From: Eledone cirrhosa
Lineage: Eukaryota
DNA length: 64,000 bases
Assembly: GCA_964016885.1 (NCBI GenBank)
Contig: OZ024740.1
Span: 25,854,001 to 25,918,000, forward strand
Direction of reading: 5' to 3'
Below, one piece after another: positions 1-64,000 of the stretch; position 1 is the first letter of the stretch; each line of letters begins with the position of its first letter. A program made the position numbers and the translations under genes. The notes under the pieces are model-generated. The model did no database searches, was not told the origin of the DNA, and was given only the letters and a program-made list of their open reading frames with translations.

Positions 1-3000
1 AGTTACTTCTATTTTAGTTGTAGTTACTTCTATTGTAGATGTAGTTACTTCTATTGTAGTTGTAGTTACTTCAATTGTAGTTGTAGTTACTTCAATTGTA
101 GTTGTTGTTACTTATATTGTCGTTGTATTTACTTCTATTGCAGTTGTAGTTACTTCTATTGTAGTCATAGTTACTTCTATTGAAGCTGTAGTTACTTCTA
201 TTGTAGTTGTAGTTACTTCTATTGCAGTTGTAGTTACTTCTATTGTAGTTATTGTTACTTCTATTGTAGTTGTAGTTACTTCTATTGTAGTTGTTGTTAC
301 TTCTATTGTAGTTGTAGATACTTCTATTGTAGTTGTAGTTACTTCTATTGTAGTTGTAGATATTTCTATTGTAGTTGTAGTTACTTCTAATGTAGTTGTA
401 GTTAGTTCTATTGTAGTTGTAGATACTTCTATTGTAGTTGTAGTTACTTCTATTGTAGATGTAGTTACTTCTATTGTACTTGTAGATACTTCTATGATAG
501 ATGTAGTTACTTCTATTGTAGTTGTAGTTACTTCTATTGTAGATGTAGTTAATACTATTGTAGTTGTAGATACTTCTATTGTAGTTGTAGTTACTTCTAT
601 TGTAACTGTAGTTACTTCTATTGTAGTTGCAGTTACTTCTATTGTAGTTGTAGATACTTCTATTGTAGTTGTAGCTGTAGATACTTCTATCCTAGTTGTA
701 GTTACTTCTATTGTAGTTGTAACTACATCTATTGTAGTTGTAGTTACTTCTATTGTAGTTGTAGTTACTTCTATTGTAGTTGTAGATACTTCTATTGTAG
801 TTGTAGTTACTTCTATTGTAGTTGTAGATACTTCTATTGTAGTAATAGATACTTCTATTGTAGTTGCAGTTACTTCTATTGTAGTTGTAGATATTTCTAT
901 TGTAGTTGTAGATACTTTTATTGTAGTTGTAGTTACTTCTATTTTAGTTGTAGTTACTTCTATTGTAGATGTAGTTACTTCTATTGTAGTTGTAGTTACT
1001 TCAATTGTAGTTGCAGTTACTTCTATTGTAGTTGTAGATACTTCTATTGTAGTTGTAGCTGTAGTTACTTCTATCCTAGTTTTAGTTACTTCTATTGTAG
1101 TTGTAACTACATCTATTGTAGTTGTAGTTACTTCTATTGTAGTTGTAGTTACTTCTATGATAGTTGTAGATACTTCTATTGTAGTTGTAGATACTTCTAT
1201 TGTAGTTGCAGTTACTTCAATTGTAGTTGTAGATACTCCTATTGTAGTTATAGTTGTTGATACTACTATTGTAGGTGTAGATATTCTATTGTAGTTGTAG
1301 TTATAGTTACTTCTATTGTAGTTGTAGATACTTCTATTGTAGTTGTAGATACTTTTATTGTAGTTGTAGTTACTTCTATTGTAGTTGTAGTTACTTCTAT
1401 TGTCGTTATAGTTATTTCTATTGTAGTTGTAGATACTCCTATTGTAGTTGTTGTTAATTCTATTTTAGTTGTAGATACTTCTATTGTAGTTATAGATACT
1501 TCTATTGTAGTTGTAGTTACTTCTAGTGTAGATGTTGTTACTTCTATTGTAGTTGTAGATACTTCTATTGTAGTTGTAGCTGTAGTTACTTCTATCCTAT
1601 TTGTAGTTACTTCTATTGTAGTAGCAGTTACTTCTATTGTATTTGTAGATACTTCTATTGTAGTTGTAGCTGTAGTTACTTCTATCCTTGTTGTAGTTAC
1701 TTCTATCGTAGATGTAGATACTTCTATTTTAGATGTAGTTACATCTTTTGTAGTTGTAGATACTTCTATTTTAGTTGTAGATACTTCTATTGTAGTTGTA
1801 ATTACTTCTATTGTAGTTTTAGTTAATTCTATTGTAGTTCTAGTTACTTCTATTATAGTTGTAGTTACTTCTATTGTAGTTGTAGATATTTCTATTGTAG
1901 TTGTAATTACTTCTATTGTAGTTGTAGTTACTTCTATTGTAGTTGTAGTTACTTCTATTGTAGTTATAGATACTTCTATTGTAGTTGTAGTTGTAGTTAC
2001 TTCTATTGTAGATGTAGTTACTTCTATTGTAGTTATAGTTACTTCTATTGTAGTTGTAATTACTTCTATTGTAGTTGTAGTTACTTCTATTGTAGTTGTA
2101 GATACTTCTATTGTAGTTGTAGTTACTTCTATTGTAGTTGTAGATACTTCTATTGTAGTTGTAGTTACTTCTATTTTAGTTGTAGTTACTTCTATTGTAG
2201 TTGTAGATACTTCTATTGTAGTTGTAGTTACTTCTATTGTAGTTGTAGTTACTTCTATTGTAGTTGTAGTTACTTCTATTGTAGTTGTAGTTACTTCTAT
2301 TGTAGTTGTAGATACTTCTATTGTTGTTGTAATTACTTGTATTGTAGATGTAGTTACTTCTATTGTAGTTGTAGATACTTCTATTGTAGTTGTAATTACT
2401 TCTATTGTAGTTGTAGTTACTTCTATTGTAGTTGTAGTTACTTCTATTGTAGTTGTAGATACTTCTAATGTAGTTGTAACTGTAGTTACTTCTATCCTAG
2501 TTGTAGTTACTTCTATTGTAGTTGTAGATGTAGTTACTTCTATTGTAGATGTAGATACTTCTATTGTAGTTGTAGTTACATCTTTTGTAGTTGTAGTTAC
2601 TTCTATTGTAGTCGTAGATACTTCTATTGTAGTTGTAGATACTTCTATTGTAGTTGTAGTTACTTCTATTGTAGTTGTAGTTACTTCTAATATAGTTGTA
2701 GTTACTTCTATTGTAGTTGTAGATATTTCTATTGTAGTTGTAATTACTTCTATTGTAGTTGTAATTACTTCTATTGTAGTTGTAGTTACTTCTATTGTAG
2801 TTGTAGTTACTTCTATTGTAGTTTTAGTTAATTCTATTGTAGTTGTAGATATTTCTATTGTAGTTGTAATTACTTATATTGTAGTTGTAGTTACTTCTAT
2901 TGTAGTTGTAGATAATTCTATTGTAGTTGTAGTTACTTCTATTGTAGTTGTAGTTACTTCTATTGTAGCTGTAGTTACTTCTATTGTAGATGTAGTTACT

Positions 3001-6000
3001 TCTGTTGTAGTTGTTCATACTTCTATTGTAGCTGTAGATACTTCTATTGTAGTTGTAGTTATTTCTATTGTAGTTGTAGTTACTTCTATTGTAGTTGTAG
3101 ATAATTCTATTGTAGTTGTAGTTACTTCTATTGTAGTTGTAGTTACTTCTATTGTAGCTGTAGTTACTTCTATTGTAGTTGTAGTTACTTCTGTTGTAGT
3201 TGTTCATACTTCTATTGTAGCTGTAGATACTTCTATTGTAGTTGTAGTTACATCTTTTGTAGTTGTAGTTACTTCTATTGTAGTCGTAGATACTTCTATT
3301 GTAGTTGTAGATACTTCTATTGTAGTTGTAGTTACTTCTATTGTAGTTGTAGTTACTTCTAATATAGTTGTAGTTACTTCTATTGTAGTTGTAGATATTT
3401 CTATTGTAGTTGTAATTACTTCTATTGTAGTTGTAATTACTTCTATTGTAGTTGTAGTTACTTCTATTGTAGTTGTAGATACTCCTATTGTAGTTGTAGT
3501 TAATTCTATTTTAGTTGTAGTTTCTTCTATTGTAGTTGTAGTTACTTCTATTGTAGTTGTAGTTACTTCTATTGTAGTTGTAGTTACTTCTATTGTAGTT
3601 GTAGTTACTTCTATTGTAGTTGTAGTTACTTCTATTGTAGTTGTAGTTACTTCTATTGTAGCTGTAGTTTCTTCTATTGTAGTTGTAGATACTTCTGTTG
3701 TAGTTGTGGTTATTCTATTGTAGTTGTAGTTATTCTATTGTAGTTGTAGGTACTTCTATTGTAGTTGTAGTTACTTCTATTGTAGTTGTAGATGCTTCTA
3801 TTGTAGTTGTAGTTATTCCATTGTAGTTGTAGTTATTCTATTGTAGTTGTAGATTCTTCTATTGTAGTTGTAGTTACTTCTATTGTAGTTGTAGATACTT
3901 CTGTTGTAGTTGTAGTTATTCTATTGTAGTTGTAGTTATTCTATTTTAGTTGTAGTTACTTCTATTGTAGTTGTAGTTACTTCTATTGTAGTTGTAGATG
4001 CTTCTATTGTAGTTGTAGTTATTCTATTGTAGATGTAGTTATTCTATTGTAGTTGTAGATTCTTCTATTGTAGTTGTAGTTACTTCTATTGTAGTTGTAG
4101 ATACTTCTGTTGTAGTTGTAGTTATTTCTATTGTAGTTGTAGTTACTTCTATTGTAGATGTAGTTACTTCTATTGTAGTTGTAGTTACTTCTATTATAAT
4201 TGTAGTTACTTATATTGTAGTTGTAGATGTAGTTACTTCTGTTATAATTGTAGTTACCTCTATTGTAGTTGTAGTTACTTCTATTGTATTTGTAGCTGTA
4301 GTTACTTGCATTATAATTGTAGATACTTCTATTGTAGTTGTAGTTACCTATATTTTAGTTGTAGTTACTTCTATCGTAATTGTAGATACTTCTATTGTAG
4401 TTGTAGTTACTTCTACTGTAGTTGTTGTTACTTCTATTGTAAATGTAGTTACTTCTATTGTAGTTGTAGTTACTTCTATTGTAGTTGTAGTTACTTCTAT
4501 TGTAGTTGTAGTTACTTCTATTGTAGTTGTAGATACTTCTATTGTAGTTGTAATTACTTCTCTTGTAGTTATAGTTACTTCTATTGTAGTTGTAGTTACT
4601 TCTATTGTAGTTGTAGTTACTTCTATTGTAGATGTAGTTACTTCTATTTTTAGTTGTAGTTACTTCTATTGTAGTTGTACTTATTTCTATTGTAGTTGTA
4701 GTTACTTCTATTTTACTTGTAGTTACTTCTGTTGTAGTTGTAGTTACTTTATTGTAGTTGTAGATATTTCTATTGTAGTTGTAGTTACTTCTATTGTAGA
4801 TGTAGTTACTTCTATTGTATTTGTAGTTGTAGTTACTTCTATTTTTAGTTGTAGTTACTTCTATTGTAGTTGTAGTTACTTCTATTGTAGTTGTAGTTAC
4901 TTCTATTGTAGTTGTACTTATTTCTATTGTAGTTGTAATTACTTCTGTTGTAGTTGTAGTTACTTCTATTGTAGTTGTAGATATTTCTATTGTAGGTGTA
5001 GTTACTTCTGTTGTAGTTGTAGTTACTTCTATTGTAGTTGTAGATATTTCTATTGTAGTTGTAGTTACTTCTATTGTAGTTGTAGTTACTTCTATTGTAG
5101 TTGTAGATACTTCTATTGTAGTTGTAGTTACTTCTATTTTAGTTGTAGATACTTCTATTATAGTTGTAGTTAATTCTATTGTAGTTGTAGATACTTCTAT
5201 TGTAGTTGTAGTTACTTCTATTGTAGTTGTAGTTACTTCTATTGTAGTTGTAGTTACTTCTATTGTAGTTGTAGATGTAGTTACTTCTATTATAATTGTA
5301 GTTACTTCTATTGTAGTTGTAGTTACTTCTATTGTATTTGTAGCTGTAGTTACTTGTATTATAATTGTAGATACTTCTATTGTATTGTAGGTACTTCTAT
5401 TGTAGGAGTAGATACCTCTATTGTAGTTGTAGAAACATCTATTGTAGTTGTAGTTACTTCTATTGTAGTTGTAGTTACTTCTATTGTAGTTGTAGTTACT
5501 TCTATCGTAGTTGTAGTTACTTCTATCGTAGTTGTAGTTACTTCTATTGTAGCTGTAGATACTTATATTGTAGTTGTAGTTATTTCTATTGTAGCTGTAG
5601 TTACTTCTATTGTAGTTGTAGATACTCCTATTGTAGTTGTAGTTAATTCTATGTTAGTTGTAGTTTCTTCTATTGTAGTTGTAGTTACTTCTATTGTAGT
5701 TGTAGTTACTTCTATTGTAGTTGTAGTTACTTCTATTGTAGTTGTAGTTACTTCTATTGTAGCTGTAGTTTATTCTATTGTAGTTGTAGATACTTCTGTT
5801 GTAGTTGTAGTTATTCTATTGTAGTTGTAGTTATTCTATTGTAGTTGTAGTTTCTTCTATTGTAGTTGTAGTTACTTCTATTGTAGTTGTAGTTACTTCT
5901 ATTGTAGTTGTAGTTACTTCTATTGTAGTTGTAGTTACTTCTATTGTAGCTGTAGTTTCTTCTATTGTAGTTGTAGATACTTCTGTTGTAGTTGTAGCTA

Positions 6001-9000
6001 TTCTATTGTAGTTGTAGTTATTCTATTGTAGTTGTAGTTACTTCTATTGTAGTTGTAGTTACTTCTATTGTAGTTGTAGATGTTTCTATTGTAGTTGTAG
6101 TTACTTCTATTGTAGTTGTAGATACTTCTGTTGTAGTTGTAGTTATTCTATTGTAGTTGTAGTTACTTCTATTATAATTGTAGTTACTTATATTGTAGTT
6201 GTAGATGTAGTTACTTCTATTATAATTGTAGTTACTTCTATTGTAGTTGTAGTTACTTCTATTATAGTTGTAGTTACCTCTTTTGTAGTTGTGGTTACCT
6301 ATATTTTAGTTGTAGTTACTTCTATCGTAATTGTAGATACTTCTATTGTAGTTGTAGATACTTCTATTGTAGTTGTAGATACTTCTATTGTAGTTGTAGT
6401 TACTTCTATTGTAGTTGTAGTTACTTCTATTGTAGTTGTAGTTACTTCTATTGTAGTTGTAGTTACTTCTTTTGTAGTTGTAGTTACTTCTATTGTAGTT
6501 GTAGATACTTCTATTGTAGTTGTAATTACTTCTCTTGTAGTTGTAGTTACTTCTATTGTAGTTGTAGTTACTTCTATTGTAGATGTAGTTACTTCTATTT
6601 TTAGTTGTAGTTACTTCTATTGTAGTTGTACTTATTTCTATTGTAGTTGTAGTTACTTCTATTGTAGTTGTAGTTACTTCTATTGTAGTTGTACTTATTT
6701 CTATTGTAGTTGTACTTATTTCTATTGTAGTTGTAGTTACTTCTATTTTACTTGTAGTTACTTCTGTTGTAGTTGTAGTTACTTCTATTGTATTTGTAGC
6801 TGTAGTTACTTGCATTATAATTGTAGATACTTCTATTGTAGTTGTAGGTACTTCTATTGTAGGTGTAGATACCTCTATTGTAGTTGTAGATACTTCTATT
6901 GTAGTTGTAGTTACTTCTATCGTAGTTGTAGTTACTTATATTGTAGTTGTAGTTACTTCTATTGTAGTTGTAGTTACTTCTATTGTAGATGTAGTTACTT
7001 ATATTGTAGTTGTAGTTACTTCTATTGTAGTTGTAGTTACTTCTATTGTAGTTGTAGTTACTTCTATTGTAGTTGTAGATACTTCTATTGTAGTTGGAAT
7101 TACTTCTCTTGTAGTTGTAGTTACTTCTATTGTAGTTGTAGTTACTTCTATTGTAGTTGTAGTTACATCTTTTGTAGTTGTAGTTACTTCTATTGTAGTC
7201 GTAGTTACTTCTATCATAGTTGTAGTTACTTCTATTGTAGTTGTAGATATTTCTATTGTAGTTGTAATTACTTCTATTGTAGTTGTAATTACTTCTATTG
7301 TAGTTGTAGTTACTTCTATTGTAGTTGTAGTTACTTCTATTGCAGTTGTAGTTACTTCTATTGTAGTTGTAGTTACTTCTGTTGTAGTTGTTCATACTTC
7401 TATTGAAGTTGTAGTTACTTCTATTGTAGTTGTAGTTACTTCTATTGTAGTTGTTCATAATACTACTGTAGTTGTAGTTCCTTCTATTGTAGTTGTTCAT
7501 AATCCTACTGTAGTTGTAGTTATTTCTATTGTAGTTGTAGTTACTTCTATTGTAGTTGTAGATACTTCTATTGTAGTTGTAGGTACTTCTATTGTAGTTG
7601 TTCATACTTCTATTGTAGTTGTAGTTACTTCTATTGTAGTTGTAGTTACTTCTATTGTAGATGTAGTTACTTCTATTGTAGTTGTAGTTACTTCAATTGT
7701 AGTTGTAGATACTTTTATTGTAGTTGTAGTTACTTCTATTGTAGTTGTAGATACTTCTATTGTAGTTGTAGATACTTTTATTGTAGTTGTAGATAATTCT
7801 ATTGTAGTTGTAGATACTTCTATTGTAGTTGTAGTTACTTCTATTGTCGTTATAGTTATTTCTATTGTAGTTGTAGTTACTTCAATTGAAGTTGTTGTTA
7901 ATTCTATTGTAGTTGTAGATACTTCTATTGTAGTTATAGATACTTCTATTGTAGTTGTAGTTACTTCTAGTGTAGATGTTGTTACTTCTATTGTAGTTGT
8001 AGATACTTCCATTGTAGTTGTAGCTGTAGTTACTTCTATCCTATTTGTAGTTACTTCTATTGTAGTAGCAGTTACTTCTATTGTATTTGTAGATACTTCT
8101 ATTGTAGTTGTAGCTGTAGTTACTTCTATCCTTGTTGTAGTTACTTCTATTGTAGATGTAGATACTTCTATTTTAGATGTAGTTACATCTTTTGTAGTTG
8201 TAGATACTTCTATTTTAGTTGTAGATACTTCTATTGTAGTTGTAATTACTTCTATTGTAGTTTTAGTTAATTCTATTGTAGTTCTAGTTACTTCTATTAT
8301 AGTTGTAGTTACTTCTATTGTAGTTGTAGATATTTCTATTGTAGTTGTAATTACTTATATTGTAGTTGTAGTTACTTCTATTGTAGTTGTAGTTACTTCT
8401 ATTGTAGTTGTAGATAATTCTATTGTAGTTGTAGTTACTTCTATTGTAGTTGTAGATAATTCTATTGTAGTTGTAGTTACTTCTATTGTAGTTGTAGTTA
8501 CTTCTATTGTAGTTGTAGTTACTTCTATTGTAGTTGTAGTTACTTCTATCGTAGTTGTAGTTACATCTATTGTAGTTGTAGATACTTCTATTGTAGTTGT
8601 AGTTGTAGTTACTTCTATTGTAGATGTAGTTACTTCTATTGTAGTTATAGTTACTTCTATTGTAGTTGTAGTTACTTCTATTGTAGTTGTAGATACTTCT
8701 ATTGTAGTTGTAGTTACTTCTATTGTAGTTGTAGATACTTCTATTGTAGTTGTAGATACTTCTATTGTAGTTGTAGTTACTTCTATTGTAGTTGTAGTTA
8801 CTTCTATTGTAGTTGTAGATACTTCTATTGTAGTTGTAGTTACTTCTAATATAGTTGTAGTTACTTCTATTGTAGTTGTAGATATTTCTATTGTAGTTGT
8901 AATTACTTCTATTGTAGTTGTAATTACTTCTATTGTAGTTGTAGTTACTTCTATTGTAGTTGTAGTTACTTCTATTGTAGTTGTAGTTACTTCTATTGTA

Positions 9001-12000
9001 GTTTTAGTTAATTCTATTGTAGTTGTAGATATTTCTATTGTAGTTGTAATTACTTATATTGTAGTTGTAGTTACTTCTATTGTAGTTGTAGATAATTCTA
9101 TTGTAGTTGTAGTTACTTCTATTGTAGTTGTAGTTACTTCTATTGTAGCTGTAGTTACTTCTATTGTAGTTGTAGTTACTTCTGTTGTAGTTGTTCATAC
9201 TTCTATTGTAGCTGTAGATACTTCTATTGTAGTTGTAGTTATTTCTATTGTAGCTGTAGTTACTTCTATTGTAGTTGTAGATACTCCTATTGTAGTTGTA
9301 GTTAATTCTATTTTAGTTGTAGTTTCTTCTATTGTAGTTGTAGTTACTTCTATTGTAGTTGTAGTTACTTCTATTGTAGTTGTAGTTACTTCTATTGTAG
9401 TTGTAGTTACTTCTATTGTAGCTGTAGTTTCTTCTATTGTAGTTGTAGATACTTCTGTTGTAGTTGTGGTTATTCTATTGTAGTTGTAGTTATTCTATTG
9501 TAGTTGTAGTTACTTCTATTGTAGTTGTAGTTACTTCTATTGTAGTTGTAGATGCTTCTATTGTAGTTGTAGTTATTCTATTGTAGTTGTAGTTATTCTA
9601 TTCTATTTGTAGATGTAGTTACTTCTATTGTATTTGTAGTTGTAGTTACTTCTATTTTTAGTTGTAGTTACTTCTATTGTAGTTGTAGTTTCTTCTATTG
9701 TAGTTGTAGTTACTTCTATTGTAGTTGTACTTATTTCTATTGTAGTTGTAATTACTTCTGTTGTAGTTGTAGTTACTTCTATTGTAGTTGTAGATATTTC
9801 TATTGTAGGTGTAGTTACTTCTGTTGTAGTTGTAGTTACTTCTATTGTAGATGTAGATATTTCTATTGTAGTTGTAGTTACTTTTATTGTAGTTGTAGTT
9901 ACTTCTATTGTAGTTGTAGTTATTCTATTGTAGTTGTAGTTATTCTATTGTAGTTGTAGATTCTTCTATTGTAGTTGTAGTTACTTCTATTGTAGTTGTA
10001 GATACTTCTGTTGTAGTTGTAGTTATTCTATTGTAGTTGTAGTTATTCTATTTTAGTTGTAGTTACTTCTATTGTAGTTGTAGTTAATTCTATTGTAGTT
10101 GTAGATGCTTCTATTGTAGTTGTAGTTATTCTATTGTAGTTGTAGTTATTCTATTGTAGTTGTAGATTCTTCTATTGTAGTTGTAGTTACTTCTATTGTA
10201 GTTGTAGTTACTTCTATTGTAGATGTAGTTACTTCTATTGTAGTTGTAGTTACTTCTATTATAATTGTAGTTACTTATATTGTAGTTGTAGATGTAGTTA
10301 CTTCTATTATAATTGTAGTTACCTCTATTGTAGTTGTAGTTACTTCTATTGTATTTGTAGCTGTAGTTACTTGCATTATAATTGTAGATACTTCTATTGT
10401 AGTTGTAGGTACTTCTATTGTAGGTGTAGATACCTCTATTGTAGTTGTAGATACTTCTATTGTAGTTGTAGTTACTTCTATTGTAGTTGTAGTTACTTCT
10501 ATCGTAGTTGTAGTTACTTCTATTGTAGTTGTATTTACTTCTATTGTAGTTGTAGTTACTTCTATTGTAGATGTAGTTACTTATATTGTAGTTGTAGTTA
10601 CTTCTATTATAGTTGTAGTTACTTGTTTTGTAGTTGTAGTTACCTATATTTTAGTTGTAGTTACTTCTATCGTAATTGTAGATACTTCTATTGTAGTTTT
10701 AGTTACTTCTATTGTAGTTGTAGATACTTCTATTGTAGTTGTAATTACTTCTCTTGGAGTTGTAGATACTTGTATTGTAGTTGTAATTACTTCTCTTGTA
10801 GTTGTAGTTACTTCTATTGTAGTTGTAGTTACTTCTATTGTAGTTGTAGTTACTTCTATTGTAGTTGTAGTTACTTCTATTGTAGTTGTAATTACTTCTC
10901 TTGTAGTTGTAGTTACTTCTATTGTAGTTGTAGTTACTTCTATTTTAGATGTAGTTACTTCTATTTTTAGTTGTAGTTACTTCTATTGTAGTTGTACTTA
11001 TTTCTATTGTAGTTGTAGTTACTTCTATTGTAGTTGTAGTTACTTCTATTGTAGTTGTACTTATTTCTATTGTAGTTGTACTTATTTCTATTGTAGATGT
11101 AGTTACTTCTATTTTACTTGTAGTTACATCTGTTGTAGTTGTAGTTATTTCTATTGTAGTTGTAGATATTTCTATTGTAGTTGTAGTTACTTCTATTGTA
11201 GATGTAGTTACTTCTATTGTAGATGTAGTTACTTCTATTTTATTTGTAGCTGTAGTTACTTCTATTGTATTTGTAGTTGTAGTTACTTCTATTTTTAGTT
11301 GTAGTTACTTCTATTGTAGTTGTAGTTTCTTCTATTGTAGTTGTAGTTACTTCTATTGTAGTTGTACTTATTTCTATTGTAGTTGTAATTACTTCTGTTG
11401 TAGTTGTAGTTACTTCTATTGTAGTTGTAGATATTTCTATTGTAGGTGTAGTTACTTCTCCTGTAGTTGTAGTTACTTCTATTGTAGTTGTAGATATTTC
11501 TATTGTAGTTGTAGTTACTTTTATTGTAGTTGTAGTTACTTCTATTGTAGTTGTAGATACTTCTATTGTAGTTGTAGTTACTACTATTTTAGTTGTAGAT
11601 ACTTCTATTATAGTTGTAGTTACTTCTATTGTAGTTGTAGATACTTCTATTGTAGTTGTAGTTACTTCTATTGTAGTTGTAGTTACTTCTATTGTAGTTG
11701 TAGTTACTTCTATTGTAGTTGTAGTTACTTCTATTGTAGTTGTAGATGTAGTTACTTCTATTATAATTGTAGTTACTTCTATCGTAGTTGTAGTTACTTC
11801 TATTGTATTTGTAGCTGTAGTTACTTGTATTATAATTGTAGATACTTCTATTGTAGTTGTAGGTACTTCTATTGTAGGTGTAGATACCTCTATTGTAGTT
11901 GTAGATACTTCTATTGTAGTTGTAGTTACTTCTATTGTAGTTGTAGTTACTTCTATTGTAGTTGTAGTTACTTCTATCGTAGTTGTAGTTACTTCTATCG

Positions 12001-15000
12001 TAGTTGTAGTTACTTCTAATGTAGCTGTAGATACTTCTATTGTAGTTGTAGTTATTTCTATTGTAGCTGTAGTTACTTCTATTGTAGTTGTAGATACTCC
12101 TATTGTAGTTGTAGTTAATTCTATTTTAGTTGTAGTTTCTTCTATTGTAGTTGTAGTTACTTCTATTGTAGTTGTAGTTACTTCTATTGTAGTTGTAGTT
12201 ACTTCTATTGTAGTTGCAGTTACTTCTATTGTAGCTGTAGTTTCTTCTATTGTAGTTGTAGATACTTCTGTTGTAGTTGTAGATGCTTCTATTGTAGTTG
12301 TAGTTATTCTATTGTAGTTGTAGTTATTCTATTGTAGTTGTAGATTCTTCTATTGTAGTTGTAGTTACTTCTATTGTAGTTGTAGACATTTCTGTTGTAG
12401 TTGTAGTTATTCTATTGTAGTTGTAGTTATTCTATTGTAGTTGTAGTTACTTCTATTGTAGTTGTAGTTACTTCTATTGTAGTTGTAGATGCTTCTATTG
12501 TAGTTGTAGTTATTCTATTGTAGTTGTAGTTATTCTATTGTAATTGTAGATTCTTCTATTGTAGTTGTAGTTACTTCTATTGTAGTTGTAGTTACTTCTA
12601 TTGTAGATGTAGTTACTTCTATTGTAGTTGTAGTTACTTCTATTATAACTGTAGTTACTTATATTGTAGTTGTAGATGTAGTTACTTCTATTATAATTGT
12701 AGTTACTTCTATTGTAGTTGTAGTTACTTCTATTGTATTTGTAGCTGTAGTTACTTCTATTGTAGATGTAGTTACTTCTATTGTATTTGTAGCTGTAGTT
12801 ACTTCTATTGTATTTGTAGATGTAGTTACTTCTATTGTATTTGTAGTTGTAGTTACTTCTATTTTTAGTTGTAGTTACTTCTATTTTAGTTGTACTTATT
12901 TCTATTGTAGGTGTAGTTACTTCTGTTGTAGTTGTAGTTACTTCTATTGTAGTTGTAGATATTTCTATTGTAGTTGTAGTTACTTCTATTGTAGTTGTAG
13001 TTACTTCTATTGTAGTTGTAGTAACTTCTATTGTATTTGTAGCTGTAGTTACTTCTATTATAATTGTAGATACTTCTATTGTTGTTGTAGGTACTTCTAT
13101 GGTAGCTGTAGATACCTCTATTGTAGTTGTAGATACTTCTATTGTAGTTGTAGTTACTGCTATTTTAGTTGTAGTTACTGCTATTGTAGTTGTAGATACT
13201 TCTATTGTAGTTGTAGATACTTCTATTGTAGTTGTAGTTACTTCTATTGTAGTTGTAGTTACTTCTATTGTAGTTGTAGTTACTTCTATTGTAGTTGTAG
13301 TTACTTCTATTGTAGTTGTAGTTATTTCTATTGTAATTGTAGTTATTTCTATTGTAGTTGTAGTTACTTCTATTGTAGTTGTAGTTATTTCTATTGTAAT
13401 TGTAGTTATTTCTATTATAGTTGTAGATACTTCTATTATAGTTGTAGATACTTCTATTGTAGTTGTGCTTATTTCTATTGTAGTTGTAATTACTTCTGTT
13501 GTAGTTGTAGTAACTTCTAATGTAGTTGTAGATATTTCTATTGTAGTTGTAGTTACTTCTATTGTAGTTGTAGATATTTCTATTGTAGTTGTAGTTACTT
13601 CTATTGTAGTTGTAGTAACTTCTATTGTATTTGTAGCTGTAGTTACTTCTATTATAATTGTAGATACTTCTATTGTTGTTGTAGGTACTTCTATGGTAGC
13701 TGTAGATACCTCTATTGTAGTTGTAGATACTTCTATTGTAGTTGTAGTTACTACTATTGTAGTTGTAGTTACTGCTATTGTAGTTGTAGATACTTCTATT
13801 GTAGTTGTAGATACTTCTATTGTAGTTGTAGTTACTTCTATTGTAGTTGTAGTTACTTCTATTGTAGTTGTAGTTACTTCTATTGTAGTTGTAGTTACTT
13901 CTATTGTAGTTATAGTTATTTCTATTGTAATTGTAGTTATTTCTATTGTAGTTGTAGTTACTTCTATTGTAGTTGTAGTTATTTCTATTGTAATTGTAGT
14001 TATTTCTATTGTAGTTGTAGATACTTCTATTATAGTTGTAGATACTTCTATTGTAGTTGTAGATACTTCTATTGTAGTTGTAGTTACTTCTATTGTAGCT
14101 GTAGATACTTATATTGTAGTTGTAGTTACTTCTATTGTAGTTGTAGTTACATCTGTCGTAGTTGTAGTCATTTCTATTGTAGTTGTAGATACTTCTATTG
14201 TAGTTGTAGTTACTTCTATTGTAGCTATAGATACTTCTATTGTAGTTGTAGTTACTTCGATTGTAGCTGTAGATACTTCTATTGTAGTTGTAGTTATTTC
14301 TATTGTAGCTGTAGTTACTTCTATTGTAGTTGTAGATACTCCTATTGTAGTTGTAGATATTTCTATTGTAGTTGTAGTTACTTTTATTGTAGCTGTAGTT
14401 ACTTCTATTGTAGTTGTAGATACTTCTATTGTAGTTGTAGTTACTACTATTTTAGTTGTAGATACTTCTATTATAGTTGTAGTTACTTCTATTGTAGTTG
14501 TAGATACTTCTATTGTAGTTGTAGTTACTTCTATTGTAGTTGTAGTTACTTCTATTGTAGTTGTAGTTACTTCTATTGTAGTAGTAGATGTAGTTACTTC
14601 TATTATAATTGTAGTTACTTCTATCGTAGTTGTAGTTACTTCTATTGTATTTGTAGCTGTAGTTACTTGTATTATAATTGTAGATACTTCTATTGTAGTT
14701 GTAGGTACTTCTATTGTAGGTGTAGATACCTCTATTGTAGTTGTAGATACTTCTATTGTAGTTGTAGTTACTTCTATTGTAGTTGTAGTTACTTCTATTG
14801 TAGTTGTAGTTACTTCTATCGTAGTTGTAGTTACTTCTATCGTAGTTGTAGTTACTTCTAATGTAGCTGTAGATACTTCTATTGTAGTTGTAGATACTTC
14901 TGTTGTAGTTGTAGATGCTTCTATTGTAGTTGTAGCTATTCTATTGTAGTTGTAGTTATTCTATTGTAGTTGTAGATTCTTCTATTGTAGTTGTAGTTAC

Positions 15001-18000
15001 TTCTATTGTAGTTGTAGATATTTCTGTTGTAGTTGTAGTTATTCTATTGTAGTTGTAGTTATTCTATTGTAGTTGTAGTTATTTCTATTGTAGCTGTAGT
15101 TACTTCTATTGTAGTTGTAGATACTCCTATTGTAGTTGTAGTTAATTCTATTTTAGTTGTAGTTTCTTCTATTGTAGTTGTAGTTACTTCTATTGTAGTT
15201 GTAGTTACTTCTCTTGTAGTTGTAGTTACTTCTATTGTATGTTGTAGTTACTTCTATTGTAGTTGTAGATGCTTCTATTGTAGTTGTAGTTATTCTATTG
15301 TAGTTGTAGTTATTCTATTGTAGTTGTAGATTCTTCTATTGTAGTTGTAGTTACTTCTATTGTAGTTGTAGTTACTTCTATTGTAGATGTAGTTACTTCT
15401 ATTGTAGTTGTAATTACTTCTCTTGTAGTTGTAGTTACTTCTATTGTAGTTGTAGTTACTTCTATTGTAGTTGTAGTTACTTCTATTGTAGTTGTAGTTA
15501 CTTCTATTGTAGTTGTAATTACTTCTCTTGTAGTTGTAGTTACTTCTATTGTAGTTGTAGTTACTTGTATTGTAGATGTAGTTACTTCTATTTTTAGTTG
15601 TAGTTACTTCTATTGTAGTTGTACTTATTTCTATTGTGGTTGTAGTTACTTCTATTGTAGTTGTAGTTACTTCTATTGTAGTTGTACTTATTTCTATTGT
15701 AGTTGTACTTATTTCTATTGTAGTTGTAGTTACTTCTATTTTACTTGTAGTTACATCTGTTGTAGTTGTAGTTACTTCTATTGTAGTTGTAGATATTTCT
15801 ATTGTAGTTGTAGTTACTTCTATTGTATTTGTAGCTGTAGTTACTTCTATTGTATTTGTAGATGTAGTTACTTCTATTGTATTTGTAGTTGTAGTTACTT
15901 CTATTTTTAGTTGTAGTTACTTCTATTGTAGTTGTAGTTTCTTCTATTGTAGTTGTAGTTACTTCTATTGTAGTTGTACTTATTTCTATTGTAGTTGTAA
16001 TTACTTCTGTTGTAGTTGTAGTTACTTCTATTGTAGTTGTAGATATTTCTATTGTAGGTGTAGTTACTTCTCCTGTAGTTGTAGTTACTTCTATTGTAGT
16101 TGTAGATATTTCTATTGTAGTTGTAGTTACTTTTATTGTAGTTGTAGTTACTTCTATTGTAGTTGTAGATACTTCTATTGTAGTTGTAGTTACTACTATT
16201 TTAGTTGTAGATACTTCTATTATAGTTGTAGTTACTTCTATTGTAGTTGTAGATACTTCTATTGTAGTTGTAGTTACTTCTATTGTAGTTGTAGTTACTT
16301 CTATTGTAGTTGTAGTTACTTCTATTGTAGTTGTAGTTACTTCTATTGTAGTTGTAGATGTAGTTACTTCTATTATAATTGTAGTTACTTCTATCGTAGT
16401 TGTAGTTACTTCTATTGTATTTGTAGCTGTAGTTACTTGTATTATAATTGTAGATACTTCTATTGTAGTTGTAGGTACTTCTATTGTAGGTGTAGATACC
16501 TCTATTGTAGTTGTAGATACTTCTATTGTAGTTGTAGTTACTTCTATTGTAGTTGTAGTTACTTCTATCGTAGTTGTAGTTACTTCTATCGTAGTTGTAG
16601 TTACTTCTAATGTAGCTGTAGATACTTCTTTTGTAGTTGTAGTTATTTCTATTGTAGCTGTAGTTACTTCTATTGTAGTTGTAGTTACTTCTATTGTAGT
16701 TGTAGTTACTTCTATTGTAGTAGTAGATGTAGTTACTTCTATTATAATTGTAGTTACTTCTATCGTAGTTGTAGTTACTTCTATTGTATTTGTAGCTGTA
16801 GTTACTTGTATTATAATTGTAGATACTTCTATTGTAGTTGTAGGTACTTCTATTGTAGGTGTAGATACCTCTATTGTAGTTGTAGATACTTCTATTGTAG
16901 TTGTAGTTACTTCTATTGTAGTTGTAGTTACTTCTATTGTAGTTGTAGTTACTTCTATCGTAGTTGTAGTTACTTCTATCGTAGTTGTAGTTACTTCTAA
17001 TGTAGCTGTAGATACTTCTATTGTAGTTGTAGATACTTCTGTTGTAGTTGTAGATGCTTCTATTGTAGTTGTAGTTATTCTATTGTAGTTGTAGTTATTC
17101 TATTGTAGTTGTAGATTCTTCTATTGTAGTTGTAGTTACTTCTATTGTAGTTGTAGATATTTCTGTTGTAGTTGTAGTTATTCTATTGTAGTTGTAGTTA
17201 TTCTAATGTAGTTGTAGTTATTTCTATTGTAGCTGTAGTTACTTCTATTGTAGTTGTAGATACTCCTATTGTAGTTGTAGTTAATTCTATTTTAGTTGTA
17301 GTTTCTTCTATTGTAGTTGTAGTTACTTCTATTGTAGTTGTAGTTACTTCTATTGTAGTTGTAGTTACTTCTATTGTAGTTGCAGTTACTTCTATTGTAG
17401 CTGTAGTTTCTTCTATTGTAGTTGTAGATACTTCTGTTGTAGTTGTAGATGCTTCTATTGTAGTTGTAGTTATTCTATTGTAGTTGTAGTTATTCTATTG
17501 TAGTTGTAGATTCTTCTATTGTAGTTGTAGTTACTTCTATTGTAGTTGTAGATATTTCTGTTGTAGTTGTAGTTATTCTATTGTAGTTGTAGTTATTCTA
17601 TTGTAGTTGTAGTTACTTCTATTGTATGTTGTAGTTACTTCTATTGTAGTTGTAGATGCTTCTATTGTAGTTGTAGTTATTCTATTGTAGTTGTAGTTAT
17701 TCTATTGTAGTTGTAGATTCTTCTATTGTAGTTGTAGTTACTTCTATTGTAGTTGTAGTTACTTCTATTGTAGATGTAGTTACTTCTATTGTAGTTGTAA
17801 TTACTTCTCTTGTAGTTGTAGTTACTTCTATTGTAGTTGTAGTTACTTCTATTGTAGTTGTAGTTACTTCTATTGTAGTTGTAGTTACTTCTATTGTAGT
17901 TGTAATTACTTCTCTTGTAGTTGTAGTTACTTCTATTGTAGTTGTAGTTACTTGTATTGTAGATGTAGTTACTTCTATTTTTAGTTGTAGTTACTTCTAT

Positions 18001-21000
18001 TGTAGTTGTACTTATTTCTATTGTGGTTGTAGTTACTTCTATTGTAGTTGTAGTTACTTCTATTGTAGTTGTACTTATTTCTATTGTAGTTGTACTTATT
18101 TCTATTGTAGTTGTAGTTACTTCTATTTTACTTGTAGTTACATCTGTTGTAGTTGTAGTTACTTCTATTGTAGTTGTAGATATTTCTATTGTAGTTGTAG
18201 TTACTTCTATTGTATTTGTAGCTGTAGTTACTTCTATTGTATTTGTAGATGTAGTTACTTCTATTGTATTTGTAGTTGTAGTTACTTCTATTTTTAGTTG
18301 TAGTTACTTCTATTGTAGTTGTAGTTTCTTCTATTGTAGTTGTAGTTACTTCTATTGTAGTTGTACTTATTTCTATTGTAGTTGTAATTACTTCTGTTGT
18401 AGTTGTAGTTACTTCTATTGTAGTTGTAGATATTTCTATTGTAGGTGTAGTTACTTCTCCTGTAGTTGTAGTTACTTCTATTGTAGTTGTAGATATTTCT
18501 ATTGTAGTTGTAGTTACTTTTATTGTAGTTGTAGTTACTTCTATTGTAGTTGTAGATACTTCTATTGTAGTTGTAGTTACTACTATTTTAGTTGTAGATA
18601 CTTCTATTATAGTTGTAGTTACTTCTATTGTAGTTGTAGATACTTCTATTGTAGTTGTAGTTACTTCTATTGTAGTTGTAGTTACTTCTATTGTAGTTGT
18701 AGTTACTTCTATTGTAGTTGTAGTTACTTCTATTGTAGTTGTAGATGTAGTTACTTCTATTATAATTGTAGTTACTTCTATCGTAGTTGTAGTTACTTCT
18801 ATTGTATTTGTAGCTGTAGTTACTTGTATTATAATTGTAGATACTTCTATTGTAGTTGTAGGTACTTCTATTGTAGGTGTAGATACCTCTATTGTAGTTG
18901 TAGATACTTCTATTGTAGTTGTAGTTACTTCTATTGTAGTTGTAGTTACTTCTATCGTAGTTGTAGTTACTTCTATCGTAGTTGTAGTTACTTCTAATGT
19001 AGCTGTAGATACTTCTTTTGTAGTTGTAGTTATTTCTATTGTAGCTGTAGTTACTTCTATTGTAGTTGTAGATACTCCTATTGTAGTTGTAGTTAAGTCT
19101 ATTTTAGTTGTAGTTTCTTCTATTGTAGTTGTAGTTACTTCTATTGTAGTTGTAGTTACTTCTATTGTAGTTGTAGTTACTTCTATTGTAGTTGCAGTTA
19201 CTTCTATTGTAGCTGTAGTTTCTTCTATTGTAGTTGTAGATACTTCTGTTGTAGTTGTAGATGCTTCTATTGTAGTTGTAGTTATTCTATTGTAGTTGTA
19301 GTTATTCTATTGTAGTTGTAGATTCTTCTATTGTAGTTGTAGTTACTTCTATTGTAGTTGTAGACATTTCTGTTGTAGTTGTAGTTATTCTATTGTAGTT
19401 GTAGTTATTCTATTGTAGTTGTAGTTACTTCTATTGTAGTTGTAGTTACTTCTATTGTAGTTGTAGATGCTTCTATTGTAGTTGTAGTTATTCTATTGTA
19501 GTTGTAGTTATTCTATTGTAATTGTAGATTCTTCTATTGTAGTTGTAGTTACTTCTATTGTAGTTGTAGTTACTTCTATTGTAGATGTAGTTACTTCTAT
19601 TGTAGTTGTAGTTACTTCTATTATAACTGTAGTTACTTATATTGTAGTTGTAGATGTAGTTACTTCTATTATAATTGTAGTTACTTCTATTGTAGTTGTA
19701 GTTACTTCTATTGTATTTGTAGCTGTAGTTACTTCTATTGTAGATGTAGTTACTTCTATTGTATTTGTAGCTGTAGTTACTTCTATTGTATTTGTAGATG
19801 TAGTTACTTCTATTGTATTTGGAGTTGTAGTTACTTCTATTTTTAGTTGTAGTTACTTCTATTTTAGTTGTACTTATTTCTATTGTAGGTGTAGTTACTT
19901 CTGTTGTAGTTGTAGTTACTTCTATTGTAGTTGTAGATATTTCTATTGTAGTTGTAGTTACTTCTATTGTAGTTGTAGTTACTTCTATTGTAGTTGTAGT
20001 AACTTCTATTGTATTTGTAGCTGTAGTTACTTCTATTATAATTGTAGATACTTCTATTGTTGTTGTAGGTACTTCTATGGTAGCTGTAGATACCTCTATT
20101 GTAGTTGTAGATACTTCTATTGTAGTTGTAGTTACTGCTATTGTAGTTGTAGTTACTGCTATTGTAGTTGTAGATACTTCTATTGTAGTTGTAGATACTT
20201 CTATTGTAGTTGTAGTTACTTCTATTGTAGTTGTAGTTACTTCTATTGTAGTTGTAGTTATTTCTATTGTAATTGTAGTTATTTCTATTGTAGTTGTAGT
20301 TACTTCTATTGTAGTTGTAGTTATTTCTATTGTAATTGTAGTTATTTCTATTATAGTTGTAGATACTTCTATTATAGTTGTAGATACTTCTATTGTAGTT
20401 GTGCTTATTTCTATTGTAGTTGTAATTACTTCTGTTGTAGTTGTAGTTACTTCTAATGTAGTTGTAGATATTTCTATTGTAGTTGTAGTTACTTCTATTG
20501 TAGTTGTAGATATTTCTATTGTAGTTGTAGTTACTTCTATTGTAGTTGTAGTAACTTCTATTGTATTTGTAGCTGTAGTTACTTCTATTATAATTGTAGA
20601 TACTTCTATTGTTGTTGTAGGTACTTCTATGGTAGCTGTAGATACCTCTATTGTAGTTGTAGATACTTCTATTGTAGTTGTAGTTACTACTATTGTAGTT
20701 GTAGTTACTGCTATTGTAGTTGTAGATACTTCTATTGTAGTTGTAGATACTTCTATTGTAGTTGTAGTTACTTCTATTGTAGTTGTAGTTACTTCTATTG
20801 TAGTTGTAGTTACTTCTATTGTAGTTGTAGTTACTTCTATTGTAGTTATAGTTATTTCTATTGTAATTGTAGTTATTTCTATTGTAGTTGTAGTTACTTC
20901 TATTGTAGTTGTAGTTATTTCTATTGTAATTGTAGTTATTTCTATTGTAGTTGTAGATACTTCTATTATAGTTGTAGATACTTCTATTGTAGTTGTAGAT

Positions 21001-24000
21001 ACTTCTATTGTAGTTGTAGTTACTTCTATTGTAGCTGTAGATACTTATATTGTAGTTGTAGTTACTTCTATTGTAGTTGTAGTTACATCTGTCGTAGTTG
21101 TAGTCATTTCTATTGTAGTTGTAGATACTTCTATTGTAGTTGTAGTTACTTCTATTGTAGCTATAGATACTTCTATTGTAGTTGTAGTTACTTCGATTGT
21201 AGCTGTAGATACTTCTATTGTAGTTGTAGTTATTTCTATTGTAGCTGTAGTTACTTCTATTGTAGTTGTAGATACTCCTATTGTAGTTGTAGATATTTCT
21301 ATTGTAGGTGTAGTTACTTCTGTTGTAGTTGTAGTTACTTCTATTGTAGTTGTAGATATTTCTATTGTAGTTGTAGTTACTTTTATTGTAGCTGTAGTTA
21401 CTTCTATTGTAGTTGTAGATACTTCTATTGTAGTTGTAGTTACTACTATTTTAGTTGTAGATACTTCTATTATAGTTGTAGTTACTTCTATTGTAGTTGT
21501 AGATACTTCTATTGTAGTTGTAGTTACTTCTATTGTAGTTGTAGTTACTTCTATTGTAGTTGTAGTTACTTCTATTGTAGTAGTAGATGTAGTTACTTCT
21601 ATTATAATTGTAGTTACTTCTATCGTAGTTGTAGTTACTTCTATTGTATTTGTAGCTGTAGTTACTTGTATTATAATTGTAGATACTTCTATTGTAGTTG
21701 TAGGTACTTCTATTGTAGGTGTAGATACCTCTATTGTAGTTGTAGATACTTCTATTGTAGTTGTAGTTACTTCTATTGTAGTTGTAGTTACTTCTATTGT
21801 AGTTGTAGTTACTTCTATCGTAGTTGTAGTTACTTCTATCGTAGTTGTAGTTACTTCTAATGTAGCTGTAGATACTTCTATTGTAGTTGTAGATACTTCT
21901 GTTGTAGTTGTAGATGCTTCTATTGTAGTTGTAGCTATTCTATTGTAGTTGTAGTTATTCTATTGTAGTTGTAGATTCTTCTATTGTAGTTGTAGTTACT
22001 TCTATTGTAGTTGTAGATATTTCTGTTGTAGTTGTAGTTATTCTATTGTAGTTGTAGTTATTCTATTGTAGTTGTAGTTATTTCTATTGTAGCTGTAGTT
22101 ACTTCTATTGTAGTTGTAGATACTCCTATTGTAGTTGTAGTTAATTCTATTTTAGTTGTAGTTTCTTCTATTGTAGTTGTAGTTACTTCTATTGTAGTTG
22201 TAGTTACTTCTCTTGTAGTTGTAGTTACTTCTATTGTATGTTGTAGTTACTTCTATTGTAGTTGTAGATGCTTCTATTGTAGTTGTAGTTATTCTATTGT
22301 AGTTGTAGTTATTCTATTGTAGTTGTAGATTCTTCTATTGTAGTTGTAGTTACTTCTATTGTAGTTGTAGTTACTTCTATTGTAGATGTAGTTACTTCTA
22401 TTGTAGTTGTAATTACTTCTCTTGTAGTTGTAGTTACTTCTATTGTAGTTGTAGTTACTTCTATTGTAGTTGTAGTTACTTCTATTGTAGTTGTAGTTAC
22501 TTCTATTGTAGTTGTAATTACTTCTCTTGTAGTTGTAGTTACTTCTATTGTAGTTGTAGTTACTTGTATTGTAGATGTAGTTACTTCTATTTTTAGTTGT
22601 AGTTACTTCTATTGTAGTTGTACTTATTTCTATTGTGGTTGTAGTTACTTCTATTGTAGTTGTAGTTACTTCTATTGTAGTTGTACTTATTTCTATTGTA
22701 GTTGTACTTATTTCTATTGTAGTTGTAGTTACTTCTATTTTACTTGTAGTTACATCTGTTGTAGTTGTAGTTACTTCTATTGTAGTTGTAGATATTTCTA
22801 TTGTAGTTGTAGTTACTTCTATTGTATTTGTAGCTGTAGTTACTTCTATTGTATTTGTAGATGTAGTTACTTCTATTGTATTTGTAGTTGTAGTTACTTC
22901 TATTTTTAGTTGTAGTTACTTCTATTGTAGTTGTAGTTTCTTCTATTGTAGTTGTAGTTACTTCTATTGTAGTTGTACTTATTTCTATTGTAGTTGTAAT
23001 TACTTCTGTTGTAGTTGTAGTTACTTCTATTGTAGTTGTAGATATTTCTATTGTAGGTGTAGTTACTTCTCCTGTAGTTGTAGTTACTTCTATTGTAGTT
23101 GTAGATATTTCTATTGTAGTTGTAGTTACTTTTATTGTAGTTGTAGTTACTTCTATTGTAGTTGTAGATACTTCTATTGTAGTTGTAGTTACTACTATTT
23201 TAGTTGTAGATACTTCTATTATAGTTGTAGTTACTTCTATTGTAGTTGTAGATACTTCTATTGTAGTTGTAGTTACTTCTATTGTAGTTGTAGTTACTTC
23301 TATTGTAGTTGTAGTTACTTCTATTGTAGTTGTAGTTACTTCTATTGTAGTTGTAGATGTAGTTACTTCTATTATAATTGTAGTTACTTCTATCGTAGTT
23401 GTAGTTACTTCTATTGTATTTGTAGCTGTAGTTACTTGTATTATAATTGTAGATACTTCTATTGTAGTTGTAGGTACTTCTATTGTAGGTGTAGATACCT
23501 CTATTGTAGTTGTAGATACTTCTATTGTAGTTGTAGTTACTTCTATTGTAGTTGTAGTTACTTCTATCGTAGTTGTAGTTACTTCTATCGTAGTTGTAGT
23601 TACTTCTAATGTAGCTGTAGATACTTCTTTTGTAGTTGTAGTTATTTCTATTGTAGCTGTAGTTACTTCTATTGTAGTTGTAGTTACTTCTATTGTAGTT
23701 GTAGTTACTTCTATTGTAGTAGTAGATGTAGTTACTTCTATTATAATTGTAGTTACTTCTATCGTAGTTGTAGTTACTTCTATTGTATTTGTAGCTGTAG
23801 TTACTTGTATTATAATTGTAGATACTTCTATTGTAGTTGTAGGTACTTCTATTGTAGGTGTAGATACCTCTATTGTAGTTGTAGATACTTCTATTGTAGT
23901 TGTAGTTACTTCTATTGTAGTTGTAGTTACTTCTATTGTAGTTGTAGTTACTTCTATCGTAGTTGTAGTTACTTCTATCGTAGTTGTAGTTACTTCTAAT

Positions 24001-27000
24001 GTAGCTGTAGATACTTCTATTGTAGTTGTAGATACTTCTGTTGTAGTTGTAGATGCTTCTATTGTAGTTGTAGTTATTCTATTGTAGTTGTAGTTATTCT
24101 ATTGTAGTTGTAGATTCTTCTATTGTAGTTGTAGTTACTTCTATTGTAGTTGTAGATATTTCTGTTGTAGTTGTAGTTATTCTATTGTAGTTGTAGTTAT
24201 TCTATTGTAGTTGTAGTTATTTCTATTGTAGCTGTAGTTACTTCTATTGTAGTTGTAGATACTCCTATTGTAGTTGTAGTTAATTCTATTTTAGTTGTAG
24301 TTTCTTCTATTGTAGTTGTAGTTACTTCTATTGTAGTTGTAGTTACTTCTATTGTAGTTGTAGTTACTTCTATTGTAGTTGCAGTTACTTCTATTGTAGC
24401 TGTAGTTTCTTCTATTGTAGTTGTAGATACTTCTGTTGTAGTTGTAGATGCTTCTATTGTAGTTGTAGTTATTCTATTGTAGTTGTAGTTATTCTATTGT
24501 AGTTGTAGATTCTTCTATTGTAGTTGTAGTTACTTCTATTGTAGTTGTAGATATTTCTGTTGTAGTTGTAGTTATTCTATTGTAGTTGTAGTTATTCTAT
24601 TGTAGTTGTAGTTACTTCTATTGTATGTTGTAGTTACTTCTATTGTAGTTGTAGATGCTTCTATTGTAGTTGTAGTTATTCTATTGTAGTTGTAGTTATT
24701 CTATTGTAGTTGTAGATTCTTCTATTGTAGTTGTAGTTACTTCTATTGTAGTTGTAGTTACTTCTATTGTAGATGTAGTTACTTCTATTGTAGTTGTAAT
24801 TACTTCTCTTGTAGTTGTAGTTACTTCTATTGTAGTTGTAGTTACTTCTATTGTAGTTGTAGTTACTTCTATTGTAGTTGTAGTTACTTCTATTGTAGTT
24901 GTAATTACTTCTCTTGTAGTTGTAGTTACTTCTATTGTAGTTGTAGTTACTTGTATTGTAGATGTAGTTACTTCTATTTTTAGTTGTAGTTACTTCTATT
25001 GTAGTTGTACTTATTTCTATTGTGGTTGTAGTTACTTCTATTGTAGTTGTAGTTACTTCTATTGTAGTTGTGCTTATTTCTATTGTAGTTGTACTTATTT
25101 CTATTGTAGTTGTAGTTACTTCTATTTTACTTGTAGTTACATCTGTTGTAGTTGTAGTTACTTCTATTGTAGTTGTAGATATTTCTATTGTAGTTGTAGT
25201 TACTTCTATTGTATTTGTAGCTGTAGTTACTTCTATTGTATTTGTAGATGTAGTTACTTCTATTGTATTTGTAGTTGTAGTTACTTCTATTTTTAGTTGT
25301 AGTTACTTCTATTGTAGTTGTAGTTTCTTCTATTGTAGTTGTAGTTACTTCTATTGTAGTTGTACTTATTTCTATTGTAGTTGTAATTACTTCTGTTGTA
25401 GTTGTAGTTACTTCTATTGTAGTTGTAGATATTTCTATTGTAGGTGTAGTTACTTCTCCTGTAGTTGTAGTTACTTCTATTGTAGTTGTAGATATTTCTA
25501 TTGTAGTTGTAGTTACTTTTATTGTAGTTGTAGTTACTTCTATTGTAGTTGTAGATACTTCTATTGTAGTTGTAGTTACTACTATTTTAGTTGTAGATAC
25601 TTCTATTATAGTTGTAGTTACTTCTATTGTAGTTGTAGATACTTCTATTGTAGTTGTAGTTACTTCTATTGTAGTTGTAGTTACTTCTATTGTAGTTGTA
25701 GTTACTTCTATTGTAGTTGTAGTTACTTCTATTGTAGTTGTAGATGTAGTTACTTCTATTATAATTGTAGTTACTTCTATCGTAGTTGTAGTTACTTCTA
25801 TTGTATTTGTAGCTGTAGTTACTTGTATTATAATTGTAGATACTTCTATTGTAGTTGTAGGTACTTCTATTGTAGGTGTAGATACCTCTATTGTAGTTGT
25901 AGATACTTCTATTGTAGTTGTAGTTACTTCTATTGTAGTTGTAGTTACTTCTATCGTAGTTGTAGTTACTTCTATCGTAGTTGTAGTTACTTCTAATGTA
26001 GCTGTAGATACTTCTTTTGTAGTTGTAGTTATTTCTATTGTAGCTGTAGTTACTTCTATTGTAGTTGTAGATACTCCTATTGTAGTTGTAGTTAAGTCTA
26101 TTTTAGTTGTAGTTTCTTCTATTGTAGTTGTAGTTACTTCTATTGTAGTTGTAGTTACTTCTATTGTAGTTGTAGTTACTTCTATTGTAGTTGCAGTTAC
26201 TTCTATTGTAGCTGTAGTTTCTTCTATTGTAGTTGTAGATACTTCTGTTGTAGTTGTAGATGCTTCTATTGTAGTTGTAGTTATTCTATTGTAGTTGTAG
26301 TTATTCTATTGTAGTTGTAGATTCTTCTATTGTAGTTGTAGTTACTTCTATTGTAGTTGTAGACATTTCTGTTGTAGTTGTAGTTATTCTATTGTAGTTG
26401 TAGTTATTCTATTGTAGTTGTAGTTACTTCTATTGTAGTTGTAGTTACTTCTATTGTAGTTGTAGATGCTTCTATTGTAGTTGTAGTTATTCTATTGTAG
26501 TTGTAGTTATTCTATTGTAATTGTAGATTCTTCTATTGTAGTTGTAGTTACTTCTATTGTAGTTGTAGTTACTTCTATTGTAGATGTAGTTACTTCTATT
26601 GTAGTTGTAGTTACTTCTATTATAACTGTAGTTACTTATATTGTAGTTGTAGATGTAGTTACTTCTATTATAATTGTAGTTACTTCTATTGTAGTTGTAG
26701 TTACTTCTATTGTATTTGTAGCTGTAGTTACTTCTATTGTAGATGTAGTTACTTCTATTGTATTTGTAGCTGTAGTTACTTCTATTGTATTTGTAGATGT
26801 AGTTACTTCTATTGTATTTGGAGTTGTAGTTACTTCTATTTTTAGTTGTAGTTACTTCTATTGTAGTTGTAGTTACTTCTATTGTAGTTGTAGTTACTTC
26901 TATTGTAGTTGTACTTATTTCTATTGTAGTTGTAATTACTTCTGTTGTAGTTGTAGTTACTTCTAATGTAGTTGTAGATATTTCTATTGTAGTTGTAGTT

Positions 27001-30000
27001 ACTTCTATTGTAGTTGTAGTTACTTCTATTGTAGTTGTAGTAACTTCTATTGTATTTGTAGCTGTAGTTACTTCTATTATAATTGTAGATACTTCTATTG
27101 TTGTTGTAGGTACTTCTATGGTAGCTGTAGATACCTCTATTGTAGTTGTAGATACTTCTATTGTAGTTGTAGTTACTGCTATTGTAGTTGTAGTTACTGC
27201 TATTGTAGTTGTAGATACTTCTATTGTAGTTGCAGTTACTTCTATTGTAGCTGTAGTTTCTTCTATTGTAGTTGTAGATACTTCTGTTGTAGTTGTAGAT
27301 GCTTCTATTGTAGTTGTAGTTATTCTATTGTAGTTGTAGTTATTCTATTGTAGTTGTAGATTCTTCTATTGTAGTTGTAGTTACTTCTATTGTAGTTGTA
27401 GATATGTCTGTTGTAGTTGTAGTTATTCTATTGTAGTTGTAGTTATTCTATTGTAGTTGTAGTTACTTCTATTGTATGTTGTAGTTACTTCTATTGTAGT
27501 TGTAGATGCTTCTATTGTAGTTGTAGTTATTCTATTGTAGTTGTAGTTATTCTATTGTAGTTGTAGATTCTTCTATTGTAGTTGTAGTTACTTCTATTGT
27601 AGTTGTAGTTACTTCTATTGTAGATGTAGTTACTTCTATTGTAGTTGTAATTACTTCTCTTGTAGTTGTAGTTACTTCTATTGTAGTTGTAGTTACTTCT
27701 ATTGTAGTTGTAGTTACTTCTATTGTAGTTGTAGTTACTTCTATTGTAGTTGTAATTACTTCTCTTGTAGTTGTAGTTACTTCTATTGTAGTTGTAGTTA
27801 CTTCTATTGTAGATGTAGTTACTTCTATTTTTAGTTGTAGTTACTTCTATTGTAGTTGTACTTATTTCTATTGTGGTTGTAGTTACTTCTATTGTAGTTG
27901 TAGTTACTTCTATTGTAGTTGTACTTATTTCTATTGTAGTTGTACTTATTTCTATTGTAGTTGTAGTTACTTCTATTTTACTTGTAGTTACATCTGTTGT
28001 AGTTGTAGTTACTTCTATTGTAGTTGTAGATATTTCTATTGTAGTTGTAGTTACTTCTATTGTATTTGTAGCTGTAGTTACTTCTATTGTATTTGTAGAT
28101 GTAGTTACTTCTATTGTATTTGTAGTTGTAGTTACTTCTATTTTTAGTTGTAGTTACTTCTATTGTAGTTGTAGTTTCTTCTATTGTAGTTGTAGTTACT
28201 TCTATTGTAGTTGTACTTATTTCTATTGTAGTTGTAATTACTTCTGTTGTAGTTGTAGTTACTTCTATTGTAGTTGTAGATATTTCTATTGTAGGTGTAG
28301 TTACTTCTCCTGTAGTTGTAGTTACTTCTATTGTAGTTGTAGATATTTCTATTGTAGTTGTAGTTACTTTTATTGTAGTTGTAGTTACTTCTATTGTAGT
28401 TGTAGATACTTCTATTGTAGTTGTAGTTACTACTATTTTAGTTGTAGATACTTCTATTATAGTTGTAGTTACTTCTATTGTAGTTGTAGATACTTCTATT
28501 GTAGTTGTAGTTACTTCTATTGTAGTTGTAGTTACTTCTATTGTAGTTGTAGTTACTTCTATTGTAGTTGTAGTTACTTCTATTGTAGTTGTAGATGTAG
28601 TTACTTCTATTATAATTGTAGTTACTTCTATCGTAGTTGTAGTTACTTCTATTGTATTTGTAGCTGTAGTTACTTGTATTATAATTGTAGATACTTCTAT
28701 TGTAGTTGTAGGTACTTCTATTGTAGGTGTAGATACCTCTATTGTAGTTGTAGATACTTCTATTGTAGTTGTAGTTACTTCTATTGTAGTTGTAGTTACT
28801 TCTATCGTAGTTGTAGTTACTTCTATCGTAGTTGTAGTTACTTCTAATGTAGCTGTAGATACTTCTTTTGTAGTTGTAGTTATTTCTATTGTAGCTGTAG
28901 TTACTTCTATTGTAGTTGTAGATACTCCTATTGTAGTTGTAGTTAAGTCTATTTTAGTTGTAGTTTCTTCTATTGTAGTTGTAGTTACTTCTATTGTAGT
29001 TGTAGTTACTTCTATTGTAGTTGTAGTTACTTCTATTGTAGTTGCAGTTACTTCTATTGTAGCTGTAGTTTCTTCTATTGTAGTTGTAGATACTTCTGTT
29101 GTAGTTGTAGATGCTTCTATTGTAGTTGTAGTTATTCTATTGTAGTTGTAGTTATTCTATTGTAGTTGTAGATTCTTCTATTGTAGTTGTAGTTACTTCT
29201 ATTGTAGTTGTAGACATTTCTGTTGTAGTTGTAGTTATTCTATTGTAGTTGTAGTTATTCTATTGTAGTTGTAGTTACTTCTATTGTAGTTGTAGTTACT
29301 TCTATTGTAGTTGTAGATGCTTCTATTGTAGTTGTAGTTATTCTATTGTAGTTGTAGTTATTCTATTGTAATTGTAGATTCTTCTATTGTAGTTGTAGTT
29401 ACTTCTATTGTAGTTGTAGTTACTTCTATTGTAGATGTAGTTACTTCTATTGTAGTTGTAGTTACTTCTATTATAACTGTAGTTACTTATATTGTAGTTG
29501 TAGATGTAGTTACTTCTATTATAATTGTAGTTACTTCTATTGTAGTTGTAGTTACTTCTATTGTATTTGTAGCTGTAGTTACTTCTATTGTAGATGTAGT
29601 TACTTCTATTGTATTTGTAGCTGTAGTTACTTCTATTGTATTTGTAGATGTAGTTACTTCTATTGTATTTGGAGTTGTAGTTACTTCTATTTTTAGTTGT
29701 AGTTACTTCTATTGTAGTTGTAGTTACTTCTATTGTAGTTGTAGTTCCTACTATTGTAGTTGTACTTATTTCTATTGTAGTTGTAATTACTTCTGTTGTA
29801 GTTGTAGTTACTTCTAATGTAGTTGTAGATATTTCTATTGTAGTTGTAGTTACTTCTATTGTAGTTGTAGTTACTTCTATTGTAGTTGTAGTAACTTCTA
29901 TTGTATTTGTAGCTGTAGTTACTTCTATTATAATTGTAGATACTTCTATTGTTGTTGTAGGTACTTCTATGGTAGCTGTAGATACCTCTATTGTAGTTGT

Positions 30001-33000
30001 AGATACTTCTATTGTAGTTGTAGTTACTGCTATTGTAGTTGTAGTTACTGCTATTGTAGTTGTAGATACTTCTATTGTAGTTGTAGATACTTCTATTGTA
30101 GTTGTAGTTACTTCTATTGTAGTTGTAGTTACTTCTATTGTAGTTGTAGTTACTTCTATTGTAGTTGTAGTTACTTCTATTGTAGTTGTAGTTATTTCTA
30201 TTGTAATTGTAGTTATTTCTATTGTAGTTGTAGTTACTTCTATTGTAGTTGTAGTTATTTCTATTGTAATTGTAGTTATTTCTATTGTAGTTGTAGATAC
30301 TTCTATTATAGTTGTAGATACTTCTATTGTAGTTGTAGATACTTCTATTGTAGTTGTAGTTACTTCTATTGTAGCTGTAGATACTTATATTGTAGTTGTA
30401 GTTACTTCTATTGTAGTTGTAGTTACATCTGTCGTAGTTGTAGTCATTTCTATTGTAGTTGTAGATACTTCTATTGTAGTTGTAGTTACTTCTATTGTAG
30501 CTATAGATACTTCTATTGTAGTTGTAGTTACTTCGATTGTAGCTGTAGATACTTCTATTGTAGTTGTAGTTATTTCTATTGTAGCTGTAGTTACTTCTAT
30601 TGTAGTTGTAGATACTCCTATTGTAGTTGTAGATATTTCTATTGTAGGTGTAGTTACTTCTGTTGTAGTTGTAGTTACTTCTATTGTAGTTGTAGATATT
30701 TCTATTGTAGTTGTAGTTACTTTTATTGTAGTTGTAGTTACTTCTATTGTAGTTGTAGATACTTCTATTGTAGTTGTAGTTACTACTATTTTAGTTGTAG
30801 ATACTTCTATTATAGTTGTAGTTACTTCTATTGTAGTTGTAGATACTTCTATTGTAGTTGTAGTTACTTCTATTGTAGTTGTAGTTACTTCTATTGTAGT
30901 TGTAGTTACTTCTATTGTAGTTGTAGATGTAGTTACTTCTATTATAATTGTAGTTACTTCTATCGTAGTTGTAGTTACTTCTATTGTATTTGTAGCTGTA
31001 GTTACCTGTATTATAATTGTAGATACTTCTATTGTAGTTGTAGGTACTTCTATTGTAGGTGTAGATACCTCTATTGTAGTTGTAGATACTTCTATTGTAG
31101 TTGTAGTTACTTCTATTGTAGTTGTAGTTACTTCTATTGTAGTTGTAGTTACTTCTATCGTAGTTGTAGTTACTTCTATCGTAGTTGTAGTTACTTCTAA
31201 TGTAGCTGTAGATACTTCTATTGTAGTTGTAGTTATTTCTATTGTAGCTGTAGTTACTTCTATTGTAGTTGTAGATACTCCTATTGTAGTTGTAGTTAAT
31301 TCTATTTTAGTTGTAGTTTCTTCTATTGTAGTTGTAGTTACTTCTATTGTAGTTGTAGTTACTTCTATTGTAGTTGTAGTTACTTCTATTGTAGTTGCAG
31401 TTACTTCTATTGTAGCTGTAGTTTCTTCTATTGTAGTTGTAGATACTTCTGTTGTAGTTGTAGATGCTTCTATTGTAGTTGTAGTTATTCTATTGTAGTT
31501 GTAGTTATTCTATTGTAGTTGTAGATTCTTCTATTGTAGTTGTAGTTACTTCTATTGTAGTTGTAGACATTTCTGTTGTAGTTGTAGTTATTCTATTGTA
31601 GTTGTAGTTATTCTATTGTAGTTGTAGTTACTTCTATTGTAGTTGTAGTTACTTCTATTGTAGTTGTAGATACATCTATTGTAGTTGTAGTTATTCTATT
31701 GTAGTTGTAGTTATTCTATTGTAATTGTAGATTCTTCTATTGTAGTTGTAGTTACTTCTATTGTAGTTGTAGTTACTTCTATTGTAGATGTAGTTACTTC
31801 TATTGTAGTTGTAGTTACTTCTATTATAACTGTAGTTACTTATATTGTAGTTGTAGATGTAGTTACTTCTATTATAATTGTAGTTACTTCTATTGTAGTT
31901 GTAGTTACTTCTATTGTATTTGTAGCTGTAGTTACTTCTATTGTAGATGTAGTTACTTCTATTGTATTTGTAGCTGTAGTTACTTCTATTGTATTTGTAG
32001 TTGTAGTTACTTCTATTTTTAGTTGTAGTTACTTCTATTGTAGTTATAGTTACTTCTATTGTAGTTGTAGTTACTTCTATTGTAGTTGTACTTATTTCTA
32101 TTGTAGTTGTAATTACTTCTGTTGTAGTTGTAGTTACTTCTAATGTAGTTGTAGATATTTCTATTGTAGGTGTAGTTACTTCTGTTGTAGTTGTAGTTAC
32201 TTCTATTGTAGTTGTAGATATTTCTATTGTAGTTGTAGTTACTTCTATTGTACTTGTAGTTACTTCTATTGTAGTTGTAGTTACTTCTATTGTATTTGTA
32301 GCTGTAGTTACTTCTATTGTAGATGTAGTTACTTCTATTGTATTTGTAGCTGTAGTTACTTCTATTGTATTTGTAGATGTAGTTACTTCTATTGTATTTG
32401 TAGTTCTAGTTACTTCTATTTTTAGTTGTAGTTACTTCTATTGTAGTTGTAGTTACTTCTATTGTAGTTGTAGTTACTTCTATTGTAGTTGTACTTATTT
32501 CTATTGTAGTTGTAATTACTTCTGTTGTAGTTGTAGTTACTTCTATTGTAGTTGTAGATATTTCTATTGTAGGTGTAGTTACTTCTGTTGTAGTTGTAGT
32601 TACTTCTATTGTAGTTGTAGATATTTCTATTGTAGTTGTAGTTACTTCTATTGTAGTTGTAGTTACTTCTATTGTAGTTGTAGTAACTTCTATTGTATTT
32701 GTAGCTGTAGTTACTTCTATTATAATTGTAGATACTTCTATTGTTGTTGTAGGTACTTCTATGGTAGCTGTAGATACCTCTATTGTAGTTGTAGATACTT
32801 CTATTGTAGTTGTAGTTACTGCTATTGTAGTTGTAGTTACTGCTATTGTAGTTGTAGATACTTCTATTGTAGTTGTAGATACTTCTATTGTAGTTGTAGT
32901 TACTTCTATTGTAGTTGTAGTTACTTCTATTGTAGTTGTAGTTACTTCTATTGTAGTTGTAGTTACTTCTATTGTAGTTGTAGTTATTTCTATTGTAATT

Positions 33001-33765
33001 GTAGTTATTTCTATTGTAGTTGTAGTTACTTCTATTGTAGTTGTAGTTATTTCTATTGTAATTCTAGTTATTTCTATTGTAGTTGTAGATACTTCTATTA
33101 TAGTTGTAGATACTTCTATTGTAGTTGTAGATACTTCTATTGTAGTTGTAGTTACTTCTATTGTAGCTGTAGATACATATATTGTAGTTGTAGTTACTTC
33201 TATTGTAGTTGTAGTTACATCTGTCGTAGTTATAGTCATTTCTATTGTAGTTGTAGATACTTCTATTGTAGTTGTAGTTACTTCTATTGTAGCTATAGAT
33301 ACTTCTATTGTAGTTGTAGTTACTTCGATTGTAGCTGTAGATACTTCTATTGTAGTTGTAGTTATTTCTATTGTAGCTGTAGTTACTTCTATTGTAGTTG
33401 TAGATACTCCTATTGTAGTTGTAGTTAATTCTATTTTAGTTGTAGTTTCTTCTATTGTAGTTGTAGTTACTTCTATTGTAGTTGTAGTTACTTCTATTGT
33501 AGTTGTAGTTACTTCTATTGTAGTTGTATTTACTTCTATTGTAGCTGTAGTTTCTTCTATTGTAGTTGTAGTTACTTCTATTGTAGTTGTAGTTACTTCT
33601 ATTGTAGTTGTAGTTACTTCTATTGTAGTTGTATTTACTTCTATTGTAGCTGTAGTTTCTTCTATTGTAGTTGTAGATACTTATATTGTAGTTGTAGTTA
33701 ATTCTATTGTAGATGTAGTTACTTCTATTGTAGTTGTAGATACTTCTCTTGTAGCTGTTGTATAT
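1..33765. repeat. 21-bp tandem satellite array (consensus GTAGTTGTAGTTACTTCTATT) with higher-order repeats; continues off the left edge
   Basis: Continuous tandem 21-mers with recurrent variants (GAT for GTT, 20-bp GTAGTTGTAGTTATTCTATT units, 27-bp units). Identical 324-aa pseudo-ORFs recur at 15636, 18023, 22635, 25022 and 27873. Confidence 0.98.
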
Positions 33766-33889
33766 AATTCTATTATCATTAATGCTAATGTCGTTTTTTA
33801 TCGTGATTTTCTTTTTCTGTTTGTTGGTTATGTAGATCACGAGGATATCAACACATTTTGACAATATCTCTCAGAGCTGTACAGATGGC

Positions 33890-34190
33890 TCCATCATCAT
33901 TGTCATAGTCATCATCGTTAACACCACTACCAGCAGGAGATGCAATACAAATAACAGCCTCCCCATCAAAACCAATAACAACTACACCTGTACGGCAACC
34001 ACCATCTCCTCCACCCCCACCAACACCATCACTCTAATCACTTCTATCATCACCATCACCATGTTATCACCTGCTCTCAGAATGTTAAACATTATCATGG
34101 ATTGCCATCTCTGTCTTTCTAACGTCACTTGTACTACATACACTCTGCTGCAAGTGTATCTCATGCAACTACCATTACATTAACCATCAT
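33890..34190. repeat. Low-complexity CAT/CAC/CAA-rich tract next to the satellite end
   Basis: Degenerate trinucleotide runs (catcatcat, caccatcacc, caacaccatc). Confidence 0.55.
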
Positions 34191-34849
34191 ATTCTTACTC
34201 TTATAAGAAGAGTGGGGAAATATTGCTGCTATTTCTTGTAGGTCAAGTTATTCCACCATACGAGCGACCCTGGTGTTTACTATATTGTAAATATCAGTAA
34301 GCATAGGTGAGTGTAGAGATAACAGCAAAAATATATTGTACAGTAATGTTTTTTCCGCATATATCGCATATATCTTCACCTGCATTTTTTTCTGATTGAA
34401 ACGTCATATCAATATAAAAATTTAACACAAACACATATTTTTAAAAATAATATAACAGAAATGGATATAATATCGGTAAACAAAATTGATTACAAAATAT
34501 AAATGTTCACCAAAATATATTTATAAAAAAAAAAAAAAAATACGTACATAATTATAAATAGATGTGAATATTTAGAAAAAAAAATAGCAATAATAACAAA
34601 AAATATTTTTTAATATGCAAAAATTCTTGAAAAATAAAATGGAAATTTTGAAAAAGTGATATTCCGAAACAGATTTTTTTTTTATGTGCCGATAAAAATG
34701 TTATAACGTTATATAAATTAAAAGAAGAAGAAATCGATTAATTTCGTGATATACATATATGTCAGAGCGTCTGAAGATTGGTAAATGTTACATTTCGAAA
34801 AAATGATACAGATATCTACAGCGTGTGTTACAGTATTAAATATTTTGGC

Positions 34850-36665
<1,816 letters not shown>

Positions 36666-37182
36666 CAACGCAAGAAGAAATACATCCATCAAGTAACTAC
36701 ACATGTTTACATAGGACTTCGGTATAGTTTAAGTATAAAAAACAAAAGGTACGTTAATATCAATATTCATAATAATAATAGTGATGAGGAGGATTATGTT
36801 GATGATGATGAGGAGGAGATTAATGTGCTACAAAATAGAAATGAAAGGTTCTACATATTATGCCAGTGTGTATCTAAAGTAAGATATATTAGGGGATAAT
36901 ATGTTCTGATTCGTAACTATTAGTTACTGAAACAACAAATATATGAATTACAAAACAAATATAGACCGAGAAATTACTTACTATGTATATATCAATATAA
37001 TTGAATAAACAAGAGAGATGAACACTAATATAAACATACATGTATATATGTATATATATATATATATATACATTCGTGTATGTATAGAGTATATGCATAC
37101 GTTAATACACAAACAAATATATATTATATTCGTGTGTGTATAGAATATATGCATACGTTAATACACACACACATATATAATA

Positions 37183-38096
37183 CTAGCAGTAGTACCCAGC
37201 GTTGCCTAGGTAGGTAAAATAATATCTGCTTTGATGAAAAGGTGTTGATCTTAGCGACTGCGAGTTTCTTGAAAATCGGTCGTAAGGTGTAGCAAATGGC
37301 GCAATTTTGAGTGAAATCGTATGGAATGTGTGGGTGGTGGAAGAAGCTAAAGATAGGTCACCGTCCCTGAACAAAAGATGCAAAGTGTAAAGCTACTATC
37401 AGATGTGCAATGATAGGTTCTATCGTAGTATAAAAGTTGAACCAAATAAATTGATTTGTGTGTGAAGTGGAGCTGAAATTTCGAATTTGAACGAAATCGG
37501 GTGAAAGATGTGGGAGCTAGAGCCGAAAAGGCGGAAATTTGAGCGAAAAGGTGGTATTTGTCGAATATTTAAGCGGCTGCCACGCCGTTCCTGAACAAAT
37601 GATCCAAAAAGCCACTTTAAGTCGTGAAATAATCAGATCTAGCGTAGTGTAAAATTTGAACAGAGTAGGTTGATTAATGTTGGAGCTAGAGCCGAAAAAG
37701 TGAAAATGTGAGTTTCAAAAGTGGTATTTTTAAATATTCAAGCAGCTGCCACGCCGTCTGTGAACAACAAACATGCAAAATATAAAGCTATTATAGGATG
37801 TGCAATTATAAATTCTATTTTGCTTTCAAATTTGAAGGAAATCGGTGGCAAAATGTGGGAGTTAGAGCTAAAAATCTTATTTTTCGATACCTAAAAAAAG
37901 GTGACCCCCCCCCCCCTCCAATCGATTTTTATCTGCAGAATGACCCCGGAATAAAAAAAAAACGATACGCTGATATATATAAAACACTCACAGGTGAGTA
38001 ATATACGAGCCTGTTAAGTTTCATGAAAATCGGTCGTAACATGTAGCCACTATATGTAATACACACACATTGCTTGATTTTATATATATATACAGA
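37183..38096 (-). mobile_element. Non-autonomous Helitron (about 914 bp) with internal ~170-bp tandem repeats
   Basis: The minus strand starts A|TC (38097|38096) and ends with the imperfect hairpin CCTAGGCAACGCTGGG, a short spacer and CTAG|T (37186-37183|37182): canonical Helitron termini in an A|T target with no TSD. Internal repeats TGTKGGAGYTAGAGCYRAAAA occur at about 37509, 37678 and 37854. Confidence 0.8.
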
Positions 38097-38211
38097 TTAA
38101 CATATACATCCAACTACATATATATATATATATGTGTGTGTCTGTGTGTTCTGTATCTCGCTCTCTCTCTATATATATATATATCTTCGATATATATATA
38201 TATATATATCT

Positions 38212-38247
<36 letters not shown>

Positions 38248-38286
38248 TATATGTACATACACATAAATATAATATATATATTTATG

Positions 38287-38326
<40 letters not shown>

Positions 38327-38359
38327 ATAATTCATATATATATATATACCATAATTCCT

Positions 38360-38392
<33 letters not shown>

Positions 38393-38395
<3 letters not shown>

Positions 38396-38851
38396 AGGAA
38401 TTATGGTAAGGAAACAGATGGACCATAACGCACCAGAGTACACAATACTTAGAGTAGTAGAATGGGAAATAGGAAAAAGTATGACCACGACGGCAGAGCT
38501 CAAGCCGTTTTGACGGCTATTTCTCTTTCTGGACTAAGTTAGAAGTTTTAGCCTGGTGAATAAATAGCCGAACTTGTCAAGGGGGTACTTCCTTATATGG
38601 GAAGATTGTAGTTGTCAAGAGGATTGGTCAAAATTTGTTGTAAACACAAATAAGTCTATCATGGCATTTGGTAGGAGGTAGAGGTGGCTGAACTTGCTTG
38701 TAGAACAATGAGGGAGTGAGTAGAGCCGGTCAAGCGATGAAAGTGATATGTATACATATAGAAGTGATATGTATACATATCACTTTCATCAAATTTAGTT
38801 CAGCCGTCGAAATGGCTTGAACTCTGCCGTCGGGGTCATACATTTTCCTAT
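38393..38851 (-). mobile_element. Penelope-like pseudo-LTR fragment, family P1 copy a (long arm minus, short inverted arm 38801-38851)
   Basis: Homologous to 43873-44800 and 57308-57410. 38469-38520 is inverted at 38801-38851. Contains a variant HHR (minus 38498-38586: TTGACAA, stem CGGCTATTT/AAATAGCCG, then AAAAC in place of GAAAC). Flanked by (TA)n. Confidence 0.7.
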
Positions 38852-39296
38852 ATATATATATATATATATATATATCAAGAAGACGCGTAGCCGATCTCAC
38901 GGGCTTTAAGTGCTGAGAATATAAAGTTAATATGAAGAATGATTTGCACATGCACAGAGATGCTATAAAATACCTGATAAAATCCTGGTTGAGAGAAGTT
39001 GCTATCTAGCAGTATTCGGGAGTTATGGGTTCCAATACGTCTTAGTAGACGCTGGCAAGATTTCCTTCCATCTTTTATGGTTCGTCAACTTATTTTATAA
39101 GCTATCGTGTAGCATCTCTGCACACGAGAACATCATTGTTTATATGTATATAATAAAAATAAAATGTTCGCTCTACATGGCTGAATACAATAAATGTAAT
39201 CTGAGTTTTTCGAATATTAATAATAACATTCGATTCGTTTGCAATTATGCAAACAAGCCTTAATGTTATAGCCATATTCGCAAAACTCAGATTATA

Positions 39297-39610
<314 letters not shown>

Positions 39611-39632
39611 TACACACACACATATGAATATA

Positions 39633-39678
<46 letters not shown>

Positions 39679-39913
39679 TATATATATATATATATAATTA
39701 AGTTAAAGTGTACATCTACATATGTATACGGAAGTATTAGTATGCATATAAATACACACATGTATACATATGTACATGTACTCAGCTTTTCACTAGACAC
39801 TTTACAGTGAGTGTCAGCTAGTCTGTATGTAACCACACAGACGGACCGGGTTTTAGAGTCATACGGGTTTTCAAGGAAACACATTTCCTCTATTCTCCAG
39901 AGGGCCAGACAGG

Positions 39914-39958
39914 AATATTGGACTAGTTTCGATGTTATTACATCTCATCAGCAATATT
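39914..39958 (-). ncRNA. Minimal type I hammerhead ribozyme (inverted copy of 40634-40678)
   Basis: Exact reverse complement of 40634-40678. Confidence 0.92.
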
Positions 39959-40633
39959 TACCCATCTTCCGGCTTCTCTGGAGAATTGTAAAAGCACATA
40001 TCGTTATATGCTTTTTCTATGAAAATTAGTAGTGGGTAGACTAATTTGCATAGAACGTGAGTCATTGTACGCACCGGTTCAGCGGAAACGATAAAAACAA
40101 ATAACGAAACGAAATTAAATTTCGTTTCGCTTCTAACTCACTTTTGTATGACTGACGCTTAAACAATTAAGTTAAAGTGTACATCTACATATGTATACGG
40201 AAGTATTAGTATGCATATTGCTCTGGAGAATAGAGGAAATGTGTTTCCTTGAAAACCCGTATGACTCTAAAACCCGGTCCGTCTGTGTGGTTACATACAG
40301 ACTAGCTGACACTCACTGTAAAGTGTCTAGTGAAAAGCTGAGTACATGTACATATGTATACATGTGTGTATTTATATGCATACTAATACTTCCGTATACA
40401 TATGTAGATGTACACTTTAACTTAATTGTTTAAGCGTCAGTCATACAAAAGTGAGTTAGAAGCGAAACGAAATTTAATTTCGTTTCGTTATTTGTTTTTA
40501 TCGTTTCCGCTGAACCGGTGCGTACAATGACTCACGTTCTATGCAAATTAGTCTACCCACTACTAATTTTCATAGAAAAAGCATATAACGATATGTGCTT
40601 TTACAATTCTCCAGAGAAGCCGGAAGATGGGTA

Positions 40634-40678
40634 AATATTGCTGATGAGATGTAATAACATCGAAACTAGTCCAATATT
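40634..40678 (+). ncRNA. Minimal type I hammerhead ribozyme, intact core
   Basis: Stem I AATATTG/CAATATT, CTGATGA (40641-47), stem II GATG-taataa-CATC, GAAAC-TA-GTC with palindromic ACTAGT. Predicted cleavage after C40671. Confidence 0.92.
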
Positions 40679-40980
40679 CCTGTCTGGCCCTCTGGAGAAT
40701 AGAGGAAATGTGTTTCCTTGAAAACCCGTATGACTCTAAAACCCGGTCCGTCTGTGTGGTTACATACAGACTAGCTGACACTCACTGTAAAGTGTCTAGT
40801 GAAAAGCTGAGTACATGTACATATGTATACATGTGTGTATTTATATGCATACTAATACTTCCGTATACATATGTAGATGTACACTTTAACTTAATTGTTT
40901 AAGCGTCAGTCATACAAAAGTGAGTTAGAAGCGAAACGAAATTTAATTTCGTTTCGTTATTTGTTTTTATATATATATAC

Positions 40981-41203
<223 letters not shown>

Positions 41204-41215
41204 CATATATATATA

Positions 41216-43417
41216 ACTTTGAAATGTTTTGGCCAGTATTGGCCCAGGCCATGTCTAACTTAATAGCACCACCTGGCGAAGTCTTTCAATTCAGGATTTG
41301 GGCACCATGGCCCATTCGAGAAGAGAATTACTGTTTGCGGAGACATATCCGGGTGTGGGTGGTTTGTCCGGGATTACTTGGAGGAATTTGTCCAAAGACT
41401 TCTTGAATTTTGTGTGGTCAGTTTCTGTTTTGACGTGTCCTGGTGTGATGTTGAAGAGAGCAGGGCCGATTGAGGTGAAATAATTGTGCCGTATTGTTGT
41501 TATGAGTTGCGATTTAGATTTTTGAATGGGACGGATAGCATGGGGCCCAAGCCTTGGGTGTATCTTGAAGGCGATGCCAACATCATTTGGGCAGTGATGA
41601 TGGAACATTTTCCACATCATGCAGATAATATAACGCTCACGGCGACGTTGGAGTGAGTAAAGTTTCAGGTTTTCTAATCGACCCCAGTAGTCAAGGTCTG
41701 ACATGCCATCTATCTTTTTCGTGATTGCCCTTTGAGGAGCTTCAAGTTTCATGATACTTTCTTTCGTGAGGGGAGACCACAGTGGACAACAGTATTCAAG
41801 GTGTGGTCGGGCAAAAGTAGAGAAGAGAAGGATAATGGTGCGGGAATCTCTCGACTGGAAGGTTCTGAGTATCCAGGAACACATTCTGCGGGCCATGTCA
41901 ACTTTGCTGTTTATATGCGTGGTCCAGCTTATGTTGCTGTCCACGGTTACTCCCAAGTCTCTGATGTTGTTAGATGCCACGAGAGTTTCCCCGGAGGGAA
42001 GGGAGTACGGGAGTTTCAGAGCATCCTCTTTTCCAAAGTGGATCAGTTCGAATTTGTCTTCGTTCAGTAACATGTTGTTCCTTTCTGCCCATTGGGTAAC
42101 AGCCAGTAGGTCTGACTGAAGGCTTATCCGGTCATCCACGTCATTGATGACCTTTTGGAGCTTGGAATCATCAGCGAAAATTTTAATGTTGCTGTGTTTG
42201 ATGATGTCAGTGATGTCATTAATATAGATGACGAAGAGAAGTGGGCCCAACACAGTGCCTTGTGGGACCCCACTACTGACTTTGGCTGGGCTTGATTTGA
42301 CTCCCTCAACTACAACATGTTGGGTTCTGTTTGACAGGAAGCTCTTGATCCACTGCAGCAGCTTTCCAGTGACACCAATATTGGACAGCTTTCTCAGTAG
42401 AATGTTATGATCAACCCTGTCAAAGGCCTTGCTGAAATCAAGGTAGATAACATCAGTGTTGGAACCCTCTCCCAAGGCTCTCAAAATGTCATCAAAGTGA
42501 TGCAGTAGCTGCGTCAGGCAATCCCTTCCATTACGGAATCCATGCTGGTTGGAGTTCAGCATATTGTTACTCTCAAGGAAGTGGGTCATTCGCGATCTCA
42601 CCACTCTCTCAAATACCTTAATGATATGAGAGGTGAGTGAGATTGGACGGTAATTCACGGCAAGGGATTTGTTTCCCTTTTTGAAAACTGGGACAACAGA
42701 CTGGGATAGAAGGTTTTCTGGCACATATCCAGCATCCAGTGAGTTCCGCCACAGATTGGCAAGAGGAGATGCAAGTTGGTGTTGACACGCCTTCAAGACA
42801 CAAGCAGGGAACCTATCGGGACCTACTGCTGAATTATGCTTGATTTCCTTTATTGCCGCCAAGACATCAGGGGCGCCAAACGTTATGTCCGATAAGGTGT
42901 AATGGGGAGTAACATCGCCGATACAGCCCAGATCGGCCATATCAGGATTGCTGAAAACAGAGCAGTATTGTTTCTGCAGTATCTCACCCATGGTTTTAGC
43001 ATTGTTTTGAAGAGTGCCATTTTCATCAATTAGAGGGCCAACAGTAGAGCCAGTGATTTTGTGTTTTTTTGCAAATGAAAAGAACACTTTGGGATTGAGT
43101 TTGATCTTCTCAATGGCCCAGGCCTCTTCAGCTCTTCTCTGATTGTTGATGAGGGACATTATGTTGTTTTGGAGGTTATGTTTTTTAATCTCTAGTGATG
43201 AAATGGCAGTCAAGTTGATGTGTTGCTGCTGACAGTATTTCAGCTTGTTGATTTTTTTGTTCGTTCTCTTAATTTTTCTGATGAGCGTTTTTCTATTTCT
43301 AGGGATTCTGCTCTTAGATTTGTTTATAGTTCTTAATGGGGTGTGTTTAGCACATATGTTTGTAACAGTGTCCACAAATGTCTGCCAGGACTTTTTGATG
43401 TTAGTGGGTGTATGAGT
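41216..43417 (-). mobile_element. 5'-truncated non-LTR retrotransposon (CR1-group LINE) inserted in (TA)n
   Basis: Intact ORF2 3' portion plus a ~75-bp 3' UTR ending in (TA)n. The 5' end abuts (TA)n and the endonuclease domain is absent. Confidence 0.92.
41291..43417 (-). CDS. LINE ORF2 reverse transcriptase, about 708 codons, 5'-truncated (the ORF-track start inside the TA repeat is spurious)
   Basis: Motifs [67 protein letters not shown]; no internal stops. Confidence 0.93.
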
Positions 43418-43498
43418 GTATATATATACATATATATATATATACATATATATATACATATATATGTATATATATACATATATATATACATATATATG

Positions 43499-43572
<74 letters not shown>

Positions 43573-43630
43573 TATATGAAAAAGAACACAAGAGCGTCTA
43601 CAACATCAATATATATACATATACATATAC

Positions 43631-43711
<81 letters not shown>

Positions 43712-43822
43712 CATATATATATATACATATATATATATACATATATATATATATACATATATACATATATATATATATATACATACATATATACATATAT
43801 ATATATACATATATATATATAC

Positions 43823-43869
<47 letters not shown>

Positions 43870-43872
43870 CAT

Positions 43873-44799
43873 ATAGGAAAATGTTCAAGAAAACGACGGC
43901 CGAGCTGAAGCCGTTTCGACGGCTATTTCTGGACTGAATTAGATTTTTAGCGTTGTAATAAATAACCGAACTTTTTAAGGGGCAATTCCTTATATTGGAA
44001 GACTGTAGTTGTCAAAAGGACTGGTCAAAATTTCTTGTAAACACAATTAAATCTTTCATGGCGGTGGGTGGGACGTTTTGGTGGTTTAACGTGCCTGTAT
44101 AACAATGAGGGAGCGGGTGGGGCCGGTTAAGCGTTGAAAGTGAATTCTATACAGCAAATTCTAACGAGTGTGGATGAAATTAGGCTAGGTAGAAAGCAGG
44201 CGAAAAAGGAATTCTGGAGGAATCTGAGAGTGGGAAGTTATAAAATTAAAAAGTTAATAAATTGAAATTAAAAAATAATGAATAAAAATAATAATAACAT
44301 TAAAAAATAAATAATAAAAATATTAAAATAACTAGAGTCTAAAACAGCTGCTATATTTTTAGCTGGTATTGCATTTTCGGCCAATGCTACATATAATTTA
44401 CTGGAGTGGGGTCTACTGAGGCTACAAAAGCCTGATGGGTTGCCTCGGGGTAAGCGAAAGAGGAAAAAGGAAAAGGAAAACGAGAGGAAGTGAAAGGAAT
44501 TGAGAAGAAGACCTCCAAGATAATAACATCACATACCATTTTACTTGGAGCTTACTTTCCAGGGCTAACTCCTACACGGGAGGACGCCGCCCGTGTAACG
44601 TATGCTCGGAGGAAACAATACTAATGCACTTTACGAAGGACCACGCTAAAAATCTAATTTAGTCCAGAAATAGCCGTCGAAACAGCTTGAGCTTGGCCGT
44701 CGGGGTCTTGAACATTTTCCTATTACCCACTCTACTACCCTAAGTATTGAGTACTCTGGTGCGTTATGGTCCACCTGGTTCCTTACCACACTTCCTTCG

Positions 44800-44800
<1 letters not shown>
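43873..44800. mobile_element. Penelope-like family P1 copy b with ~80-bp inverted termini and a one-sided ~77-bp tail
   Basis: 43873-43952 is the reverse complement of about 44644-44723. The right arm continues TACCCACTC...CCTTCGT (44724-44800), also seen at 38393-38468 and partly at 57351-57408. Variant HHR on minus at about 43905-43983. Confidence 0.72.
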
Positions 44801-44844
<44 letters not shown>

Positions 44845-44847
<3 letters not shown>

Positions 44848-44965
44848 TATTGAGTAAAATGACAGGAGGCTGGACTGGTGAAATTCCTTAATGATTTATT
44901 ACAAACACTATGCATATTTCAATCACCGGGATCTGTAGGAACCCGGTGACATCATCAGGGGTTAC
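44845..44965 (-). mobile_element. PLE pseudo-LTR 3' end with degenerate hammerhead
   Basis: Minus strand reads CTGATGA-t-g-TCACCGGG...CCCGGTGA-tt-GAAA-TATGCATA (44958-44909), then AATAAA and a tail running into (TA)n. Confidence 0.6.
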
Positions 44966-46139
44966 GAAATTTATCTAATAAAGGAATATAATAATGATAG
45001 ACACAATCTAAGGGGCTGAAAAGTATGAGAAATTTTGAAGACCCGAAGGCAGCCAGTTGCCAGTCTGGATGACCGACTTAAAAAAATATATATATATAAA
45101 GAGGAAAATACGAAGTTGAAAATGTTAGGGTCCTTTATTAATTGAGTCGTTATACATATTTCAATGACGACAGATATCGTGATTTCTTCAGACAGAAATT
45201 TTGGGTGGAATGGAGCGGACTAAAAAATATGTATGTTTTGGCTTTGTGTGCCTGCGCTATTCTAATTTTCAGGACATCCCGACAGCCCTGCTTAGTCACA
45301 GAGATATGGGTGGCTGACCACTCAACTCCAACCGACAATACCACCATCCTTATTTGTTTTCTCTCTATCTACCAGTCCCCTACCACATCGGCCGACAACT
45401 CTATATGGTCAGTTTGAGTTCAGACCAGCCATAATTTATTTACTGCTAGCTTTGGTGTCCAGCAGAATTTAATGCACTTGTACCCGCTACCCGTTTATGG
45501 CCGGATAATAAACAGAAAATCGATCCCAAAATGAGAAAGTTACCTACTGCTATGGTTAATATAACTTATAGAAAATATTAAAGGTTTCACAATACGAAAA
45601 TATTTTCTGGATTGTAATGAACGTGTAAGTGGCCGAGTAATATACACACGTGTAATATTGACGACCATCTTAGGAAGATACAGCATGAAACAATATATGA
45701 CGAGGTAGGGCCCTCACAGGTTCAACTTGCCAGGTGAATGGAGTAAAACAATGTGAAATAAAGTTTCCTGTTCAAAGACAGCGCATTTTTGCTGTTTTGT
45801 CCGCGCCCTAGACCCAGAGCCCACCACCCTCTTCCCTTCCTCTCCTTTACTTCTGTGGCCCTAGAGTTCTTGCTTTTCCCCACATTTTCCCCCTCATTTA
45901 TGGCTTTTATAGTCCTTTCTTCTACATTACCATACAGCCAGATCTTCCCATTTTTACTCCTTCCCTATATTCTCATTACTCAATTTTGTTTTATCTTTCT
46001 TTTTTATATTTATGTAATCATCAATTGCTTTTAAGCCAACTTTGTAAATATTTGTAATATTGTCTTGTATATCTTTATAACATTAAAAGTTAAGATATCC
46101 CTACCGTTTCAACATGGCGCATTCTAGAAGTTCAGTTAA

Positions 46140-46405
46140 GTGAACTACCTTCTGATTGAATTAAGTTACATGTGGCTGAGTATTCATAAGCCAAATGTAC
46201 CCTAAATATAATTCACAGAAAGAGTATATATATCACAAGCAGTCACCTTAGCTTGTTTCACGTGGTTTTCGTCGTTTACCGAAATAGTTTCAAGACTAGG
46301 GTTGACACACGACAATGTTAAAAAGCAGAAGCCCACAAGCTCACGCAGTGAGTTCAAACTCCGACTATATTATCTTGAATGGCTGAATTTTCACACTTAG
46401 CCATG
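46140..46405 (-). mobile_element. Degenerate tRNA-derived SINE remnant
   Basis: Decayed tRNA-like head at about 46340-46405 and a body resembling SINE sequence recalled from octopus genomes; low identity. Confidence 0.35.
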
Positions 46406-46568
46406 TATATATTTGCACTGCGTGATTATAAAAAATCGGCAGATAAAATCGCGATTATACTTATAGGCATTAGTACACATGTAAACATGCGCACACAAAG
46501 CCATCTCTATGAATATACACGCACACATATAAGTATGTATACAATATGCGTGTACGTACATATGTCAC

Positions 46569-46614
<46 letters not shown>

Positions 46615-46966
46615 ATATATATAAATAAGTAAAATAAAAATGGCGTATACATTACAATACAATACAATAGGAGGCAACATAATGTATATATATATAATAT
46701 AATATAAGATCAAAAGATGGTTAAAGGAGTTCCATGTATTTTATTATGCGCATTTCAAAAACAAACATCATCATGCAATAATATTTGTGTTTTCATCAGA
46801 TAAAACAGGAGAACATGATATGAAGGCTAAAAAACACTTGTGGATAGTGCAGTTTTAAATCAACATATTAAATCTTATATTATGTATACTCCAGTCCTAC
46901 AAACTGTAGAGTGCTTCTTATCCGATATCTGCATTGCTTTATTGTACTACAATAAAACTCACCTCC

Positions 46967-47001
<35 letters not shown>

Positions 47002-47513
47002 GAATATATACATGCATATATATATATGTATATACACGAATATATACATCTATATCCCCCCCCACACACACACCCACACATATATATATGTATAAGTATG
47101 TCTATTTGCAATGTAACGTTGAATTACTCTCTCACACATATTTTCTCCCACTCTGACTTACCATTCTCTCTCCCACAAACACACATTCTACCACTTGTTG
47201 TATCTGTCCTTTATGATGTCATTCCCGAGACATGCAGACAGGCGGCCTTTACAGTGGAAACATATATATGGGAAACGCTATAAAACTGAGAATTATTACT
47301 AAATAGAGTAAGATAGGCCATCTAATATCGAGAATATAATCTAATAGATGGAGCAACATCCTCCTAGCAAAGTCAACAATAAATACATGGAAATACATAG
47401 ATTAGATTTGCTGCCAATTCTAAAGAACCAATTAACGCATGAATCTCGCTCATTACTTTACCCTTTCTATCGTTTTATACTCACTCACTCACATACACAC
47501 ACACGCACACTCA

Positions 47514-47607
<94 letters not shown>

Positions 47608-48924
47608 CGTGTGTGTGTGTGTATATATGTTTATATATATAAAGAAGATTCATATATATATATATGGAGGTGTGAGAAAGTAAGAGACTAAGAGAGAGAG
47701 AGAGAGATAGAGGGGGAGAGAGAGAGAGTGAGTTTGTGTGTGCGTGTGTATGTGCGAGGCGGCCACACTGCTTAGAGAAAGAGTGAACGTGTGCACAAGT
47801 GTGACGAAATAATGCAATAATATATATGTATATAGATACATACATATAGTTTTATGTATGTATATATTTACATATATACTTATACATACATATTTGTACA
47901 TATATATATATACATATACATATATATACATATGTATATATATATGTATTTATGTATATATATGTATGTATATATCTATGTTTGTGTGTGGACTGAGTGT
48001 CTACGTATGTGAGAATGCGTGTGCAATCATTACAATTTTACATAAAAGAGAACACATGATGACAGGGACATTGTGTCTGCGTGCCATGTAGATGTGTGTG
48101 GGTATGTGTGATATATGTATACTTGTTTGTCCATGGTTGTGTGTTTGTACAATTCTTCAAATATAACACTGTTATTATTTGATAATCTGTTATGTTAGAT
48201 TTCAATTACGTTCTGAATTGAAAGCACCAGAAATATTCTTGCATCACAAAACTACACAACCATTATTATTCCAGAGAGTTTATATATGTATATATTGTCA
48301 CAAATGTATGTACATGTGTGTTAACATATTTATCTATATTTTTTTATTTTTGTTTATTTGTCATTTGTTTGTTTTGTTTTGTTGTTTTTTTTTGCAAAAC
48401 GTAACCTATTTGTGTATAAAGTCGCGAAAACGTAAACATATATTGCTCCCCTCTGAAGAATTTGCAGACAAAAATATGTTTACATATAGATGGAAAATAT
48501 TCATATATTGTCTGTATATATTGTCTGATGATTTGAATAAACTTGGTCGAATCTGTTGGTCTATTGTAGTACGTGATTGTGTGTTCTGCATCAGTTTGTG
48601 TGTTTACATATATATATTTATATATTAAGTCAAGTGTATTTTGTATTTGTGTGTATGTATATATGTATGTATAATTGGAAATCTTTCTCTCTACATCTAT
48701 GTATCAATGTATCTGATTTATAGAAGTTCTATCCAGATATATTGACTATGTAAGTTCTGATTTTGGCTGTGTTTACGTGTGTCTTATATTGTATCCTTTT
48801 ATTTATTTATCGCTCCTCTTTCTGTTTGACTACTGGAGCGACAGAGTTCATCAGTCATCTGGTTTAGCACCATTGCCCTGCCCTCGTCTACACAAATCAT
48901 AATTCAGTCTTTTATAAACATGTA

Positions 48925-49118
48925 AATAATTGTTTCTACTTTTTTGCACAAGTCCAGCAATTATCCCACTGTATTACTGGTACTTTATTTTATCGACCCC
49001 ATAAGGATGAAAGGCAAAGTTAACCTCGGCGGAATTTGAACTCGCATCATAAAGGGCCGTAACTCTATGCTGCAAAGCATGGCGTTAGGCCCTCTACCGA
49101 TTCTACCAATCCACCTCC
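48925..49118 (-). mobile_element. tRNA-derived SINE, family A
   Basis: Minus strand has box-B-like GAGTTCAAATTCC and the conserved core GAGGTTAACTTTGCCTTTCATCCTT..GGGGTCGATAAAATAAAGTACCAG shared by 9 copies in the window. Confidence 0.85.
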
Positions 49119-49345
49119 CTGTCTCCTGTTTGAGGATAACTTCCCTCCTACCCAGCCAGAAATGTGAAGTCTCTTTCATTAGATTTTTCTAAATGAACTC
49201 CAGCTAAGCCCAGTCCCAGACCAATATAATCAAAACTATTCAATTCCTCATAATATCTTTTGAAGAGTTTGAATATCTCGGACTATTTATATATTTTTAA
49301 GCCAGTTTCTGAATTCAGGATTCGTTGTCGTTTATATCTAGCAGT

Positions 49346-49490
49346 TGTGAAGGCGCATGTCTTAGTGGTTAGAACATTGGGCTTGCAATCGAATTGTTGT
49401 GAGTTCAATTCTCGGACCGGGTGATATGTTGTTTCTTGAGCAAGACACTTTATTTCACGTTGCTCCAGTTTACTCAGCTGAAGAAATGAG
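49346..49490 (+). mobile_element. tRNA-derived SINE, family B (CORE-like domain), truncated
   Basis: Box-A-like TAGTGGTTAG, box-B-like GAGTTCAATTC, and core TCTTGAGCAAGACACTTTATTTCACGTTGCTCCAG; homologous to 61108-61430. Confidence 0.8.
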
Positions 49491-49911
49491 ATAATACTGG
49501 GTTCCTATCATTAAATTACCTAAGACACCTCCAACGAGTTATACCTTGGGGGAGGCCAGCTAAACCTGCATAGGTGTGAGCTGTAACAACAACATATCTA
49601 GAAGGTAGAGTGACCACGTAGATTCTCCTAAATTCAATCCCTATATCTGTCTGGGATATCAGAGTTTACAATGTAATCGGGCACAGATTAAGTTCCCATT
49701 ATATATGTAATATTTTTATGTGGTTTGGACTTAACCCACTTCCTCGTCCTCCAATCTGATCCAGTTGCAGATATCCTACCCATTATTTCCTTCAGCCATC
49801 ATTATAATGATATAAACTCCTGAAGCATTTCATTAAGTCGCATTCACATGTCTTTTGTTTATATTTGGTGAACCCATGAGCCAAACAACTCTAAAAGAAA
49901 ATCAGGATAAT

Positions 49912-49990
49912 AATGAAAATGATTGTGTACAGTGTTCAGGTGCACTACAACTGATCAAAGGTGTATATATAGTACATAGAATAATGTACT
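49912..49990. repeat. Dispersed repeat fragment (second copy at about 59614-59692)
   Basis: ATGAAAA..ATTGTGTACAGTG.TCAG.TGCA.TACAACT occurs at both places; possibly a LINE 3' UTR. Confidence 0.55.
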
Positions 49991-52584
49991 ATACATAATC
50001 TATCGGACCTATGATCAACTTTGTTCCTGTGATGTTCACCCTGTCTTTCCTTTTTATTCAGGACCATATTTTGTAATATTTCCTTCCTCTTTTTAAGATT
50101 TTCCGTTGTAATATCAACGATATCTGGCAGCTATTTTTAGATCGTATATACAATCAAGATGGATACAATACAAATTAAGATTTTTAAATGTTATTTAAAT
50201 CATGTTCACGTTGCATAATTAATATAAACTTAGTTTATATAATCTCCGAAGTTTTATACAGCGAGCATTCAATTACCCAGTGAAAAGAACTACTTACTCG
50301 TTAAATTCACGTTTTAGTTTTAGTAACTTAAACAGCGTCATATTGACAAGGATCGCAGCTTTGGATTTCATTAATACCTACACTATATATAATGAATATG
50401 TAACCACCCGTTATAAATGCCACATAAGCTAGATTAAATCTAAGTGCTGCATAAAATATACGCATTGAACTGGTTTATTATATATACAAAATGTACGGTG
50501 TGCTGTATATTTTTAGGTTAGCTCTAAATCAGTTAAGTAGAAATTAAGAAAAAAACACCCCCATATAAATACTTCGTATATGTATGTTTGTATATAAGTA
50601 TTTGTGTTATTCATATATATATGTGTGTGTGATAACATATGTATGTATATTATGCGTAGTCACGCATAAAAAAACACACACAAACAGACATACACACATA
50701 TGTATGTATATACATATATATATGTGTGTATGTGTGTATGTGAACATTGATATATATTCTACTTGTCAAATTGAGGTTGTTCTAATCAGCTACTGTAATG
50801 TCATTGTATAATTATAGTTAATTCTCAGTAATAACCACCAAGGAGAGTAGTTAAATAAGTTTGCCCTCTTTGCGTACATTACCATAATCCTATTAGTTAT
50901 TCGTGATAGCATGCAGCGTACCGACTCACTGATGTATCTAAGTGGGTTTAACCTTCAAAAGGATTTATGATCTTTTCTGATTACTAGACCAAATTATATT
51001 TCAGGAATATTCTAATTCTACAAACGAACAGTAGTCTTCGTATTCTTGATCGCTTTAAAAAATAATTGTCGAATGAAATGATATGAAGTGACAAGAGAAG
51101 ATGTTAAAATAATAAATTACTATCACATAGGCCCTGATTTTTTTTTTTATGTTCAAATGTAGGACAGTATAAATGTATAGACAGTATAAATATATAATTA
51201 TAAACTTCAATGTATAAAAATTAAAGAAATAATTAAAATACATTAGACATTTGACATTTGAAACGTAGTGTGTTAAATTCCATTCTAGAGCTGCAAACAC
51301 ATCTACATTCAGATTAAATTTTAGTTTGTGCCCTTTTAGTGAAGTCTTTTCAACCACAGCCTCGAGTCAGCCAAACCTGAGAAGGAATCTGTGAAATTAG
51401 CTGGAAGGAATCAATTCTAAACTGCATCAACTGTCTTGCATTTCTTTTTCAGTTGGTAGGCCTAATTTATTTTAATATTTAACCTCAATCCTTACCACCA
51501 GCACACACCTCAAAGTGCTCTTTAGCGTGGTCAATAATTTTACATGCATTCGGATTAGTTATCTTGCCTTTTTCTAAAGCATGATTCGCCCCATGTCCCG
51601 AGTGTTTCGGAACAGGTTCATGGCTGACATCTTTCACTTTAAGAATACAACATAAAACATATCAATAGGACATATAGCGATGTTTGTGACAAGAGAAATT
51701 GAACTAAGTTCTCCCAGTTGCCCTACCGTTTAGATGTTACCAAATGATGTGTAGCTATCTATGCACACAGAAGTATCAATTGAATAATTATCAATTTATG
51801 CTACATTGGACGGTGTTACAAAATAGAAAACATTCAGAATCACACAGATAAAACACTGATAACAAACTATGATTTTATAACTCTGAAAGGAAATTTTTGT
51901 CGAAAAATTATTCCGTGTTAATATAATTCAGCACAATTTTACGTGTTTATATCAATTAGAATTTTTACGATTTATATAAATTTAGTTTTGTTAAATATTT
52001 TTCTGTCTTTTAAATATATATGTTTTCGTTATTTTCATTCTCAGCTGTTGTTGCAACTTCTGTTGCTCCTCATTATATTCCATTTTTTCTTTCCTTCTAA
52101 ACTTAATATTCCTGCCATTATTCTTTATACTTATACATTTACTCTTATATAATTTCATGAGTAGAAATATTCCCTAAAATTTTAGATACATTAAAACTAA
52201 TTACATCTGCGAAGTTTTAATTATTATTATTTTTGTCTTTTTCTGGCAGATAACACATAAAATTGTAATTAATTTTGATATTTACCGCAATGAAATGTGT
52301 TGGGGCATGGTGAAGATGAAACTGTAGATCACTACATAACAATATTTAGTTATGGCCAATTAGGTTTTGGTTTCAAACTCCACCAAAGTTCATGTATAAT
52401 ACATTAAGGACTCAATACCTACCAGTATACATGCAATGTTATGAATATTATTCGATATAATTGTCTCAGTATTTTATTAGGGACGATAAAGTGACTTACT
52501 CACCACCACCGAATTTGTAGTTTTCTGTCAAAATTATAAATCTTCCGTTATGGAAGTAATGAATTATATACGTATTTTTTCATA

Positions 52585-52785
52585 GATAATGGTTTATGAT
52601 TTAAGCAAAGGGCCAGCAATTTTGGGGAGAGGAAAGTCGATTAAATCGACTCCAGTGCATGACTAGTGTTTTATTTTATCGACCCCGTAAGGATGACAGG
52701 CAAAGCTAACCTCGGCGGGATTTGAAATCAAAATATAACTCTATGCCGTGGAGTAGGGTGTTCGATGTTCTACTGATACTGCCAT
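52585..52785 (-). mobile_element. tRNA-derived SINE, family A
   Basis: Core TTTTATCGACCCCGTAAGGATGACAGGCAAAGCTAACCTCGGCGGGATTTGAA. Confidence 0.8.
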
Positions 52786-52802
52786 AATGTATTCATATAT
52801 AA

Positions 52803-53060
52803 TGTGAAGATGTGTGGTCTATATGTTAGTACGGGTTTCCGTTTCGGAAAAACGTGAAGTGTATTGTCCTTGAACAAGACATTTTATGTAGCTCCAGTTC
52901 TGTCAGCTGAAAATATATGAGGACCAATAGTAGCTGGAGATTTAAGCTTGCGATGGATTGACATTACATAGGTCATGTACTTTCAGTCGTTTCATTTCAG
53001 TGAAATAAGTATAAGCTCCGGTCTGATGAGATTATTGTCACATGGACAGACTTAACCTAT
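52803..53060 (+). mobile_element. Degenerate CORE-like SINE with RTE-type 3' tail
   Basis: TGTCCTTGAACAAGACATTTTA..GCTCCAG core and a tail AAGCTCCGGTCTGATGAG...GACTTAACCT. Confidence 0.5.
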
Positions 53061-53184
53061 GACATGGAGCACGACTACTGGAATAGAAAGACCCGAGAAT
53101 GCGGAATTCAGAAATTTAATTTACAGACATATTTCTTTCAAACTTCCATTATTATACGATTGACAGGGTATTATAAGGTATAAG

Positions 53185-53800
53185 GGCGTTGGATTGGCAG
53201 TAGCGGTGGAGAATCGGACACCATGATTTGCAGCATAGAGTTACGGCCTCTTATGGTGAGTTCATATCCCGCTGAGGTTAACTTTGCCTTTCATCCTTAC
53301 GTGGTCGATAAATTAAAGTACCAGTCATGCACTGGGTCGATTTAATCGACTTTCCCCTCCCCAAAAATTACTGGCCTTGTGCCTATGCCAGAAATCATTA
53401 GTCGAACGCCATGCTTTGACGCATAGAGTTATGGCCCTTGCCATTCTGAGTTCAAATCCCGCTGAGGTTAACTTTGCTTTTCATCCTTACGGGGTCGATA
53501 AAATAAAGTACCAGTAATGTACTGGGTTATTGTAGGCCTTGTGCCAAAAGTAGAAACAATTATTATATGATTGAAGGGCGGTGGATTGGCAGTATCGGTA
53601 GAGGGTCGGACGCCATGCTTTGCAGCAAAGAGTTACGGACCTTTACGGTCTCAGTTCAAATCCCGCCCAGGTTAACTTTGCCTTTCATCCTCACGTGGTC
53701 GATAAAATATAGTACTAGTAATGCACTGGGTTCGATTTAATCGCCTCCCCCCTCCCCCCAAACATTGCTGGCATTGTGCCTATATAAGAAACCATTATTA
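53185..53800 (+). mobile_element. Three head-to-tail family A SINE copies (about 53185-53400, 53401-53565, 53576-53800)
   Basis: Each has GTTCA.ATCCCGC..AGGTTAACTTTGC.TTTCATCC and a TTGTGCC..AGAAA 3' end. The middle copy lacks its 5' head. Confidence 0.87.
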
Positions 53801-53934
53801 TATGATTGACAAACATACACGTCAGCCATGTATTTTGAGTCCTTATGATAACTATAGTCTTAATCCGTGTTGCATTGTGGTCACAAAGAATGATATACAT
53901 TTTTAATGATCAACATTCTGGCAAAGTTTACTTT

Positions 53935-54125
53935 TGCAAGACAGAGTCTGAATCATAGATTCAGACTCAAAGGCTGGGACCTCTTTTCAGATTCGGAATA
54001 TACCACTTGTCCGAAACAACACTGAATCTATACAAAGTTCAGCTAACATCAATAATTGCATTACCTAACAGACGATATTTTTACATACATGGACTTTCTG
54101 GAAAGGTGACTCGACTGATTGGGAT
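53935..54125 (-). pseudogene. Possible heavily decayed RTE-type LINE RT C-terminal remnant
   Basis: Minus-strand fragments translate to LYRFSVV and ESEKRVPAFES, reminiscent of the RTE 'EKRIQAFE' region; frameshifted. Confidence 0.3.
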
Positions 54126-54419
54126 AAAATCCTTCCAAAGAATCTTCACTCTCTCTTTCTTACCGCTACGAAAAATGCCTCTCATAGTTGGTTAATTGCC
54201 TGCCGCCAGTACTTACTCACCTATGATTCACTTATCTCTCTAACTTTTATCTCAGATATGATCAACATCCAAGGATTGTCACTAACCACTACTCCAAATC
54301 CCTCTGAATCAAAACATCGGAACACTTAAAAGGAAATAGGAAATACCCTTTCTAGCAAAATGGGCAAAACCACGCTTGAAATTATAACATTTCCTCAAGA
54401 CCATACCGCACGGCATCTT

Positions 54420-54847
54420 ATATAATTGTTTCTACTTTTGGCACAATTACCCAGTACATTACTGTTACTTTATTTTATCGACCCCGTAAGGATGAAAGAC
54501 AAAGTTAATCTTGGCGGGATTTGAACTCAGACCGTAACAGGAGGTAACTATGCTAGAAAGCATGGCGTCCAACCTTCTACCGATACTGCCAATTCACCGC
54601 CCTATAATATTATATAGCATCTTATATAATGGTTTCTTATATAGGCACAAGGCTAGTAATTTGAGGGGAGGGGAAATTCGATTAAATCGACCCCAGTGCG
54701 TGACTGGTACTTTATTTTATCGACCCCATAAGGATGAAAGGCAAAGTTAACCTCGGCGGGATTTAAGCTCAGATCATAAAGGGCCGTAACTCTATGCTGC
54801 AAAGCATGGCGTCCGACCCTCTACCGATACTGCCAATTCACTGCCCT
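54420..54847 (-). mobile_element. Two tandem family A SINE copies (about 54420-54602 and 54625-54847)
   Basis: Reverse complements of the 53185-53800 copies. Confidence 0.87.
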
Positions 54848-55100
54848 ATAATATTATATAACATCTTATATAATATTTATTAATTCCTAACCAAGTCAAC
54901 ATGACAATGATTAACTAAAAGTTCTTAAGAATAAAAGTAAATGAGTTTGTTATTCAGAAAGCCGTTAATAGTGGTACCAAGTAAATATTGGCGACCACGA
55001 ATAGAAACCTTGCTGTGCACTTTACATTCAATGTCCTTACATTAACATCTTGGTTTATGTTACAAGCCACCCACAGATGTGAATAGTAAAACAATATAAT

Positions 55101-55209
<109 letters not shown>

Positions 55210-55649
55210 TATATATAAATATATATATATATTTAATCACTAAGAAGGAACATAATCTATTTCCTTATAGCCACAACGTCAACCTACCAACACCAAGCTT
55301 CGACGCCTCACACACCATACACTACACACTAACAAACACTACCACGTATACACCAACAAGAGTACCGTCATCAACATCGACAACACAAAACCACACCCAA
55401 ACACTATTCAAAAAACAAAAATGATTTCCAAATTCTATTCATTCACTGTATGCAGTCAATCGGAAAGCAACAGATTCCAAGAGAAGATAAATATGTCAAT
55501 GTGATTTATATACCTTTAACAAAATCTCTTTTCGCTGATCTTAGCAGAAATCTTTCAAAATATCTTTGATGGTTCCAATAGACAGAACTTCAATCATATC
55601 CAAGATAAAAATTTATGATAGAATCTGGTTCTGGCTTTGCTTGATGAAC

Positions 55650-56930
55650 TAGATTTGGTTATTGGTGGTGTTGTAGGTGATGGTGGTTGTGTTGGTGGTG
55701 GCTGTTGTGTGGTTTGTTTCTAGTTGTGGTGGTTGTATTGGCGGTAGACTGGTGGTAGTGGTGGTGGTGTTGGTGGTGGTGGTTTTGTAGGTGATGGTGG
55801 TTGTGTTGGTGGTGGTTGTTGTGTGGTTTGTTTCTAGTTGTGGTGGTTGTATTGGTGGCAAATCTGGTGGTAGTGGTGATGGTGGTTGGTGGTGTTGTAG
55901 GTGATGGTGGTTGTGTTGGTGGTGGCTGTTGTGTGGTTTGTTTCTAGTTGTGGTGGTTGTATTGGTGGCAAATCTGGTGGTAGTGGTGGTGGTGGTTGGT
56001 GGTGGTGGTGTTGTAGGTGATGGTGGTTGTGTTGGTGGTGGCTGTTGTGTGGTTTGTTTCTAGTTGTGGTGGTTGTATTGGTGGCAAATCTGGTGGTAGT
56101 GGTGGTGGTGGTGTTGGTGGTGGTGGTGTTGTAGGTGATGGTGCTTGTGTTGGTGGTGGCTGTTGTGTGGTTTGTTTCTAGTTGTGGTGGTTGTATTGGT
56201 GGCAAATCTGGTGGTAGTGGTGGTGGTGTTGGTGGTGGTGGTGTTGTAGCTGATGGTGCTTGTGTTGGTGGTGACTGTTGTGTGGTTTGTTTCTAGTTGT
56301 GGTGGTTGCATTGGCGGTAGTGGTGGTGGTGTTGTAGGTGATGGTGGTTGTGTTGGTGGTGGCTGTTGTGTGGTTTGTTTCTAGTTGTGGTGGTTGTATT
56401 GGCGGTAGATTTGGTGGAAGTGGTGGTGGTGGTTGTATTTGTGGCAGATCTGGTGTTAGTGGTGGTGGTGTTGGTTGTGGTTGTGTTGTAGGTGATGGTG
56501 GTTGTGTTGGTGGTGGCTTATGTGTTGTTTGTTTCTAGTTGTGGTGGTTGTATTGCCAGCAGATCTGGTGTGTGGTGTTCGTGGTGGGGGTGGGGTGGTT
56601 GTATTGGTGGCAGATCTGGTGGTGGTGTTGTAGGTGTTGGTAGTTGTACTGGCGGCAGATCTGGGGCAATTGGTGGAGGTAGTGGTCTTGGTGGCAGATC
56701 TGGTAGCGGTGGAGGTGATGGTGGCATTGGTGGTTGTATTGGTGGCAGATCTTTAGATGGTGGTGTTGGTTGTATTGGTAGCAGATCTGGTGGAAGTGGT
56801 GATGGTCGTTGTATTGGTGGCAAATCTGGTAGTGGTGGTGGTGATGGAGGTATTGGTGGTTGTATTGGTGACAGATCTGATGGTGGTGGTAGTAGTGCTT
56901 GTGTTTCTGATGTTGGAGTTATTTATGATG
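55650..56930. repeat. GT-rich minisatellite: ~110-120-bp unit grading into shorter GGTGGTTGTATTGGTGGCAGATCT-based units
   Basis: TTTCTAGTTGTGGTGG recurs at about 55717, 55831, 55941, 56057, 56175, 56290, 56378 and 56532. Confidence 0.9.
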
Positions 56931-57099
56931 GCTAGTGTCAGTGGTATTAGATAATATGTTAGTGGTACTAGATTAAATTGGTGAGGTGTGATATTCTTTT
57001 TTCACCGGGCTCACTGAACATAAATACTTTTTCTTTATTTTTCCAGTTCCTTGCTCATTTCAAACTTTACCTTTCTATTTCGTCTTTTATTTCTCATTC

Positions 57100-57210
57100 T
57101 CTCTTCTAATGAAGGTCTAGCGTCCGAAACTTTGACACACTTTCCCTACTATATCAAGCGTTAAACTAATATATACTCTATTGTGTGGTTAATTGTTTCC
57201 CTTTAGTCTT
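57100..57210 (+). mobile_element. Decayed PLE pseudo-LTR with hammerhead remnant
   Basis: CTAATGAAGG...CCGAAAC resembles a decayed CTGATGA..GAAAC core; followed by AGCGTTAAACTAATA. Confidence 0.35.
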
Positions 57211-57307
57211 CGAATACATACACACAAACAAATACACATACACATATATGTGAGTGTGTGTGTGTTTGAGTGAATATGAGTGCATATATATATATATTAA
57301 TATATAT

Positions 57308-57410
57308 ATAGGAAAGCTATGACCCCGACGGCAGAGCTCAAGCCGTTCCGAATATTGAGTATTCTGGGGCGTTATGGTCCATCTGGTTCCTTACCACAAT
57401 TCCTTCGTTA
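57308..57410. mobile_element. Family P1 minimal copy (~100 bp): short inverted arm fused to a tail fragment
   Basis: 57308-57350 matches 38469-38511 in the same orientation. 57351-57408 matches about 44743-44800, the opposite-orientation tail. Confidence 0.75.
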
Positions 57411-57523
57411 TATATATATATAAACGGAAAAAATGAAAGGAAATTTCATTTGTCACTCTTAGTGCGGCGGTTACTTAAATATAAGTATGTATACATACAT
57501 ATATGTATACAGACGTACAGTAG

Positions 57524-57572
<49 letters not shown>

Positions 57573-57578
<6 letters not shown>

Positions 57579-57616
57579 GACGTAAAATAAAAAAATATTT
57601 TTTAAAAAAAATTTAA

Positions 57617-57654
<38 letters not shown>

Positions 57655-58258
57655 CTTACTTAAATTTTCACTCCAACTAATTAGTTTCTGCAATGGGATA
57701 AAAAAAATTTTTTTTAAATTTTTTTTAAAAAAATATTTTTTTATTTTACGTCCTTTATATTATTGTTCTGCATTCTCCTGCATTGAACCACCTAGGTACT
57801 ATGACATAACCTGTGTATTTGCTGGCATGGGCGTGCATCTGTGCGCTTATGTTAGTTGATATATTAAATTATCTATATTTATCTCCAAATCACTGATTTG
57901 TCGAGCAAACTTGTCAAAACCACTTCTAAAAAAATTTTTTTTGGGGTGTTAGTAGGCGTCAGTCATCTTACCATCCCATTCCTTCTAACTAGCCTCTGTG
58001 TCACGTGATTGATTCTTTAGAATCGGCCATTTGACTTGAAGCAGTGAGAATTTCGGTACATAGAATTCAGTCCTCGCAAGCTGTTCGATCTACCGAATTA
58101 TTATTATTTTTATATGAGCCGCCAGTGTCCGCGCATTGCCTGGAGACTTAACTGAGAATAGACTTCCTGATGACGCAATGAATTCTCGACAGTTGAATTA
58201 CGTAACTGTCTTTATCCCATTGCAGAAACTAATTAGTTGGAGTGAAAATTTAAGTAAG

Positions 58259-58292
<34 letters not shown>

Positions 58293-58452
58293 TTTTAAAT
58301 TTTTTTTAAAAAAATATTTTTTTATTTTACGTCCTTTATATTATTGTTCTGCATTCTCCTGCATTGAACCACCTAGGTACTATGACATAACCTGTGTATT
58401 TGCTGGCATGGGCGTGCATCTGTGCGCTTATGTTAGTTGATATATTAAATTA

Positions 58453-58458
<6 letters not shown>
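57573..58458. mobile_element. Second retrozyme-like element: 581-nt unit (1.3 copies plus, about 57703-58458) preceded by an inverted fragment (about 57573-57702)
   Basis: ACGTCCTTTATATTATTG recurs at 57748 and 58329 (period 581). 57573-57702 is the reverse complement of about 58211-58338. HHR at 58162-58243; (TA)n on both sides. Confidence 0.8.
58162..58243 (+). ncRNA. Type I hammerhead ribozyme with extended stem II
   Basis: Stem I ACTTC/GGAGT, CTGATGA (58167-73), stem II GCAAT/ATTGC enclosing hairpin GACAGTT/AACTGTC, then GAAAC-TAATTA-GTT (palindrome AACTAATTAGTT). C-A mismatch at 10.1-11.1. Confidence 0.68.
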
Positions 58459-58516
<58 letters not shown>

Positions 58517-58518
<2 letters not shown>

Positions 58519-58618
58519 AGCGGAAAAATGAAAGGAAATTTCATTTGTCACTCTTAGTGCGGCTGTTACTTAAATATAAGTATGTATACATACATATATG
58601 TATACAGACGTACAGTAG

Positions 58619-58676
<58 letters not shown>

Positions 58677-59138
58677 CATGCACACATATATATATGTACG
58701 TATGGATTCACCGAACATTTATTATAATGCCCTGTGTGTTTGTAAACAAACATCCCGAATTAAGCCGTACAATGTCTAGCAACCATCGTTCCTCATTTGT
58801 TCAACACTGACAAAGGAGCGCTGTACAAGTTTCAAGCTTATTAGTTATCGTCAGCAACGTATACCTAAGTGCCAGATGATTGAACAGAAGGTACGCGTTG
58901 CTGACGATAGCTAATAAGCTTGAAACAAGTACAGCGTTTTTTTGTCAGTGTTGAACAAATGAGCAACGATGGTTGCTAGACACTGTACGGCTTAATTCGT
59001 GGTGTTTGTTTACAAACACACCGGGCATTATAATAAATGTTCGGTGAATCCATACGTACATATATATATGTGTGCATGTATATATATATATACATACTAC
59101 TGTACGTCTGTATACATATATGTATGTACGTATACATA

Positions 59139-59145
<7 letters not shown>
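58517..59145. mobile_element. Palindromic (head-to-head) PLE pseudo-LTR pair with one HHR per arm
   Basis: About 58575-58866 is inverted at about 58889-59145 around a ~22-nt spacer. The left arm has an extra ~58-bp tail (58517-58575). AATAAA lies downstream of each HHR. Confidence 0.82.
58895..58937 (+). ncRNA. Minimal type I hammerhead ribozyme (mirror copy on minus at 58818-58860)
   Basis: GCGTTG-CTGACGA-t-AGC-taataa-GCT-t-GAAAC-AA-GTA-CAGCGT. Confidence 0.75.
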
Positions 59146-59198
<53 letters not shown>

Positions 59199-59219
59199 CA
59201 CATATATATATATATAATA

Positions 59220-59612
59220 ATAATCATTGTTTCTACTTTTGGCACAAGGCCATCAATTATCCAGTACATTACTGGTACTTTATTTTATTGACCCCGTAAG
59301 GATGAAAGGCAAAGTTAACCTCAACGGGATTTGAACTCAGACCATAAAGGGACGTAACTATGCTGGAAAGCATGGCGTCAACTCTCTACCGGTACTGCCA
59401 ATCCACCGCCCATATATAATAATAATAATTGTTTCTACGTTAGGCACAAGGCCTGCAAATACCCTGTGTATTACTGGTACTTTATTTTATCGACCCCGTA
59501 AGGATGAAAGGCAAAGTTAACCTCGGCAGGATTTGAACTCAGAATGGCAAGGGCCGTCTCTCTATGCGTCAAATCATGGCGTCCGACCCTCTACCAATAC
59601 TGCCAATCCACC
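59220..59612 (-). mobile_element. Two tandem family A SINE copies (about 59220-59411 and 59425-59612)
   Basis: Same conserved core and head as the other family A copies. Confidence 0.87.
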
Positions 59613-59762
59613 AATGAAAATATTGTGTACAGTGCTCAGTTGCATTACAACTCATCCAAAGTGTATGTATATTACATATGGTAATGTACAAACGCCAGGA
59701 AAATGAACAGTGCATGAGTCATGATATACACATGTGTGCATGAGTATGGAAGGGGTACATAC

Positions 59763-59856
<94 letters not shown>

Positions 59857-60049
59857 ATAATAATAAATATGAAGACTAAAATCCAAAGAGGTCTCGATAA
59901 GGATAAATATATATCATATGTATAACAACCCTAGTGCAAATATTTATTAAAATAACAGATTTAAGTTTAAGCAAAGAATATATATATACATATATTCAAA
60001 GTTTTAACCAAGCATGGCCGCAGTCTAATGATTGGAAACCATAAAAGGT

Positions 60050-60190
<141 letters not shown>

Positions 60191-60986
60191 GGGGCGTGAC
60201 AGAAGTGAGGAACAGAGATAGAGAGTAACGACAGTGTAATTTTACATCTTGTTTGCGAGATATTTTAATCACTCAGAGTGCATAGACTGTGTAATGGCTG
60301 TGGGAAAACGATATTTGGAGTTGCAATATATAGTTCTATGTAGGAAATACATCAAGACAATGTTTTCTGATGCCAATATTGCTCTAAATATTGTTTTCCC
60401 AATAGTTGTTGCAGCAATAACTGGGGATGGTGTGGCGAGGCTTTCCTGGCACTGAAAATGATTGAGCCGAAAATTTATGAAGTTTCACCAATTTTAATAT
60501 CCCGTGACTTCACTGTCGCAAGCCTAATGTGGATATATGTGATGCCTCGTTATTCGGTTCCAGCAGATCGATGTTCAGTTCAGTGAGGTAAATAGTGTTA
60601 CAGATATGTCCATGAGTCTGAATTTAGGAAGATGAAGTTGTATAGATTTTATATCCCCTAGCACCACCACCACCACCGTCTCCACACTTCGCCAGCATCA
60701 TCACCGTCACAGACAGCACCTCATTTTTCTAACTACATTCGTAGGTCTAATTACAAAGGCAATTGAATCGTGAATCGTTAGAAGGCGACTTATTGTCCTG
60801 GTGGTATTTATAGATATATTATTATATGTACACCGTAGATGTTTCTGAGCAGAGAAATTGGACCATGATGGAACATCTGTAGATTTATGTAGGTTCTCCA
60901 ACTTTACGTGATATGGACAACTTTCTTTGTATTTCAAAGCATGATTAAACACAAGAACACACACACATACGCACACACAAACACAC

Positions 60987-61043
<57 letters not shown>

Positions 61044-61107
61044 ATATATATATAATATATATATGTTATATATATAACATATATATATATATATGTGTGT
61101 GTGTGTG

Positions 61108-61430
61108 GGTTAGGGGTTAGAGCATTGGACTTGCATTTGAGAGGTTGTAAGTTCAATTCTCGGACCGGCTGATGCGTTTTGTCCTTGAGCAAAACACTTT
61201 ATTTCACGTTGCTCCAGTTTACTCAGCTGTAGAAATGAGTTGCGACGTCACTGGTGCCAAGCTGTATCGGTCAGTGCCTTTCCCTTGGACAACATCGGTG
61301 GCGTGGAGAAGGGAGACTGGTATGCAAGGGCGACTGGTGGTCTTCCACAAAAACAAACTGCCCAGGCTTGTGCGTCGGAGCAAATCTTTCTAGGTTTAAA
61401 CGGTAGTCATTCTTAACCGAGTGGGGCCAA
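61108..61430 (+). mobile_element. tRNA-derived SINE, family B (CORE-like), longer copy
   Basis: tRNA-like head with AAGTTCAATTC, core GTCCTTGAGCAAAACACTTTATTTCACGTTGCTCCAG, and about 200 bp of 3' body. Confidence 0.8.
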
Positions 61431-61533
61431 AGCAATATAACATAAACATCGCCGCTCATTTAACGGAGTAGACTTAAACACTGACATGAGTACACAGTGA
61501 AAAAAATCCACATTTACTTTTGTATATATATAT

Positions 61534-61623
<90 letters not shown>

Positions 61624-61625
<2 letters not shown>

Positions 61626-61800
61626 AGCAAACATCACGGGCGCTCTATCTCAAAATTATTTTTGAAAACCATTAGAAATGCGCAACCGGTAAAACTTAAA
61701 AACCAAAACTGAATACTAAGTATTACTAATTTTTACTTATTCCTAATTAAACTATTTTTCACTGGGAACAATTTGTCAGCAATTTCTTTTCCTTTTACCA

Positions 61801-61805
<5 letters not shown>
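61624..61805 (+). mobile_element. Solo PLE 3' tail, diverged inverted homologue of 62471-62663
   Basis: GAGCAAAC...TTACCAA aligns to the reverse complement of 62471-62663; (TA)n on both sides. Confidence 0.75.
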
Positions 61806-61851
<46 letters not shown>

Positions 61852-62162
61852 CAGAACGGAATCCTTGTTGATTCTATTATGGAATACCACAAGCTTGCGT
61901 GTTACGTAAGTTGGATAAATGATTTCGAATTCATGGAAACACCTCAGACGTATATCGTTTGATTTGTCCAAGTCTATTTTTTAACCTGTTAGTTCTTTCG
62001 TTACTTTGGTATTGTATGGTTGTGTTTTGCCTACCGCAATGTTCAATTTGTCAAGCTATTTAAACGTGTGTTATTACTCTAAGGACCTATCCTGATTGAG
62101 TGCTTTATTAACTCATTCCTATTGTAGGTCGACTTTCCTTGGCCACAGCCAAAGCTACCACT

Positions 62163-62225
<63 letters not shown>

Positions 62226-62229
<4 letters not shown>

Positions 62230-62416
62230 TTATCCCAGGTTCAATCGGGGGTAACTACAGTAAGTAAGGTACTCAATACATAGTAGAGTATAAATATCTA
62301 ATATAGAAATAGCTTCTACAGGCTTAGACCTGTTTCATTCCAGAGAGACCGTCAGGAAGCCCTGATGATTTCTCCCGAATAAAACAGTTCTAGTCCCGTA
62401 GAAGCCATTTCTATAT

Positions 62417-62417
<1 letters not shown>
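62226..62417. mobile_element. Short fold-back PLE remnant with degenerate hammerheads and a one-sided tail
   Basis: 62300-62356 is inverted at 62360-62417. Minus arm GGCTTC-CTGACGG...GAAAC-AG-GTC-TAAGCC; plus arm CTGATGA...AAAAC. Extra ~74 bp on the left. Confidence 0.6.
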
Positions 62418-62470
<53 letters not shown>

Positions 62471-62474
<4 letters not shown>

Positions 62475-62933
62475 TAAACGGAATAGAAAATGCTGACAAA
62501 TTGTTCACAGTTGAAAAATGGTTTAATTAGGAATAAAAGAGTATTAGTGATTGTATGGGTTAGTATTCAGTTGTGGTTTTAAGTTTTTAAGTTTTTACCG
62601 GTTGCGCATTTCTAAATGCTTTTCAAAAATAATTTTGAGATAGAGTGTCCGTGTTGTTTGCTCTGGTCTGATTAGTTTGGGGAATTCTACCTGTTTTTAT
62701 GTTAAAAAAGTGGCTCCAGCGTTACTTTGGTGTTGCAAAAATTCTTGTGGTCAAAACAATTTTGATTGGTCGGTAGAGGTCATGTGAATGTAAAAAATTG
62801 ATTTTGCGCCAAGACTGTTTTTATGTTAAAAAAGTGGCTCCAGCGCTACTTGGTGTTTGCAAAAATTCTTGTGGTCAAAACAATTTTGATTGGTCGGTAG
62901 ATGTCATGTGAATAAAAAATTGGTTTTGCGCCA
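62471..62933 (-). mobile_element. Inverted pseudo-LTR/3' UTR abutting the PLE RT, with a 124-bp internal tandem duplication
   Basis: CTGTTTTTATGTTAAAAAAGTGGCTCC occurs at 62691 and 62815. Variant HHR-like motif on minus at 62593-62630. Begins at (TA)n. Linkage to the RT is inferred from adjacency. Confidence 0.6.
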
Positions 62934-62934
62934 C

Positions 62935-64000
62935 GAATTCTGTGAACACATCACAAACTTCCCTTACCAACACTTGCACAGACAAAAACACAAGCCAAAC
63001 CTCAACAAGAAAGAATGGGAAGAATTAAATAGATTAAAAACCGACAGAACCATTACAATTAAAGAGGCTGATAAAGGGAGTACAGTAGTCCTAATGGAGA
63101 CAGAATTCTATATCAACTTAGCGCTCTCCACTTTGGAAAACGAAACATACTACGAAAAGGCTGAACACTACAATCAACAGAAAATTATGAGAAACCTAAA
63201 AACTCTAATCAGCCAATACAAAGAAGGACTCACTAACAAGGAATTCAGCTTCATCACAGACTTCACAAGTAAATACAGCCTTTTCTACGGTATCCCTAAA
63301 GTACATAAAAGCGAATCAATAAGTAAGGCATGCAAGGAAGCCACAGACATAGTCATCAATGTCCCCTCACCCAATGATCTCAAATTAAGACCTATAATAG
63401 CAGGCCCCGCTTGCGAAACGCGCCGTCTTAGCAACTTCATTGACACCCTTCTCAAACCCTTCCTCAAGAACATCAAAAGCTATATAAGGGACGACCTAGA
63501 TATGCTCAATCACCTCCCTAATATGCCACTTTCTGAACAAACCCTACTAGTGACGTTCGATGTAGTCAAACTATACTCCAACATCCCCCACAACCTAGGA
63601 ATAGAAGCTATCCAATTCTGGCTGGATAATTTCCACAATGAACTCCCACAACGCATCAAAAAAGAATTCGTGATAGAGGGACTCAAATTTATCTTGGAGA
63701 ACAATTACTTCGTTTTCAATAACAAACCCTACAGGCAGAAATCTGGGACTGCTATAGGAACGAAAACAGCCCCCACTTATGCCAACCTAGTCATGGGATA
63801 CCTGGAAATCACCCTCTACACTAAAGTCCTAAACAAATTTGGAAACACCCTCCACTTACACATTGAAAGGAACTGGAAGCGATATCTAGATGACTGCTTC
63901 ATCCTTTGGCACGAAAACATCGAAAAACTTAAAGAATTTCACACCCTTATAAATGGGCTCAACATGAATATTAACTTCACGATGGAATACAGCCATCAAC
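62935..64000 (+). CDS. Penelope-like element reverse transcriptase (probably Neptune-type), 5'-truncated, running off the window
   Basis: Hand translation of frame +1 shows no stop from 62890 to 64000: NLNKKEW, IKEADKGSTVVLM, FYGIPKVHK, LRPIIAG, TFDVVKLYSNIP, NYFVFN, QKSGTAIG, APTYANLVMG, WKRYLDDCF (YLDD at 63883). Confidence 0.93.

Follow-up and report, generated by a model that had tools for sequence, protein, structure and literature searches.

The window analysed here, a stretch of 64,000 nucleotides of the Eledone cirrhosa genome (contig OZ024740.1), contains a (TA)n tract into which two copies of a 469-nt unit are inserted head-to-head. Outer 3' ends in this family lie at one of two sites, termed A and B. 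The features of the locus are as follows.

39628..39696, no strand: left (TA)n target tract
39696..40218, minus: left arm, 523 nt (1.12 units), its outer 3' end lying at fixed site B and its inner 5' end truncated
39914..39958, minus: hammerhead of the left arm, same as that of the right arm, read from the sequence and by a sub-threshold Rfam match
40219..40220, no strand: join TG, 2 nt, untemplated, separating the 5' ends of both arms
40221..40970, plus: right arm, 750 nt (1.60 units), its outer 3' end lying at fixed site A
40451..40535, plus: predicted pairing, around end A, between GTGAGT (40451-40456) and the following unit's ACTCAC (40530-40535)
40502..40970, plus: complete 469-nt unit, in the register from which unit positions 1-469 are counted
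40538..40576, plus: predicted hairpin with ATGCAAAT, conserved in the related family R2
40634..40678, plus: type I hammerhead, predicted cut after C40671; motif read from the sequence, Rfam match sub-threshold
40811..40882, plus: predicted AT-rich hairpin just before end B; analogous hairpin in R2
40897..40970, plus: tail of 69-74 nt from end B (~40896-40901) to end A (40968-40970), with hardly any variation among subfamilies
40930..40958, plus: predicted hairpin just before end A; similar hairpin in R2
40968..41215, no strand: right (TA)n target tract

Both arms are 100% identical to the unit (36.9% GC). The exact matches of 523 and 750 nt confirm the earlier note, which had described identical head-to-head copies, 1.1 units on the minus strand and 1.6 on the plus strand, within (TA)n. 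The unit is non-coding, as that note also held: the longest methionine-started frame in the circularised unit is only 64 aa, and the RT and GIY-YIG ORF of an autonomous Penelope-like element (PLE) was not found at the locus. There are 0 differences within the locus and 0 from two other loci, L035 and L050, which supports the proposal of a recent event; the window insertion is a very recent copy of the 469-nt family. In a look-up of sequencing data no RNA data set was listed as containing the stretch; parts of it are present in 7 runs from 4 studies, 4 of the runs having at least half of its words, and these carry no weight as evidence of expression.

Each arm carries one hammerhead, giving one per strand at this locus. 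In the right arm, stem I is formed by 40634-40640 and 40672-40678, the core by CUGAUGA (40641-40647) and GAAA (40662-40665), stem II by the 5 bp of GAUGU/ACAUC and helix III by the palindrome ACUAGU. An Rfam search, as previously proposed, recovered the motif as Hammerhead_HH9 (E=1e-5, 31.8 bits), though below the gathering score of 52. At the gathering threshold Rfam gave 0 matches within the window, and low-scoring matches to miRNA families were rejected as arising from AT-rich hairpins. A short palindromic helix III is described as the usual metazoan type I form, which works as a dimer (PMC4209133). The description of the motif as an intact minimal type I hammerhead is correct as to the intact core and the type, but not as to "minimal": the motif is canonical metazoan type I and not a min-HHR in the sense of PMC4209133. 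Because each arm has a single hammerhead, the window locus cannot release a monomer by two cuts. With one hammerhead per strand it does not count as an "active" retrozyme, whereas many other loci of the family do; the window locus is a daughter copy of a genome-wide family. Several further recurring hammerhead-like motifs, from different repeat families, are present in loci L189-L415.

Other repeats occupy much of the window. Positions 1-33758 are a 21-bp tandem array of 1,583 copies with a strong strand skew, which reads as Thr-rich repeats on the minus strand and in which every frame is broken every few hundred codons. A nested GGT-rich repeat at 55663-56900 is Pro/Thr-rich in the minus frames. 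A LINE-type RT frame (41291-43400, minus; RVT_1 E=2e-31) adjoins the right TA tract, and a close copy of it abuts an arm of the 469-nt family in L039. A short repeat at 39190-39290 recurs beside L065 and L130; a common short word connects it to the 469-nt unit in L065, and it is possibly an older relative. The sequence upstream in L065 was considered as an ORF and rejected, as it is another repeat.

A genome-wide family with two fixed outer ends

When the 3.0-Gb genome was searched with the unit, 39 of 729 candidates yielded 405 scored matches. Hits of the hammerhead pattern numbered 3,283, a count that takes in a few copies of a related family, versus 0 for a reversed control; the family is therefore not a product of chance. 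End A followed by TA occurs in 2,132 copies genome-wide, and end B followed by TA in 831 (forward strand only; reverse-strand counts include overlaps). The family is present at about 2,000 places in the genome. Subfamilies are ~86 to 100% identical and all retain the unit form, with 8 representatives 89-100% identical to the window unit. Arrays reach ~30 units, and the largest locus seen (L336, L337) spans 14.6 kb. Insertions sit inside (TA)n, where a target-site duplication cannot be read. Two pairs of insertions, L061/L062 and L141/L142, were duplicated together with their flanks and lie 7 and 18 kb apart, as local segmental duplications.

Outer 3' ends lie at unit positions 466-469 (A) or ~390-402 (B), which are 298 and 225 nt past the predicted cut site, respectively. 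Inner ends, unlike these fixed ends, are scattered truncations. The earlier note had anticipated copies in permuted registers. The genome-wide search for copies and their end registers revealed the large family, but two fixed outer ends in place of random registers. Since the outer ends are fixed family-wide and inversion is standard for PLEs, including the ORF-bearing ones of this genome, the argument that two different permutations record reverse transcription around a circle fails as stated.

The two ends are paired within insertions. A set of 66 fetched loci comprised 38 best-hit loci and 28 in genome order, with L061 and L142 dropped as duplicates and L135 as a member of another family. 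Two head-to-head arms are present in 47 of the 66; by type there are 39 A+B, 1 A+A, 0 B+B, 7 with one odd end, 18 one-armed and 1 complex (L036, an A+B locus parsed as complex). The sole A+A locus mixes two subfamilies. A position-only test, which used the 82 A and 66 B ends listed for C1 as far as 97 Mb and partly overlaps the 66-locus set, gave A+B in 39/40 head-to-head neighbours (p=2e-11 versus independent choice among the listed ends); the B+B pair reflects one insertion nested in another (L153). Of the listed ends, 68 are unpaired, and 53 of these were newly fetched. Among these 53, the other type of end was found with a full arm at 17 and with a mini-arm at 10, and the same type at 0. 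The remaining 26 run straight into TA (10), into other sequence (6) or off the fetched stretch (6), or were unparsed (4); thus 16 have no recognisable partner. The ORF-bearing PLEs of the genome behave in the same way, with 35/35 distinct head-to-head pairs in four families combining a long and a short end. It is likely that one arm is primed at A and the other at B. A literature search found neither counts of end pairing per insertion nor pairing in a retrozyme, although Arkhipova 2006 and Evgen'ev and Arkhipova 2005 may state it. The near-obligate A/B end pairing is the new element of the finding.

The RNA of the unit is predicted to fold strongly. Circular minimum free energy z-scores for three units (25 shuffles each) are -16, -13 and -11 on the plus strand and -11, -7 and -6 on the minus strand. 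Of the pairing that makes up 16 helices, 94-100% is kept by the 8 representatives; four of the helices contain six compensatory pairs in all, counts that relatedness inflates. The predicted GTGAGT/ACTCAC pairing, seen by eye in R2 as well, encloses end A, so that this start site would be internal to the RNA. The ATGCAAAT of the hairpin at 40538..40576 is presumably an octamer with a putative promoter role. R2 is an older family of about 420-500 nt with 1,464 candidates, and has the hairpins, the hammerhead and the head-to-head A+B form in common with the 469-nt family. R2 is a distant relative of the 469-nt unit. The window itself has an R2 copy at 58520-59140, whose two arms lie head-to-head within (TA)n, carry a hammerhead each and finish at an A-type and a B-type end respectively, and a short R2 fragment with an A-type end at 57430-57575.

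Relation to retrozymes and Penelope-like elements

The family resembles metazoan non-LTR retrozymes, as described by Cervera and de la Pena 2020 (PMC7229834) and Li et al. 2026 (bioRxiv 10.64898/2026.07.22.740005), in its non-coding tandem units of less than 50% GC, its thousands of copies, its strong predicted fold and the presence of PLEs in the same genome. In a further likeness, each unit has a single hammerhead of type I whose helix III is short and palindromic. The earlier assignment to the non-LTR retrozymes therefore stands, based on tandem 469-nt non-coding units with a type I hammerhead each in arrays of up to ~30. Retrozymes form RNA circles, and PMC7229834 gives a unit size of 150-450 bp; Li et al. 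2026 give 51-972 bp and propose a PLE origin. The suggestion that the unit is longer than typical animal retrozymes holds for the first range, which it just exceeds, but not for the second, within which it falls. Head-to-head arms and two fixed ends distinguish the present family from the retrozymes as set out in these two accounts.

The manner of insertion is that of PLEs, which are described as leaving an inverted 5'-truncated copy and a tail that is often one-ended, with a bias for (TA)n (PMC8557442; PMC3846280; PMC8969392). PLE-type features are present here in the inverted 5'-truncated copy, the two fixed 3' ends and the microsatellite target. The likeness to EN+ PLEs (PMC8557442; Arkhipova et al. 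2013, PMC3846280) extends to the one-ended tail, tandem copies and microhomology joins, and (TA)n is also the target of the Hydra and Naiad clades (PMC8557442). Because inversion, a one-ended tail and a (TA)n target are known PLE marks, the retrozyme has very likely been moved by PLEs, as the earlier note had supposed, and the 469-nt element can with considerable confidence be regarded as non-autonomous. The element is, on the evidence of its sequence, a new young non-LTR retrozyme family with PLE insertion marks. Unlike EN+ PLEs as described in PMC8557442 and PMC3846280, the retrozyme lacks an ORF, has arms of many units and has a tail of 69-74 nt versus 30-40 nt; four measured ORF-bearing PLE families of this genome have tails of 88, 40, 39 and 146 nt. 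The one-ended tail is optional or frequent in the EN+ PLEs of those sources, whereas it is near-obligate in two-armed retrozyme loci. Craig et al. 2021 (PMC8557442) call the origin of PLE inversions and tails undefined.

The closest experimental parallel is Poseidon of Anolis, PAc (Frangieh et al. 2024, PMC11167929), a PLE reported to have two internal RT start sites, to cut and extend both strands and to act as a predicted dimer. Like PAc, the retrozyme has two fixed starts downstream of the hammerhead and internal to the RNA, an AT-rich target and extension on both strands. The PAc starts lie ~90 nt past the cut and inside the ORF, in contrast to 225 and 298 nt past it in the retrozyme; the bulk PAc data reveal no strand difference in start site, whereas the retrozyme pairing is seen per insertion. 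Among non-autonomous elements, the MRC1-type Chlamys elements (PMC8557442) are likewise PLE derivatives, often multicopy and head-to-tail. They generally share 3' sequence with autonomous families, and Chlamys are described there as mostly without hammerheads.

A partner PLE was sought among six families of the genome: Hydra-like families from L064 (30 loci), L055 (25), L044 (25) and the L138 flank (29), a 900-aa RT+GIY-YIG family (30 loci) and a Neptune-like family (25). The labels Hydra-like and Neptune-like come from PMC8557442 motifs compared with translations, together with Pfam, and not from a tree. No terminal sequence common to the unit and an ORF-bearing PLE was found in these six families, with at least three more families seen in the genome; this differs from the 24/57 Xenopus retrozyme families that match known elements, nearly all PLE termini (Li et al. 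2026). Matches between unit and PLEs were rejected as terminal homology, being separate neighbouring insertions. A few loci are mixed. In L136/L309 (C1, 41.49 Mb) an A arm and a Neptune-like arm that terminates at its short end lie head-to-head, with no TA and a 41-nt inverted retrozyme piece between the two arms; the Neptune-like arm is 99% like its nearest copies. L154 is mixed with a Neptune-like long end, and in L138/L310 and L365 retrozyme B arms adjoin inverted pieces of a single Hydra-like family with no TA at the joint. L136 hints at a Neptune-like partner and at events that involve two RNAs, but a later insertion accompanied by deletion would account for it just as well, and each of L154, L138 and L365 could be such an insertion. 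Because later insertion explains the mixed loci and no more were found among the 53 unpaired ends, neither the Neptune-like nor the Hydra-like family is claimed as the partner. No canonical hammerhead was found by regex in the young Neptune-like family. At 62471-64000 the window has a head-to-head Neptune-like PLE that is 96-98.5% like a young family in which many 784-aa frames are intact. Two Hydra-like PLE families have left terminal fragments in the window, at 59851-59979 and at 62238-62420.

The RNA template and alternative explanations

The preferred reading, to which a probability of roughly 0.6 is assigned, is that the locus is a recent head-to-head insertion of the retrozyme into (TA)n by a borrowed PLE RT-endonuclease, primed at A and B, probably from a circular RNA. 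Of 98 inner ends, 1 falls no more than 5 nt from the cut site (unit 171), versus 2.4 expected, and this scarcity counts against a cut linear monomer as the template. Arms run on through the ribozyme site and are longer than such a monomer would give in 48/54 A arms and 52/52 B arms, in a sample of loci chosen for a hammerhead or full unit that favours long arms; shorter arms exist. Variants private to a locus, among 66 sampled loci mostly picked for a full unit or hammerhead, occur in both arms in 27 of 29 cases and in every covering unit in 22, which suggests one template per insertion. The absence of 5' ends at the cut site and the fixation of variants across both arms provide separate, indirect support for circularity. 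Tandem and inverted copies also occur among the ORF-bearing PLEs here, and so multi-unit arms need no small circle. A circular template is somewhat more probable than not.

The foremost alternative is that the parent array is transcribed into a linear multimer which serves as the template without being cut; paired priming would be the same, unequal exchange would maintain long arrays and circles would be by-products. The arrays are not pure repeats of one monomer: across 51 loci, 39 minor alleles occur in some but not all units of a locus versus ~5 expected (a rough estimate), 9 of the 39 span both arms, and L068, L155 and L157 have period-2 to period-6 variant patterns. These partly shared variants agree with multimeric templates, although later array turnover could also give them. 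The scarcity of inner ends at the cut site fits a multimer equally. Moreover, the anole PLE in vitro uses mainly uncut RNA and does not need its own hammerhead (PMC11167929), and 8/9 Xenopus retrozyme dimers are reported without cleavage (Li et al. 2026). Against a multimer, variants in L155 are shared without exception by the 18 units that cover them, in one arm and the other, while 270 singleton changes (51 loci, 269 units) are unshared, pointing to a monomer bottleneck, and the hammerhead core is intact in 8/8 subfamily representatives, two of which have a compensatory A-U to U-A swap in stem II. A linear multimer appears unlikely, if still a serious competitor of the circle.

It is improbable that the unit is merely the pseudo-LTR of a further ORF-bearing PLE and the arrays its debris. 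Every insertion mark is PLE-like, the Xenopus families matching PLE termini (24/57; Li et al. 2026) offer a precedent, and the comparison covered six of the genome's PLE families. However, units in arrays of up to ~30 join unit to unit, no non-unit sequence recurrently extends the unit in ~120 fetched loci, and the subfamilies keep the unit form at 86-100% identity. The earlier note had named a pseudo-LTR origin as an outcome that would overturn its proposal, and these results speak against that origin.

The inner joins bear on whether the inversion arose by self-priming or fold-back on an antisense template, a hypothesis in PMC3846280, or by later palindrome formation. Join calls from BLAST coordinates at 47 inversions gave 25 with an overlap of 1-7 nt, 2 blunt, 2 overlapping at hairpins and 18 with 1-60 nt between the arms. 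Three joins lie inside hairpins or palindromes (L032, L033, L034), as fold-back would allow. It predicts mirror joins, but 42/47 are not mirror-like and 5/47 are; it also predicts like outer ends, but 39/40 differ. The inner ends of B arms lie at unit 1-141 in 27/45, an excess that may reflect locus selection. The joins fit end-joining of two independently primed cDNAs and not fold-back, which is very improbable.

The unit is small, non-coding, hammerhead-bearing and predicted to fold strongly, as would be expected of a viroid-like replicon, an RNA that multiplies autonomously and is now and then copied into the genome by reverse transcription. No ribozyme was found on its opposite strand by sequence reading or Rfam, however, the predicted fold is branched and not rod-like, and there are ~2,000 insertions in graded subfamilies together with the older relative R2; the label "viroid-like" is unsupported and such a replicon hardly credible. 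Inverted repeats in (TA)n are hard to assemble, but the end rule recurs at scores of loci that differ in length, join and variants, leaving an assembly artefact with next to no likelihood.

Proposed mechanism and significance

Under the preferred reading of a borrowed PLE machinery and a probably circular RNA, source arrays with several units would be transcribed and their paired hammerheads would cut the RNA to monomers, which would be ligated into circles. A PLE protein dimer would bind the structured region around the tail and cut both DNA strands, and one cDNA would be started at each of the sites A and B. Each cDNA may circle the template a variable number of times before host end-joining links the two cDNA ends, and arrays would change further by local duplication after insertion. 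A more specific and tentative proposal, at somewhat less than even odds, is that asymmetric PLE dimers must use two different start sites, one per break end, and that both RTs roll simultaneously round one hammerhead-made circle, in a double rolling-circle target priming. L1 twin priming offers a comparison. In that process, two primers from one break yield an inverted 5' part and a microhomology join, and the cDNAs cover adjoining, non-overlapping parts of one linear RNA, with a variable second start. The proposed route is alike in its two primers at one break, its inversion and its microhomology join, and unlike in that the retrozyme starts are both fixed and the arms overlap in content.

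As an element, the 469-nt unit is one more animal retrozyme family. It provides insertion-level evidence for PLE machinery moving a retrozyme, where the account of Li et al. 2026 used co-occurrence and terminal homology, and its ~2,000 small insertions give counts that bear on the origin of PLE inversions and tails. End pairing, at 39/40 in the retrozyme and 35/35 in four ORF-bearing families, predicts paired use of start sites per molecule. This prediction suits the existing in vitro PLE system, and a 469-nt template is easily made linear or circular. If true, double rolling-circle target priming would explain the tail, the head-to-head inversion and the ready-made tandem arrays of PLEs and retrozymes.
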